Origin: Rhizomicrobium sp.
Lineage (GTDB): Bacteria > Pseudomonadota > Alphaproteobacteria > Micropepsales > Micropepsaceae
DNA: 64,000 nt
Reading direction: 5' to 3'
Assembly: GCA_037200985.1 (NCBI GenBank)
Contig: JBBCGJ010000001.1
Location: 718,756 to 782,755, forward strand
Shown in pieces: positions 1-64,000 of the stretch. Positions within the stretch are counted from its first letter, which is position 1. The number at the start of each line of letters is the position of its first letter. The notes under the pieces were generated by a model. It was not told the DNA's origin, ran no database searches, and worked only from the letters and a program-made list of their open reading frames with translations. The position numbers were made by a program, and so were the translations under genes.

Positions 1-2
1 CC

Positions 3-1721
3 CCGGCGCGGGCAGAGTGGAGTGCGTTGTTCGGCGAGGACTGCTACTGGCGCGACCTGCTGGCCTTCACTTGGAACATCGTGACGCTCGAGGGGCGCGA
101 CGCGATCGCCGCCATGGTCCGGGAGCAGGCGGGTTCCATCGGCGCCGGCGGTTTCGCGCCCGACGTTCCCGCGCTGCCGATGACCGACGAGACGCAGGGC
201 TGGTTCACCTTCGAGACCGCGACCGCGCGCTGCCGCGGCCATGTCCAGCTTCGCGACGGCCGCGCCCATATCCTTCTCACCGCCATGATCGAGCTCATCG
301 GCCATGAAGAGATCGGCGGACCGCGCCGCCCCGACGGCATCGCGCATCGCGCCGGCAGGGGCCGCCGGACCTGGCGCGACGAGCGGGAGGCGACCGCCCG
401 CACGCTCGGGCACAGCGTCCAGCCCTATTGCCTCATCGTCGGCGGTGGCCAGAACGGACTGATGCTCGCGGCGCGCCTCAAGCGCCTCGGCGTGTCCGCC
501 TTGGTGATCGACGCGCTGGAAAGGCCCGGCGACAGCTGGCGCGCGCGCTATCACTCGCTCTATCTGCACGATCCGGTCTTCCTCGACCACTTCCCCTATC
601 TGCCCTTTCCCGACCATTGGCCGCTTTACTCGTCCAAGGACAAGATCGCCGATTGGCTGGAGATCTATGCCAAGGCGATGGAGATCGATTTCTGGGGCGG
701 TGCGCTGGGCACCGCCGCCCGCCATGACGCGAAGACGGGCGAATGGACCGTCACCGTCGAGCGCGGCGGCGAAACGCTGACGCTCCGGCCCAGGCAGTTC
801 GTCCTCGCCACCGGCCTTTCGGGCGCGAAGCATATTCCCGCGATTCCCGGCGCCGAGCGCTTCGGCGGCAAGCACTATCATTCGGCCGACCATGGCAGCG
901 GCGTCGGCCTGGCCGGCAAGCGCTGCGTCGTCATCGGCTCGAACAATTCGGCGCATGACATCTGCGTCGATCTCTGGGAACACGATGCGCGGGTGACGAT
1001 GATCCAGCGCTCTCCTACCATCGTGGTGCGCGCCGACACGATGCGCGAGGTCTCCAAGGACATCTACTACGCGCAGCCCGGCGCGGACGTCGACCTTGCC
1101 GATCTCATGGGCGCGACCATGCCGTTCCGCCCGCGCACGGCGTTCGAGAAAGGCTTTGCCGACCATCTGCGGAAGATCGACGCCGATTTCTACACGCGCC
1201 TGGAAAAGAGTGGCTTCCGGCTCTGGCACGGCGAAGACGAGACCGGCTTCTTCATGGCGTATTATCGCCGCGCCGCGGGCTATTACATCGACGTCGGCGG
1301 TTCGGATCTGATCGCCGGCGGCGAGATCGCGGTCCGCCACGGCGAGATCGCCGAGATCGTCGAGGACGGTTTGCGCCTGGCGGACGGTACCTTCCTGCCG
1401 GCCGATGTCATCGTTTATGCGACCGGCTATCGGCCCATGCACGAATGGACCAGCCATCTCGTTTCGCCCGAGATCGCGCGCAAGGTCGGGCCCTGCTGGG
1501 GGTTGGGCTCGGGCACCGAGGGCGATCCCGGTCCCTGGGAAGGCGAGCTGCGCAACATGTGGAAGCCGACGGCGCAGGAGGGACTCTGGTTCCAGGGCGG
1601 CAATCTCATGCAGAGCCGCTTCCATTCGCTGCACCTCGCATTGCAGCTCAAGGCGCGGATGGAAGGCCTGCCGACGCGGGTCTTTCGCGCGCCGCCGATA
1701 AAGATGACGCTGAGCGACTAA
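3..1721 (+). CDS. FAD/NAD(P)-binding flavin-containing monooxygenase family protein, 5' end cut by the window edge
   Basis: The frame is open from the window edge, with no stop upstream of the TTG at 27. Dinucleotide-binding motif IVGGGQNGLMLAARL, second nucleotide motif VIGSNNSAHD, and ATGY near the C-terminus. Confidence 0.8.
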   Translation, partial: PARAEWSALFGEDCYWRDLLAFTWNIVTLEGRDAIAAMVREQAGSIGAGGFAPDVPALPMTDETQGWFTFETATARCRGHVQLRDGRAHILLTAMIELIGHEEIGGPRRPDGIAHRAGRGRRTWRDEREATARTLGHSVQPYCLIVGGGQNGLMLAARLKRLGVSALVIDALERPGDSWRARYHSLYLHDPVFLDHFPYLPFPDHWPLYSSKDKIADWLEIYAKAMEIDFWGGALGTAARHDAKTGEWTVTVERGGETLTLRPRQFVLATGLSGAKHIPAIPGAERFGGKHYHSADHGSGVGLAGKRCVVIGSNNSAHDICVDLWEHDARVTMIQRSPTIVVRADTMREVSKDIYYAQPGADVDLADLMGATMPFRPRTAFEKGFADHLRKIDADFYTRLEKSGFRLWHGEDETGFFMAYYRRAAGYYIDVGGSDLIAGGEIAVRHGEIAEIVEDGLRLADGTFLPADVIVYATGYRPMHEWTSHLVSPEIARKVGPCWGLGSGTEGDPGPWEGELRNMWKPTAQEGLWFQGGNLMQSRFHSLHLALQLKARMEGLPTRVFRAPPIKMTLSD

Positions 1722-1868
1722 GTCTGATATCCGACATTGCGGCGTCGCCAGCGGGACAGGCGCAACAATACCGGCGAATATTGGAACCATTGAACGTCGG
1801 AATTGTTGCTTGAGTAGGGGCGTTGGGTTCAGCGCACAATCGGCAGCGGCGCAGCTTGCGCCGGCGAG

Positions 1869-2822
1869 ATGATGCAGATGGAACTGCCATGGACCTATTT
1901 CGCTCTCGGCCTCTGCATTCGGTCCGAACGCCCGATCCTTGAGCTGGCCGTGTGCGTCGACGGCGCCGGCTGTCCCGGACCTGTCGTCGAAATCCGATGG
2001 GCGGGCCTGGACCCTGACCTCCCGGGCGCCCGCTATCGCGGCCCCATCATCCAGGTCGGCGACAATGAAATCCAGCTCGCCGTCGGCGATATCGCGCGCT
2101 TCCGCATGCGGGCCGGCAATGAGATCGTTGTCGACGCGCTGCCCGGCGCGTCGGAGCGCGACGTCCGCGTCTATCTGCTCGGCGCGGCGCTCGGCATGTT
2201 GTGCCATCAGCGCGCCTTGCTGCCGCTGCACGCCAATGCCGTCGTGATGCGCGGCCGGGTCGTCGCCATTGCGGGCTGCTCGGGCGCCGGAAAATCGACG
2301 CTCGCCGCGCATTACCACGACAAGGGCTACGAGATCCTGTCCGACGATGTCTGCGCCGTGAGCTTTCCGGACGAGGGCGCCCCGCTCGCATGGCCAGGTA
2401 TCCCGCGGCTGCGGCTGTGGCGGGATTCGGCGGAAGCTTCGGGCCGGGACGTGGAACGGCTGGAACAGGTCGCCGACGGCCTGGAAAAATACCATTGGCC
2501 GGTCAAATTGCACGCGGCGCTGGAAGGCCTGCCGCTCGAGCGAATCTACGTTCTGTCCGATGCCGGGCGCGGAACGCGGCCCGGGATTTCGCGGCTCACG
2601 GGCTCCGACGCCCTGGAAGCGGTCATGGAACAGACCTTTCGCCGCGAATATCTCGGCCTGATGGACGGCGCGCGGCAGCGCTTCGCAAACGGCATCGCGC
2701 TGCTGGCAAGCGTGCCGGTTTTCCGCGTTCCCTGGCCGCACGATTTCGGCTTGCTGGCGGCGGAAGCGGCGCGGCTCGAAGACCACATCCTCGACGACGC
2801 AATGGCGGATCGCGCGTTGTGA
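1869..2822 (+). CDS. HPr kinase/phosphorylase-related kinase (lasso precursor Ser kinase type)
   Basis: 317-aa ORF with P-loop IAGCSGAGKSTLAAHY followed by ILSDDV. Its TGA overlaps the GTG of the next gene (GTGA). It lies in a lasso B2/A/B1/C context. Confidence 0.8.
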   Translation: MMQMELPWTYFALGLCIRSERPILELAVCVDGAGCPGPVVEIRWAGLDPDLPGARYRGPIIQVGDNEIQLAVGDIARFRMRAGNEIVVDALPGASERDVRVYLLGAALGMLCHQRALLPLHANAVVMRGRVVAIAGCSGAGKSTLAAHYHDKGYEILSDDVCAVSFPDEGAPLAWPGIPRLRLWRDSAEASGRDVERLEQVADGLEKYHWPVKLHAALEGLPLERIYVLSDAGRGTRPGISRLTGSDALEAVMEQTFRREYLGLMDGARQRFANGIALLASVPVFRVPWPHDFGLLAAEAARLEDHILDDAMADRAL

Positions 2823-3286
2823 GACCATTCCGCCTTCGCGAGCTCGCGGCGGCGAGCGCGGGCAAACGACTGCTTCTGTGCGAGACGCTGGTGGCGCTGT
2901 CCGTGGCGAGCCTGGCGATCAGGATTTTGCCCTTCCGGACCGTCATGGCCACCGCGCGCCACATCGCGCGCGGTCCGGCGCGTTCCGGCGCGGAGCGGCA
3001 CGCCACCTGCGCACGCATCCGCTGGTCGGTGACCACCTGCGCCGGTCGCCTTCCCTGGCATCCGCTTTGTTTTCCGCAAGGGCTGGCGGCGCAATGGATG
3101 CTGCGCCGCCGCCGAGTCCCATCCGTTCTTTACTACGGCGCCGCGCCCGACGCCGCGAAGGGAATCGTGGCGCATGTGTGGGTGTGCGATCGCGATGTGC
3201 CCGTCGTGGGAGGACAAGCGGCGGAAGGCTTGGCCGTCCTGGCGAGATTTCCGTCCGCCGAGTCGGGCCACGCGGCATCCTCTTGA
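2819..3286 (+). CDS. Lasso peptide biosynthesis B2 protein (transglutaminase-like leader peptidase)
   Basis: GTG at 2819 gives 155 aa. Cys/His/Asp context PLCFPQGLAAQWML ... AHVWVCDRD is typical of lasso B2 proteases. The longer 2201 start would overlap the kinase gene out of frame. Confidence 0.85.
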   Translation: MRPFRLRELAAASAGKRLLLCETLVALSVASLAIRILPFRTVMATARHIARGPARSGAERHATCARIRWSVTTCAGRLPWHPLCFPQGLAAQWMLRRRRVPSVLYYGAAPDAAKGIVAHVWVCDRDVPVVGGQAAEGLAVLARFPSAESGHAASS

Positions 3287-3365
3287 CGGCGGTCGGCATC
3301 TGCAGGCACGTGGTATGCGTGAAGCTTGGTTCGCCGAACTATTTGTCGATGGCGTGAATTAATGT

Positions 3366-3389
3366 GTTCCACCGCTTTTATAGTGGAAC
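3366..3389. promoter_or_regulatory. Perfect inverted repeat GTTCCAC-N10-GTGGAAC upstream of the lasso precursor gene
   Basis: 7-bp arms inside the AT-rich 3350-3458 gap between B2 and the precursor. Confidence 0.4.
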
Positions 3390-3400
3390 TTTACCGTTCT

Positions 3401-3428
3401 CTTGACCGTATAGTCTTGTGACTATACT
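3401..3428 (+). promoter_or_regulatory. Candidate sigma-70 promoter CTTGAC-N16-TATACT overlapped by the perfect palindrome GTATAGTC-TTGT-GACTATAC (3408-3427)
   Basis: The -35/-10 hexamers and spacing fit the alphaproteobacterial housekeeping consensus. They lie ~30 nt upstream of the precursor ATG. The 8-bp-arm palindrome spans the spacer and the -10. Confidence 0.45.
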
Positions 3429-3458
3429 TGTTATCCCTACAACCTGAAGGAATACGCA

Positions 3459-3608
3459 ATGGCAAGAAGCGACGAGCAGCGGGAATGGGCGGGCGTGTCA
3501 CCTTCGGCACGCGCGGTTTATGAGAAACCCAGCTTCCATCGGATCGGCGCCGATGAAGCGGAAACCGGAATCCAATTCGGTCCCGAAATTCTGATCCTAC
3601 TGAGTTGA
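3459..3608 (+). CDS. Lasso peptide precursor (A peptide), 49 aa: MARSDEQREWAGVSPSARAVYEKPSFHRIGADEAETGIQFGPEILILLS
   Basis: Hand-translated; absent from the ORF track. GAAGGA RBS lies 7 nt before the ATG. The gene sits between B2 and B1. Leader has Y-x-x-P-x-F-x3-G-x5-T-G spacing. One Glu in the C-terminal part, and a C-terminal Ser consistent with the adjacent kinase. Confidence 0.75.
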   Translation: MARSDEQREWAGVSPSARAVYEKPSFHRIGADEAETGIQFGPEILILLS

Positions 3609-3633
3609 GCGCGCCCGCCTGCGATAGGCGCGC
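3609..3633 (+). promoter_or_regulatory. GC-only stem-loop immediately after the precursor stop codon
   Basis: GCGCGCC-N11-GGCGCGC begins 1 nt after the TGA at 3606-3608. No U-tract follows. The B1 gene starts at 3656. Confidence 0.45.
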
Positions 3634-3655
3634 GTCGACCCGAGGCTGCATCTGA

Positions 3656-3970
3656 ATGGACAACAAACCGCCGCTGACGTCGGCGTCTCGCGTCGTGCGC
3701 AGCAGCAACCTTGTTCAGGCCGAGGTCAATGGCGAGATCGTCGCCCTGCACATCGAAAAAGGTACCTGCTACGGACTGAACAAGGTCGGCTCGCGCGTCT
3801 GGGAGCTGGCCGCCTCGCCGGTTTGCGTCTTGGACATCTGCGCGATTCTTTCCAAGGAATATGACGTTGCGCCGGCCATCTGCCAGAGCGACGTCCTCGA
3901 TCTGCTCGAAGGCTTGCGCGCGGAGGGTTTGATCGACGCGCTTCCGGCGAATACCCCGCCGGGGCCCTAA
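3656..3970 (+). CDS. Lasso peptide biosynthesis B1 protein (PqqD-family RiPP recognition element)
   Basis: 104 aa with a PqqD-like pattern EVNGEIVALHIEKGTCYGLNKVGSRVWEL ... DVLDLLEGL. Located immediately upstream of the cyclase gene. Confidence 0.85.
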   Translation: MDNKPPLTSASRVVRSSNLVQAEVNGEIVALHIEKGTCYGLNKVGSRVWELAASPVCVLDICAILSKEYDVAPAICQSDVLDLLEGLRAEGLIDALPANTPPGP

Positions 3971-3972
3971 AG

Positions 3973-5913
3973 GTGACCGCCATCGCCGGCATGTGGCGTC
4001 TCGACGGCCGGAGCGACGCGGCGCCGGCCTGCGCCCGCATGCTGGCGGCACAGAAAATCTACGGACCCGATACGGCGGATCGATGGGACGACGGTTTCGT
4101 CGCCGTCGGCCGGGCGCTGTTTCGGCTGCTGCCTGAAGACGTTCATGACATGCAGCCCCTGGTCGGCTCGTCCGGCAAGCTTGTTCTCGTGGCTGACATC
4201 CGGCTCGACAACCGCGACGACCTTGTCTCCGCGCTCGGCCTGTCGCCGACGTTCGCACGCACACTCTGCGATGCGGCGATCCTGCTGGCGGCCTTCGAGC
4301 GCTGGGATGTCGGATGCCTCGACCGCATCGTCGGCGACTTCGCCTTCGCGGTCTGGGATATGCAGCGCCGCCGCCTCGTGCTGGCGCGCGATCCTCTGGG
4401 CCAGCGGCCGCTTCACTACCACCGCGGCGCCGGCCTGTTCGCCTTTGCGACCATGCCCAAGGGCCTGCATGCCCTGGCCGAGATCCCGCGCGCGCCGGAC
4501 GAGGACCGCGTGGCGGAATTCGTCGTCCTGCTGCCGGAAACGGGCTCACCGTCCTACTTCGCCGGCATCGAGCGCGTCGAGCCCGGCCATGTCGTCACGG
4601 TCGATGCGAGCGGCGTCGCGAGCCGCCGCTATTGGGAACCGTCGCGCCCGAGCGCATCCTTCAAGACGGCGGGCGATTATGAGGAGGGGTTGCGCCATTA
4701 CGTCGATCTGGCCGTACGGTCGCGGCTGCGCGGCGTGTCCGGCACGGTCGCGACGCATCTGAGCGCGGGGCTCGACAGTTCCATCGTCACGGCGACGGCT
4801 GCGAGGGAAATGGCGCGTTCGGGAGGGCGCGTCATGGCGTTGACCGCGGTCCCGCGCGAGGGCTATGCGGCCCGGCCGGACGGCGCATGCATCAGCGACG
4901 AGAGCCCGCACGCGGCATTGACCGCGGCGCTCCATCCGAACATCGACCATGTCGCGATCAGCGGCGACGCGACCGCGCTGCTTGGAGAGCTCGACCGCTA
5001 TTTCTTCCTGTTCGAACAGCCGGTCCGCGATCTGCCCAACGGCGCCTGGGTCTGCGCCGTCAACGACGCGATCCGCCGCCGAAAAATCTCCATATTGCTG
5101 CCCGGCTATTTGGGAAATCTGACGCTCAGCTACAACGGCGTCGAACGCCTGGCGCAGGATGTCGGACGCGGGCGCTGGCTCAGCTGGTATCGCGAATGCG
5201 CCGCGGTGATCCGCAGCGGACATATGAGCCGGTTGGGAGCGCTCGGCGCCAGCTTCGGCCCGCAATTGCCGCCTTCGCTATGGGCCTGGCTGAAGCGGGT
5301 GCTGAGGGGCCAGGATCTCGACGTGACCTCCCACACCGGCATCCATCCGGGGCGGCTCGCGGAACTCGATCTGAAGGGCAGGGCGCGGTCGCGCGATCTC
5401 GATTTCACCTATCGGCCGCGCAAGGACGGCTTTGCGACCCGGCTTTGGGCGCTTCGTCGCGTCGACATGGGAAACGTGAACAAGGGCACGCTGGCCGGCT
5501 GGGGCATCGACCAGCGCGATCCGACGACGGACCGCCGGCTGGTGGAATTCTGCCTCGGCGTACCGGCGGGGCTGTTTCTCGCGAACGGCATCCCGCGGGC
5601 GCTCGCGCGCCGGGCCTTTGCGGACCGCGTCCCCGCCGCCGTCCTCAACGAACGGCGCCGCGGCCGTCAAGGCGCCGATTGGCACGAAAGCGTCGACGCG
5701 GCGCGTGTCCCGATCGCGGAGGAAATCGCGCGGCTCGGCGATTGCGCCCCCGCGGCCCGGACGCTCGACCTGGCGCGCTTGCGAGGATTGGCGGCCGACT
5801 GGCCGCGCGAGGGATGGGAGCGGGAATCGACCGAGCTGTCCTATCGCATCGTCCTGATGCGTGCCTTGGCGGTGGGACATTTCCTGCGCCGGGCCGGCGG
5901 CGGCAATATGTGA
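3973..5913 (+). CDS. Lasso peptide isopeptide bond-forming cyclase (asparagine synthetase-like C protein)
   Basis: 646 aa, GTG start 2 nt after the B1 stop. Asn-synthetase-B-like architecture with PP-loop HLSAGLDSS. Confidence 0.9.
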   Translation: MTAIAGMWRLDGRSDAAPACARMLAAQKIYGPDTADRWDDGFVAVGRALFRLLPEDVHDMQPLVGSSGKLVLVADIRLDNRDDLVSALGLSPTFARTLCDAAILLAAFERWDVGCLDRIVGDFAFAVWDMQRRRLVLARDPLGQRPLHYHRGAGLFAFATMPKGLHALAEIPRAPDEDRVAEFVVLLPETGSPSYFAGIERVEPGHVVTVDASGVASRRYWEPSRPSASFKTAGDYEEGLRHYVDLAVRSRLRGVSGTVATHLSAGLDSSIVTATAAREMARSGGRVMALTAVPREGYAARPDGACISDESPHAALTAALHPNIDHVAISGDATALLGELDRYFFLFEQPVRDLPNGAWVCAVNDAIRRRKISILLPGYLGNLTLSYNGVERLAQDVGRGRWLSWYRECAAVIRSGHMSRLGALGASFGPQLPPSLWAWLKRVLRGQDLDVTSHTGIHPGRLAELDLKGRARSRDLDFTYRPRKDGFATRLWALRRVDMGNVNKGTLAGWGIDQRDPTTDRRLVEFCLGVPAGLFLANGIPRALARRAFADRVPAAVLNERRRGRQGADWHESVDAARVPIAEEIARLGDCAPAARTLDLARLRGLAADWPREGWERESTELSYRIVLMRALAVGHFLRRAGGGNM

Positions 5914-5940
5914 TGCGCGCCGCGGCTCCGGCGACGGCCG

Positions 5941-7449
5941 TCACGAAAGCGGCTTGCGGCACCAGAATTCGTACATTTGCGAAAACAGGAACGGATCGTC
6001 CCGTTCCAGTCGGGCCCAGGCGGCGATGTCCCGGTAAAGCGCGCCGATCGGTGCGCCGGTGCGGTGCTGGGCCGCGCGTCGGCGCGGCGGCAGACCGTAT
6101 CCCAGGAAGACCAGGCCCAGCGTCTCGATCGCACGCATGATGCGCGGCACGTCGAAGGCGATTTCATGCCGGTGCAGGAGCAAATCGAACACGCTGGCCA
6201 GCGTGTAGAAGTCGGGCGATCCCGCGACCAGGGCCGGTGCCTTCTCGACCAGGCGCCTCCGCACCGCGCGCAGGAGATCTGCGTCGACAGGCTGCGCCGC
6301 CAGATCGGCGATGAGGGTCTGTGCCGCCCGTATGCGCAGCCGCGCCACCGCGCTGTAGACCATCACATGCATGACGCCGCCGGGCTTGAGCACGCGCACG
6401 AGCGCTTCCCATCCCGCCTCGGGATCGGGCAGGTGATGGAGCACGCCGCTGCAGGTGATGGCGTCGAACCGGGTTTCCAGCGACGCGACGTCGTGAAGAT
6501 CGAGCGCGAGAAACGTGATACTGCGCAATCCCGCCGCGGCGCAACGCTCTGCCCCATAGCGCAGGCTGGCCTCGCTTATGTCGATCGCCGTGATGTGGGC
6601 GTCCGGACATTGACGCGCCCAGATGGCTGCTTCGCGCCCGGTGCCGCAGCCGGCGACCAGGATTTCCGCGCGCAGGGGTGGCGTGCCGCGCGGGCCGCCG
6701 GGATCGAGCTTCTCGATCAGACGCGGCAGCGTCGTGGTCTTGGAGACCATGACGCGGGACCACGCCGGATAAGGAAAGGACTCGTATTGCCCCGCGACGG
6801 CGCGGGTCGTCGGGTCGGCTTGGGCCGGCCGCACGACATCGTAGGGCGGCGGCGGCCGATAGGCGCGCGCGACGTCCGTGTCGCCTTCCGTGCCGAGGCG
6901 TTCGTCTTCTTCGGCATCGAAAAGCCATGCCCCGCCGTTTCGCACGGTCTGCGCTGCCAGCGCCGCGACCGAACGCGGAAACGTAGGCCAGCGCCCCGAC
7001 AACAGCAGCCAGCGGCGAAGCGCGGTCAGGGAAATCTCGACATCCAGATTCGCGACATGCGTCTCGCGAAGCAACCGCTGCGCCAGCAGGTTGGTCTCCA
7101 GCCACCGCCCGACATCGTCCGGCGCGGCCGACGCCTGCAAGAGCGGCGTCTCGCGCGAAAGGAGGACCCATCCCGCCGGGCCGATGAACCACGGATCGAC
7201 ATCCGCGTCGTCCAGCAGGGCATGCAAGGACGACGCCCTATCCGGCCCGATCAGATCCGGGCTGTCCAGAAGAAGGCGTGCGATGAGAGCCTTTGTCTGC
7301 CGATCGTCCGGCGCGGTGTCGAGGATGCTCCATGCCGCGGCGAGGGCTTCGCCGGCCCGCCCCGCGGCCTCATGGCCCAGGGCGGTGGAGCGCAGCGTCT
7401 CCCGCTCGTTTTCGAAAGAGGGGAGGGTCGCGCCGGTTCCGTCCGTCAT
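5941..7449 (-). CDS. Class I SAM-dependent methyltransferase with a ~270-aa N-terminal domain of unknown function
   Basis: ATG at 7449 is 4 nt downstream of the radical SAM stop. Motif I ILVAGCGTGREA, then LDLHD and VLKPGGVM, preceded by QYESFPYPAW. I do not recognise the N-terminal half. Confidence 0.8.
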   Translation of the reverse strand: MTDGTGATLPSFENERETLRSTALGHEAAGRAGEALAAAWSILDTAPDDRQTKALIARLLLDSPDLIGPDRASSLHALLDDADVDPWFIGPAGWVLLSRETPLLQASAAPDDVGRWLETNLLAQRLLRETHVANLDVEISLTALRRWLLLSGRWPTFPRSVAALAAQTVRNGGAWLFDAEEDERLGTEGDTDVARAYRPPPPYDVVRPAQADPTTRAVAGQYESFPYPAWSRVMVSKTTTLPRLIEKLDPGGPRGTPPLRAEILVAGCGTGREAAIWARQCPDAHITAIDISEASLRYGAERCAAAGLRSITFLALDLHDVASLETRFDAITCSGVLHHLPDPEAGWEALVRVLKPGGVMHVMVYSAVARLRIRAAQTLIADLAAQPVDADLLRAVRRRLVEKAPALVAGSPDFYTLASVFDLLLHRHEIAFDVPRIMRAIETLGLVFLGYGLPPRRRAAQHRTGAPIGALYRDIAAWARLERDDPFLFSQMYEFWCRKPLS

Positions 7450-7453
7450 GCCG

Positions 7454-9277
<1,824 letters not shown>

Positions 9278-9455
9278 CGACCCTCCAGGCCGGCGCGCGC
9301 CGGTGGACCGTACTACGCTTGTTGAACAATGATTATTGGAAAAAGATGGCGCAGTTCTTGGGATGATGCGCCAAAAGCCGCAAATACTCCAATCGTCGCC
9401 CGAAGGTGGTCGACGGCTTTCAAAGTTCCGTATCCGCGGCCCGTGCCGGTATTCC

Positions 9456-10421
9456 CTATTGCGGGAACGTCTCGCCGACCATCTCCTCGCTTTTCGCCCA
9501 GAGCGCCTTCGCGTGCTCGGGATCGAGCGCATAGGCCCTTACGCCGGCGCGCAATTCCGCGCCTTCCATGACCTCGGCGACATGGCAGTCCTCGCAGAAC
9601 TTCCCGCCGACCAGGCCCGCCGGCGCGACGAAGCCGCTCCACACCGATGTGGCCGCGCCTTGCGGAATCGTCTTCCATTTGAACCCGGGTGCACCGGCGG
9701 GCGTGTTCTCATTGATGGATTTGATCAGGGCATCCCGGACTTCATCCGTCATATAGCGCCCGAGTTCGGTCTGGATGCCGCCGGGATGCACCGCCGCGGC
9801 GCGCACGCCCCGGGCCTTGTGCCGCCGGTCGAACTCCACCGCGAACAGGACATTGGCCGTCTTGGACCGGCCATAGGCGCCGAACTCGGTATAGGGCGTG
9901 TGCTCGAAATTCGGGTCTTCGAGATCGACATCGGCGAACCGGTGCCCCGACGACGACAGATTGACCAGGCGTCCCCCGTCCTTGATGAGCGACGCGATCC
10001 GGTTGACCAGCACGAAATGCCCCAGGTGATTGGTCCCGAACTGCGTCTCGAAACCGTCGGCCGTCTGGCCCTTGGGGCAGGCCATGACGCCGGCATTCGC
10101 GATGACGACGTCGAACGGTTTGCCGGCGGCCACCAGCGCGTCGGCGCATTTGCGCACGCTCGCGAGCGACGCCAGGTCGAGCTCGACGAGTTCCAGACCG
10201 CCGCCCTTGGCGGCCTGCGTGCGGACAGCCTCCGTCGCTTTGCGCGCCTTGTCCAGATTGCGCGCCGCGCCGACGACCTGGGCGCCATGCGCCGCCAGCG
10301 TGCGGGCGGTCTCCACGCCAAGGCCGGCGGACACGCCGGTCACCAATACGCGCATGCCCGTGAGGTCCACGCCGGAGAGCACCTCGTCGGTCGTGGATTC
10401 CGCTCCGAATTGCGCTGCCAT
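9456..10421 (-). CDS. SDR family oxidoreductase
   Basis: ATG at 10421, 321 aa. VTGVSAGLG Rossmann motif, NAG, catalytic YGRSK. Confidence 0.9.
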   Translation of the reverse strand: MAAQFGAESTTDEVLSGVDLTGMRVLVTGVSAGLGVETARTLAAHGAQVVGAARNLDKARKATEAVRTQAAKGGGLELVELDLASLASVRKCADALVAAGKPFDVVIANAGVMACPKGQTADGFETQFGTNHLGHFVLVNRIASLIKDGGRLVNLSSSGHRFADVDLEDPNFEHTPYTEFGAYGRSKTANVLFAVEFDRRHKARGVRAAAVHPGGIQTELGRYMTDEVRDALIKSINENTPAGAPGFKWKTIPQGAATSVWSGFVAPAGLVGGKFCEDCHVAEVMEGAELRAGVRAYALDPEHAKALWAKSEEMVGETFPQ

Positions 10422-10497
10422 GGTTGTTCCTCGTCTGCGATGCTCGAAAAGAAAAGCGGCCGCCCGGACGGCGGCCGCCCCGGGACAACGCCGGCGC

Positions 10498-11901
10498 TTA
10501 TGCCGACGCGTTGATGACCTGCAATTGGGTGAACTCGGCCAGGCCTTCCTCGCCCATTTCGACTCCGAGTCCCGATTGCTTGGCGCCGCCGAACGGGATG
10601 TGGGGCGCCAGATCGATGTGCTTGTTAATCCACACCGTGCCGGCGTCCATCCGCTCGGCGAGCGCATGCGCGCGGTCCATGTTCGACGACCAGATGGAGC
10701 CGCCCAGGCCGTAGGGCGAGGCATTGGCCCGCGCCAGGGCGTCTTCCGGATCGGCGTATTTGATCACGGGCAGGACCGGGCCGAACTGCTCCTCGTCCAC
10801 CAGCCGCGTTCCGTCGGTGATGTCGCGCACGATGGTGGGGCGGACGAAGAAGCCCTTCTCGGGCGTCGCGCCGCCGCCGGCGATCACGGTGCCGTGCTTG
10901 CGCGCGTCTTCCAGGATCTCCTTCACCTTTTCGAACTGCATGCGGTTTTGCAGCGGCCCGAGCTTGGTACCCTGTTCGAGGCCGTCGCCGATCACCGTGG
11001 CGTCGGCGATGGCCGCGAGCTCGTCGCACATCTCGTCGTAGATCGACTCATGAACATAGAGCCGCTTCATCGCGATGCAGACCTGGCCGCTGTTCTGGAA
11101 TGCGCCGTCGAAGATTTTCTGCGCCGCGGTCTTGGGATCGACGTCGTCGAGCACGATGCCGGCGTCGTTGCCGCCCAGTTCCAGCGTGATGCGCTTGAGC
11201 GTCGAGGCGGCGCCCTCCATCACCTTCCGGCCGGTCGCGGTCGAGCCGGTGAAGGAGATCTTGCGCACGTCGGGATGCTTGGTCAGTTCGCCGCCCAGGT
11301 CGTTGGCGTCGGTGACGATGTTCAGCACGCCGGGCGGAACGACGTCTTTGAGCAGCTCGCCGAGCTTCAGCGCGGTCAAGGGCGTGGTTGGCGCCGGTTT
11401 CAGAACGATCGTATTGCCCGCCAGGAGCGCCGCCGGCATCTTCAGGCCGATCAGGATCAGGGGGAAATTCCACGGCACGATCGCGCCGATGACGCCGAGC
11501 GGCTTGCGCCGCAATTCGACCTTGCGGCCCGCGCTCTCCTCGATGACCTTGGTGGGCAGGTCGAGCGAGGTGAAATAGCGGCAGAACGCGGCCAGGCCAT
11601 AGGCTTCGCCGATGGCATCGCCCAAGGGCTTGCCCTGTTCCTGGGTCAGGAGCCGGCCCAGCTCGGCGGCGTTCTTCTCCACGACGTCGGCGATGGCGTT
11701 CAGCACTTGCTTGCGCTCGTCGAGCGTCTTGCGGCTCCACGCCGGGAAGGCCGCCTTCGCCGCCGCGACGGCCTTGTCGAGCTGCGCCTTCGAGCCGCGC
11801 GGGCACTCGGAAAGGACCTCTTCGGTCGCCGGATTGATCACGTCCATCACGGCGTCGCCGTCTTCCAGCTTGCCGTCGATCAGTAGTTTGTAAGTGCCCA
11901 T
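10498..11901 (-). CDS. NAD(P)-dependent aldehyde dehydrogenase
   Basis: ATG at 11901 with a GGAAGAGGA RBS. FTGSTATGRKV, catalytic Glu in LELGGND, catalytic Cys in GQVCIAMKR. Confidence 0.9.
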   Translation of the reverse strand: MGTYKLLIDGKLEDGDAVMDVINPATEEVLSECPRGSKAQLDKAVAAAKAAFPAWSRKTLDERKQVLNAIADVVEKNAAELGRLLTQEQGKPLGDAIGEAYGLAAFCRYFTSLDLPTKVIEESAGRKVELRRKPLGVIGAIVPWNFPLILIGLKMPAALLAGNTIVLKPAPTTPLTALKLGELLKDVVPPGVLNIVTDANDLGGELTKHPDVRKISFTGSTATGRKVMEGAASTLKRITLELGGNDAGIVLDDVDPKTAAQKIFDGAFQNSGQVCIAMKRLYVHESIYDEMCDELAAIADATVIGDGLEQGTKLGPLQNRMQFEKVKEILEDARKHGTVIAGGGATPEKGFFVRPTIVRDITDGTRLVDEEQFGPVLPVIKYADPEDALARANASPYGLGGSIWSSNMDRAHALAERMDAGTVWINKHIDLAPHIPFGGAKQSGLGVEMGEEGLAEFTQLQVINASA

Positions 11902-12016
11902 CCGCGTGTCCTCTTCCCGGTTTTTTTGCATTGCCTGACCGGAAATCCGTCCGGTCCGAACATGATATTTGCACGAATATCACGCTCCTGCGAAGCCAAT
12001 TCGGCTGCCGCGCCGA

Positions 12017-13768
12017 TCAGCCGAAGGTGAATGAAAACGCCTGAACGCCCGGGTCCAGAAACTCGATCGCGAAGGTCCGGTCGGCAATCGCGCCGTTCTG
12101 GCGAACCAGTTGATAGAGCCGCTGGCCGGTTATGGTCCCCAAACCCTTGTCGTCCGTGTCCGCGCCATGCGATGCGCCCGGCGGCGCGCCGTCCACCGTC
12201 ACCCGGAACCGCACCGGTTTGCCGTCCGGTCCGGGACCCACCACCAGATGCAGGTCGCGGGCGTGGAAGCGGAAGACGATCTTTCCCGGCGCGCGGTCGA
12301 GCGAGGCGTGCTCGCCGGCGATGGTCCAGATCCCGACCAGGCCCCATTGGTTGAGCTGAAGCGTGCTCGGCACGGAATAGGATTGCGGCGCATCGAACAG
12401 CGGTGTGCCGGACGCGAAATTCTCCGCCCGCGCGTAGCCGAGATAGGTCTCCGGCGATTGCAGGTCGGCATTGTCGGCGGCGGCCAGCGCGCCGGCGGCC
12501 TGCGGGTTGACGATGCCCGTCGGCACGCCGCGGTAACCCGCGTCTTTCAGCAATTCCTGGATGACCCGCTCGGACTGGTCGTACTCGCCTTCGCCGAAAT
12601 GGTGGAAGCGGATGCGGCCCTGCGCATCGATGAAATAGTGCGCCGGCCAGTACTGGTTGTTGAAGGCCTGCCAGATCTTCAGATCGTTATCGACGGCGAC
12701 GGGATAGGTTATCCCGAGATCGCGGACCGCACGCCGGACATTGTCGAGATCCTTCTCGAACGCGAACTCCGGCGCGTGCACACCGATCACGACCAGGCCG
12801 TGATCCTTGTACCTGGCCGCCCAGGCCCGGATATAGGGCAGAGACCGCAGACAGTTGATGCAGGAATAGGTCCAGAAATCCACCAGCACGACCTTGCCGC
12901 GCAGCTGCGCGGGCGTGAGCGGCGGCGAGTTGAGCCATGTCGTCGCGCCGGCGAGCGACGGGAAGGTGCCTTCGCTCGGCCGGTTGCTTCCGGCGACAGC
13001 GTCGGTCTTTGCGGCGCGCGTCGGAAGCGTTCCCGCCACCAGCGTCTGTTCGAGCCCCGCCGTGCTGGCGAGCGACAGTCGCGTCAGAAGGCCAGTGTCG
13101 AGGCCAAGCGCGATGGCGACCACGCCGAGAAGCACCGCGACGCCAAGCCCGCGCCTTATCCACTCGCCGGCGCCCAGCGATTTCTTCATGAACGCGAAGA
13201 CGCGGCCGCCGACCAACAGCGCGGCCGCGAGCGAGGTCGCGGCGCCCGCCGCGTAAGCGAAGAGCAGCAGCGTCGTGCTGGCGCTCGCGCCCTTGATGGC
13301 GGCGCCGGTCAGGATCAGGCCGAGAATAGGCCCGGCGCACGGCGCCCAGAGCAATCCGGTGGCGACGCCCAACAGAAGCGAGCCGCCGATATGGCCGTCC
13401 TTGTCGCCGGCGCCGCCGGTTCTCTGGCTGAGCCGGTCGCCGAGCGCCACGAGCGGGCGCGTCAGCCGTTCGGCCAGCGAATCCGACAGCAGCGTCAACC
13501 CGAAAAACGCCAGCAGGACCAGCGCCGCGATCCGGCCGTACTGGTTCGCATGAATGGCCCAACTGCCGCCCAGTGTCGCCAGCGTCGCGATGGCGGCGAA
13601 GGTCAGCGCCATGCCCAGCAGCAGCGGCAATCCCGAACGCAGGAAGGGCTGGTCGGCGCGCGCGAAAACGAACGGCAGGACCGGCAGGATGCACGGGCTG
13701 ACGATGGTGAGCACGCCGCCCAGATAGGACAGCAGGAGCAAAATCACGGGTGGCCCTCCCTCTCGCAC
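12017..13768 (-). CDS. DipZ-like thiol:disulfide interchange protein (CcdA/DsbD membrane domain + thioredoxin-like domain)
   Basis: VSPCILPVLPF in the membrane domain and WTYSCINC (CxxC) in the thioredoxin-like domain. A GTG at 13747 with a GGAGGG RBS is an equally plausible start. Confidence 0.85.
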   Translation of the reverse strand: MREGGPPVILLLLSYLGGVLTIVSPCILPVLPFVFARADQPFLRSGLPLLLGMALTFAAIATLATLGGSWAIHANQYGRIAALVLLAFFGLTLLSDSLAERLTRPLVALGDRLSQRTGGAGDKDGHIGGSLLLGVATGLLWAPCAGPILGLILTGAAIKGASASTTLLLFAYAAGAATSLAAALLVGGRVFAFMKKSLGAGEWIRRGLGVAVLLGVVAIALGLDTGLLTRLSLASTAGLEQTLVAGTLPTRAAKTDAVAGSNRPSEGTFPSLAGATTWLNSPPLTPAQLRGKVVLVDFWTYSCINCLRSLPYIRAWAARYKDHGLVVIGVHAPEFAFEKDLDNVRRAVRDLGITYPVAVDNDLKIWQAFNNQYWPAHYFIDAQGRIRFHHFGEGEYDQSERVIQELLKDAGYRGVPTGIVNPQAAGALAAADNADLQSPETYLGYARAENFASGTPLFDAPQSYSVPSTLQLNQWGLVGIWTIAGEHASLDRAPGKIVFRFHARDLHLVVGPGPDGKPVRFRVTVDGAPPGASHGADTDDKGLGTITGQRLYQLVRQNGAIADRTFAIEFLDPGVQAFSFTFG

Positions 13769-13864
13769 CGCGCCGTCGCAAGGTTGGGGCGGCCCGACAG
13801 CATTATGTCCGGCAGTATATCACGACAGGAGCGGCGTCGCTCCGGCCGCCGATTCCGCGTCGCG

Positions 13865-15493
13865 TCAGAACAGCGCCGCCGCCTTGGCGAGGGCGATATA
13901 GAGCCCGATCAGGAACGGAATTCCCACTGCCAGCCAGGCCAGGATGCCGAGCCCGCCGAAGGGGCCGCGCGCCGCCGTGACGGCGTCGGCCGTCACGCGG
14001 TCCTCGTGCTGCAGCGAGCGCTCATGCGCGAGCTGTTCGTCGGTCATGTAGTTCTTCTCGGCGACCGGCCGCACGAACAGATTGCAGAGCAGGCCGACGA
14101 GCAGAAGGCCCGCCATGATGTAGAGCGTCCCGTCATAGACCAGGGTCTTGGCGACGCCATGCGCAAGCTGCGTGTCGCGCAGCCCCGCGATCAGCGCCGG
14201 CCCCGCGACGCCCGCCACCGACCAGGCGGTGATCAGCCGGCCATGGATCGCGCCTACCATCTGGGTGCCGAAGATGTCGGCGAGATAGGCGGGCAGGGTG
14301 GCGAAGCCGCCGCCATACATCGTGATGATGATGCAGACCGAGGCGACGAACGCCGCCGCGAGGCCCATATGGCCCCAGGTCGGCAGGAGGCAGTAGAGAA
14401 CGATGCCGAGCGTGAAGAACACGAAATAGGTGTTCTTGCGGCCGAGAAAATCCGACAGCGACGCCCAGAACAGCCGGCCGAGGCTGTTGAACAGGCTGAT
14501 CAGCCCGACCAGTCCCGCCGCCGCCGCGACGATCGCGGCCTTCTGCGCATCGGTGAGCGCGGCGTGCGCGTCGAGGCCGAGCAGCTTGCCGCCGAACACG
14601 TCCTGCAGCATCGGGCTTGCCATCGAGATCACCGCGATGCCGGCCGTGACGTTCATGCACAACACGCCCCAGATCAGCCAGAATTGCGGCGTCTTCCACG
14701 CCACGTTCAGATGGACATGGCGGCCGGTGATCATGCCGCCTTTCGAGGCCGCGGGCTGGGTCCAGCCGGCGGGCTTCCAGCCGACCGGCGCGACGCGGAA
14801 GCCGAAGGCGCCGAGCGCCATGGCGGCGAAATAGACCGCGCCCAGCACCATCAGCGTGGTCGACACGCCGGACGTGCCGTCGCCCGCGAAGCGCGCCATC
14901 AGCCAGACGGCGAGCGGCGAGCCGATCATCGCGCCGCCGCCATAGCCCATGATGGCGAAGCCCGTCGCCATGCCGCGGCGGTCGGGAAACCATTTGATCA
15001 GGGTCGAGACCGGCGTGATGTAGCCCAGTCCCTGCCCGATGCCGCCGATGAAGCCGCAGCCGAGATAGACCAGCCAGAGCTGGTGGATCATCACGCCATA
15101 GCCGCCCAGGATCAGCCCGCCGCCCCAGCACAGCGCGGCGTAGAGCCCGGCCCGTCGCGGACCGGCGCGCTCCAGCCAGCCGCCCCAGATCGCCGCCGAG
15201 ATGCCGAGCATGGCGATGAAGGTCTCGAAGATGTGCGTGACGTCGGCGACCGACCAGTTGCAGTTGCGCGCGGTCAGTTCGGCCAGGAAGCCGGATGAGC
15301 AGATGGCCGCGCCCGGCAGCATCTTGCTCATCGGCAGCCAGAACACGCTGAAGCCATAGGCCATGCCGATGCACAGATGGATGGCGAGCGCCGCGGGCGG
15401 CACCAGCCAGCGATTGAAGGCGGGACCGGCGATGGTGCGCTCGCGCGCGAGAAAGCTTGAGCCGCCCGTGCCGGAAAAGGTTGCGCTGGTCAT
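13865..15493 (-). CDS. MFS transporter, oxalate/formate antiporter (OFA) family
   Basis: ATG at 15493 with a GGAGA RBS, 542 aa, multi-TM. N-terminus NRWLVPPAALAIHLCIGMAYGFSVFWLP is typical of the OFA family. Confidence 0.85.
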   Translation of the reverse strand: MTSATFSGTGGSSFLARERTIAGPAFNRWLVPPAALAIHLCIGMAYGFSVFWLPMSKMLPGAAICSSGFLAELTARNCNWSVADVTHIFETFIAMLGISAAIWGGWLERAGPRRAGLYAALCWGGGLILGGYGVMIHQLWLVYLGCGFIGGIGQGLGYITPVSTLIKWFPDRRGMATGFAIMGYGGGAMIGSPLAVWLMARFAGDGTSGVSTTLMVLGAVYFAAMALGAFGFRVAPVGWKPAGWTQPAASKGGMITGRHVHLNVAWKTPQFWLIWGVLCMNVTAGIAVISMASPMLQDVFGGKLLGLDAHAALTDAQKAAIVAAAAGLVGLISLFNSLGRLFWASLSDFLGRKNTYFVFFTLGIVLYCLLPTWGHMGLAAAFVASVCIIITMYGGGFATLPAYLADIFGTQMVGAIHGRLITAWSVAGVAGPALIAGLRDTQLAHGVAKTLVYDGTLYIMAGLLLVGLLCNLFVRPVAEKNYMTDEQLAHERSLQHEDRVTADAVTAARGPFGGLGILAWLAVGIPFLIGLYIALAKAAALF

Positions 15494-15507
15494 GAGGTCT
15501 CCGGATT

Positions 15508-16017
15508 TTATGGGAGTGGATAGGGTCGATGCGAAAGGATGCGGTGATAGACGAAGGCGCCGGCGACGATCAGCACCGCGCCCGCGAGCACCGGCGACAG
15601 CAGGAAGGTCCATCCCGCCTTGGCCATGATCGCGACGATGGGATCGGCGCCGGCCGGTGGATGCAGCGTCCCGGTCAATTCCATGAGCGCGATGGAAAGC
15701 CCGACCGCGAGCCCCAAACTCCACGGCGCGGCGCCGAGCAGCGCGTAAACCGACAGGCCGACCGCGGCGGACACCAGATGCCCGCCGATCACATTGCGCG
15801 GCTGCGCCAGGGGGCTGTGCGGCAGCGCGAACACCAGCACGCAGCTCGCGCCGAACGGCGCGATGAGAAGCAGGCTGTGCAGGCTGGCGGTCGCCTGCGC
15901 GAGCAGGAAGATCACGACGAACCCGCCGAGGCCGGAGATCGCCGCGAAGCCGAGCTTGCGCGCGAGCGACGGCAGTGGTTCCGGCCCCAGCTTCGATGCG
16001 TCGTCCTGTGTGGACAT
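15508..16017 (-). CDS. HPP family membrane protein
   Basis: 169 aa, four hydrophobic segments. Motifs PFGASCVLVF and TLHPPAGA. Confidence 0.8.
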   Translation of the reverse strand: MSTQDDASKLGPEPLPSLARKLGFAAISGLGGFVVIFLLAQATASLHSLLLIAPFGASCVLVFALPHSPLAQPRNVIGGHLVSAAVGLSVYALLGAAPWSLGLAVGLSIALMELTGTLHPPAGADPIVAIMAKAGWTFLLSPVLAGAVLIVAGAFVYHRILSHRPYPLP

Positions 16018-16028
16018 TCGGAGATTCC

Positions 16029-16061
16029 AAAAAACGAAGGGCCGGCCCGCGCCGGCCCTTC
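16029..16061 (-). terminator. Rho-independent terminator downstream of the fdh gene
   Basis: On the minus strand, GAAGGGCCGGC-GCGG-GCCGGCCCTTC (11-bp perfect stem) is followed by GTTTTTTGG. It starts 10 nt after the fdh stop. Confidence 0.8.
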
Positions 16062-16071
16062 GCCCGTGTTC

Positions 16072-17271
16072 TTAGCGTTTGAACTTGGCCGCTTCTTCGG
16101 AGCCCTTGGTGGCGTTGCCTTCGCTGTAGGAATGCGCGCCGGTGCCCGCGAGCTTGCCGCCCTGCACGATCAGATATTCGTCGCGGATCGGCCGCCCCTC
16201 GAAGAAGCATTCCAGGATTTCGCGCGTGCCCGCCGCATAGCGCGTCTGCGCCGACAGCGAGGTGCCCGAGATATGCGGCGTCATGCCGTGATGCGGCATG
16301 GTCCGCCAGGGATGGTCCTTCGGCGCGGGCTGCGGGAACCAGACGTCGCCCGCATAGCCGGCGAGCTGGCCGCTCTCCAGCGCGCGCACGATGGCGTCGC
16401 GGTCGCAGATCTTGCCGCGCGCCGTGTTCACCAGATAGGCGCCGCGCTTCATCTTCGACAGCAGCTTGTCGTTGAACAGGCCCTCAGTCTCGGGATGCAG
16501 CGGCGCGTTGATGGTGACGACGTCGCACACCTTCACCATGTCCTCGACATTGGGATGCCAGGTGAGGTTCAACTCCTTCTCGACCGCCTCGGGCAAGCGA
16601 TGACGGTCGTAATAGTGCAGATGCATGTCGAAGGGCTTGAGCCGCTTCAGCACGGCGAGGCCGATGCGCCCGGCGGCCACGGTGCCGACATGCATGCCTT
16701 CGACGTCATAGGAGCGCGCCACGCAGTCGGCGATGTTCCAGCCGCCCTTCACCACCCACCGATAGGAGGGGATGTAGTTGCGCACCAGCCCCAGGATCAT
16801 CATCACGACGTGCTCGGACACGCTGATCGAGTTGCAATAGGTGACTTCGACGACCGAGATGCCGCGCTCGCTCGCCGCCTTGAGGTCGACATGGTCGGAC
16901 CCGATGCCGGCGGTGATCGCGAGCTTCAGGTTCTTGGCCTTGGCGATGCGCTCGGCGGTGAGATAGGCCGGCCAGAAGGGCTGCGAGATCACGATGTCGG
17001 CATCGACCAGCTCGCGCTCGAACACCGAGTCCGGGCCATCCTTGTCGGAGGTCACGACGAATTTGTGGCCGTGGGATTCGAGATATTTGCGCAAGCCCAG
17101 CTCGCCCGACACGCTGCCGAGCAGCGTGCCCGGCTTGAAGTCGATCGCTTCCGGCGTCGGCAGCGTCTGCCCGCCCGGATAGAAGTCTATCTTCGGCAGA
17201 TCGTCCCGCGCATAGGATTTGGGATAGCCCGTGACCGGATCGTCATAGAGAACGCAAACAACTTTCGCCAT
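16072..17271 (-). CDS. fdh: NAD-dependent formate dehydrogenase (metal-free, D-2-hydroxyacid dehydrogenase family)
   Basis: ATG at 17271, 399 aa. MAKVVCVLYDDPVTGYPKSYARDDLPKI..., GSVSGELGLRKYLE and Rossmann VAAGRIGLAV are collinear with Pseudomonas sp. 101-type FDH. Confidence 0.9.
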   Translation of the reverse strand: MAKVVCVLYDDPVTGYPKSYARDDLPKIDFYPGGQTLPTPEAIDFKPGTLLGSVSGELGLRKYLESHGHKFVVTSDKDGPDSVFERELVDADIVISQPFWPAYLTAERIAKAKNLKLAITAGIGSDHVDLKAASERGISVVEVTYCNSISVSEHVVMMILGLVRNYIPSYRWVVKGGWNIADCVARSYDVEGMHVGTVAAGRIGLAVLKRLKPFDMHLHYYDRHRLPEAVEKELNLTWHPNVEDMVKVCDVVTINAPLHPETEGLFNDKLLSKMKRGAYLVNTARGKICDRDAIVRALESGQLAGYAGDVWFPQPAPKDHPWRTMPHHGMTPHISGTSLSAQTRYAAGTREILECFFEGRPIRDEYLIVQGGKLAGTGAHSYSEGNATKGSEEAAKFKR

Positions 17272-17484
17272 TTGGATATTCCTCGTGCTTCGAATTTTGC
17301 GGAAGAGGAACGCCCATGGCGGTCGCATGGATTGTGGTCGAAATGTCGCGCACTGGATCGTTTCCTCGTTCGAAGGAAGCGTGCGCTTGGCGCGCCTTCG
17401 TCTCGCATCGAACGGCGCGATACTTGTCCCGCTTGCATCGCGGTATCCAATGAAAGCTTTGGAACGCCTGATAGGCGATTCCGA

Positions 17485-18399
17485 TCAAGCCTCTCGCGGT
17501 TGCGAAAAGGTGAAACCGAGATCGCCTTCCAGCACCGACGCCAGCAGCGCGTTCGACATCGGCGATGGCGGCTCGCGATTGGAAAGCACGAGTCCGATGG
17601 ATTGCGTGTGCACCGGCTCGACGAGATCGACCGCGACGAGATCGCGCATGCCGCCGAACATGTAGGAGAAGGTATGCGGCACGATGCTCGACCATTCGCC
17701 GTGCTGCAGATGCGAGTAGATGCCCAGAAAGGAATTGCTCACGATCGGTGGGGATATTGCCACGCCGATCGACGCGAGAAGATTGGTGATGATGCGCCGG
17801 TTCTGCATGTCCTCGCTGAGGAGACAGAGCTTTTCCCCGGCGGCCTCCGTCCAGGTGACGGTGCGGCGCGCCGCCAGCGGATGCTCGCGCCGCGTCACGA
17901 ACACATAGTGTTCACGATAGAGCGGAATGCGGCGCACATTCTCCAGCGGCTCGTTCTCCAGATAGGTGATGCCGCCGTCGAGCTCGAACGCGTCCAGCCC
18001 GCGCTGGATGGCGCGCGAGTTCAGCGACTGGATTTCGACATCCGCCGCCGGATGGTCCTTGCAGAACCGCGCCGTCAGGAACGACACCGAAGGCATCGCC
18101 GCCGGAATGACGCCGAGCCTGAGCGTGCCGACCATCCCCTTGCGCAGCCGCGAAAGGTCTTCGCGCAGGCTGTTGTAGTCGGTCAGGATCTGCCGGCCCC
18201 AGGCGAGCACGCGCTCGCCTTCGGGCGTCAACCCGACGAAGTGATGATTGCGGATCACGAGGCGGGCCTCGAGATCCTCTTCCAGCTTGCGGATGGCGGC
18301 GGACAGCGTCGGCTGCGCCACATTGCTGGCCTCGGCGGCGCGCGCGAAGTGACGCTCCCGCGCCAGGGTCACGAAATAGGCAAGGTGGCGGACAAGCAT
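17485..18399 (-). CDS. LysR family transcriptional regulator
   Basis: N-terminal HTH LRHLAYFVTLARERHFARAAEASNVAQPTLSAAIRKLE plus a substrate-binding domain. Confidence 0.9.
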   Translation of the reverse strand: MLVRHLAYFVTLARERHFARAAEASNVAQPTLSAAIRKLEEDLEARLVIRNHHFVGLTPEGERVLAWGRQILTDYNSLREDLSRLRKGMVGTLRLGVIPAAMPSVSFLTARFCKDHPAADVEIQSLNSRAIQRGLDAFELDGGITYLENEPLENVRRIPLYREHYVFVTRREHPLAARRTVTWTEAAGEKLCLLSEDMQNRRIITNLLASIGVAISPPIVSNSFLGIYSHLQHGEWSSIVPHTFSYMFGGMRDLVAVDLVEPVHTQSIGLVLSNREPPSPMSNALLASVLEGDLGFTFSQPREA

Positions 18400-18422
18400 G
18401 GCTGCCGCTTATAGCAGGGTTT

Positions 18423-19322
18423 TCATGCCGGGCGGGCGGCCTTGGCCATGTCGATGAAGGCGCGCAAGGCGGCCGACACGCGCCGCTGCCGCGGATAGTA
18501 CAGCGTGAATCCCGGAAAACGCGGGCACCAATCTTCGAGCACACGGACGAGCCGGCCGTCGGCGAGGGCATTTTCCACGACGTCCTCGAACACGAAGGCG
18601 AGGCAATGGCCGCTCAACGCCACGCCGACCATCAGGTCCTGGTCGCCGAGCGCCACGCGCCCCTTCACTGCCATCTCGATCTTGGCGTTGCCCTTCTCGA
18701 ATTCCCAGCGATAGAAGCGCCCGCTGGCGAAGCGATGGCGGATGCAGTCGTGTTCGAGCAGATCGTCGGGATGCGTCGGCGCGGGATGCCGCGCGAAATA
18801 GTTTGGCGCCCCGACCACGACCAGGCGCAGAGGCGCGCCGATATGCACGGCCACCATGTCCTCCGGCACCTGTTCCTCGAAACGGATGCCGGCATCGAAG
18901 CCGCGTCCCACGATGTCGACCAGGCCGTCGTCGTTCACGATCTCCAGATGCATGTCCGGATAGGCCGCGAGGAACTTCGGGATGAGGGGCGCCAGGAGAA
19001 GATGCGCCGCGACACGCGAGGCGTTGATCCGGAGCGTTCCGGTCGGCGTGTCGCGGAAGCCGTTCATCTCGTCCAGCGCATCGCCGACATCGCGTAGCGC
19101 CGGGGTGAGCCGCTCGAGCAGGCGCCGGCCGGCCTCGGTCAGCGCCACGCTGCGCGTGGTGCGGTTGAACAGGCTGACGCCCAGCCGCTCCTCCAGCCCG
19201 CGGATCGCGTGGCTGACGGCCGATGTCGACAGGCCGGTTTCGGCGCCCGCGCGTTGAAAGCTCGTGGTGCGCGCGACGGCGGCGAAAACCGTGAGATGGG
19301 CGAGGGTCGGCTGAACGCTCAT
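18423..19322 (-). CDS. LysR family transcriptional regulator
   Basis: HTH LAHLTVFAAVARTTSFQRAGAETGLSTSAVSHAIRGLE. Divergent from the ADH/AKR operon. Confidence 0.9.
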   Translation of the reverse strand: MSVQPTLAHLTVFAAVARTTSFQRAGAETGLSTSAVSHAIRGLEERLGVSLFNRTTRSVALTEAGRRLLERLTPALRDVGDALDEMNGFRDTPTGTLRINASRVAAHLLLAPLIPKFLAAYPDMHLEIVNDDGLVDIVGRGFDAGIRFEEQVPEDMVAVHIGAPLRLVVVGAPNYFARHPAPTHPDDLLEHDCIRHRFASGRFYRWEFEKGNAKIEMAVKGRVALGDQDLMVGVALSGHCLAFVFEDVVENALADGRLVRVLEDWCPRFPGFTLYYPRQRRVSAALRAFIDMAKAARPA

Positions 19323-19324
19323 TC

Positions 19325-19339
19325 TTGAGCGTTATTCAA
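19325..19339. promoter_or_regulatory. Candidate LysR-type T-N11-A box (TTGAGCGTTATTCAA)
   Basis: TTGA-N7-TCAA dyad in the 100-bp divergent region between the LysR gene (start 19322) and the ADH gene (start 19423). Confidence 0.3.
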
Positions 19340-19422
19340 CAACTCGTGCAAAAACTCAACGTTGCTGCGGCGCACACCCGTCCCTATTTTCCGACCAGGC
19401 TAATCAAATCCGAGGCAATCCC

Positions 19423-20484
19423 ATGATCCAGGTTCGCGGCTATGCGGCCCATGACCCCCATTCTCCGCTCGTTCCGTTCAGCTTCGAGCGGCGCGACCCG
19501 GGGTCGCACGATATCCAGATCGAGATCCTCTACGCCGGCATCTGCCACTCCGACCTGCACCAGGCCCGCGACGATTGGGGCGGGGCGCTCTATCCCATGG
19601 TGCCGGGACACGAGATCGTCGGCCGCGTCGTCGCGGTCGGGAAACATGTCGAAAAGCTGAAGGTCGGCGACTATGCCGGCGTGGGCTGCATGGTCGATTC
19701 CTGCCGTCACTGCTCCGCCTGCAACGACAATCTTGAACAATATTGCGAGAACGGCGGGCCGACCCCGACCTATAACGGCAAGGAGCGCGACAGCAACCGG
19801 CTGGTCTTCGGCGGCTATTCCGAGCAGATCGTGGTCGAGGAGCGCTTCGTGGTGAATATCCCGGCCCATATGGACCTGAAGGCCGTCGCGCCGCTGCTGT
19901 GCGCCGGCATCACCACCTATTCGCCGCTGCGCCATTGGAAGGTCGGTTCCGGCCAGAAGGTCGGCGTGATCGGGCTGGGCGGCCTCGGCCATATGGGCGT
20001 GAAGTTCGCGCATGCGCTGGGCGCCCATGTCGTGATGATCACGAGCTCGCCGGAGAAGGGCAGGGACGCCAGGCGCCTGGGCGCCGACGACGTGCTGGTC
20101 TCGCGCGACGCGGCCGCCATGGCGGCGCACAAGGCGAGCTTCGACTTCCTGCTCAACACCATTCCGGTCGGCCACGATCTCAATCCCTATATCGATCTGC
20201 TCAAGCGCGACCGCACCATGGCGCTGGTCGGCGTGCTGACCGAGCTGGAGCCGGCGCTCAAGGGCGTCGGCCTGATCGCGGGACGCAAGAGCGTCACGGG
20301 CTCCGCCATCGGCGGCATGAAGGAAACGCAGGAGATGATCGATTTCTGCGCCGAGCACGGCATCGTCAGCGATATCGAGATGATCCCGATTGAGGCCGTG
20401 AACACGGCCTATGAGCGCCTGCTGAAGAACGACGTGAAATACCGTTTCGTCATCGACATGGCATCGCTGCGCAACGCGGCCTAA
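19423..20484 (+). CDS. Zn-dependent NAD(P) alcohol dehydrogenase (cinnamyl/YahK-like)
   Basis: GICHSDLH, GHEIVGRV, the CxxCxxC structural Zn site (CRHCSACNDNLEQYC) and GLGGLGHMG. Confidence 0.9.
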   Translation: MIQVRGYAAHDPHSPLVPFSFERRDPGSHDIQIEILYAGICHSDLHQARDDWGGALYPMVPGHEIVGRVVAVGKHVEKLKVGDYAGVGCMVDSCRHCSACNDNLEQYCENGGPTPTYNGKERDSNRLVFGGYSEQIVVEERFVVNIPAHMDLKAVAPLLCAGITTYSPLRHWKVGSGQKVGVIGLGGLGHMGVKFAHALGAHVVMITSSPEKGRDARRLGADDVLVSRDAAAMAAHKASFDFLLNTIPVGHDLNPYIDLLKRDRTMALVGVLTELEPALKGVGLIAGRKSVTGSAIGGMKETQEMIDFCAEHGIVSDIEMIPIEAVNTAYERLLKNDVKYRFVIDMASLRNAA

Positions 20485-21468
<984 letters not shown>

Positions 21469-21508
21469 GCGACGCGTGACAAATTTGCAAAGGATCGAGG
21501 CGATCCGG

Positions 21509-21557
21509 GCGCAGGATTGTGCTATCTGCCCACGATCGGTCTTGGAGAATCCTGCGC
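21509..21557 (+). promoter_or_regulatory. 10-bp perfect inverted repeat (GCGCAGGATT-N29-AATCCTGCGC) abutting the RBS of the QueD-like gene
   Basis: The 3' arm begins inside GGAGAA and ends 3 nt before the ATG at 21561. Confidence 0.4.
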
Positions 21558-21560
21558 ATC

Positions 21561-21935
21561 ATGTGGGAATTGACGAAAGCCTTCGGTTTCGAGGCGGCGC
21601 ATACGCTGCGCCGCGACATCGACCGCGAGGCCAGCCAGCGCATTCACGGGCACTCGTATAAGGCGGAGGTCACGGTCGCCGGAACGCCCGACCGCGCCTC
21701 CGGCATGGTGGTGGACATCGGCGTGCTCGAACGGCAACTGGGCGAGGTCCGCGCGCAACTGGATCATCAATTCCTCGACGACATCAAGGACATGGGCCCG
21801 GCGACGATGGAAAACATCGCGCGCTGGATCTGGGATCGGCTCGCAACTACCCTTCCGGGTCTTGTGCGGGTCACGGTTCTTCGCGAGAGTTGCGGCGAGC
21901 GTTGTGCCTATGAGGGGCGGGCCGCCGACGCATAA
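21561..21935 (+). CDS. 6-carboxytetrahydropterin synthase / 6-pyruvoyl-tetrahydropterin synthase family protein
   Basis: 124 aa from the ATG at 21561. FGFEAAHTL ... [10 protein letters not shown] motif set of the QueD/PTPS fold. Confidence 0.8.
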
Positions 21936-21949
21936 GTCAGGAGCCCATC

Positions 21950-22813
21950 ATGGCCGACGCAGCTTTATCCGGCACTTTCAAGATCGGCGGCGATGTCGAG
22001 GTCCATCGGCTCGGTTTCGGCGCCATGCGCATCACCGGCGACGGCATCTGGGGTGAGCCCGCCGACCGCGCCGAATGCCTGCGCACGTTGAAGCGCTTGC
22101 CCGAACTCGGCGTGAACTTCATCGACACCGCCGACTCTTACGGACCCGATGTGTCGGAGAAGCTCATCCATGAGGCGCTGCACCCCTACAAAGGCATGCT
22201 GATCGCGACCAAAGCCGGTCTGGAACGCTCCGGCCCGAATGTGTGGACGCCGAACGGCCGGCCCGACTATCTCATCAAAGAAGCGCATAAGAGCCTCACG
22301 CAGCTCGGCGTAGAGCAGATCGGCCTGTGGCAGCTGCATCGCATCGATCCCAAGGTCCCTGCCGGCGAGCAGTTCGGCGCGATCAAGTCGCTGCTGAAGG
22401 ACGGTCTGATCAAGCATGCGGGGCTGAGCGAAGTCTCGGTCGCCGACATCGAAGCCGCTTCGAAAGTGTTCCAGGTCGCCACGGTCCAGAACCGTTACAA
22501 CCTGGTGGATCGCGGCAGCGAGGCCGTGCTCGACCATTGCGAGAAACGCGGCATCGGTTTCATTCCCTGGTTCCCGCTGGCGGCCGGAAGCCTCGCGAAA
22601 CCCGGATCGGTGCTCGATGCGATCGCGCGGAAGCACAAGGCGGCGCCCAGCCAGGTCGCGCTGGCATGGGTGCTGAAGCGCAGTCCGGTGATGCTGCCCA
22701 TCCCCGGCACGTCGAAAGTCCGTCATCTCGAAGAGAACGTGGCGGCGGTCGACATTCGTCTGAGCGACGACGAATTCGCCACGCTCGACCGGGCGGGGCG
22801 CAAAGCCGCCTGA
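21950..22813 (+). CDS. Aldo/keto reductase
   Basis: 287 aa. FIDTADSYG motif and AKR architecture. Confidence 0.9.
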
Positions 22814-22827
22814 CGGAGGAGAACACG

Positions 22828-23289
22828 ATGTCCGCCTACAAGAAAGACGAAGCCGCGATCGCCCGGCTGACGCCGGAGCAATACCGCGTCACCCAGCAGA
22901 GCGGCACCGAGCGGCCGTTCGAGAACGCATTCTGGGACGCCAAGGACCCTGGCCTCTATGTCGACATCGTGTCCGGCGAGCCCTTGTTCGCGTCGGCCGA
23001 CAAATTCGACAGCGGCTGCGGCTGGCCCAGCTTCACCAAGCCGGTCGCGGGCGGCAAGATCGTCGAACGCACCGACACGACGCTGGGCATGCGGCGCACC
23101 GAAGTCCGCTCGGGCGGCGCCGACAGCCATCTCGGCCATGTCTTCGACGACGGGCCGGAGGAGGCGGGCGGTCTGCGCTACTGCATCAATTCCGCCGCGC
23201 TGCGCTTCGTACCCCTCGCCGACCTTGAGAAAGAGGGCTATGGCGACTATCTGAAGCTGTTCACAGCCGAAAACTGGAGGCAGAAATGA
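22828..23289 (+). CDS. msrB: Peptide-methionine (R)-S-oxide reductase
   Basis: ATG at 22828 after GGAGGAG. GCGWPSF and RYCINS motifs. 153 aa. Confidence 0.95.
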
Positions 23290-23813
23290 GCGAAGAACGG
23301 GCCATTCTCGCGGGCGGATGCTTTTGGGGCGTGCAGGACCTCCTGCGCAAATATCCCGGCGTGATCTCCACCCGCGTCGGCTACAGCGGCGGCGACACCC
23401 CGAACGCGACCTACCGCAATCACGGCGACCACGCCGAGGCGGTCGAGATCGCCTTCGATCCGGCGAAGATCGGCTATCGCAAGCTCCTGGAATTCTTCTT
23501 CCAGATCCACGATCCCACGACCGTGGACCGCCAGGGCAATGACCGCGGCCGCAGCTACCGCTCTGCGATCTTCTACACCAACGACGAGCAGAAGCGCGTC
23601 GCGCTGGACACCATCGCCGATGTCGAAGCCTCCGGCCTATGGCCGGGCAAGGTCGTGACCGAGGTCAAGCCGGCCGGCGCGTTCTGGGAGGCCGAGCCGG
23701 AGCACCAGGACTATCTGGTGAAATATCCCAGCGGCTACACCTGCCACTTCATCCGCAAGGACTGGGTCCTGCCGCACCGGAACGAAGCAAAGCTCAGCAG
23801 CGCGGCGGAGTGA
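23286..23813 (+). CDS. msrA: Peptide-methionine (S)-S-oxide reductase
   Basis: GGCFWG active-site motif. ATGA overlap with msrB. Confidence 0.95.
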
Positions 23814-23828
23814 ACGTCCGGCGCGCGA

Positions 23829-23859
23829 TTGGATCGCCCGCACGACGCGGGCGATCCAA
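23829..23859. repeat. Palindromic REP-like hairpin TTGGATCGCCCGC-ACGAC-GCGGGCGATCCAA (family A)
   Basis: 13-bp perfect stem between convergent msrA and the hydrolase gene. The same core ATTGGATCGCCCGC-N5-GCGGGCGAT recurs at 37426-37454. Confidence 0.8.
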
Positions 23860-23875
23860 GGCGTCTTGGAACCGA

Positions 23876-24841
23876 TCAGCTCTGGATGAACGCCAGCAGG
23901 TCGGCGTTGATCGTCGGCGCTTCGGTGGTCGGCATCCCGTGCGGGAAGCCGTGATAGGTCTTCAGCGTGCCGTTCTTCAGGAGCGCGGCGGATTTCGGCG
24001 CGGAGTCCGCGTAAGGCACGATCTGGTCGTCGTCGCCATGCATCACCAGCACCGGCACGGTGATCTTCTTCAGGTCGGCGGTGAAATCGGTCTGCGAGAA
24101 GGCGACGATGCCGTCGTAATGCGCCTTGGCGCCGCCCATCATGCCCTGGCGCCACCAGTTCTGGATGATGCCCTCCGACGGCTTCGTACCCGGCCGGTTG
24201 TAGCCGTAGAACGGCCCCGCCGGCACGTCGCGATAGAACTGCGCGCGATTGGTCGCGACCTGGGCCTGGAAGTCGTCGAACACCGATTTGGGCAGGCCTT
24301 CCGGATTGGCGTCGGTCTTCACCATCAGCGGCGGCACGGCGCTGATCAGCACGCCCTTGGCGACGCGCGCCTGGCCGTGGCGGGCAATGTAGCGGGTCAC
24401 CTCGCCGCCGCCGGTGGAGTGTCCGACATGCACCGCGCCCTTCAGGTCGAGGTGCTCGACCACCGCCAGCAGGTCGTCGGCATAGTGGTCCATGTCGTGG
24501 CCGTTCGCGACCTGGGTCGAGCGGCCATGGCCGCGGCGGTCATGCGCGATCACCCGATAGCCGTGATTGAGGAAGAACATCATCTGCGCGTCCCAGTCGT
24601 CCGCCGACAGCGGCCAACCATGGCTGAACACGATGGGCCGACCCGAGCCCCAATCCTTGTAGTAGATCTGGACGCCGTCCTTGGTCGTGACATAGCTCTC
24701 ATGCGCGCGCGCCGGCGGCGCCTTCGCCGGCGGTTTCGCCGCGGCCCCGGCCTCCGTGGCGGCGACCGCGACGGCCGTCGCGACGCCGACGCCGGCCAGC
24801 AGATCGCGGCGCGATGCCGAAGAAGACTGCGAATTGGTCAT
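23876..24841 (-). CDS. Secreted alpha/beta hydrolase (non-haem haloperoxidase/esterase-like) with a Tat signal
   Basis: ATG at 24841. Twin-arginine [22 protein letters not shown], nucleophile elbow GHSTGG. Confidence 0.85.
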
Positions 24842-24965
24842 GGTATTTTCCCTCTTGAGAATAGCGTGGATGGTTCGTGCCGTCGCCGCGAACGGCGCCG
24901 ACAGGTGCATTATATGCTTTCCGGCACATGCCATGATTCGAAGCGTAAGCGCGCTCCCACGAACC

Positions 24966-27413
24966 TCATGCGTCGAGCATTTTGCGGACTTTGTTGGTGA
25001 GCGCCGACATCGCGAAAGGCTTGGTGAGCACTTCCATCCCATGCCCCAGCCGGCCGCTGGCGACGCTGGCGTTTTCCGCATAGCCGGTGATGAAGAGCAC
25101 CTTGAAGTCCTTGCGCGCGGCGCGCGCCGCCTCGGCCAGTTCGCTCCCGTTCATGCCGCCGGGCAGCCCGACATCGGTGATCAGCAGCGCAATGCGGGGC
25201 CGGGCCTTCAGGATCTTGAGCGCCGCCGCGGCGTCGCATGCCTCGAGCACCTCATAGCCGCTCTCCGTCAGGACTTCGGTCGCCAGCATCCGCACCGTCG
25301 GTTCGTCGTCGACCACGAGGATGGTTTCGCCCGCGCCGGGATGGGTCCGCTCGGCGGTCCCGTCGGCGTCCGCATCCGCCGTTCCGAAATGGCGCGGAAG
25401 ATAGAGGCACATGGTCGTGCCCTTGCCGACCTCGGTGTAGATGCGGACCTGCCCGCCCGATTGGCGGGCGAAGCCGTAGATCATGGACAGCCCCAGTCCC
25501 GTGCCCTGGCCCAGCGGCTTGGTCGTGTAGAACGGATCGAAGGCGCGGGCCGCCACCTCCGGCGTCATGCCCGTGCCGGTATCGGAGACGCACAGCGAAA
25601 TATATTGTCCCGGCGGCAGTTCGCGCTCCGCCGCCGCGCGCTCGTCGAGCCATCGGTTGGCGGTCTCGATGATCAGCTTGCCGCCGTTCGGCATCGCGTC
25701 GCGCGCATTGATGCACAGATTGAGGAGCGCGCTCTCGAGCTGCGGCGCATCGACCCGCGTCGGCCACAGCCCGCCCGCGCCCACCACCTCGACCGCGATA
25801 TTGGGGCCGACCGAGCGGCGGACGAGATCCTCCATGCCGGCGATGAGCCGGTTCACGTCGGTCGGCCGGGGATCGAGCGTCTGGCGCCGCGAGAACGCCA
25901 ACAGGCGGTGGGTGAGCGCCGCCGCGCGGTTGGCGGATTCCAGCGCGGCGTTCAGGAAGCGGTCCGCGTCGCCGGCGCGGCCGTCGGCGATGCGGTGCCG
26001 GGCGCGGTCCAGCGCGCCGGTGATGCCTTGCAGGAGGTTGTTGAAATCATGCGCCAGGCCGCCGGTCAGTTGGCCGACCGCTTCCATCTTCTGCGCCTGG
26101 CGCAACTGCTCTTCGAGGTTCTGGCGCTCGGTGATGTCCCGCGCCGTGACCGCAAGGCGCGGCTTCTGGCCGGGCTCGGCCGGGATCGGCGTCACGACCG
26201 CCTCGATTGTGGAATCGCCCTGCGCTCTGGAATATCGATAAGGCACGTCGTGCTTCAGCGCTTTCGCGAGGTGCGCATTCAGGATTGCGGCGGCGTCCGG
26301 GCCCAGGATCTCGTCGACGGTCCGGCCGATCACCTCTTCGCGCGACCTGGCGTAGAGGCGCAGCGTGGCGGGATTGATCTCGTCATACTCGAACCGGCCG
26401 TCCTCGCGCAGCGCCAGCGTCGCATGGCACTCGGACGAGTGCAGGTAGAAGGTCTGGATGTTCCTCAGGTCCGCCGTGCGGTCCGCGACCCGGCGCTCGA
26501 GCGTTTCGTTCGCGGCCTGGAGCGCGATCTCCATCTTCTTGCGCTCGGTCACGTCGACGCCTTGCACGAAGATGCCGATCACCGCGCCCTGGCCGTCCAG
26601 GATGGGCTGATAGACGAAGTCGACATAGCGTTCGTCGATCGGCCCGGCCGGCCTGTCCTGTCGCAGATATTTGGAGCCGACCGCCGAGTAGACCTTTCCC
26701 TCGCGAAAGACGCCGTCGAGGATGTCCAGATAGCCCTGCGCGACCGCATCGGGCAGAGCCTCGGCGAGGGTGCGCCCGATCACGGGGCGGTGCCCCACGA
26801 GTTCCAGATAGCGCGGATTGGCCAGCTCGAAGACATGGTCGGGCCCGCGCAGCATGGCCATGAAGGTCGGCGCCTGCTCGAACAGGCGGGACAGCCTCTG
26901 CTGCTCCGATGTCAGGAGCCGGTTGGCGATGACCTGATCGGTGATTTCCATGCAGGCGCCGAACAATCCCGCGACGGTTCCGTCCTCCCGCCGCGCCGGC
27001 GTATACGAAAAGGCGAAATGCGCCTCCTCCGGCTTGCCGCGCCGGTCCAGGGCCAGCGAGATGTCGTCCATATGAACGGGCTGCCCGGCCCAAACCTGGT
27101 CGAACAGCGGCTCCAGATCCGTCCATGCTTCGGCCCAGACCGCGCTGGCGGGCATGCCGAGACAATCGGGATGCTTGCGCCCCGCGATCGGGATGAAGGC
27201 GTCGTTGTAGAACCAGGTCCGCTCCGAGCCCCAGGCGATGAACATCGGCTGGCGGGAATCCAGCATGAGCTCGACCAGCGTTTTGAGCTCGACGGGCCAG
27301 GTTTCGATGGCGCCCAGCGGTGTGCGCGTCCATGGGTGCGCCGCGATCCTCGCACCGAGAGCGCCCGCCGCTGCCCAGCGGGGTCGGGCATCGGTGGAAC
27401 GTTGACCGGTCAC
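24966..27413 (-). CDS. Hybrid sensor histidine kinase/response regulator with multiple PAS domains
   Basis: H-box [10 protein letters not shown] box NARDAM, DTGTGM, GTGLGLS, and a C-terminal receiver ([10 protein letters not shown]). Confidence 0.9.
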
Positions 27414-27570
27414 AGACTTGCCCCCGAGAGTTCCCGCCTAGCTGAAATGCAAACGCTTGCACAAAGTTCCCGTCAGCCGCGTGGGTGTGCTGCGGCGTGC
27501 GGGGCGCAAACGCTAACGGCGCGTTAGCCTGAAGAACCTAGGGTGGTACCTCTAAACGAGGTCCAACCCT

Positions 27571-29754
27571 ATGTCCCTGCATCGTGAAGATGAAGATCGC
27601 CGTCTTGCGGCATTGAGCGAATATGGCGTCGACGAAGCGCTGGCCGAACCGGGATTCGAACGCCTCGTGCAGCTCGCGGCGCACGTCTTCGACGTGCCGA
27701 TCGCGCTCGTCTCCCTCGTTGAGGCAGAGCGGCAGATCTTCGCGGCACGCGTCGGGCTCGATGTCTGCGAGACGTCGCGCGACGTCTCGTTCTGCGCCCA
27801 TGCCATTCGCGGCGACGACATCATGGTCGTGCCGGACGCGACGCGGGACGACCGCTTCCGGGAGAACCCGCTGGTCACCGGCGCGCCGCATATCCGTTTC
27901 TACGCAGGCGCGCCGCTCCGGGCGCCCTCGGGCGCGAAGATCGGCACGCTCTGCATCATCGATACGAAGCCGCATGGGAGTTTCGGCGATTCCGAGCGTC
28001 GCAATCTGACCGACCTCGCGGCGCTTGTGCTGGACAAGCTTGAGATGCGCCGGCTGGAGCTGGCGCGGCGCGAGAGCCAGAACCGCTTCGAGAACATCGC
28101 CGCCACCTCGCCCGACGCCATCATCTGCGCCGACTATGCCGGCCGCGTGACCTTCTGGAACGTCGCGGCGGAGCGGCTTCTGGGATATTCCGCCGCCGAG
28201 ATCGCCGGCGAGACGATCGACAAGATCGCGCCGGACCGCATATTGAACAGGCTCCGCTATCTGGCGGCGACCGTCGAATCGCTCGTGGAAGGCCGCACCG
28301 CGGAGCTCGACATGCACCGCAAGGACGGCACGACGGTCCCCGTCGAGCTCTCCGTGTCGACCTGGCGCGAGGCGGGGCGCACCAGCTTCGGCGCGATCCT
28401 GCGCGACGTCACCGAGCGCCGCGCCAACGAGGTGCGGCTGTTCCGCTTGGCGCATCTGGACCCGCTCACGCAATTGCCGAACCGGATGCTGTTCAAGAGC
28501 CGTATCGAGCAGGTGCTTCAGACCGAGGAGTCGGCCTGCGTCATGCTCGTCGATCTCGACGGCTTCAAGGACGTCAACGATAGCCTGGGCCATTCGGCCG
28601 GCGACGCAGTGCTCATCGACGTCGCCCAGCGCCTGCTGTCGAGCGTGCGCCCCGACGACACTGTCGCCCGCATGGGCGGCGACGAGTTCGCGATCCTCAT
28701 TCCCGCCATGGGCGATCCCTTCCGGGCGTCGGAGATCGCAGACGCGGCGATCGAGAGCGTTTCGCGGCTCGTGACGATCGAGGGCCAGCCGGTCCAGATC
28801 GGCGCGAGCGTCGGGATCGCGATTTTCCCCGCCCACGGTTCGCGCGGCGACGAATTGCTGTCGAACGCGGATCTGGCGCTCTACCAGGCCAAGGCGGAGG
28901 GCCGTCACTGCCGGCGCTTCTTCACCCCGGCGCTGCGTCACGCGGCGTCCCTGCGCCACGCCTATCAGGGCGAATTGCGCCGCGCCTATCAGGAGGGCGA
29001 GTTCGAGCTGTTCTACCAGCCGCAGGTCCGCCTTTCCGACCGGACGCTGGTCGGCGCGGAGGCGCTGCTGCGCTGGCGGCATCCCGAGAAGGGGATCATC
29101 GCGCCGGGCGCCTTCCTTCCCGCGCTGGAAACGAGCCCGCTGGCCGCGCAGATCGGCGATTGGGCCATCCGCATGGCATGCAAGCAGGCCGCCGAATGGC
29201 GCGGCAACGGCGCGTCCTCGTTCCGCATAGGCGTCAATCTTTTCGGCGGCCAGTTCCGCACCAGCGATCTGGCCCGCAAGGTGCGCGCCGCCCTGGCCGA
29301 GGCCGAACTGCCGCCGGCCGCGCTGGAACTGGAGATCACCGAGAACATCATCCTGCGGCATGACGACGAGATGATCGGTCCCTTGCGCGAGCTTCATGCC
29401 GAGGGAGTCGGCATCGCCTTCGACGACTACGGCACGGGATACGCCTCGCTCAGCATGCTCAAGCGCTATCCCTTGAACCGGCTCAAGGTCGATCAGTCCT
29501 TCGTGCGGGGCATGTGCGAATCCCCGACCGACGCCGCGATCGTGCGCGCCATCCTCTATCTCGGGCGCAGCTTCGGATGCGAGGTGATCGCCGAAGGCGT
29601 CGAGACCGAGGAGCAGCTCGCGCGGCTGCGCAAGAAGGGGTGCGAGGAAGGGCAGGGCTATCTGTTCGGCCGTCCGATGACCGCGCGGGAATTCGGCACG
29701 CGCTTCGGATTTCTCGGCGCGGCGCAGGCCAAGCCCCGGCGCAACGCCGGATAG
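27571..29754 (+). CDS. GAF-PAS-GGDEF-EAL protein (c-di-GMP cyclase/phosphodiesterase)
   Basis: RMGGDEFAIL, EALLRW and DDYGTGYAS motifs. N-terminal GAF-like region. Confidence 0.9.
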   Translation: MSLHREDEDRRLAALSEYGVDEALAEPGFERLVQLAAHVFDVPIALVSLVEAERQIFAARVGLDVCETSRDVSFCAHAIRGDDIMVVPDATRDDRFRENPLVTGAPHIRFYAGAPLRAPSGAKIGTLCIIDTKPHGSFGDSERRNLTDLAALVLDKLEMRRLELARRESQNRFENIAATSPDAIICADYAGRVTFWNVAAERLLGYSAAEIAGETIDKIAPDRILNRLRYLAATVESLVEGRTAELDMHRKDGTTVPVELSVSTWREAGRTSFGAILRDVTERRANEVRLFRLAHLDPLTQLPNRMLFKSRIEQVLQTEESACVMLVDLDGFKDVNDSLGHSAGDAVLIDVAQRLLSSVRPDDTVARMGGDEFAILIPAMGDPFRASEIADAAIESVSRLVTIEGQPVQIGASVGIAIFPAHGSRGDELLSNADLALYQAKAEGRHCRRFFTPALRHAASLRHAYQGELRRAYQEGEFELFYQPQVRLSDRTLVGAEALLRWRHPEKGIIAPGAFLPALETSPLAAQIGDWAIRMACKQAAEWRGNGASSFRIGVNLFGGQFRTSDLARKVRAALAEAELPPAALELEITENIILRHDDEMIGPLRELHAEGVGIAFDDYGTGYASLSMLKRYPLNRLKVDQSFVRGMCESPTDAAIVRAILYLGRSFGCEVIAEGVETEEQLARLRKKGCEEGQGYLFGRPMTAREFGTRFGFLGAAQAKPRRNAG

Positions 29755-29755
29755 G

Positions 29756-30250
29756 TCAGTAGGTCACCGTCACCGTGATGCCGTCCGTATAAAGGCCGGG
29801 CGTCGCGAACTGGCGAGCGGCGAGGCTGCCATAGGCGGTGAACGTCGTCAGGGAGAGCCCGGTGCTGGCGGCATAGGCTTGCGTTGCCGTCGGCGTGGTG
29901 CCGTCGCCCCAGATCGTGCCGAGCGACGCGGTCGTGTAGAGATTGTAGTTGAGGCGCGCGGCGCCGAAGGCCATCTTCCGCTGGTTGAACGTGCCGTTCG
30001 TGCCGGCGGACAGCGCGATCGTGAAACTCGGCAAGGTCGAGGCCAGCACGACCGTGCAGGTGACGGTGACGGTTCCGTTGGACGGCGTGGCGGCCGCGGC
30101 GCCCGGCGAATACAGTCCGAACGACACCCCCGTGGCCAGCACCAGGATCGGATTGAGCCCGGTGCCGCAAGCCGCCGCCGCGGCCGGCATCGGCGCCGCG
30201 AGCAGGGTGGCGCCGAGAAGATAGCCGAACATACGCGCACCGATTGTCAT
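29756..30250 (-). CDS. Spore coat U (SCPU) domain pilus subunit
   Basis: ATG at 30250 overlaps the usher stop (ATGA). Signal peptide, then a Thr/Gly/Ala-rich SCPU pattern ending ...GITVTVTY. Confidence 0.8.
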   Translation of the reverse strand: MTIGARMFGYLLGATLLAAPMPAAAAACGTGLNPILVLATGVSFGLYSPGAAAATPSNGTVTVTCTVVLASTLPSFTIALSAGTNGTFNQRKMAFGAARLNYNLYTTASLGTIWGDGTTPTATQAYAASTGLSLTTFTAYGSLAARQFATPGLYTDGITVTVTY

Positions 30251-32559
30251 GGCGATTCGTCCCTTGCGCAAAGAACCGGTCCCAGCCGGGGAATGCTGTC
30301 GTTCGGGGAACCCGGCGGCGGCTGCACCTCGAAACGGCAGGATCGTTCGCCGTACTCCACGGTCCCCTTCAGGGCGCGGCGAAAATCCGCGATGAAGATC
30401 TCGCCGCCGCGACCCACGACCAGGGGGTCGCCGCCGTCGCTCAGCGCGACGCGCGAACCGGGCGGCGGAGGATTTCCGTCGCGCAGATGCAGGATGACGA
30501 TGGCCGGACTGTGCGAACGCGGCGCCAGATCGACGATCACGCCACCCATGCGCCGCGGCACCACGATCTCGTCCGTGGTGTCGATGATCGTCGCAAGGTC
30601 GTAGTCGCGCGGGTCGATGGCGATCCGGTTCTCGGTATAGGGCACCAGCCCGGTGAGCAGCGCATCGCCGTCCGAATCGGCCGTCGCGACCTGCCGGTTC
30701 TCGCGGAAGATGCGGGCGTTCTCCTGGCCCGTGTGCACCAGCGCCACCGCGCCGTTCGGGATCTGCGTCGCGTAGACCGAACCGTCCATCGCCACGACCG
30801 CGCCGGAGGCCAGCACCCGCCCCGCCACGGCGCCGTCCCGCGACGTGACGTCGGCATCGAGACTGCCATGCGGGCCGATCCAGGTTGCTCCCGCCCGCGC
30901 GATGGTGGTGTCGCCGGTCGAGGCGGAGACGCGATAGCCGAAGCCGCCGTCGGGATTGACCGATCGGGCGAGGCCGACCTCTTCCTCATTGGCGTGGCGT
31001 CCGGCGCGCGCCGAGGCATCCGCGATGAGGCCGTCGTCGAGCGAGACGCTGAGAAACGCCTCGGCGGTCCACACCCGGTTGGTATAATCGTAGAAGCCGG
31101 TCGTGCCGACATACCAGCGGTCGGCGAAGGACAAGGTGTAGGATGCGGAGGCGAGCCGCGTCGTGTCGCGCCGCTCGCGCCGGGTTTCGATCCAGGACGC
31201 CGCGAAAGAGCCGTAGCGGGCGAGATTGAGATTCGCGCCGAGCTGCACCTGCAGTCTGGGCGGCGCGACGCCGCCGATGGTCGCGATGTCCTCATAGGTG
31301 CCGGAGGTGGCGTTGAGCGAGGCGAAGAACCCGACCGGATAGGACTGGGTGTCGAGCGACACCGAATAGAGCGCGCCGGTGCTGCGGATGCCGGCACGGT
31401 CGCTATGGCTGGCCGCGGCGGCGATCTGCATCGCGCCGTAAGGGCCGAGCGAGAAGGCCGCGCCGCCGCCCGCGAGCTGCACGTCCAGGGTCGCCTCGCC
31501 ATGCGTCTCGAGCGTCAGCCAGTCGGCGACGCCGACCCGATAGGTCCCGGTCATCGCCGCCTGGTCGTAGTCGAAACTGCGTATTCCGTAATTCTGGCGC
31601 AGGAACCCGATATCGAGATCGTAGGAGGAAAGCCCCGGGCGGAGCAGCGCATTGGTCGCGAAGAACGGCAGCACCGCCGTGGTCTCCCGCCCCAGCACGT
31701 CGCGTACCACGATGCTCGCCTGGCCGGCGCCGGTGATGACGGGAAGATTGTCGATCTGGAACGGGCCGGGTGCCAGCTCCGTCTCGAACACCCGCGCCGA
31801 ATTGACGAACACGTCCACCGTCGCGGGGACCGCCGACTGGCCGAAGAAACTCGGCAGGGGCAGGGTCGCGAGATCGGGCCGGAGCGCGAAGTCGGTGGCG
31901 ATCTGCAGGCCCGCGAAACGCACCGAGCGCGACCAGTTCAGGCCGCCGGAGATCGCGTCTCCCACCAGCCAGTGCCGCATCGATTCCTGCTGGTCGAACT
32001 CCGCGGTCGTATCGAGTCGCGTGAAGCGCGAACTTCCCGACTGGATTTGGGAGAAGCCGTTCGCGGTCAGTGTCCCGTACGGCGTGAAGACGGTGCCCGC
32101 CAGGGCGGCGCCGAGACTCGCCGTGTCGCCGGCATGGCCGAAATCGTCGACGGTGGCCGCCAGATCGTATTGGCCGATGAATCCGATGCCGGCGGTGGTC
32201 GCTTGCGCCGTCGGCGGCGCGCGCAGATCGAAGGTCTGCGGCGCGAGGCGGCGCTCGTCCGCGGTGAGCTGGAGCTGCTGCTCCGCGCCCTGGAGCTGCG
32301 CCTGCACGCCGTCGAGCGCGGCAAGGGCGACGAGCCCGTCGGCATCCGTTTCGGCGGGGCCTGCCTTGATGCCCGCCGCGGCAAGATCGACCGCGTCGAC
32401 GAGGATCGCTCCGTCGCGGTCGATGACCTTGGCGATCACATGGCTGGAATGGCCATTGACCCACAGCTCCAAAACGAGCCGTTCGCCGCCGCTTGCCGCC
32501 GCCGCCGCGCCGGCCAGATATGAATATGCCAGGGCCGCCGCGAGGGCCGCGCGTGTCAC
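30247..32559 (-). CDS. Fimbrial outer-membrane usher protein
   Basis: 770 aa. The GTG start overlaps the chaperone stop. The usher-like size and beta-rich composition sit in chaperone/SCPU context. Confidence 0.85.
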   Translation of the reverse strand: MTRAALAAALAYSYLAGAAAAASGGERLVLELWVNGHSSHVIAKVIDRDGAILVDAVDLAAAGIKAGPAETDADGLVALAALDGVQAQLQGAEQQLQLTADERRLAPQTFDLRAPPTAQATTAGIGFIGQYDLAATVDDFGHAGDTASLGAALAGTVFTPYGTLTANGFSQIQSGSSRFTRLDTTAEFDQQESMRHWLVGDAISGGLNWSRSVRFAGLQIATDFALRPDLATLPLPSFFGQSAVPATVDVFVNSARVFETELAPGPFQIDNLPVITGAGQASIVVRDVLGRETTAVLPFFATNALLRPGLSSYDLDIGFLRQNYGIRSFDYDQAAMTGTYRVGVADWLTLETHGEATLDVQLAGGGAAFSLGPYGAMQIAAAASHSDRAGIRSTGALYSVSLDTQSYPVGFFASLNATSGTYEDIATIGGVAPPRLQVQLGANLNLARYGSFAASWIETRRERRDTTRLASASYTLSFADRWYVGTTGFYDYTNRVWTAEAFLSVSLDDGLIADASARAGRHANEEEVGLARSVNPDGGFGYRVSASTGDTTIARAGATWIGPHGSLDADVTSRDGAVAGRVLASGAVVAMDGSVYATQIPNGAVALVHTGQENARIFRENRQVATADSDGDALLTGLVPYTENRIAIDPRDYDLATIIDTTDEIVVPRRMGGVIVDLAPRSHSPAIVILHLRDGNPPPPGSRVALSDGGDPLVVGRGGEIFIADFRRALKGTVEYGERSCRFEVQPPPGSPNDSIPRLGPVLCARDESP

Positions 32560-33284
32560 GGAGCGACGATGATCGACGTACCGATCGCCGTGCTGTCGCT
32601 GTCGTCGAGCCCGGTGAGCCGCAGCGTTTCACCGGCTTTCAGCCCCGGCAGCGCCACCGTCCAGCGGCGCGAAACGCCGGCAAGGATGTAGGAGATCGTG
32701 TCCGGCGCCACGGCGACCTTCGCGCCGCCGGCGGTCGTGAGAACCATGTTCATGAGCTTGGCGTGGCGCGTGCCGCTGTTGCGGGCCGCGAGCGAAAAAC
32801 CGCCGGGGCTCGGCACGGCGCTCCAGGCAAGGCGGGCCGGAGTCGGATGCGGGCTTGCGACGAAGATGGGAACGCTCAATTGCAGCAGCACGCGGACGCC
32901 CTGCGGAGCGGAAATCTGCGGATCGGGAAGTTCGCTGACGACGAGGCGGAAGCTTCGCTCGTCCGGCGCGGCTCCCGGCCCGATCGCCAGACGGATGGTC
33001 TGGCGCCGTTCCGGGATCAGACGCACCATGGGCGGACTGATGGTCAGCGCATCGCTTCTGTCGAGTTGTTCGCCCCTGTCGGTCTGCCGCCAGTCGAAGC
33101 CCTGGACCTGGACGACGATCGGCTGCGATCCGTGGTTGGTGACGTAGAAGACCGCCCGGTCGGCCCCCGGCGCCAGATCGATCGTCGTCGGGGCGATTTC
33201 GAAAGCACCCGCCGCGGCCGGGCCGGAGCCCAGCGCTCCCAGCCCGACCGTGCCCGCCACCAGAAGACCGATCAGTGCGCGCAT
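32556..33284 (-). CDS. Periplasmic pilus chaperone (PapD-like)
   Basis: 242 aa with a signal peptide. Two-Ig-domain chaperone pattern between a pilin gene and the usher gene. Confidence 0.85.
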   Translation of the reverse strand: MRALIGLLVAGTVGLGALGSGPAAAGAFEIAPTTIDLAPGADRAVFYVTNHGSQPIVVQVQGFDWRQTDRGEQLDRSDALTISPPMVRLIPERRQTIRLAIGPGAAPDERSFRLVVSELPDPQISAPQGVRVLLQLSVPIFVASPHPTPARLAWSAVPSPGGFSLAARNSGTRHAKLMNMVLTTAGGAKVAVAPDTISYILAGVSRRWTVALPGLKAGETLRLTGLDDSDSTAIGTSIIVAP

Positions 33285-33294
33285 GGCGACGGCC

Positions 33295-33825
33295 TCAGTA
33301 CGTCAGCGTGACGGTAACGAGATCGGCATAGAGGCCGGCCGCGGGATGCTGCAGCGCCGGCGCGCGGCCGTAGATCGTGTAGTTCTGCGGCACGAGCGCC
33401 GCCGTGCCGCCGACCGTGCTGGTCGCCAGCGTGCCGTCGCCCCACAAGGTCGTGCGACCCGCGTTCGAGTACATCATATAGTTGAGCGTGCCGCCGGTCA
33501 CGAGGCCGGTCATCGACCGCGCCGCGACCGTCGCGCCGATGCCCGTGCCCGCGTCGGCCGCGATCGTGTAGGCGACGCCGGCGGTGCAGATCGCCGTCAC
33601 TGTGCTCGACGCGTCGGTGGGCGTGGCGGCAACGCTGGAATAATTGCCGAAGATCAGATCGGTCGCGGTCACGGCGCACCCGGACAGGACGGTGGCCGTC
33701 ACGGCGAAGGTGCCCGTCGCCGTCGCGGCTTGACCTTGTGTCGCGCCGCCGGCGGCGAGAAGAACGAAGGCGCCGCAAACGCGCAACGATCTGTGCCCGG
33801 CAGGCAGAAGATTTGCAAAACGCAT
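33295..33825 (-). CDS. Spore coat U (SCPU) domain pilus major subunit
   Basis: 176 aa with a signal peptide. C-terminus ...LYADLVTVTLTY parallels the other SCPU gene. Confidence 0.85.
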   Translation of the reverse strand: MRFANLLPAGHRSLRVCGAFVLLAAGGATQGQAATATGTFAVTATVLSGCAVTATDLIFGNYSSVAATPTDASSTVTAICTAGVAYTIAADAGTGIGATVAARSMTGLVTGGTLNYMMYSNAGRTTLWGDGTLATSTVGGTAALVPQNYTIYGRAPALQHPAAGLYADLVTVTLTY

Positions 33826-34111
33826 CGGATGGATATCCTTTGGATGACGACAGGCCGTCTGGCGATGCAGCTCGCAAAACCGGTTTTCTGCTCAATGCAA
33901 CCTGTCAGTGCACATGAATGCGCATGCAACCGTTAATGAAATACTTTTTCGCAAGGAAATCGACAAACAAAATTCATAGGTAGAAATACAGCTATCGGAA
34001 CTGTTCAATATTGACGCCGGAAGTTCCACGAATACGTGGGATGAAATCCAGTAAACGGCGCGAATTCCATTGCCATGGCCTGATGGCCGGTGACCAAGTT
34101 CCGGCTGGAAC

Positions 34112-34732
34112 TCAATACAGATTTTTCCTGGCGTCCTGGTCCAGGGCGAAATCGATGATCTTCGCGGGGACGATCGACTTCAACTGGTCCTTGACCATCT
34201 GGCCGAAGCTCGGCAGTGCGGAGCGCGGCACGCGCTTGCCCGGATTCCACAAATCGGACCGGCGCAGCGCCTTGGTGCAGTGCAGATAGGACTCCCGCAC
34301 CGCGACGACCACGACGGAGCGCGGCCGCTTCCCCTCGACGACGAAGCGCGCCATGAGGTCTTCCGCGGTCGAAACGGTCGCCAGTCCGTTGATCCGCAGC
34401 ATCTCGTCGAAGCCGGGGATGAAGAACAGCAGGCCCACCGCCGGCGCGCGCACGATGTTGGTGAGCGTGTCGAGCCGGTTGTTGCCGGGCCTGTCCGGAA
34501 AGGCGAGGCGCTTGGCGTCGAGCACATGGACGAAGCCGGGCTCGCCGCCGCGGGGCGATACGTCGGCGAGATCGTCCGGCCGGCTGGAGCCGATGCAGAA
34601 GAACGGCGACAGCGCGATGAAAGCCCGCGCATGGACGTCGACATGGTCGAGCGCCTTGTCGCGCGCCCCTTGCGACGGTTCGGCATAGGTCGTCCGCAGA
34701 TCCGCTTCGGAACGCAGTTCGTGATCGGTCAT
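34112..34732 (-). CDS. Pyridoxamine 5'-phosphate oxidase family FMN-binding protein
   Basis: 206 aa. PPOX-like split-barrel signature region ISPRGG.PGFV...PDRPGNNR.DTL.NI. Confidence 0.75.
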   Translation of the reverse strand: MTDHELRSEADLRTTYAEPSQGARDKALDHVDVHARAFIALSPFFCIGSSRPDDLADVSPRGGEPGFVHVLDAKRLAFPDRPGNNRLDTLTNIVRAPAVGLLFFIPGFDEMLRINGLATVSTAEDLMARFVVEGKRPRSVVVVAVRESYLHCTKALRRSDLWNPGKRVPRSALPSFGQMVKDQLKSIVPAKIIDFALDQDARKNLY

Positions 34733-34758
34733 CGTCTCTTCCCCGTCCGGATCGTCGT

Positions 34759-35283
34759 CTAGTGAACCATGATCGAGCCGCGATGGGTCGGCTCCGCCCG
34801 GCGCCCGGCGGCGCCTGTCATGCGATGGCGCAGCGGCACGACGAGATCGGCCCTGGCCAGCGCCGCCGCCAGGCCCTTCGCCGGAAAAACCGCGAGGCGC
34901 ACCGCCGCCGGCGCAAGCCAGCCGGCGAGAACGTCGCGCGCCTCCCAGGCGCGGCCGTGCTGCAGGAGGCTCACGAGCTGCAACAGGCGTCCTTCGTCAT
35001 GGCTGAGGGATGGGCAATGCCGACAGCGCACATCGAGGCTGCGGCGCGCCGTGGCGGCGACGATTCCGAACAGGGCGTCGAAGGCCGGCACGGCGCAGCA
35101 GCCGGCGCCGCTGGCCGCGAGGCCGCCGCGCCAGTCGATTCCGCTGTCGGGATGGCAGTGCGCCGCCGCGAACAGGCGCAGCGTCGTGACAAGCAGGAGC
35201 TCGGAAGTGTGAAGGCGCGCGAGCGGCTCGTTGTCCAGATAGACCCTTTGCGGCACGTGAGCTTCGAAGGGCATGACCGTCAT
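34759..35283 (-). CDS. Hypothetical Cys/His-containing protein
   Basis: 174 aa from the ATG at 35283, 26 nt upstream of the PPOX gene. Contains HCHPD, GCC and CRHC. No family recognised. Protein-like composition, compared with the arginine-rich shadow ORF on the opposite strand. Confidence 0.45.
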   Translation of the reverse strand: MTVMPFEAHVPQRVYLDNEPLARLHTSELLLVTTLRLFAAAHCHPDSGIDWRGGLAASGAGCCAVPAFDALFGIVAATARRSLDVRCRHCPSLSHDEGRLLQLVSLLQHGRAWEARDVLAGWLAPAAVRLAVFPAKGLAAALARADLVVPLRHRMTGAAGRRAEPTHRGSIMVH

Positions 35284-35531
35284 GATGGACCTTTCCTGGA
35301 AAAGCGCCGCGGACACCGCCGACGACGGCGCGGCCGCGCTGAAATTGCAGACGCCGGTGGGTTCCCATCCGAACGCCGGACCTCCATTGTATTTGCGAAT
35401 TAATCGCAACTAGAGGATTCAATATTGCTAGTGAGAGTGAATTGCAATAGCGACGGTTACGGGTAGCGGCACGCCGGAGCCGTAGCTGGGGGCGGCGCCG
35501 ATATCTTTCGCATCCACCACGGGAGCAAGAC

Positions 35532-36059
35532 ATGCGCAGGGCAATCGCCGTTTCGATGGGACTTCTGGCCGGCGCCGCCGGTCTCGCCTCCGCGGCGCGG
35601 GCCGCCGAATTCTATATCGGCGAGCCGGTCGTGAAGGACGGCCTGCAGATCGTTCCGAACTACCTGGTCGGCATCGAGATGGACCGCATGCCGCCCGGCG
35701 GCGAAATGGGACCGAATACGGTGCATCTCGAGGCGGACGTCCATGCGACCGCCGGCGAGACGCATGGCTTCGCCGAGGATGCGTGGATTCCCTATCTCAC
35801 GATCCGCTACACGCTGACCAAGGATGGCACCGCGTTCAAGAAAACCGGCACGCTCGCGCCGATGACGGCGGGCGACGGTCCGCACTACGCGAACAACGTC
35901 GCGATGTCGGGACCCGGGACCTATCGGCTGACCTATGAAATCCTGCCGCCCTCCGCCAACGGCTTCCGCCGCCATATCGACAAGGCGACCGGCGTGCCCG
36001 TCTGGTGGAAGCCGATCACGGCCCATTGGACCTTCGCCTATCCCAGCAAGAGCAAATAA
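35532..36059 (+). CDS. Periplasmic iron-binding protein, P19/FtrA (Tp34-like) family
   Basis: 175 aa with a signal peptide. EFYIGEPV..GL.I.PNYL.GIEMD and HLEADVHAT...GF motifs are characteristic of the P19 iron transporter component. Confidence 0.8.
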   Translation: MRRAIAVSMGLLAGAAGLASAARAAEFYIGEPVVKDGLQIVPNYLVGIEMDRMPPGGEMGPNTVHLEADVHATAGETHGFAEDAWIPYLTIRYTLTKDGTAFKKTGTLAPMTAGDGPHYANNVAMSGPGTYRLTYEILPPSANGFRRHIDKATGVPVWWKPITAHWTFAYPSKSK

Positions 36060-36218
36060 CGCCCGCCGCCGCCGCGCCACGCCCGCCGTCAGGCTTTGGA
36101 TGAGACGCGCGCGGAAGCGCTAAAATGCGCTGCGTCGTTCGCCGATCGGCGTTGCGCGGTCTTGACTTTCCGCCCGCAAGACGCCTTCCAAGGTCAGCGA
36201 TCTCGTAGAGGTAGGTTC

Positions 36219-37337
36219 ATGGACGGCGATCTTCTCGGCATTACCGCGGCAGTGGCGCGCCGGCCCAACGAGCCCTTCAGCATCGAGCAGTTGACGCTCG
36301 AACCGCCGCGGCCGGACGAGGTGCTGGTGCGCATCGTCGCCGCCGGCATGTGCCACACCGATCTGATGGCCAAGGACACGGCGCAGATGCCGCATCCGAT
36401 GGTTCTGGGCCATGAAGGCGCCGGCGTGGTCGAGCGGGTCGGCTCGGCCGTTCGCACGCTTCGGCCGGGCGACCATGTGGTCCTCACCTTCATGTTCTGC
36501 GGCCATTGTTCGCGATGCCTGCGCGGCGAGCCCAGCTATTGCGAGTCGATCATGCCGCTCTGCTTCGGCGGCGCGCGCGAGGACGGCTCGACCGCGACGC
36601 AGGATGCGCACGGCCCCGTCCACGACCATTTCTTCGGCCAGTCGTCCTTCGCGACCTATGCCCTGGCGAGCGAGCGCAATGCGATCAAGGTCCCCAACGA
36701 CGCACCACTCGAATTGCTGGGGCCGTTCGGCTGCGGCCTGCCGACCGGTGCCGGCGCGGTGATCAACGCGCTCAAGGTCGGCGTCGGCCAGAGCCTGGCC
36801 GTGTTCGGCGCCGGCGCGGTCGGCATGGCGGCGATCATGGCCGCGAAGATCGTCGGCGCCACGACGATCGTCGCGGTCGATCTGGTCGACAGCCGGCTCG
36901 AGCTGGCGCGCGAGCTCGGCGCGACCGATGTCGTGAACGGCCACGCGCCGGATCGGGTCGAGCGGGTCATGGCGGCGACCTCGGGAAAGGGCGTGGACTT
37001 CGCGCTGGATGCCACGGGCACGGACAAGGTCATGCCCATGGCGATGCAGGTCCTGGCCCATCGCGGCACCTGCGGCTTCGTCGGCGGCGCCGCGCCGGGC
37101 GCGACCACGGCGGTCGATCTCGGATGGCTGATGACCGGCGGGCGCACCCTGCGCGGCATCCTCGAAGGCGACGCGGTGCCGGACCGGTTCATCCCGGCGC
37201 TGATCGAGCTGCACCGCCAGGGCCGCTTCCCGTTTGAGAAGCTGGTGAAGGTCTACGAGCTGGCCGACATCAACCAGGCCGCCCGCGACAGCGAAAGCGG
37301 CAAGACGATCAAGCCGGTCATTCGGATGCCTGGCTAA
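36219..37337 (+). CDS. Zn-dependent alcohol dehydrogenase (aryl-alcohol dehydrogenase-like)
   Basis: ATG at 36219. GMCHTDL, GHEGAGVV, GAGAVGMAA. Confidence 0.9.
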   Translation: MDGDLLGITAAVARRPNEPFSIEQLTLEPPRPDEVLVRIVAAGMCHTDLMAKDTAQMPHPMVLGHEGAGVVERVGSAVRTLRPGDHVVLTFMFCGHCSRCLRGEPSYCESIMPLCFGGAREDGSTATQDAHGPVHDHFFGQSSFATYALASERNAIKVPNDAPLELLGPFGCGLPTGAGAVINALKVGVGQSLAVFGAGAVGMAAIMAAKIVGATTIVAVDLVDSRLELARELGATDVVNGHAPDRVERVMAATSGKGVDFALDATGTDKVMPMAMQVLAHRGTCGFVGGAAPGATTAVDLGWLMTGGRTLRGILEGDAVPDRFIPALIELHRQGRFPFEKLVKVYELADINQAARDSESGKTIKPVIRMPG

Positions 37338-37397
37338 CTTGGCACCACCTTCGTTTGGATCAAATCGATAAGAAATTCGTCGTCGTCCAGCTTGTCC

Positions 37398-37455
37398 GGG
37401 CGACCCAATTTTCTTTCGGCGGCCAAATTGGATCGCCCGCATGAAGCGGGCGATG
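37398..37455. repeat. Nested palindromic REP-like element (family A)
   Basis: GGGCGACCCAATT...AATTGGATCGCCC, then GATCGCCCGC-ATGAA-GCGGGCGATG. Lies between convergent adh and glcB and shares its core with 23829-23859. Confidence 0.75.
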
Positions 37456-37474
37456 ACGACTGGTTTCCCACGAT

Positions 37475-39637
37475 TCAATCCAAACCGGAGCGATGCTGAC
37501 CGCCCCCTGCCTTCGCCCGCGCGCGGAAGGCGTGCAACAGCGGCTCGGTATAGCCATTGGGCTGCTCGACGCCTTCGAACACGAGCGCGCGCGCGGCCTG
37601 AAAGGCGAGACTCTCGCTCTCATTCCCCGCCATCGGCCGATAGGCCGGATCGCCGGCATTCTGCGCGTCGACTTTGCCCGCCATGCGCCTCAGCGCCTCC
37701 TCGACCTCGTCGGCCGTGCACACGCCGTGCAGGAGCCAGTTCGCCATGTGCTGGGACGAGATGCGCAGCGTCGCGCGATCCTCCATCAGTCCCACATCGT
37801 GGATATCCGGCACCTTGGAGCAGCCGATCCCCTGGTCCACCCAGCGCACGACATAGCCGAGGATTCCCTGAGCGTTGTTGTCGAGCTCCTCGCGGATCTC
37901 TCCCGGCGACCGGTTGCGCCCCGGCGCTACGGGAATTTTCAACAAGTCATCGAGCGGCGGAACGGCCTCGCCGGCGATCTCCCTCTGCCGTCCGAACACG
38001 TCGACCTGGTGATAGTGCAGCGCATGCAGCGTCGCCGCCGTCGGGCTCGGCACCCAGGCGGTGTTCGCGCCGGCGCGGGGATGGCCGATCTTCTGCTCCA
38101 GCATCTCGGCCATGCGGTCCGGCGCCGCCCACATGCCCTTGCCGATCTGCGCCTTGCCCGCGAGGCCGCAGGCCAGCCCGATCCGCACATTGCGGTCCTC
38201 ATAGGCCTTGATCCAGGTCTCGCCGCGCATCTGACCCTTGCGCACCATCGCGCCGGCGCGCATCGACGTATGGATTTCGTCACCCGTGCGGTCGAGGAAG
38301 CCGGTGTTGATGAAGACGAGCCGGCCTTTGACCGCTTCGATGCAGGCGGCGAGGTTCGCCGACGTCCGCCGCTCCTCGTCCATCACGCCGACTTTCACCG
38401 TATGGCGCGCGAGCCCCAGCAAGTCCTCGACGGCATCGAACAGATCGTTCGTGAACGCGGCTTCTTCCGGTCCGTGCATCTTCGGCTTGACGATATAGAC
38501 CGAACCGGCACGGCTGCTCCGGTGACGGCCGAGGTCTTTGATGTCGTACAGCCCGATCAGGCTGGTGACGATAGCGTCCAGGATGCCTTCCGGGGCCTCG
38601 CCGCCATCGGCCAGCAGCACCGCCGGCGTGGTCATCAGATGGCCGACATTGCGCACGAACAGCAGCGCGCGGCCGGGCAGGGTGATCGTCCCGCCACCGG
38701 GCGCCGCGAAGATCCGGTCGGGATGCAGCGCGCGGGTCATGGCCCGTCCGCCCTTGTCGAAGCTCGCTTCCAGATCGCCGCGCATCACGCCCAGCCAATT
38801 GGCATAGGCGGCGACTTTGTCCTCGGCGTCGACCGCCGCGATGGAATCCTCCAGGTCGACGATGGTCGTCAGCGCCGATTCCAGAACCACGTCCGCCACG
38901 CCCGCGCGGTCGGTCTTGCCGATGGGATGCGCGCGATCGAGCAGCAATTCGATATGCAGGCCGTTGTGCTTCAAGAGGATGGACGCCGGGTTCGCCGGAT
39001 CGCCGATATAGCCGGCCAGAGCCGCGGGCTCCTTCAGCGCGGGCCGCAGCGCACCGTTTTCGACGGCATAGCCCGTCGCATCGGCATGGCTGCCCGTCGC
39101 GAGCGGCGCGGCCTCGTCTAGGAACGCCTTGGCCCGCGCGATCACAAGCGCGCCGCGCTCCGGATCGTAACCGCCGGATTTGCCGTTACCCGGAAGGGCG
39201 TCGGTCCCATACAGCGCATCGTAGAGACTGCCCCAGCGCGCATTGACGGCGTTGAGCAGGAAGCGCGCGTTCAGCACCGGCACGACCAGTTGCGGCCCCG
39301 CCAGCCGCGCCACCTCGTCGTCGACCTTGGTCGAGGTGATGGCGAACGGCTTGGGCTCCTCGACCAGATAGCCGATGCCGCGCAGGAAAGTCTGATACGC
39401 CGCCGCATCAAAGGGTTGGTAGCGACGCTCTTCATGCCAAGCGTCTATCGTCTTCTGCATCTCATCGCGCTTGGCAAGAAGCCGCCGGTTCAGCGGCGCA
39501 AAGCGCGCGAAGATCGTCGCGACGCCCGCCCAGAACCCGTCCGGCGCGAGGCCGGTCGGCGGCAGGACATCGTCCTCGATCAGCCGCACGAGCGTTGCGG
39601 CGACGCGGAGGCCGGCTCTTTCCAACATCTCGGTCAT
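37475..39637 (-). CDS. glcB: Malate synthase G
   Basis: 720 aa, full-length collinearity with GlcB (MTE...RAGL.V...L..FI...VLPGTG, etc.). Confidence 0.95.
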
Positions 39638-39649
39638 GGCTCGCTGCTT

Positions 39650-41044
39650 TCAGATGTGGATGGCGTGACCGAGCGCGCGCAGGGCGGATTCGTGGAACGC
39701 CTCGCCCAGCGTCGGATGGACATGGATCGTCCCGGCAATGTCCTCCAGCACCGCGCCCATTTCCAGCGCGAGCGAGAATTCGTTCGACAGTTCGCTGACA
39801 TGCGCGCCGACCGCCTGGATGCCCAGCACGCGATGATCGGACTTGCGCGCCAGGATGCGCACGAAGCCGCCATTGTCGCCGCCGTCCATCGACAGCGCCC
39901 GCCCGTTCGCCATGAACGGGAACACGGCGGTGATGACGTCCTCGCCCTCGGCCTCGTGCGGGCTCATGCCGGCGCTGACGATCTCGGGCTCGGTGAAGCA
40001 CACCGCCGCGATGGTCATGGGATCGAAGCGTCGCTTATGCCCGGCGATGATCTCGGCGACCATCTCGCCCTGCGTGGCGGCCTTGTGCTCCAGCATCGGC
40101 TCGCCGACGAGGTCGCCCACCGCCCAGACATTCTTCATCGCCGTGCGGCACTGGTCGTCCACCTTCACGAAGCGGCCGTCCATGTCGACCGCCATGTTCT
40201 CCAGCCCCCAGCCCTCGGTCGCGGGCTTGCGCCCCACCGTCACCAGGATGTTGTCCGCCGCGATGTCGACCGTGCTGCCGTCCTTCAGCTCGGCCGCAAG
40301 CCCGTCCTTGCCGAGCCCCTTCGCCTTGGCGCCCAGATGCAGCGCGACGCCGTTCTTCTCCAGCCATTTGGCGACCGGCGCGACGAGCTGCGCATCATAG
40401 AGCGGCAGGATGCGGTCCAGCGCCTCGACCACCGTGACCTCCACGCCCAGCTTGCGGAACGCGATCCCCAGCTCCAGCCCGATATAGCCCGCGCCGACCA
40501 CCGCGAGCCGCTTCGGCAGCACCGGCAGCGCCAGCGCCCCGGTGGAGGAGATCACCTTGCCGCCGAACGGCAGGAAGGGCAGCTCCACCGGCACCGAGCC
40601 GTTGGCGAGGATGACGTGCTCCGCCGCGATCGTGACCTCGCCGTCCTTCGTCTTCACCGTGCAGGTCTTGGCGTCCGAAAACACCGCCCAGCCCTCGACC
40701 ACCCGCACCTTGGCGCGCTTGAGCAGCCCCGCCACGCCGGTGTTCAGCCGCTTCACGACGCCGTCTTTCCACTTCACCGTCTCGGCGAAATCGATCTTCG
40801 GCGCGGCGGACAGCGAGATGCCGTTCAGCGGCGCCTTCGCGGCATGCGCCATCGTTTCGAATTCGCCCGCGACATGGATGATCGCCTTGGACGGAATGCA
40901 GCCGACATTGAGGCACGTCCCGCCCAGCCGTTCCGCCTCCACCAGCACGGTCTCGAGACCGAGCTGGCCGCAGCGGATGCCGGCGACATAGCCGCCCGGC
41001 CCGCCGCCCACGATGAGGACCTTGGTGTTGATGCGTTCCGACAT
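39650..41044 (-). CDS. lpdV: Dihydrolipoyl dehydrogenase (E3)
   Basis: GGGPGGYVAG and the redox disulfide GGTCLNVGCIPSK. 464 aa, downstream of bkd E2. Confidence 0.95.
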   Translation of the reverse strand: MSERINTKVLIVGGGPGGYVAGIRCGQLGLETVLVEAERLGGTCLNVGCIPSKAIIHVAGEFETMAHAAKAPLNGISLSAAPKIDFAETVKWKDGVVKRLNTGVAGLLKRAKVRVVEGWAVFSDAKTCTVKTKDGEVTIAAEHVILANGSVPVELPFLPFGGKVISSTGALALPVLPKRLAVVGAGYIGLELGIAFRKLGVEVTVVEALDRILPLYDAQLVAPVAKWLEKNGVALHLGAKAKGLGKDGLAAELKDGSTVDIAADNILVTVGRKPATEGWGLENMAVDMDGRFVKVDDQCRTAMKNVWAVGDLVGEPMLEHKAATQGEMVAEIIAGHKRRFDPMTIAAVCFTEPEIVSAGMSPHEAEGEDVITAVFPFMANGRALSMDGGDNGGFVRILARKSDHRVLGIQAVGAHVSELSNEFSLALEMGAVLEDIAGTIHVHPTLGEAFHESALRALGHAIHI

Positions 41045-41062
41045 GGCAATCGTTCTTTCGAG

Positions 41063-41131
41063 AGCGAATAGCGAATAGCGAATAGCGAGTGGCAGGCGAC
41101 CCTATTCGCTACTCGCCACTCGCTATTCGCT
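41063..41131. repeat. Heptad-repeat palindrome: (AGCGAAT)x3-AGCGAGT ... ACTCGCT-ATTCGCT forming a 17-bp perfect stem
   Basis: AGCGAATAGCGAGTGGC (41077-41093) pairs perfectly with GCCACTCGCTATTCGCT (41115-41131) in the 86-nt gap between the E2 stop and the lpd start. Confidence 0.85.
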
Positions 41132-42408
41132 TAGTCCATGAACAGCGTGGCGGGATGTTCCAGCAGCGCCTTGATCTTCTGGATGAACTCCGCCGCATCG
41201 TAGCCGTCGACCACGCGATGGTCGAAGGACGACGACAGGTTCATCATCTTGCGCACCACGATCTGGCCGCCGCGCACGACGGGACGCTCGACGATCGCAT
41301 TCGGCCCGATGATGCCGACCTCCGGATAGTTGATGACCGGCGTGGTCGCCACCCCGCCCAGCGCGCCCAGGCTGGTGATGGTGATGGTCGAGCCGGTGAG
41401 ATCCTCCTTCGACGCCTTGTTCTCGCGCGCCGCCGCCGAGACGCGCGCGACTTCGAGCGCGCTGTCCCACACATCGCGGGCCTCGGCATGGCGCACCACC
41501 GGCACGATCAGCCCGTTCGCAGTCTGCGTCGCGATGCCGATATGGACCGCGGCATGGCGGTGCACCACGCCGGCCTCGTCGTCGAACCGCGCATTGATCT
41601 GCGGATAGGCCGGCAGCACCTTCACCAGCGCCCGCATCAGGAAGGGCAGCACGTTCAGCTTGGGCTGGTCGTCGCGCCTGGTCTTGTTCAGATGCGCCCG
41701 CAGGTCTTCCAGCTCCGTCATGTCGATTTCCTCGACATAGGCGAAATGCGGAATGCGCCGTTTGGAATTCTGCATGCTTTCGGCGATGCGGCGGCGCAGG
41801 CCGATCACCTTCACCTCCTCGACGCCTTCGCGCGGCGCATAGGACGTGCCGCCACCGCGCGCCGCGACGCGCCCGCCAGCGGCGATATAGGCGTCGAGGT
41901 CTTCATGGGTGATGCGGCCGGCGGGTCCGGTGCCCGGCACCAGCCGCAGATCGACGCCGCGATCGCGCGCCCGCTGGCGCACCGCCGGCGCCGCGAGCGG
42001 CCTGTCGCCTTCCTCCAGCACGAAGGTCGCGGGATGCACCGCCGCACGCGCCACGGGTTTCGCGGCAACCTTCTCCGGCTTCGGCGCCGGCGTGGCGACC
42101 GGCTTTGCCGGAGCCTCAACCTTCTTCTCCGGTGCCGCTTGGCCGTTGGCCTTGGCGTTTCCCGCGCCTTCGACTTCGAGTTCGACCAGGGGCGATCCGA
42201 CCGACGCCATCTGGCCCGGCTCGCCGTGCAGCGCCACGACCTTGCCGGTGACCGGCGAGGTCATCTCCACCGTCGCCTTGTCCGTCATCACATCGACCAT
42301 GTTCTGGTCTTCGTGGATATCGTCGCCGACCTTGACGTGCCAGGCCACGATCTCCGCTTCCGCCGTGCCTTCGCCGACATCGGGAAGCTTGAACACGTAT
42401 CGACCCAT
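41131..42408 (-). CDS. bkdB: Branched-chain 2-oxoacid dehydrogenase E2 (dihydrolipoamide acyltransferase)
   Basis: ATG at 42408, 2 nt downstream of the E1-beta stop codon (42411-42413). Lipoyl motif DVMTDKATVEM and catalytic SFDHRVVDG. Confidence 0.9.
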   Translation of the reverse strand: MGRYVFKLPDVGEGTAEAEIVAWHVKVGDDIHEDQNMVDVMTDKATVEMTSPVTGKVVALHGEPGQMASVGSPLVELEVEGAGNAKANGQAAPEKKVEAPAKPVATPAPKPEKVAAKPVARAAVHPATFVLEEGDRPLAAPAVRQRARDRGVDLRLVPGTGPAGRITHEDLDAYIAAGGRVAARGGGTSYAPREGVEEVKVIGLRRRIAESMQNSKRRIPHFAYVEEIDMTELEDLRAHLNKTRRDDQPKLNVLPFLMRALVKVLPAYPQINARFDDEAGVVHRHAAVHIGIATQTANGLIVPVVRHAEARDVWDSALEVARVSAAARENKASKEDLTGSTITITSLGALGGVATTPVINYPEVGIIGPNAIVERPVVRGGQIVVRKMMNLSSSFDHRVVDGYDAAEFIQKIKALLEHPATLFMD

Positions 42409-42410
42409 CG

Positions 42411-43424
<1,014 letters not shown>

Positions 43425-43427
43425 GGC

Positions 43428-47067
<3,640 letters not shown>

Positions 47068-47070
47068 GGT

Positions 47071-47766
47071 TCAGCCCTTCGCCGCCGGCGCCTTGTCCAC
47101 ATAGGTGAGGCCCTTGGCCTTCAGCTTCTCGCGCATGCCGTAGATGTCGAGCCCGAGTTCGCCGGCCTTCAGCCGCGCCCGCGTCGCCGCTTCCTTGTTC
47201 TCGCGCTCGATGCTCTTCTCCAGCACGTCAGCGACCTTGGCGCGCGGCACCACGACCACGCCGTCATCGTCGGCGACGATGAGGTCCCCGGGATGGACCA
47301 GCGCCCCGCCGCACACCAAGGGCACGTTCACGCTGCCCAAAGTCTCCTTGACCGTGCCCTGCGCCGACACTGCCTTCGACCAGACCGGGAATTTCATGTC
47401 TTCCAGCGCGGCGATGTCGCGCGCGCCCGCCTCGATGATCAGCCCGCGCACGCCGCGCGCCGCCAGGGACGAGGCGAGAAGCTCGCCGAAATATCCCGTG
47501 TCGCAGGGCGAAGTCGGCGCCGCCACCAGCACGTCGCCCTCGCGGCATTGCTCGACCGCGACATGCAGCATCCAATTGTCGCCCGGCGCCAGTTCGACCG
47601 TTACCGCGGCGCCCGCGAGGAAGGCGCGGCGATAGATCGGCCGCATATAGCTGCCCATCAGTCCGGTGCGGCCCTGGGCTTCGTGCACGGTGGCGACGCC
47701 GATGCCGGCGAAGCCCGCGACGAGATCGGGCGCGGGTCGTTCGATCGACTGGACAACGATGGCCAT
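47071..47766 (-). CDS. ligK: 4-carboxy-4-hydroxy-2-oxoadipate aldolase/oxaloacetate decarboxylase
   Basis: 231 aa, RraA-like fold. [11 protein letters not shown]... and GELLA....RGV.G motifs. Confidence 0.9.
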
Positions 47767-47847
47767 GGATGCATCCGCAAGCGTTTCGGCGCGGAGATTG
47801 CGCCGCGGCGGACGAGCCCGTCAACGGACGCGCGGGTGCCGATGCCA

Positions 47848-49581
47848 CTAGGCGGGAAGTGAAACCTGCGCGTCGGCGTCCGGCGGAAACTCGCCCCAGA
47901 CGCGCGTGCCGCGGCCCGGCGCGGACTCGATGCCGAACGTCGCGCCATGGGCTTCGATCAGCGCCTTGACCAGCGGCAGGCCGAGGCCGGTGCCGCGGCC
48001 TTCGACGGTGACGGTATGGGCGACCTGGCCGAACGGCTGCAGCGCCTTCGTCAGGCCGTCCCGCGTCATGCCGATGCCGGTGTCCTCGACCCCCAGCCGC
48101 ACGCCCTTGCCGTCCGCCGCCCGTTCCGCGAACACGGTCACGCGTCCGCCGCGTCTCGTGAACTTCACCGCGTTCGACAGCAGGTTGACGAAGATCTGCT
48201 TCACCGCCCGCTCGTCGGCCAGAAGACGGACGCCGCCGTCGACGCGCGAATCCATCGCGAGCCCGGCCTCGGTCGCCTGCGTCTCGACCATCCGCAGCGC
48301 ATTGGTCGCCGTCGCCGCGATGTCCAGGTCGACGGGATTGAGCTCGAGCTTGCCCGCCTCGATCTTCGCCATGTCGAGCACGTCGTTGATGAGGCTCAAG
48401 AGGTGGCGGCCGCTGTCGTGGATGTCGTCGACATATTCGCGGTATTTGGCGGGCCGCAGCGCCCCGAAGGTCTCGTGACGGATGACGTCGGAGAAACCGA
48501 TGATCGCGTTGAGCGGCGTGCGCAGCTCATGGCTCATGCTGGCGAGGAACTCGGACTTCGCCTTGTTGGCCTTGTCGGCCAGCACCTTCGCCTCGGCGAG
48601 TTCGGTTTCGCGCCGGCGCTGCTCGGTGATGTCGGCCATCGTGCCGATGGCGCGCGAGGGCAGGCCGTCCGCGTTGCGCAGGATGCGGCCCTTCAGCGTC
48701 ACCACGCGTTCCACGCCGTCGCTCACGCGCCGGATGCGCACCTCCTCGTTGCGCTGCGTGTCCGCCGTGGGCGAGAACGGGCCGCCGAAGGTGGCGCTGA
48801 ACCGGGCCCGGTCGTCGGCATGGATCAGTTCCAACAGAAGCTGAACGCTGGGCTTGGTCGAATCCGGCAAGCCCAGGATGGTCTTGAACTGCGGCGACCA
48901 GATGTCGTGGCCGGTCGCCAGGTCGACGTCATAGGTGCCCAGGTCGGTCGCCTCGGCGGCCAAGTGCCAGCGCGCCTCGCTGTTGCGCAGCTCCTCTTCC
49001 TTGCGGTTCTGGGCCAGCGCCAGGCGCACCAGCCGCGACGCCGGTTCGAGCAGGCCCCAATCGCGCGAGGTCGGCGCGCGCGGCTCGCGATAGTACATCG
49101 CGATGGTGCCGAGCACCGCCTCGTTCTTGTCCAGGATGGGCAGCGACCAGCAGGCGCGCAGGCCGAAGGACAGCACGAAGTCCCGCGGCCCGGCCCAGAG
49201 CGGATCGTTCGCGATGTCCCGCACGATCACCGGCGTCTTGCGGAAGGCGGCGGTGCCGCAGGACCCGGCGCAAGGTCCGATCTCGATGCCGTCGATCGCC
49301 TCGAAAAAAGGGCGCGGCAGGCTCGGCCCAGCGGCGGGCCGCAGGTGGAGGCCGTCCGCCTTCAGCAGCAGGATCGAGCACAGGGCCGGCGGCGCCAGGC
49401 GCTCGACCAGCAGGGCGATATGGCTCAGCGTCTCGCGCAGGCTGGCGCCGCCCGCCATGAGATCGATGATCTCGCCCTGCACTTCGAGCAACGCCAGAAT
49501 CGGAAGTTTGGCTTTTTCGAAGTGGGGCAGTATCTCGCTGTGAGCGTCGTGGCTTGTTGCCAGCCTTCCGATCGCGGCCAT
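47848..49581 (-). CDS. GAF-PAS sensor histidine kinase
   Basis: H-box MSHELRTPLNAI, N box LLSNAVKFT, DTGIGM, GTGLGLPLV. Confidence 0.9.
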   Translation of the reverse strand: MAAIGRLATSHDAHSEILPHFEKAKLPILALLEVQGEIIDLMAGGASLRETLSHIALLVERLAPPALCSILLLKADGLHLRPAAGPSLPRPFFEAIDGIEIGPCAGSCGTAAFRKTPVIVRDIANDPLWAGPRDFVLSFGLRACWSLPILDKNEAVLGTIAMYYREPRAPTSRDWGLLEPASRLVRLALAQNRKEEELRNSEARWHLAAEATDLGTYDVDLATGHDIWSPQFKTILGLPDSTKPSVQLLLELIHADDRARFSATFGGPFSPTADTQRNEEVRIRRVSDGVERVVTLKGRILRNADGLPSRAIGTMADITEQRRRETELAEAKVLADKANKAKSEFLASMSHELRTPLNAIIGFSDVIRHETFGALRPAKYREYVDDIHDSGRHLLSLINDVLDMAKIEAGKLELNPVDLDIAATATNALRMVETQATEAGLAMDSRVDGGVRLLADERAVKQIFVNLLSNAVKFTRRGGRVTVFAERAADGKGVRLGVEDTGIGMTRDGLTKALQPFGQVAHTVTVEGRGTGLGLPLVKALIEAHGATFGIESAPGRGTRVWGEFPPDADAQVSLPA

Positions 49582-49706
49582 CTTCCGTCTCCCTCGCGGG
49601 ATGGAATTTAAGCCCGCTCGGTCAACGGCCGATTAAACGAAGCCCGACTAATCCGGACAATGCCGTAAGTATAATTCCGCACCACCCATTTTGTGGTGGG
49701 AACTTT

Positions 49707-50567
49707 CTAGGCCGCGATGGCCGAAAGAGGCCGGTTTTCCAGCAAAAGAACGCCCGACGCCGTGTTTGAGATCGGGATGTGATAGTTGCCGTGGATTTTC
49801 GAAACCTCGCCGTTCAGCGCGCCGCGCATCGCCAGCCAGTTGACCAGCTCGACGCCCTGGGTGCCGGCCAGCTCGACCAGTTCCGCGATCGAATAGCGCG
49901 CCAGCATCTCGGGATCGCTCTGCAGCTTCTCCAGGCACATCAGATCGAACGGCTTGTTGATGAAGCCCGCCCGCGCGCCGTCGAGCTGGTGCGAAAGCCC
50001 GCCGCTGCCCACGACGAGCACGTTGGTGTCCTCCTCATAGCTCTCGATCGCGCGCCCGACGGCGCGGCCGAGCTTGAAGCAGCGCGCCGGCGAGGGCAGG
50101 GGATGCTGCACGGTGTTGATCGCGATCGGCACGACCCGGACCGGCCAGTCCGCGCCGCCCGGCCACATCAGCGACATCGGCACGGTGAAGGCGTGATCGA
50201 CCGCCATCTCCTGGCAGGTCGTGACGTCGAATTCGTCGGCGACCAGCGCCTCGATCAGGTGCCAGGAAAGTCCGGGATCGCCGCGGAACGGCTTCTGCGC
50301 CGGCAGGCCCCAGCCTTCGTCGGCGTTGCGGTATTGCGCCGCCGCGCCCACCGCGAAGGTCGGCATCTTGTCGAGGAAGAAATTGAGCCCGTGGTCGTTG
50401 TAGAACGCCACGACCACATCCGGCCGCTCGCGGCCCAGCCAGGCGCGCACCGCCTCATAGCCGTCGAAGAACGGCTTCCAGTACGGCTCCTGCTGCCGGC
50501 CGGCGGCGATCGCCGCGCCGATCGCCGGAACGTGGGAGGTGCCGAGCCCGCCGATGATTCTCGCCAT
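49707..50567 (-). CDS. Class III extradiol dioxygenase beta subunit, divergent LigB paralogue (gallate-dioxygenase-like?)
   Basis: ATG at 50567, 286 aa. MARIIGGLGTSHVPAIG..., YNDH, VDHAFTVP. Roughly half of positions match the LigB at 53403 by eye. Confidence 0.85.
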   Translation of the reverse strand: MARIIGGLGTSHVPAIGAAIAAGRQQEPYWKPFFDGYEAVRAWLGRERPDVVVAFYNDHGLNFFLDKMPTFAVGAAAQYRNADEGWGLPAQKPFRGDPGLSWHLIEALVADEFDVTTCQEMAVDHAFTVPMSLMWPGGADWPVRVVPIAINTVQHPLPSPARCFKLGRAVGRAIESYEEDTNVLVVGSGGLSHQLDGARAGFINKPFDLMCLEKLQSDPEMLARYSIAELVELAGTQGVELVNWLAMRGALNGEVSKIHGNYHIPISNTASGVLLLENRPLSAIAA

Positions 50568-50569
50568 GA

Positions 50570-50920
50570 TTATCTCCCCGCCGCCGCCAGCCTGGCCTTG
50601 AACGCCTCGACGCTGACGCCGGTCTGCTGCGCGCCCACGTCCTGCACGTTGAAACCGAATATCCCGGCGAGCTTCGCCAGATAGTAGATGTTGCCGCCCG
50701 CGGCGATCATCTCCAGCACGCTGCGCCGGCGCACGGCCGCGCGCTGCTCCTCGCCCAGGCCGAATTTCGCGCAATAGGCGTCCTCGTCCTTCAGGAACGC
50801 CGCGCGGTTCGCCGCATCGTTGAAGGAAAAGCACATCCGGTTGAGGGCATAGCCCTTCTGCGCCATGGCGCCGTCGAACAGCGTCGTTCCCGCGATGTCA
50901 TGGCTTGTCGCGACGGTCAT
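50570..50920 (-). CDS. Extradiol dioxygenase alpha subunit, LigA paralogue
   Basis: 116 aa. LigA-domain pattern GY.LN.MCFSF....NR..F..DE..YC..F.L.EEQ, directly upstream of the LigB paralogue. Confidence 0.85.
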   Translation of the reverse strand: MTVATSHDIAGTTLFDGAMAQKGYALNRMCFSFNDAANRAAFLKDEDAYCAKFGLGEEQRAAVRRRSVLEMIAAGGNIYYLAKLAGIFGFNVQDVGAQQTGVSVEAFKARLAAAGR

Positions 50921-51068
50921 GCATGGCCTCCGGAAAATTCCGTGAAACGCTAAGCGAAGATTTCTGCGGCCGCCTTGATCCCGATCAGTGACCGCAGCGA
51001 TGCGAGCGGGGTGGCTTCTGCGCCGCCGCTTTTGCTAATCTCGCGCGGGAACGAATCCGGGTCCGCAT

Positions 51069-52091
51069 ATGATCATCGACTGCCACGGCCATTACACCAC
51101 CGCGCCGGCGCCGCACGACGCCTTCCGTCAGGCACAGATCGCGGCCCTGAAGGACCCGGCGGCGGCGCCCAAGGAATTGCCGAAGATCAGCGACGACCAG
51201 ATCCGCGACAGCCTGGAGGGCGCCCAGCTCAAGCTCCAGCGCGCCCGCGGCACCGACGTGACGATCTTCAGCCCGCGCGCCTCGGCCATGGCGCATCACA
51301 TCGGCAATGAGGAGACCAGCAAGGTCTGGTCGCGCCTGTGCAACGATCTGATCGGGCGGGTCTGCGGCCTCTATCCCGAGAATTTCGTCGGCGTCTGCCA
51401 GTTGCCGCAGTCGCCCGGCGTGCCGCCCGCCAACAGCGCCGCCGAGCTCGAGCGCTGCGTGAAGGAGCTGGGCTTCATCGGCTGCAATCTCAATCCCGAT
51501 CCGTCGGGCGGCTATTGGACCTCGCCGCCGCTGACCGACCGGCACTGGTATCCGCTCTACGAGAAGATGGTCGAGCTGGACGTGCCGGCGATGATCCATG
51601 TCTCAGGCTCGTGCCATCCCGGCCTGCACGCCACCGGCGCCTATTACATCAACGCCGATACGACCGCCTTCATGCAGTTCATCGAGGGCGATCTGTTCAA
51701 GGACTTCCCGACGTTGCGCTTCGTCATCCCGCATGGCGGCGGCGCGGTGCCCTATCACTGGGGCCGCTACCGGGGCCTCGCCGACATGCTGAAACGTCCG
51801 CCGCTGGCCGAGCATGTGATGAAGAACGTGTTCTTCGACACCTGCGTCTATCACAAGCCGGGCATCGAGCTCCTGCTCAAGGTGATCCCGCTGGAGAACA
51901 TCCTGTTCGGCTCGGAGATGGTGGGCGCGGTGCGCGGCATCGATCCGGAAACCGGCCAGTATTTCGACGACACCAAGCGTTACTTTGACGCGCTGGCCCT
52001 GAGCGACGAGGTCCGCGCGCAGCTGTTCGAAGGCAATGCACGGCGCGTCTATCCGCGGCTCGGCGCCGCGCTTGCGCGGGCGGCGGGGTAG
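51069..52091 (+). CDS. ligJ: 4-oxalomesaconate hydratase (amidohydrolase-2 family)
   Basis: 340 aa. MIIDCHGHYT start and LigJ size and architecture, in the lig cluster. Confidence 0.85.
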   Translation: MIIDCHGHYTTAPAPHDAFRQAQIAALKDPAAAPKELPKISDDQIRDSLEGAQLKLQRARGTDVTIFSPRASAMAHHIGNEETSKVWSRLCNDLIGRVCGLYPENFVGVCQLPQSPGVPPANSAAELERCVKELGFIGCNLNPDPSGGYWTSPPLTDRHWYPLYEKMVELDVPAMIHVSGSCHPGLHATGAYYINADTTAFMQFIEGDLFKDFPTLRFVIPHGGGAVPYHWGRYRGLADMLKRPPLAEHVMKNVFFDTCVYHKPGIELLLKVIPLENILFGSEMVGAVRGIDPETGQYFDDTKRYFDALALSDEVRAQLFEGNARRVYPRLGAALARAAG

Positions 52092-52144
52092 AGCTTCGCC
52101 CACAGTGGGGTGGCAATGCTCCGCGGGAGGTAACAGAGGCTGCC

Positions 52145-54278
<2,134 letters not shown>

Positions 54279-54288
54279 ACAAAAATAC

Positions 54289-54367
54289 TGTCATGCCCGC
54301 GAAGGCGGGCATCCAGGCCGTCCCGCCGTGCAGGCTGCTCTGGATTCCCGCTTGCGCGGGAATGACA
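54289..54367. repeat. Composite palindromic REP-like element (family B): TGTCAT-hairpin-CCAG ... CTGG-hairpin-ATGACA
   Basis: TGTCATGCCCGCGAAGGCGGGCATCCAG (54289-54316) and CTGGATTCCCGCTTGCGCGGGAATGACA (54340-54367) are mutually inverted, and each holds an internal 8-bp hairpin. Lies between ligB and ligC. Confidence 0.85.
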
Positions 54368-54404
54368 AATTGCAAGGATATCGCACTCTGAAAGAGGCAC
54401 GTCT

Positions 54405-55355
54405 ATGAAGATTTGTCTGGCCGGGCAGGGCGCCTTCGGCGTCAAGCATCTCGAAGCGATCCGCAACATCCCCGGCATCGATGTCGTGTCGCTCGCCGGC
54501 GGCCGGCCCGAAACGACCAAGCAGGTCGCCGAGAAATTCGGCATCCCGCACTGGACCACCGACCTCGCCGAAAGCCTCAAGCAGCCCGGCGTGGAGGCCG
54601 CGATCCTCACCACGCCCACGCAAATGCATGCCGATCAGGGCGAGCAATGCCTGCGCGCCGGCAAGCATGTGATGATCGAGATTCCCATCGCCGACAATCT
54701 CGCGGACTCCGAGCGCCTCGCGCGCGTGCAGAAGGAGACCGGCCTGATCGCCATGGGCGGCCACACCCGCCGCTTCAATCCCAGCCATCAATGGGTGCAC
54801 AAACGGATCGAGAAGGGCGAGCTCAAGATCCAGCAGATGAATGTGCAGACCTATTTCTTCCGCCGCACCAACATGAATGCGCTCGGCCAGCCGCGCAGCT
54901 GGACCGACCATCTGCTCTGGCACCATGCCTGTCACACCGTCGATCTCTTCATGTACCAGACCGGCGAGCCCGTCACGATCGCCCGCGCCGTCGAAGGCCC
55001 GATCCATCCGACGCTCGGCATCGCGATGGACATGAGCATCCAGCTCAAGACACCGTCCGGAGCGATCTGCACCCTGTCGCTGTCGTTCAACAACGAAGGA
55101 CCGCTCGGCACCTTCTTCCGCTACATCTGCGACAACGGCACCTATATCGCGCGCTATGACGACTTGGTGGACGGCAACGAGAAGCCCATCGACCTCAGCC
55201 ACGTCGCCGTCTCGATGAACGGCATCGAGCTGCAGGACCGCGAATTCTTCGCCGCCATCAAGGAAGGCCGCGAGCCCAATGCCAGCGTGGCGCAGGTTCT
55301 GCCCGCGATGCAGACGCTCGACCGCCTCGAAAAGAGCCTGAGCCTGCCGCAATGA
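54405..55355 (+). CDS. ligC: 4-carboxy-2-hydroxymuconate-6-semialdehyde dehydrogenase (Gfo/Idh/MocA family)
   Basis: 316 aa. MKICLAGQGAFGVKHLEA N-terminal Rossmann fold. Size and position as ligC. Confidence 0.85.
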   Translation: MKICLAGQGAFGVKHLEAIRNIPGIDVVSLAGGRPETTKQVAEKFGIPHWTTDLAESLKQPGVEAAILTTPTQMHADQGEQCLRAGKHVMIEIPIADNLADSERLARVQKETGLIAMGGHTRRFNPSHQWVHKRIEKGELKIQQMNVQTYFFRRTNMNALGQPRSWTDHLLWHHACHTVDLFMYQTGEPVTIARAVEGPIHPTLGIAMDMSIQLKTPSGAICTLSLSFNNEGPLGTFFRYICDNGTYIARYDDLVDGNEKPIDLSHVAVSMNGIELQDREFFAAIKEGREPNASVAQVLPAMQTLDRLEKSLSLPQ

Positions 55356-56335
55356 CGCGCAAGCTCGGTCCCTTCTCCGTGCCGGCCGTCGGCCTCGGCT
55401 GCATGTCGCTCAGCCACGCCTATGGCTCGCCGCCGGATGCGCAGACCGCCGCCAAGGTGCTGCACGGCGCGCTCGACATGGGCTGCACCTTCCTCGACAC
55501 CGCGGCGCTCTACGGCTTCGGCGCCAACGAGACGCTGATCGGCAACGTCTTGAAGGAACGGCGCGGCGAATACGTCCTCGCCAGCAAATGCGGCATCTCC
55601 CGCAACACCCAGGGCGTGCGCGAGATCAACGGCCGCCCGGAGGAGATCAAGAAGACCTGCGACGAAAGCCTGTCGCGCCTCCAGACCGACGTCATCGACC
55701 TCTATTACCTGCACCGCTGGGACAAGCGGGTGCCGATCGAGGAAAGCGTCGGCGCGCTCGCCGATCTGATCCGCGCTGGCAAGATCAAGACCATCGGCCT
55801 CTCCGAAGTCTCCGCCCCGACATTGCGCAAAGCGCATGCCGTGCATCCCGTCACCGCGCTGCAAAGCGAATATTCCCTGTGGACCCGCAACCCGGAGATC
55901 GCGACCCTCGCCGCCTGCAAGGAATTGGGCACCGCCTTCGTCGCCTTCAGCCCCGTCGGCCGCGGCTTCCTCGCCGGCGGCCTGCGCGACGCCGGCGCGC
56001 TCCAGGAAAAGGACATCCGCCGCGCCATGCCGCGCTTCCAGGGCGAGAATTTCGCGGCCAATTTGAAACTGCTCGAAGGCCTCGCGACAATCGCGCGCGA
56101 GAAGGATTGCACCCCGGCCCAGCTATCGCTCGCCTGGGTGCTGTCGCGCGGCGAACACGTCATCGCGATCCCTGGCACCACCAGTCTCGCACATCTGCAA
56201 GAGGATTTCGCCGCGCGCGACCTCGCGCTCGACGCGGCGACGTTCGCCCGCCTCGACGCGCTGATCAACGCCCGCACCGTCCACGGCCGGCGCTACAACG
56301 CCGCGACCGAAGCCGAGATCGACACCGAGTCATGA
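55352..56335 (+). CDS. Aldo/keto reductase
   Basis: 327 aa. LGCMSLS and FLDTAALYG motifs. ATGA overlaps at both ends. Confidence 0.9.
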   Translation: MTRKLGPFSVPAVGLGCMSLSHAYGSPPDAQTAAKVLHGALDMGCTFLDTAALYGFGANETLIGNVLKERRGEYVLASKCGISRNTQGVREINGRPEEIKKTCDESLSRLQTDVIDLYYLHRWDKRVPIEESVGALADLIRAGKIKTIGLSEVSAPTLRKAHAVHPVTALQSEYSLWTRNPEIATLAACKELGTAFVAFSPVGRGFLAGGLRDAGALQEKDIRRAMPRFQGENFAANLKLLEGLATIAREKDCTPAQLSLAWVLSRGEHVIAIPGTTSLAHLQEDFAARDLALDAATFARLDALINARTVHGRRYNAATEAEIDTES

Positions 56336-57213
56336 CCGCACCCAGAAGCATGGCGATCATCGGCTTCGGCGAAGTCGGCCAGACCTTCGCCAGGCAATTT
56401 CATGCCGCCGGCCTGACCGATATCCGCCTGTTCGACATCCTCTTCGCCGATCCCGCCAGCATCCCATCCAAGGCTGCCGCTGGCCCTTGGAAGACATGCG
56501 CATCTGCCGCCCAGGCTGTTGCAGGCGCCGATCTTGTGCTTTCGGCCGTCACGGCCGGCTCCGATATCGCCGTCGCGAATGCCGTGGCGTCCGCGCTCGC
56601 GCCCGGAGCCTTCTACTGGGACGTGAACTCGGTCTCGCCCGGCACCAAGCGCGCCGCCGCCGCCATCATCGAGGGCGCGCGCGGCCGCTACGTCGAATCC
56701 GCGGTGATGTCATCCATCCCGCCCAAGGGAATCCGTTCGCCCATGCTGCTCGGCGGCCCGCATGCGAAGGCCTTCATCGCCGCGATGGCGCCTTTCGATC
56801 TCGACCTGACGTTCTACGCGGACGAGATCGGCCAGGCCTCGGCGGTCAAGATGTGCCGCAGCGTGTTGATCAAGGGCCTCGAAGCGCTGCTCACCGAAAG
56901 CATGCTGGCCGCGCGCCATTACGGCGTGGAGGCCGATGTGCTCGCCTCGCTGAAAGACACCATCCCGCATCCCGACTGGCCCAAACAGGCCGCCTACATG
57001 ATCAGCCGCGCCCTGCTGCATGGCCGCCGCCGCGCCGAGGAGATGCGCGAGGTCGCCCGCACGGTGGAGGAGGCCGGCGTCGCCCCGCTGCTCAGCCGTC
57101 CCACCGCCGAGCGCCAGGATTGGGCCGCCGGCGAGGGCGCCCGGATCGCCAAGGACCTCTTGAAGACACCCGACCTCGAACGCCTCTTGGACGAATTGAC
57201 CGCGAAGTCCTGA
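56332..57213 (+). CDS. NAD(P)-dependent oxidoreductase (6-phosphogluconate dehydrogenase-like NAD-binding domain + DUF1932-like C-terminus)
   Basis: ATG at 56332 overlaps the AKR stop. IIGFGEVGQ Rossmann motif. 293 aa. Confidence 0.8.
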   Translation: MTAPRSMAIIGFGEVGQTFARQFHAAGLTDIRLFDILFADPASIPSKAAAGPWKTCASAAQAVAGADLVLSAVTAGSDIAVANAVASALAPGAFYWDVNSVSPGTKRAAAAIIEGARGRYVESAVMSSIPPKGIRSPMLLGGPHAKAFIAAMAPFDLDLTFYADEIGQASAVKMCRSVLIKGLEALLTESMLAARHYGVEADVLASLKDTIPHPDWPKQAAYMISRALLHGRRRAEEMREVARTVEEAGVAPLLSRPTAERQDWAAGEGARIAKDLLKTPDLERLLDELTAKS

Positions 57214-57251
57214 CGCGGGAGACTTGCAACGATCAACGCCGGAGTGACGCC

Positions 57252-57662
57252 ATGCCCGCCGTGATGCTCGAACACTACACGCTCGAATGCGCCGACCTGA
57301 CGGTCACGCGCGACTTCTACGTCGACATGCTCGGCCTGACCGAGGAATTCCGGCCGCAGATGAGCTTCCCCGGCCACTGGCTCTATTGCGGCGGCGTGCC
57401 GGTGGTCCATCTGATGAAGAAGGAGGCGGCGGACCGCCCCAAGGTGCAGACTGGCCGCCTCGACCACATCGCCTTCAAGAGCGAGAACCCCGACGACGTC
57501 CTGGGCAAGCTCCGCCGCGCCGACATCGCTTACGAAGAGAACAAGGTGTGGGAGATCGGCCTGCTGCAGGTCTTCGTCCACGACCCCGACGGATTGCAGG
57601 TCGAACTCAACTTCCACGGCGCGCTCCCGATCGACAAGAGCCGGATGCCGTCGGCGGCGTAA
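57252..57662 (+). CDS. VOC (glyoxalase/bleomycin resistance/dioxygenase) family protein
   Basis: 136 aa. LEHYTL...D...T..FY...LGL ... LDHIAF ... VHDPDG..VEL pattern. Confidence 0.8.
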   Translation: MPAVMLEHYTLECADLTVTRDFYVDMLGLTEEFRPQMSFPGHWLYCGGVPVVHLMKKEAADRPKVQTGRLDHIAFKSENPDDVLGKLRRADIAYEENKVWEIGLLQVFVHDPDGLQVELNFHGALPIDKSRMPSAA

Positions 57663-57669
57663 CGAAAGA

Positions 57670-57757
57670 TTGTCATCCGCCGCGAATGCGGCGGACCCAG
57701 GTGACATCTGTACTGCAAGACGTCACCTGGGCGGTCCGCATTCGCGGGCCATGACAA
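57670..57757. repeat. Composite palindromic REP-like element (family B), second copy
   Basis: TTGTCAT-CCGCCGCGAATGCGGCGG-ACCCAGGTGAC ... GTCACCTGGG-CGGTCCGCATTCGCGGGCC-ATGACAA. Same architecture and termini as 54289-54367. Confidence 0.85.
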
Positions 57758-57778
57758 TTGAGCAGGGGTGCAGGCACC

Positions 57779-58786
57779 TCACGCCGGAATGTGAAACACC
57801 TTCTCCGCATTCCCGTGGAAGATCTTCTCCCGGTCCGCGTCGGAAATCTCCGCCGCGTTCATCCATGCCACCGCCGGCGGCGACACTTGGTAGGGATAGT
57901 CGATCGCCCACATCACCCGGTCCGCGCCCAAGACCTCGATGCAGTATTTCAGCGCCGGCGTGTGCTCCACCCCGCTGGTCGTGATCCAGAAATTCCGCTT
58001 GAACACGTCGCCCGGCTTCTCGTTGCCCGGCACGTCGCCCCACGCCTTGTGCAGCCCGTAGATATAGTCGTTGCGCCAGATGTTGTAGGGGATGCTCTCG
58101 CCCATATGGCCGATGACGATCTTGAGCCTGGGGAATCGCTCGAACAGCCCGCACAGGATCATCCGCATGCAATGGACCGAGACCTCGGCCTGGAAGCCCC
58201 ACAGTGCGGTGTACATGCCGTAATCGCCGTAGAGCGCCGCCATGTGCTTGGACGGACAGCGCGGATGGATATAAATCGCGCGGTCCAGCGCCTCGGCCGC
58301 TTCCAGGATCGGCCAATATTTCGGATTGTCGAGGTACTCGCCATTGGTGTGCGAGTTCAGGATGAAGCCGTTGAGCTTCAATTTGTTGATCGCCCGCTCC
58401 ATCTCGATCACGGCGCGCTTCGGGTCCTGCGGCGCGAAGGACGCGAGGCCGGCAAAGCGGGTCGGATGGCGCACGATGGCCTCGGCCATGCGGTCATTGG
58501 CCAGCGTTGCCATGCCGACCGCCGTGTCGGCGTCGAACATCTGCACGCCCGGCGAGGTCAGCGACAGCAGATGCATCGACACGCCGTCGGCATCCATGCT
58601 CTCCAGCCGCTGCCTGTCGTCAATGAGGCCGTTGTACAGCGGGCTCCCGGGCACCGCCGACCGCCGCGGCAGCCGCAGGTCGAGATCGTCCCAGGTGCTT
58701 TTTGTCAGCGCCAGGATCGCCGCCATGTGTTCGGGAATGCTCCACGCCTCTTCCGTCGCGATGCGGCGGATTTTCTTGTCGGTCAC
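57779..58786 (-). CDS. Amidohydrolase-2 family decarboxylase (ACMSD/LigW 5-carboxyvanillate decarboxylase-like)
   Basis: GTG at 58786 after GGAGGA, 335 aa. IATEEAW start, HP...H and DYPY motifs of the ACMSD-type family. Confidence 0.75.
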   Translation of the reverse strand: MTDKKIRRIATEEAWSIPEHMAAILALTKSTWDDLDLRLPRRSAVPGSPLYNGLIDDRQRLESMDADGVSMHLLSLTSPGVQMFDADTAVGMATLANDRMAEAIVRHPTRFAGLASFAPQDPKRAVIEMERAINKLKLNGFILNSHTNGEYLDNPKYWPILEAAEALDRAIYIHPRCPSKHMAALYGDYGMYTALWGFQAEVSVHCMRMILCGLFERFPRLKIVIGHMGESIPYNIWRNDYIYGLHKAWGDVPGNEKPGDVFKRNFWITTSGVEHTPALKYCIEVLGADRVMWAIDYPYQVSPPAVAWMNAAEISDADREKIFHGNAEKVFHIPA

Positions 58787-58950
58787 GATGTCCTCCCTGG
58801 ACGCGCCGTTGCTCCGGCACTGCCGGCGAAAAGGGTAGGGCGATCCGCCGTCTCCCACCGCCGCCCCGAGGAATGAAATACCGACTGCCAGCGAATTCTC
58901 GCGCGTCGGTGCAAATGACATCGCGCCCGGATTTGTGCGATATTTCGGCG

Positions 58951-59793
58951 ATGACCGCGAAAGAAGCCGCGACCGGCACAAAGCCGCCCGCCATGCGCGC
59001 CCGCCGCAGCCGCATCGGCCGCACGGACGAAAGCACGGGCACGCGCGCGCTGCCGCAGGAAACGCCGGTCGCCTTCACCTATGGCCGCCAGACCCACGCG
59101 GTCATGCTGGCCACGCCGGCCGACCTGGAGGATTTCGCGGTCGGTTTTTCCTTCACCGAACGGCTCGCCGACGCGCCCGCCGAGATCGAGGAGCTCGAGA
59201 TCGTCGATCTGCCCAGCGGCGTCGAGCTGCGCATGTCGCTGACCGGCGAACGCGCGGATCTGGCCGAGGCGCGCCGCCGCCGCATGGCGGGCCCCGCCGG
59301 CTGCGGCCTCTGCGGCATCGAAAGCCTCGCCGCGGCGACCGCGCCGCCGCCGCCGGTCCGCGCCGAACTCCAGGTCGAGACCGCCGAGATTTTCCGCGCC
59401 CTGGCCGCGCTGCGCGAGCACCAGCCACTCAACGACGAAACCCGCGGCGTCCATGCCGCCGGCTTCTGGTCGCCGTCGGCCCATCGTTTCCTCGCCGTGC
59501 GCGAGGACGTCGGACGCCACAACGCGCTGGACAAGCTGATCGGCGCGCTGCTCCGCGCCGACATCGCCCCCGGCGACGGCTTCATCGTGCTGACCAGCCG
59601 CGTCTCCATCGAACTCGTCCAGAAGACGGCGAAGATCGGCTGCCCCGTGCTGGTGGCGATCTCGGTGCCGACCGCGCTGGCGCTCGAGACGGCGGAGGCG
59701 GCGAACATCACGCTCGCGGCCATCGCGCGCGACGACGGTTTCGAGGTCTTCACGCATGCGCGACGGATCAGGACGGCCGCGCATGTCGCCTGA
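58951..59793 (+). CDS. fdhD: Formate dehydrogenase accessory sulfurtransferase
   Basis: GPAGCGLCG catalytic loop and DVGRHNALDK motif. The ATG at 58915 is an alternative start. Confidence 0.85.
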   Translation: MTAKEAATGTKPPAMRARRSRIGRTDESTGTRALPQETPVAFTYGRQTHAVMLATPADLEDFAVGFSFTERLADAPAEIEELEIVDLPSGVELRMSLTGERADLAEARRRRMAGPAGCGLCGIESLAAATAPPPPVRAELQVETAEIFRALAALREHQPLNDETRGVHAAGFWSPSAHRFLAVREDVGRHNALDKLIGALLRADIAPGDGFIVLTSRVSIELVQKTAKIGCPVLVAISVPTALALETAEAANITLAAIARDDGFEVFTHARRIRTAAHVA

Positions 59794-59995
59794 CGAGAAG
59801 CTGGTCTACATGGCCAACCAGATCGCGGCCTTCTTCGCGGCCCAGGGCGAGGCCCGCGCCGTCTCCGGCATCGGCGACCACATCCGGAAATTCTGGGATC
59901 CCAGGATGCGCAGCGATTTCCTGCGCCTCGCCAGCCAAGACGACAGCAAGCTCAACCCGCTCGTCCGCAAGGCCTTGCCGCTGATCGACGGGTAG
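59783..59995 (+). CDS. fdsD: Formate dehydrogenase delta subunit (FdsD family)
   Basis: 70 aa. LVYMANQIA.FF pattern. Overlaps the fdhD 3' end. Confidence 0.75.
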   Translation: MSPDEKLVYMANQIAAFFAAQGEARAVSGIGDHIRKFWDPRMRSDFLRLASQDDSKLNPLVRKALPLIDG

Positions 59996-60585
59996 CTAAC
60001 GGCTGCCTGCCATCGCTTCCGCCTGCGCCAGATCCTCCGGCGTGTTGACGTTGAAGAACGCGCCCTCTTCGCAAGCGACGTCGTAAACCGCGCCGCCGAG
60101 TTGGTCGAGCGCGCCATGCAGGCTGCGCCACTGTCCCTCCACGACGCCCGCGCGCAGCCGCTCCAGGCACGACACCGGCCACACCGCGCACACGCCGTGC
60201 ATCCGCCCTTCGCTCCGCGCCGCGACCGGCGCGCCGGCCGCATCGCGCATCAATTGCGCGACGAGATCGTCCGGCAGGAACGGCGTATCGCACGGAAAGG
60301 TCGCGAGCCACTCGGCCGTCCCGCGCGCCCATTCCAGTCCCCTCACCACGCCGGCGAGCGGTCCGGTGCCGCCCGGAAGCGAGTCGACCAGCAGCGGAAA
60401 CCGCGTGCCCAGGTGCGCCCGATAAGCCTCGAGCCCTGCCGTTGGAACGCTCAGCGCCAATTCGCCGACCTGGCCCCGCACCCGCGCGATCGCCGCGTCG
60501 ATCAGCGTCCGCCCGCGAAACGGCACCAGCGCCTTGTCGCCGCCGATCCGGCTGCCGGCGCCGCCCGCCAGGATGACGCCGGCGA

Positions 60586-60589
<4 letters not shown>
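59996..60589 (-). CDS. mobA: Molybdenum cofactor guanylyltransferase
   Basis: 197 aa. ILAGGAGSRIGGDKA motif. The ATG overlaps the stop of the upstream biotin carboxylase gene (ATGA). Confidence 0.85.
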
Positions 60590-61919
<1,330 letters not shown>

Positions 61920-61923
<4 letters not shown>

Positions 61924-62375
61924 GGCTGAAGGCGCAGGATCATCAGGACGCGGTCCTGCTCGACGAATTCGCCGTTCTGCGCATGGATGGCCTCGATGAC
62001 GCCGCGCGCCCCCGCCGGCACCGAATTCATCAGCTTCATCGTCTCGACGATGCCGATGGCGGTGTCCGGCGCGACGACCGACCCGACCTCGACGAAGGGC
62101 GCCGCCCCCGGCTTGGGCGCGCGATAGAACGTGCCCATCAGCGGCGGCTTGATGGCGATGGTGCCGGGCTCCAGCGCGGCGGCCGCCTCTTTTGCAACCG
62201 CGAGCACCGGATCCGCCGGCGCCGCGGCGCGCGTTTCGTTTTCCTGCGTCCAGCCGCCCGCGCCCGCGCGGCGCAAAGTGAGCTTGAACTTGTCGGTCTC
62301 CAGCCTGAGTTCGTCGAACGCCGACTTATCCAGCAGCCCCACGATCTCGGCTACGTCCTCGCGCGTCAGGTTCAT
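61920..62375 (-). CDS. Biotin carboxyl carrier protein (AccB-like)
   Basis: 151 aa. Ala/Pro linker and biotinyl-lysine motif VETMKLMN. 4-nt overlap with the carboxylase gene. Confidence 0.85.
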
Positions 62376-62382
62376 CGCCGCC

Positions 62383-63432
62383 TCAGCGCTTGCCGGCGAA
62401 GGCGGCGAAGACGTGGTCGACCGCCCGCGCCTTGGGCGCGATGACCGGCTGCGCGTCGCGCCGGCTCCACACCGTCTCGGGCCGGCTTTGCAGCAGGAAT
62501 ATCTCCGCCTTCGGTCCGCGCGCCACCGCCCATTCGATGTCCTGCGGCTTGCCGTAATGGCGCTCGACCCGCCGGCCGATCTCCGCCAGCGCCGTTATCT
62601 CTTCATCCGCGAGGCAGGGCTGCAGGCGCTCCGCATCGGGCACCGCCGCCACCACCACGCCGCCGGCGGCGAAATCGGGCAGGTGCTGCACCGCCTTGTC
62701 CGCGACCGCGCGTCCGGCGATCTCGCCCGTCACCTTGTTGACGATGTACTTGTCGGGCGTGACCTCGCCGCCGACGATCGCCGAGCCCAGGCCATAGGCG
62801 CCCTCGATCACGATGACGGAGCGGTCGCCGGTCGTCGGGCTGCGGGTGAACATCACGCCGGAGCAGCGCGAATCCACCATCGCCTGCACGACCACGCCCA
62901 TCGCCAGGCCATCTTCGCTCAGCTTCAGCCGCAGGCGGTAGTTGAGCGACTCGACGCTGTAGAGGCTGGCCCAGCAGCGGCGCACATGCGCCAGCACGCT
63001 ATCGGGCCCGCGCAGCCAAAGATAGGTGTCCTGCAGCCCCGCGAAGCTCGCATCCTCGCCGTCCTCGCTCGTCGCGCTCGAGCGCACCGCGAGCGGCAGC
63101 GACGGATCGCCGGCGCACAGCGCGGCATGCGCCGCGGCGACGGCGCTTTCGACGTCCTCGGGAAAGCGCGCCGCTTCGATCCGTTCGCGGATCGCGCGGC
63201 TCGCGGCATCGATGGCGACAAGATCGTCGGGTTGAAGCTTCGCCAGGGCGCGTCGCACGTCTTCGCCGGCGCCGGTCGCGGCCATGAACCGCTCGAAGGC
63301 GGAGGTCGCGACGACGAAGCCCGGCGGCGGCGCGATGCCGGCGCGCGTCAGCTCGCCCAGATTCGCGCCCTTGCCGCCGACCGACAGGCGGTCGCCGAGG
63401 CCGATCTCGCGAAAGAAAAGCACGAAGGTCAT
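62383..63432 (-). CDS. PEP/pyruvate-binding (PPDK_N, ATP-grasp) domain protein lacking the phosphohistidine and PEP-utilizer domains
   Basis: ATG at 63432, 349 aa. VGGKGANLGEL, RSSATSEDGEDASFAGLQDTYL, DIEWA. The gene ends right after the nucleotide-binding domain. Confidence 0.85.
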   Translation of the reverse strand: MTFVLFFREIGLGDRLSVGGKGANLGELTRAGIAPPPGFVVATSAFERFMAATGAGEDVRRALAKLQPDDLVAIDAASRAIRERIEAARFPEDVESAVAAAHAALCAGDPSLPLAVRSSATSEDGEDASFAGLQDTYLWLRGPDSVLAHVRRCWASLYSVESLNYRLRLKLSEDGLAMGVVVQAMVDSRCSGVMFTRSPTTGDRSVIVIEGAYGLGSAIVGGEVTPDKYIVNKVTGEIAGRAVADKAVQHLPDFAAGGVVVAAVPDAERLQPCLADEEITALAEIGRRVERHYGKPQDIEWAVARGPKAEIFLLQSRPETVWSRRDAQPVIAPKARAVDHVFAAFAGKR

Positions 63433-63642
63433 CTGTCGCTCGTTCTGTGCGGCTGCGAATTGGCCGCGCGCACCATCGTTAGCAGGCGTCGCGCGGTGCG
63501 CCAACGCTCGGTTCGCGCGGCCTCTCCGGTTTTCCTGCAACGGCGCCTTTTAGTGCGCAGTTGGTGGAGTAGCGCTGCAACCGTGGCACGAAGCTCTGCC
63601 GGGACCGCCGTGACGCGGGGGCGGCACGGAGGCGCGCGAGCG

Positions 63643-64000
63643 ATGAGAGACATCGAGGGCAAGACCGCGTTCATCACCGGCGGCGCCAGCGGCATCGGCC
63701 TCGGCATGGCGAAAGTGTTCGCCGGCGCCGGGATGAAGGTGGTGATCGCCGACATCCGCCAGGATCATCTCGACCGGGCGATGGCGCAGTTCGACAACAC
63801 CAATCTGCGCGTCCATCCCATCCGGCTCGACGTGACCGACCGCGCCGCGATGGCGGCGGCCGCCGACGAGGCCGAACGCGTCTTCGGAAACCTCCATGTC
63901 GTCTGCAACAATGCCGGCATCAATCTGTTCGCGCCGATGGACGAATGCACCTATGACGACTGGGATTGGGTGATGGGCGTCAATCTCGGCGGCGTGATCA
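63643..64000 (+). CDS. SDR family oxidoreductase, 3' end cut by the window edge
   Basis: Hand-translated: MRDIEGKTAFITGGASGIGLGMAKVFAGAGMKVVIADI ... NNAGI. The frame is open to the window end. Confidence 0.8.
   Translation, partial: MRDIEGKTAFITGGASGIGLGMAKVFAGAGMKVVIADIRQDHLDRAMAQFDNTNLRVHPIRLDVTDRAAMAAAADEAERVFGNLHVVCNNAGINLFAPMDECTYDDWDWVMGVNLGGVI

Follow-up and report, generated by a model that had tools for sequence, protein, structure and literature searches.

A small conserved lasso-type peptide precursor with an unusually placed Glu and a linked radical-SAM methyltransferase gene

Does a 49-codon ORF lying in front of lasso peptide-like genes of Rhizomicrobium sp. encode a genuine precursor, and if so, how can a ring be formed when the only available Glu sits too close to the leader for the textbook rule? 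The question arose in the analysis of a 64,000-nucleotide stretch of contig JBBCGJ010000001.1 (assembly GCA_037200985.1, positions 718,756 to 782,755), hereafter the window. The ORF (3459-3608, plus strand) runs from ATG 3459 to TGA 3606-3608, is preceded by a GAAGGA ribosome-binding site (3446-3451) located 7 nt before the ATG, and translates to MARSDEQREWAGVSPSARAVYEKPSFHRIGADEAETGIQFGPEILILLS. Counting back from a cleavage after Gly37 gives Y21(-17), P24(-14), F26(-12), G30(-8) and T36(-2), as was noted in the sequence-only reading. Glu43 (3585-3587) is the only acidic residue after Gly37, and Ser49 is the last residue.

The ORF is real and strongly conserved. A word-indexed search found nine homologues of 61-100% identity, from Rhizomicrobium MAGs where a source names them, and a profile search of 1.8 billion representatives found 42 more (representatives at 50% clustering). 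These more than 50 homologues have a variable N-terminus and share an almost invariant C-terminus, [YW]xxPx[FL]...AE[T]G[I]xxGPEILILLS, and occur in Alphaproteobacteria and one gammaproteobacterial MAG. Codon comparison with related loci (designated here by L and a number) shows clear purifying selection in this frame, with synonymous/non-synonymous codon differences of 17/1 versus L084, 13/1 versus L004, 11/2 versus L085 and 16/6 versus L034. In every related locus with enough flanking DNA to judge, the ORF directly precedes a PqqD/B1 gene or the cyclase gene. No Pfam or NCBIfam model matches the peptide, and the homologues in NCBI MAGs are named only 'hypothetical protein'. A six-frame motif scan of the window revealed no other precursor-like ORF.

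The ORF lies inside a complete lasso-type cluster on the plus strand. The first gene (1869-2822) encodes an HprK-like kinase (K) of 317 aa. Its matches to the HprK-related kinase models TIGR04355/TIGR04352 are local and weak (about 1e-8), and PF07475 was matched as well; however, the His of LPLHA, the P-loop GCSGAGKST and the SDD motif correspond to the H/K/DD motifs aligned for PadeK, ThcoK, SyanK and BsfK. Homologues of the kinase lie next to the precursor in L001, L004, L034, L085, L087 and L089. The gene for the B2 leader peptidase (2819-3286, 155 aa), which completes the cluster, has an inferred GTG start overlapping the kinase stop (GTGA). The protein scores 70.5 bits with NF033537 (lasso_biosyn_B2, cutoff of 33) and also matches PF13471 (Transglut_core3). 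Downstream of the precursor, the B1 gene (3656-3970) encodes a PqqD-like RRE protein of 104 aa, matching PF05402 at 62 bits and NF033536 at 65 bits, below its cutoff of 80; a PDB search returned TbiB1 (5V1U, E=2e-9) and 9x90_B. The asparagine-synthetase-like cyclase (C, 3973-5913, 646 aa) matches PF00733, PF13537 and PF13522, and its best NCBIfam hit is the lasso cyclase model NF033535 at 300.6 bits, which is below the cutoff of 525. The PDB sequence search gave nothing for B2 or the kinase. No exporter gene is in the cluster.

A promoter-like element, TTGACC-N15-TATACT (3402-3428, plus strand), enclosing a perfect 8-bp palindrome GTATAGTC-N4-GACTATAC (3408-3427), was found upstream of the precursor, and TTGACC...TATA is partly conserved in L004. 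Its function is only inferred. The sigma-70 promoter scan found no promoter in 1700-6100 and did not call this element because its spacer is 15 nt. The GC-rich hairpin after the stop codon (3609-3640) folds no better than shuffled sequence (z=0.31), which does not support an attenuator or terminator.

Two further genes converge on the cyclase from the minus strand. The first (5941-7509) encodes a class-I SAM methyltransferase with Methyltransf_11/12/25 domains; the ORF is 522 aa, but homology starts near residue 60, so the real start is probably internal. It is present in the same position in L004 (87%) and L084 and absent from L005, L034 and L085. The second, missed in the sequence-only reading, encodes a B12-binding radical-SAM RiPP C-methyltransferase (7454-9277, 607 aa from ATG 9277, with the ORF running to 9532). 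It scores 560.7 bits with TIGR03975 against a cutoff of 281.85, matches PF02310 and PF04055, and contains CWWGQKHHCTFC, a Cx7Cx2C motif as described for PoyC; the PDB search gave only a remote hit for it.

Importantly, the radical-SAM gene co-localizes specifically with this precursor type. Among L001-L083 it was found in 3 of 5 loci with a GPE-type precursor and in 0 of 78 other loci (Fisher p=1.1e-4): in L004 (86% identity, same layout), L005 (55%, directly convergent on the cyclase) and L034 (51%, divergent from the kinase). L084 and L085 also carry it, and so do L087 and L089. In a reciprocal test, homologues of the enzyme of 49-67% identity were looked up in four contexts, three of which carry B1/B2/C/kinase genes, while the fourth (L088) has only an Asn-synthase fragment and an NTP_transf_5 gene. 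The two loci in which a precursor could be read encode ...GINNGPEILILLS and ...GVQFGPEILILLS, that is, ...ESGINNGPEILILLS (Sphingomonas sp. QA11, CP098774.1) and ...ETGVQFGPEILILLS (a Nevskia MAG). In total, four different gene arrangements were seen. In the literature searched, we found no report of such an enzyme in a lasso pathway, and a 2024 review of RiPP methyltransferases lists only O-methylation for lasso peptides; nor did the searches return any description of this peptide family. The FMO-like gene at 27-1721 and the genes beyond 9456, which encode an SDR, an aldehyde dehydrogenase, a DsbD-like protein and an MFS transporter, are not conserved with the cluster. JmjC hydroxylase, sulfotransferase and NTP_transf_5 genes occur in related clusters but have no homologue in the window.

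It is worth noting that the unusual position of the Glu is not a peculiarity of this gene alone. The cyclase has more than 2,290 homologues at E<1e-30, and a scan of one genome per species returned 80 loci at 47-84% identity, most of them from Alphaproteobacteria. Only a few of these carry the GPEILILLS-type peptide, whereas most of the rest carry a related small ORF of the form W-x-x-P-x-[LV]-(7 residues)-A-E-(7-8 residues)-[D/E]-(4-8 residues)-Ser-stop. In an alignment of 87 unique precursors, numbered from the leader Trp/Tyr as index 1, [YW]xxPx[FLVI] is conserved in all (Y21-E-K-P24-S-F26 in the window, 3519-3536), and A14 and E15 are near-invariant (A 76/87, E 83/87). Index 16 is T31/S5/A3/N2/V2 in the GPEILILLS subfamily and A/L/D/G/T/V/N/E in the rest, where Thr occurs in 3/44. 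Index 17 is Gly in 40/43 of the subfamily and G/A in 26/44 of the rest, and is never Pro. Index 18 is I/V/L in the subfamily and Pro in 4 of the 44 others. The Glu is invariant in the subfamily (43/43), and the acidic residue of nearly all other members is at index 23 or 24, mostly 23; Ser is C-terminal in essentially all relatives. The canonical -17 register starts the core at index 18 and therefore places the acid at core position 6 or 7 across the superfamily. The exact fit of the leader motif proposed in the sequence-only reading holds only in the closest relatives, since Tyr is Trp in most homologues, Gly(-8) is not conserved and the Thr is variable.

Based on the above results, we suggest, with a probability of about 0.6, that ORF 3459-3608 is the genuine substrate peptide of the surrounding seven-gene pathway (K, B2, A, B1 and C on the plus strand, the methyltransferase and the B12 radical-SAM enzyme on the minus strand). 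All steps of this pathway are inferred from homology. B1 binds the leader strand Y21-x-x-P24-x-F26. The radical-SAM enzyme possibly C-methylates one or more aliphatic residues of the core, with the conserved beta-branched positions I38, I44 and I46 as candidates, although its substrate and site are guesses. B2, activated by B1, cuts the leader within A34-E35-T36-G37/I38 (3558-3572; the slash marks the canonical site), and the cyclase adenylates Glu43, the presumed isopeptide acceptor, and joins it to the new N-terminus. Ser49, at the end of the near-invariant tail I44-L-I-L-L-S49 (3588-3605), is the presumed kinase target, since C-terminal Ser phosphorylation by HprK-type kinases is reported for paeninodin, ThcoA, SyanA and pseudomycoidin. 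Our preferred product, tentatively and at somewhat less than even odds, is the 13-mer GIQFGPEILILLS with a Gly1-Glu7 macrolactam and a six-residue aliphatic tail ending in phospho-Ser. The phosphate, and possibly the added methyl groups, may act as the steric lock for a very short threaded tail; otherwise the product is an unthreaded lariat.

Three cleavage sites (E35/T36, T36/G37 and G37/I38) are admissible, including both cores proposed in the sequence-only reading (12 and 13 aa), and sequence alone does not decide among them. Cleavage before Gly37 gives rings of 7 or 8 residues and matches the pattern of a conserved -2 residue, a variable -1 residue and a small residue 1. However, it puts Glu35 at -2 and Thr36 at -1, and we found no report of a lasso leader with Glu(-2), the reported residues being Thr and rarely Ile, Val or Ala; in a few subfamily members index 17 is N, Q or D, which is odd for a ring-forming residue 1. 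The canonical cleavage after Gly37 would release IQFGPEILILLS and lead to an Ile1-Glu6 ring of 20 atoms, too small to be threaded. The leader FHRIGADEAETG indeed aligns without gaps to canonical -17 leaders, namely the published benenodin-type LIDLGSVTEETK/G and SyanA LVELGSFESLTQ/G; T/S/A/V at index 16 resembles the tolerated -2 set, index 17 (G, N, Q, D) behaves like a variable -1, and wild-type pseudomycoidin, also kinase-associated, is isolated unthreaded. The nearest published B2 relatives (alphaproteobacterial, kinase-type) were assigned the -17 register, but these registers are themselves predictions and the similarity is not decisive. On the other hand, known lasso rings have 7-9 residues, index 16 in the wider superfamily is often D, N, E, Q or G (16 of 44), and Pro at index 18 cannot be the ring amine, while the near-invariant A14-E15 would sit at -4/-3, where canonical leaders show no universal constraint. 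We regard this register as unlikely. If it were correct, the family would be a new class of small lariat RiPPs with a cyclic hexapeptide head, a C-methylated aliphatic tail and a (poly)phospho-Ser terminus, made by enzymes so far known only to make lassos and overlooked by RODEO-type rules requiring an acid at positions 7-9.

Cleavage after Glu35, a register not considered in the sequence-only reading, would release TGIQFGPEILILLS with a Thr1-Glu8 ring and Ala34 at -2. The experimentally characterized kinase-type precursors PadeA, ThcoA and PsmA have Y/W at -15, whereas BsfA has it at -17, so both spacings exist among kinase-associated families, and YSKPSLEVLDVHQTM/A aligns without gaps to YEKPSFHRIGADEAE/T. 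Ring sizes in the superfamily would be 8 or 9, as described for caulosegnins and paeninodin, and one enzyme set making both is known for the caulosegnins. Ala(-2) has been predicted bioinformatically; index 16 is L/I/M/V in the four paralogous precursors of L077 and Gly in L001. Nevertheless, Thr (or D/N/E in relatives) does not seem to have been reported as ring residue 1, Gly at index 17 would be conserved for no obvious reason, and the leader otherwise looks like the -17 type, with G at index 10 and T at index 16, so that this register is doubtful, though slightly less so than the canonical one. Finally, the ORF could be a chance ORF or a substrate of the radical-SAM enzyme only, with the real lasso precursor elsewhere. 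The lack of a matching family model and the absence of some lasso genes near L005, L006 and L084 (B2 and K are missing in L005 and L084) speak for this, but it is very unlikely given the purifying selection, the conserved RRE-binding motif, the position directly before B1 or C in all readable loci, the absence of another precursor-like ORF in the motif scan of the window and the cyclase being the gene most constantly linked to the ORF.

The core is nearly invariant from Rhizomicrobium and Sphingomonas to a Nevskia MAG, which is unusual for RiPPs and points to a conserved molecular target or signalling role. The product would be either the smallest and most hydrophobic threaded lasso, possibly locked by a phosphate, or the first case of lasso enzymes making a ring too small to thread, and the radical-SAM enzyme would add C-methylation of unactivated carbons to the lasso tailoring repertoire. 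Current genome-mining heuristics probably under-score these precursors, so hundreds of clusters may be mis-annotated.

Among known systems, the radical-SAM enzyme resembles the PoyB/PoyC-type C-methyltransferases of proteusins, of which PoyC methylates the C-beta of Ile and Val. The PoyB/PoyC substrates are the long polytheonamide precursors, whereas here the only nearby precursor is a lasso-type peptide with a YxxPxL leader. The closest characterized pathways are those of the HprK-type phosphorylated lasso peptides. The proteobacterial kinase-associated clusters (SyanA of Sphingobium yanoikuyae, BsfA of Bradymonas, and the Novosphingobium/R. rubrum precursors of Duan et al. 2023) share K plus B1/B2/C and, in most cases, a C-terminal Ser; non-Thr residues occur in them at -2. 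The window's B2 is 33-36% identical to the alphaproteobacterial ones, the closest of those tested being the R. rubrum and Croceicoccus kinase-type B2s (33-34%). However, SyanA (24-aa core, G1...D9) and BsfA (G1-D8, Ser3 phosphorylated) fit the -17 rule with 8- or 9-residue rings, so the peptide is not of the SyanA family; in the window's superfamily the acid lies 1-2 residues closer to the motif, and the core is half as long and nearly invariant.

The paeninodin, ThcoA and pseudomycoidin family of Firmicutes shares the split B1/B2, the Asn-synthetase-like cyclase, the kinase with the H/K/D/D motifs and the invariant C-terminal Ser, and the B1 of the window scores best against the Bacillus-type lasso PqqD model. 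Paeninodin has a 23-aa acidic core with an Ala1-Asp9 ring, a leader motif at -15 and Thr(-2), whereas the window has a 12-14 aa aliphatic core (GRAVY +1.2 to +1.5 versus -1.24), no ABC exporter gene in the cluster and an additional radical-SAM methyltransferase. For pseudomycoidin, bulky C-terminal phospho-glycosyl groups were proposed to lock the tail, and with only six residues after Glu43 the same idea is attractive here. If Gly37 is residue 1, the product would have a Gly1-Glu7 ring of the same size as in xanthomonins I-III and, apparently, the same length (13 aa) as huascopeptin (Gly1-Asp7), which is called the shortest lasso peptide; this resemblance is one of size only. Those pathways seem to have no kinase and no radical-SAM enzyme, and their cores are probably hydrophilic to neutral.

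Two genes, for a B12-binding radical-SAM RiPP C-methyltransferase with a Cx7Cx2C motif (window 7454-9532, minus strand) and a class-I SAM methyltransferase (5941-7509, minus strand), converge on the cyclase gene. The radical-SAM gene co-occurs specifically with the GPEILILLS-type precursor in other genomes. The FMO-like flavin monooxygenase gene located directly upstream of the kinase (27-1721, plus strand) is not conserved in related loci, so it is probably not part of the pathway.

It was found that the B2 gene starts at a GTG overlapping the kinase stop codon (GTGA, 2819-2822), which suggests translational coupling, and that B2 is hidden inside a longer mechanical ORF (2201-3286). Just upstream of the precursor RBS, a perfect 8-bp palindrome GTATAGTC-N4-GACTATAC lies between a TTGACC and a TATACT hexamer with a 15-nt spacer (3402-3428). 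This element may be an operator, a promoter or a weak hairpin; TTGACC...TATA is only partly conserved in the related locus L004.

The core G[IV]xxGPEILILLS is almost unchanged between Alpha- and Gammaproteobacteria, as seen in the loci of Sphingomonas sp. QA11 (L087, CP098774.1) and a Nevskia MAG (L089), which is unusually invariant for a RiPP core. In L087, a DDE transposase is inserted between the cyclase and B1. Some loci with this precursor type (L005, L006 and L084) have the precursor and cyclase genes, with or without B1 and the radical-SAM gene, but no kinase or B2 within 5-8 kb, and it is possible that those functions are supplied in trans. In addition, one Rhizomicrobium contig carries a second cyclase, P0034. 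Several related loci carry two to four tandem paralogous precursors ahead of one cyclase (L006, 512-1279; L077, 2516-3705; L046, 3979-4831; and L072), while L056 and L065 have two cyclase genes flanking one B1.

The related clusters also include genes that are absent from the window. A JmjC_2 (cupin-type oxygenase) gene, which may encode a further tailoring enzyme, lies beside the precursor or cyclase in several of them (L084, 6877-7737, minus strand; L089, 6622-7479, minus strand; also L060 and L083). Furthermore, although none is present in the window, NTP_transf_5 nucleotidyltransferase-like genes accompany the related kinase-type clusters in at least 22 of the loci L001-L083, together with sulfotransferase genes in several loci, and this echoes the kinase/nucleotidyltransferase/sulfotransferase sets described for Firmicutes.
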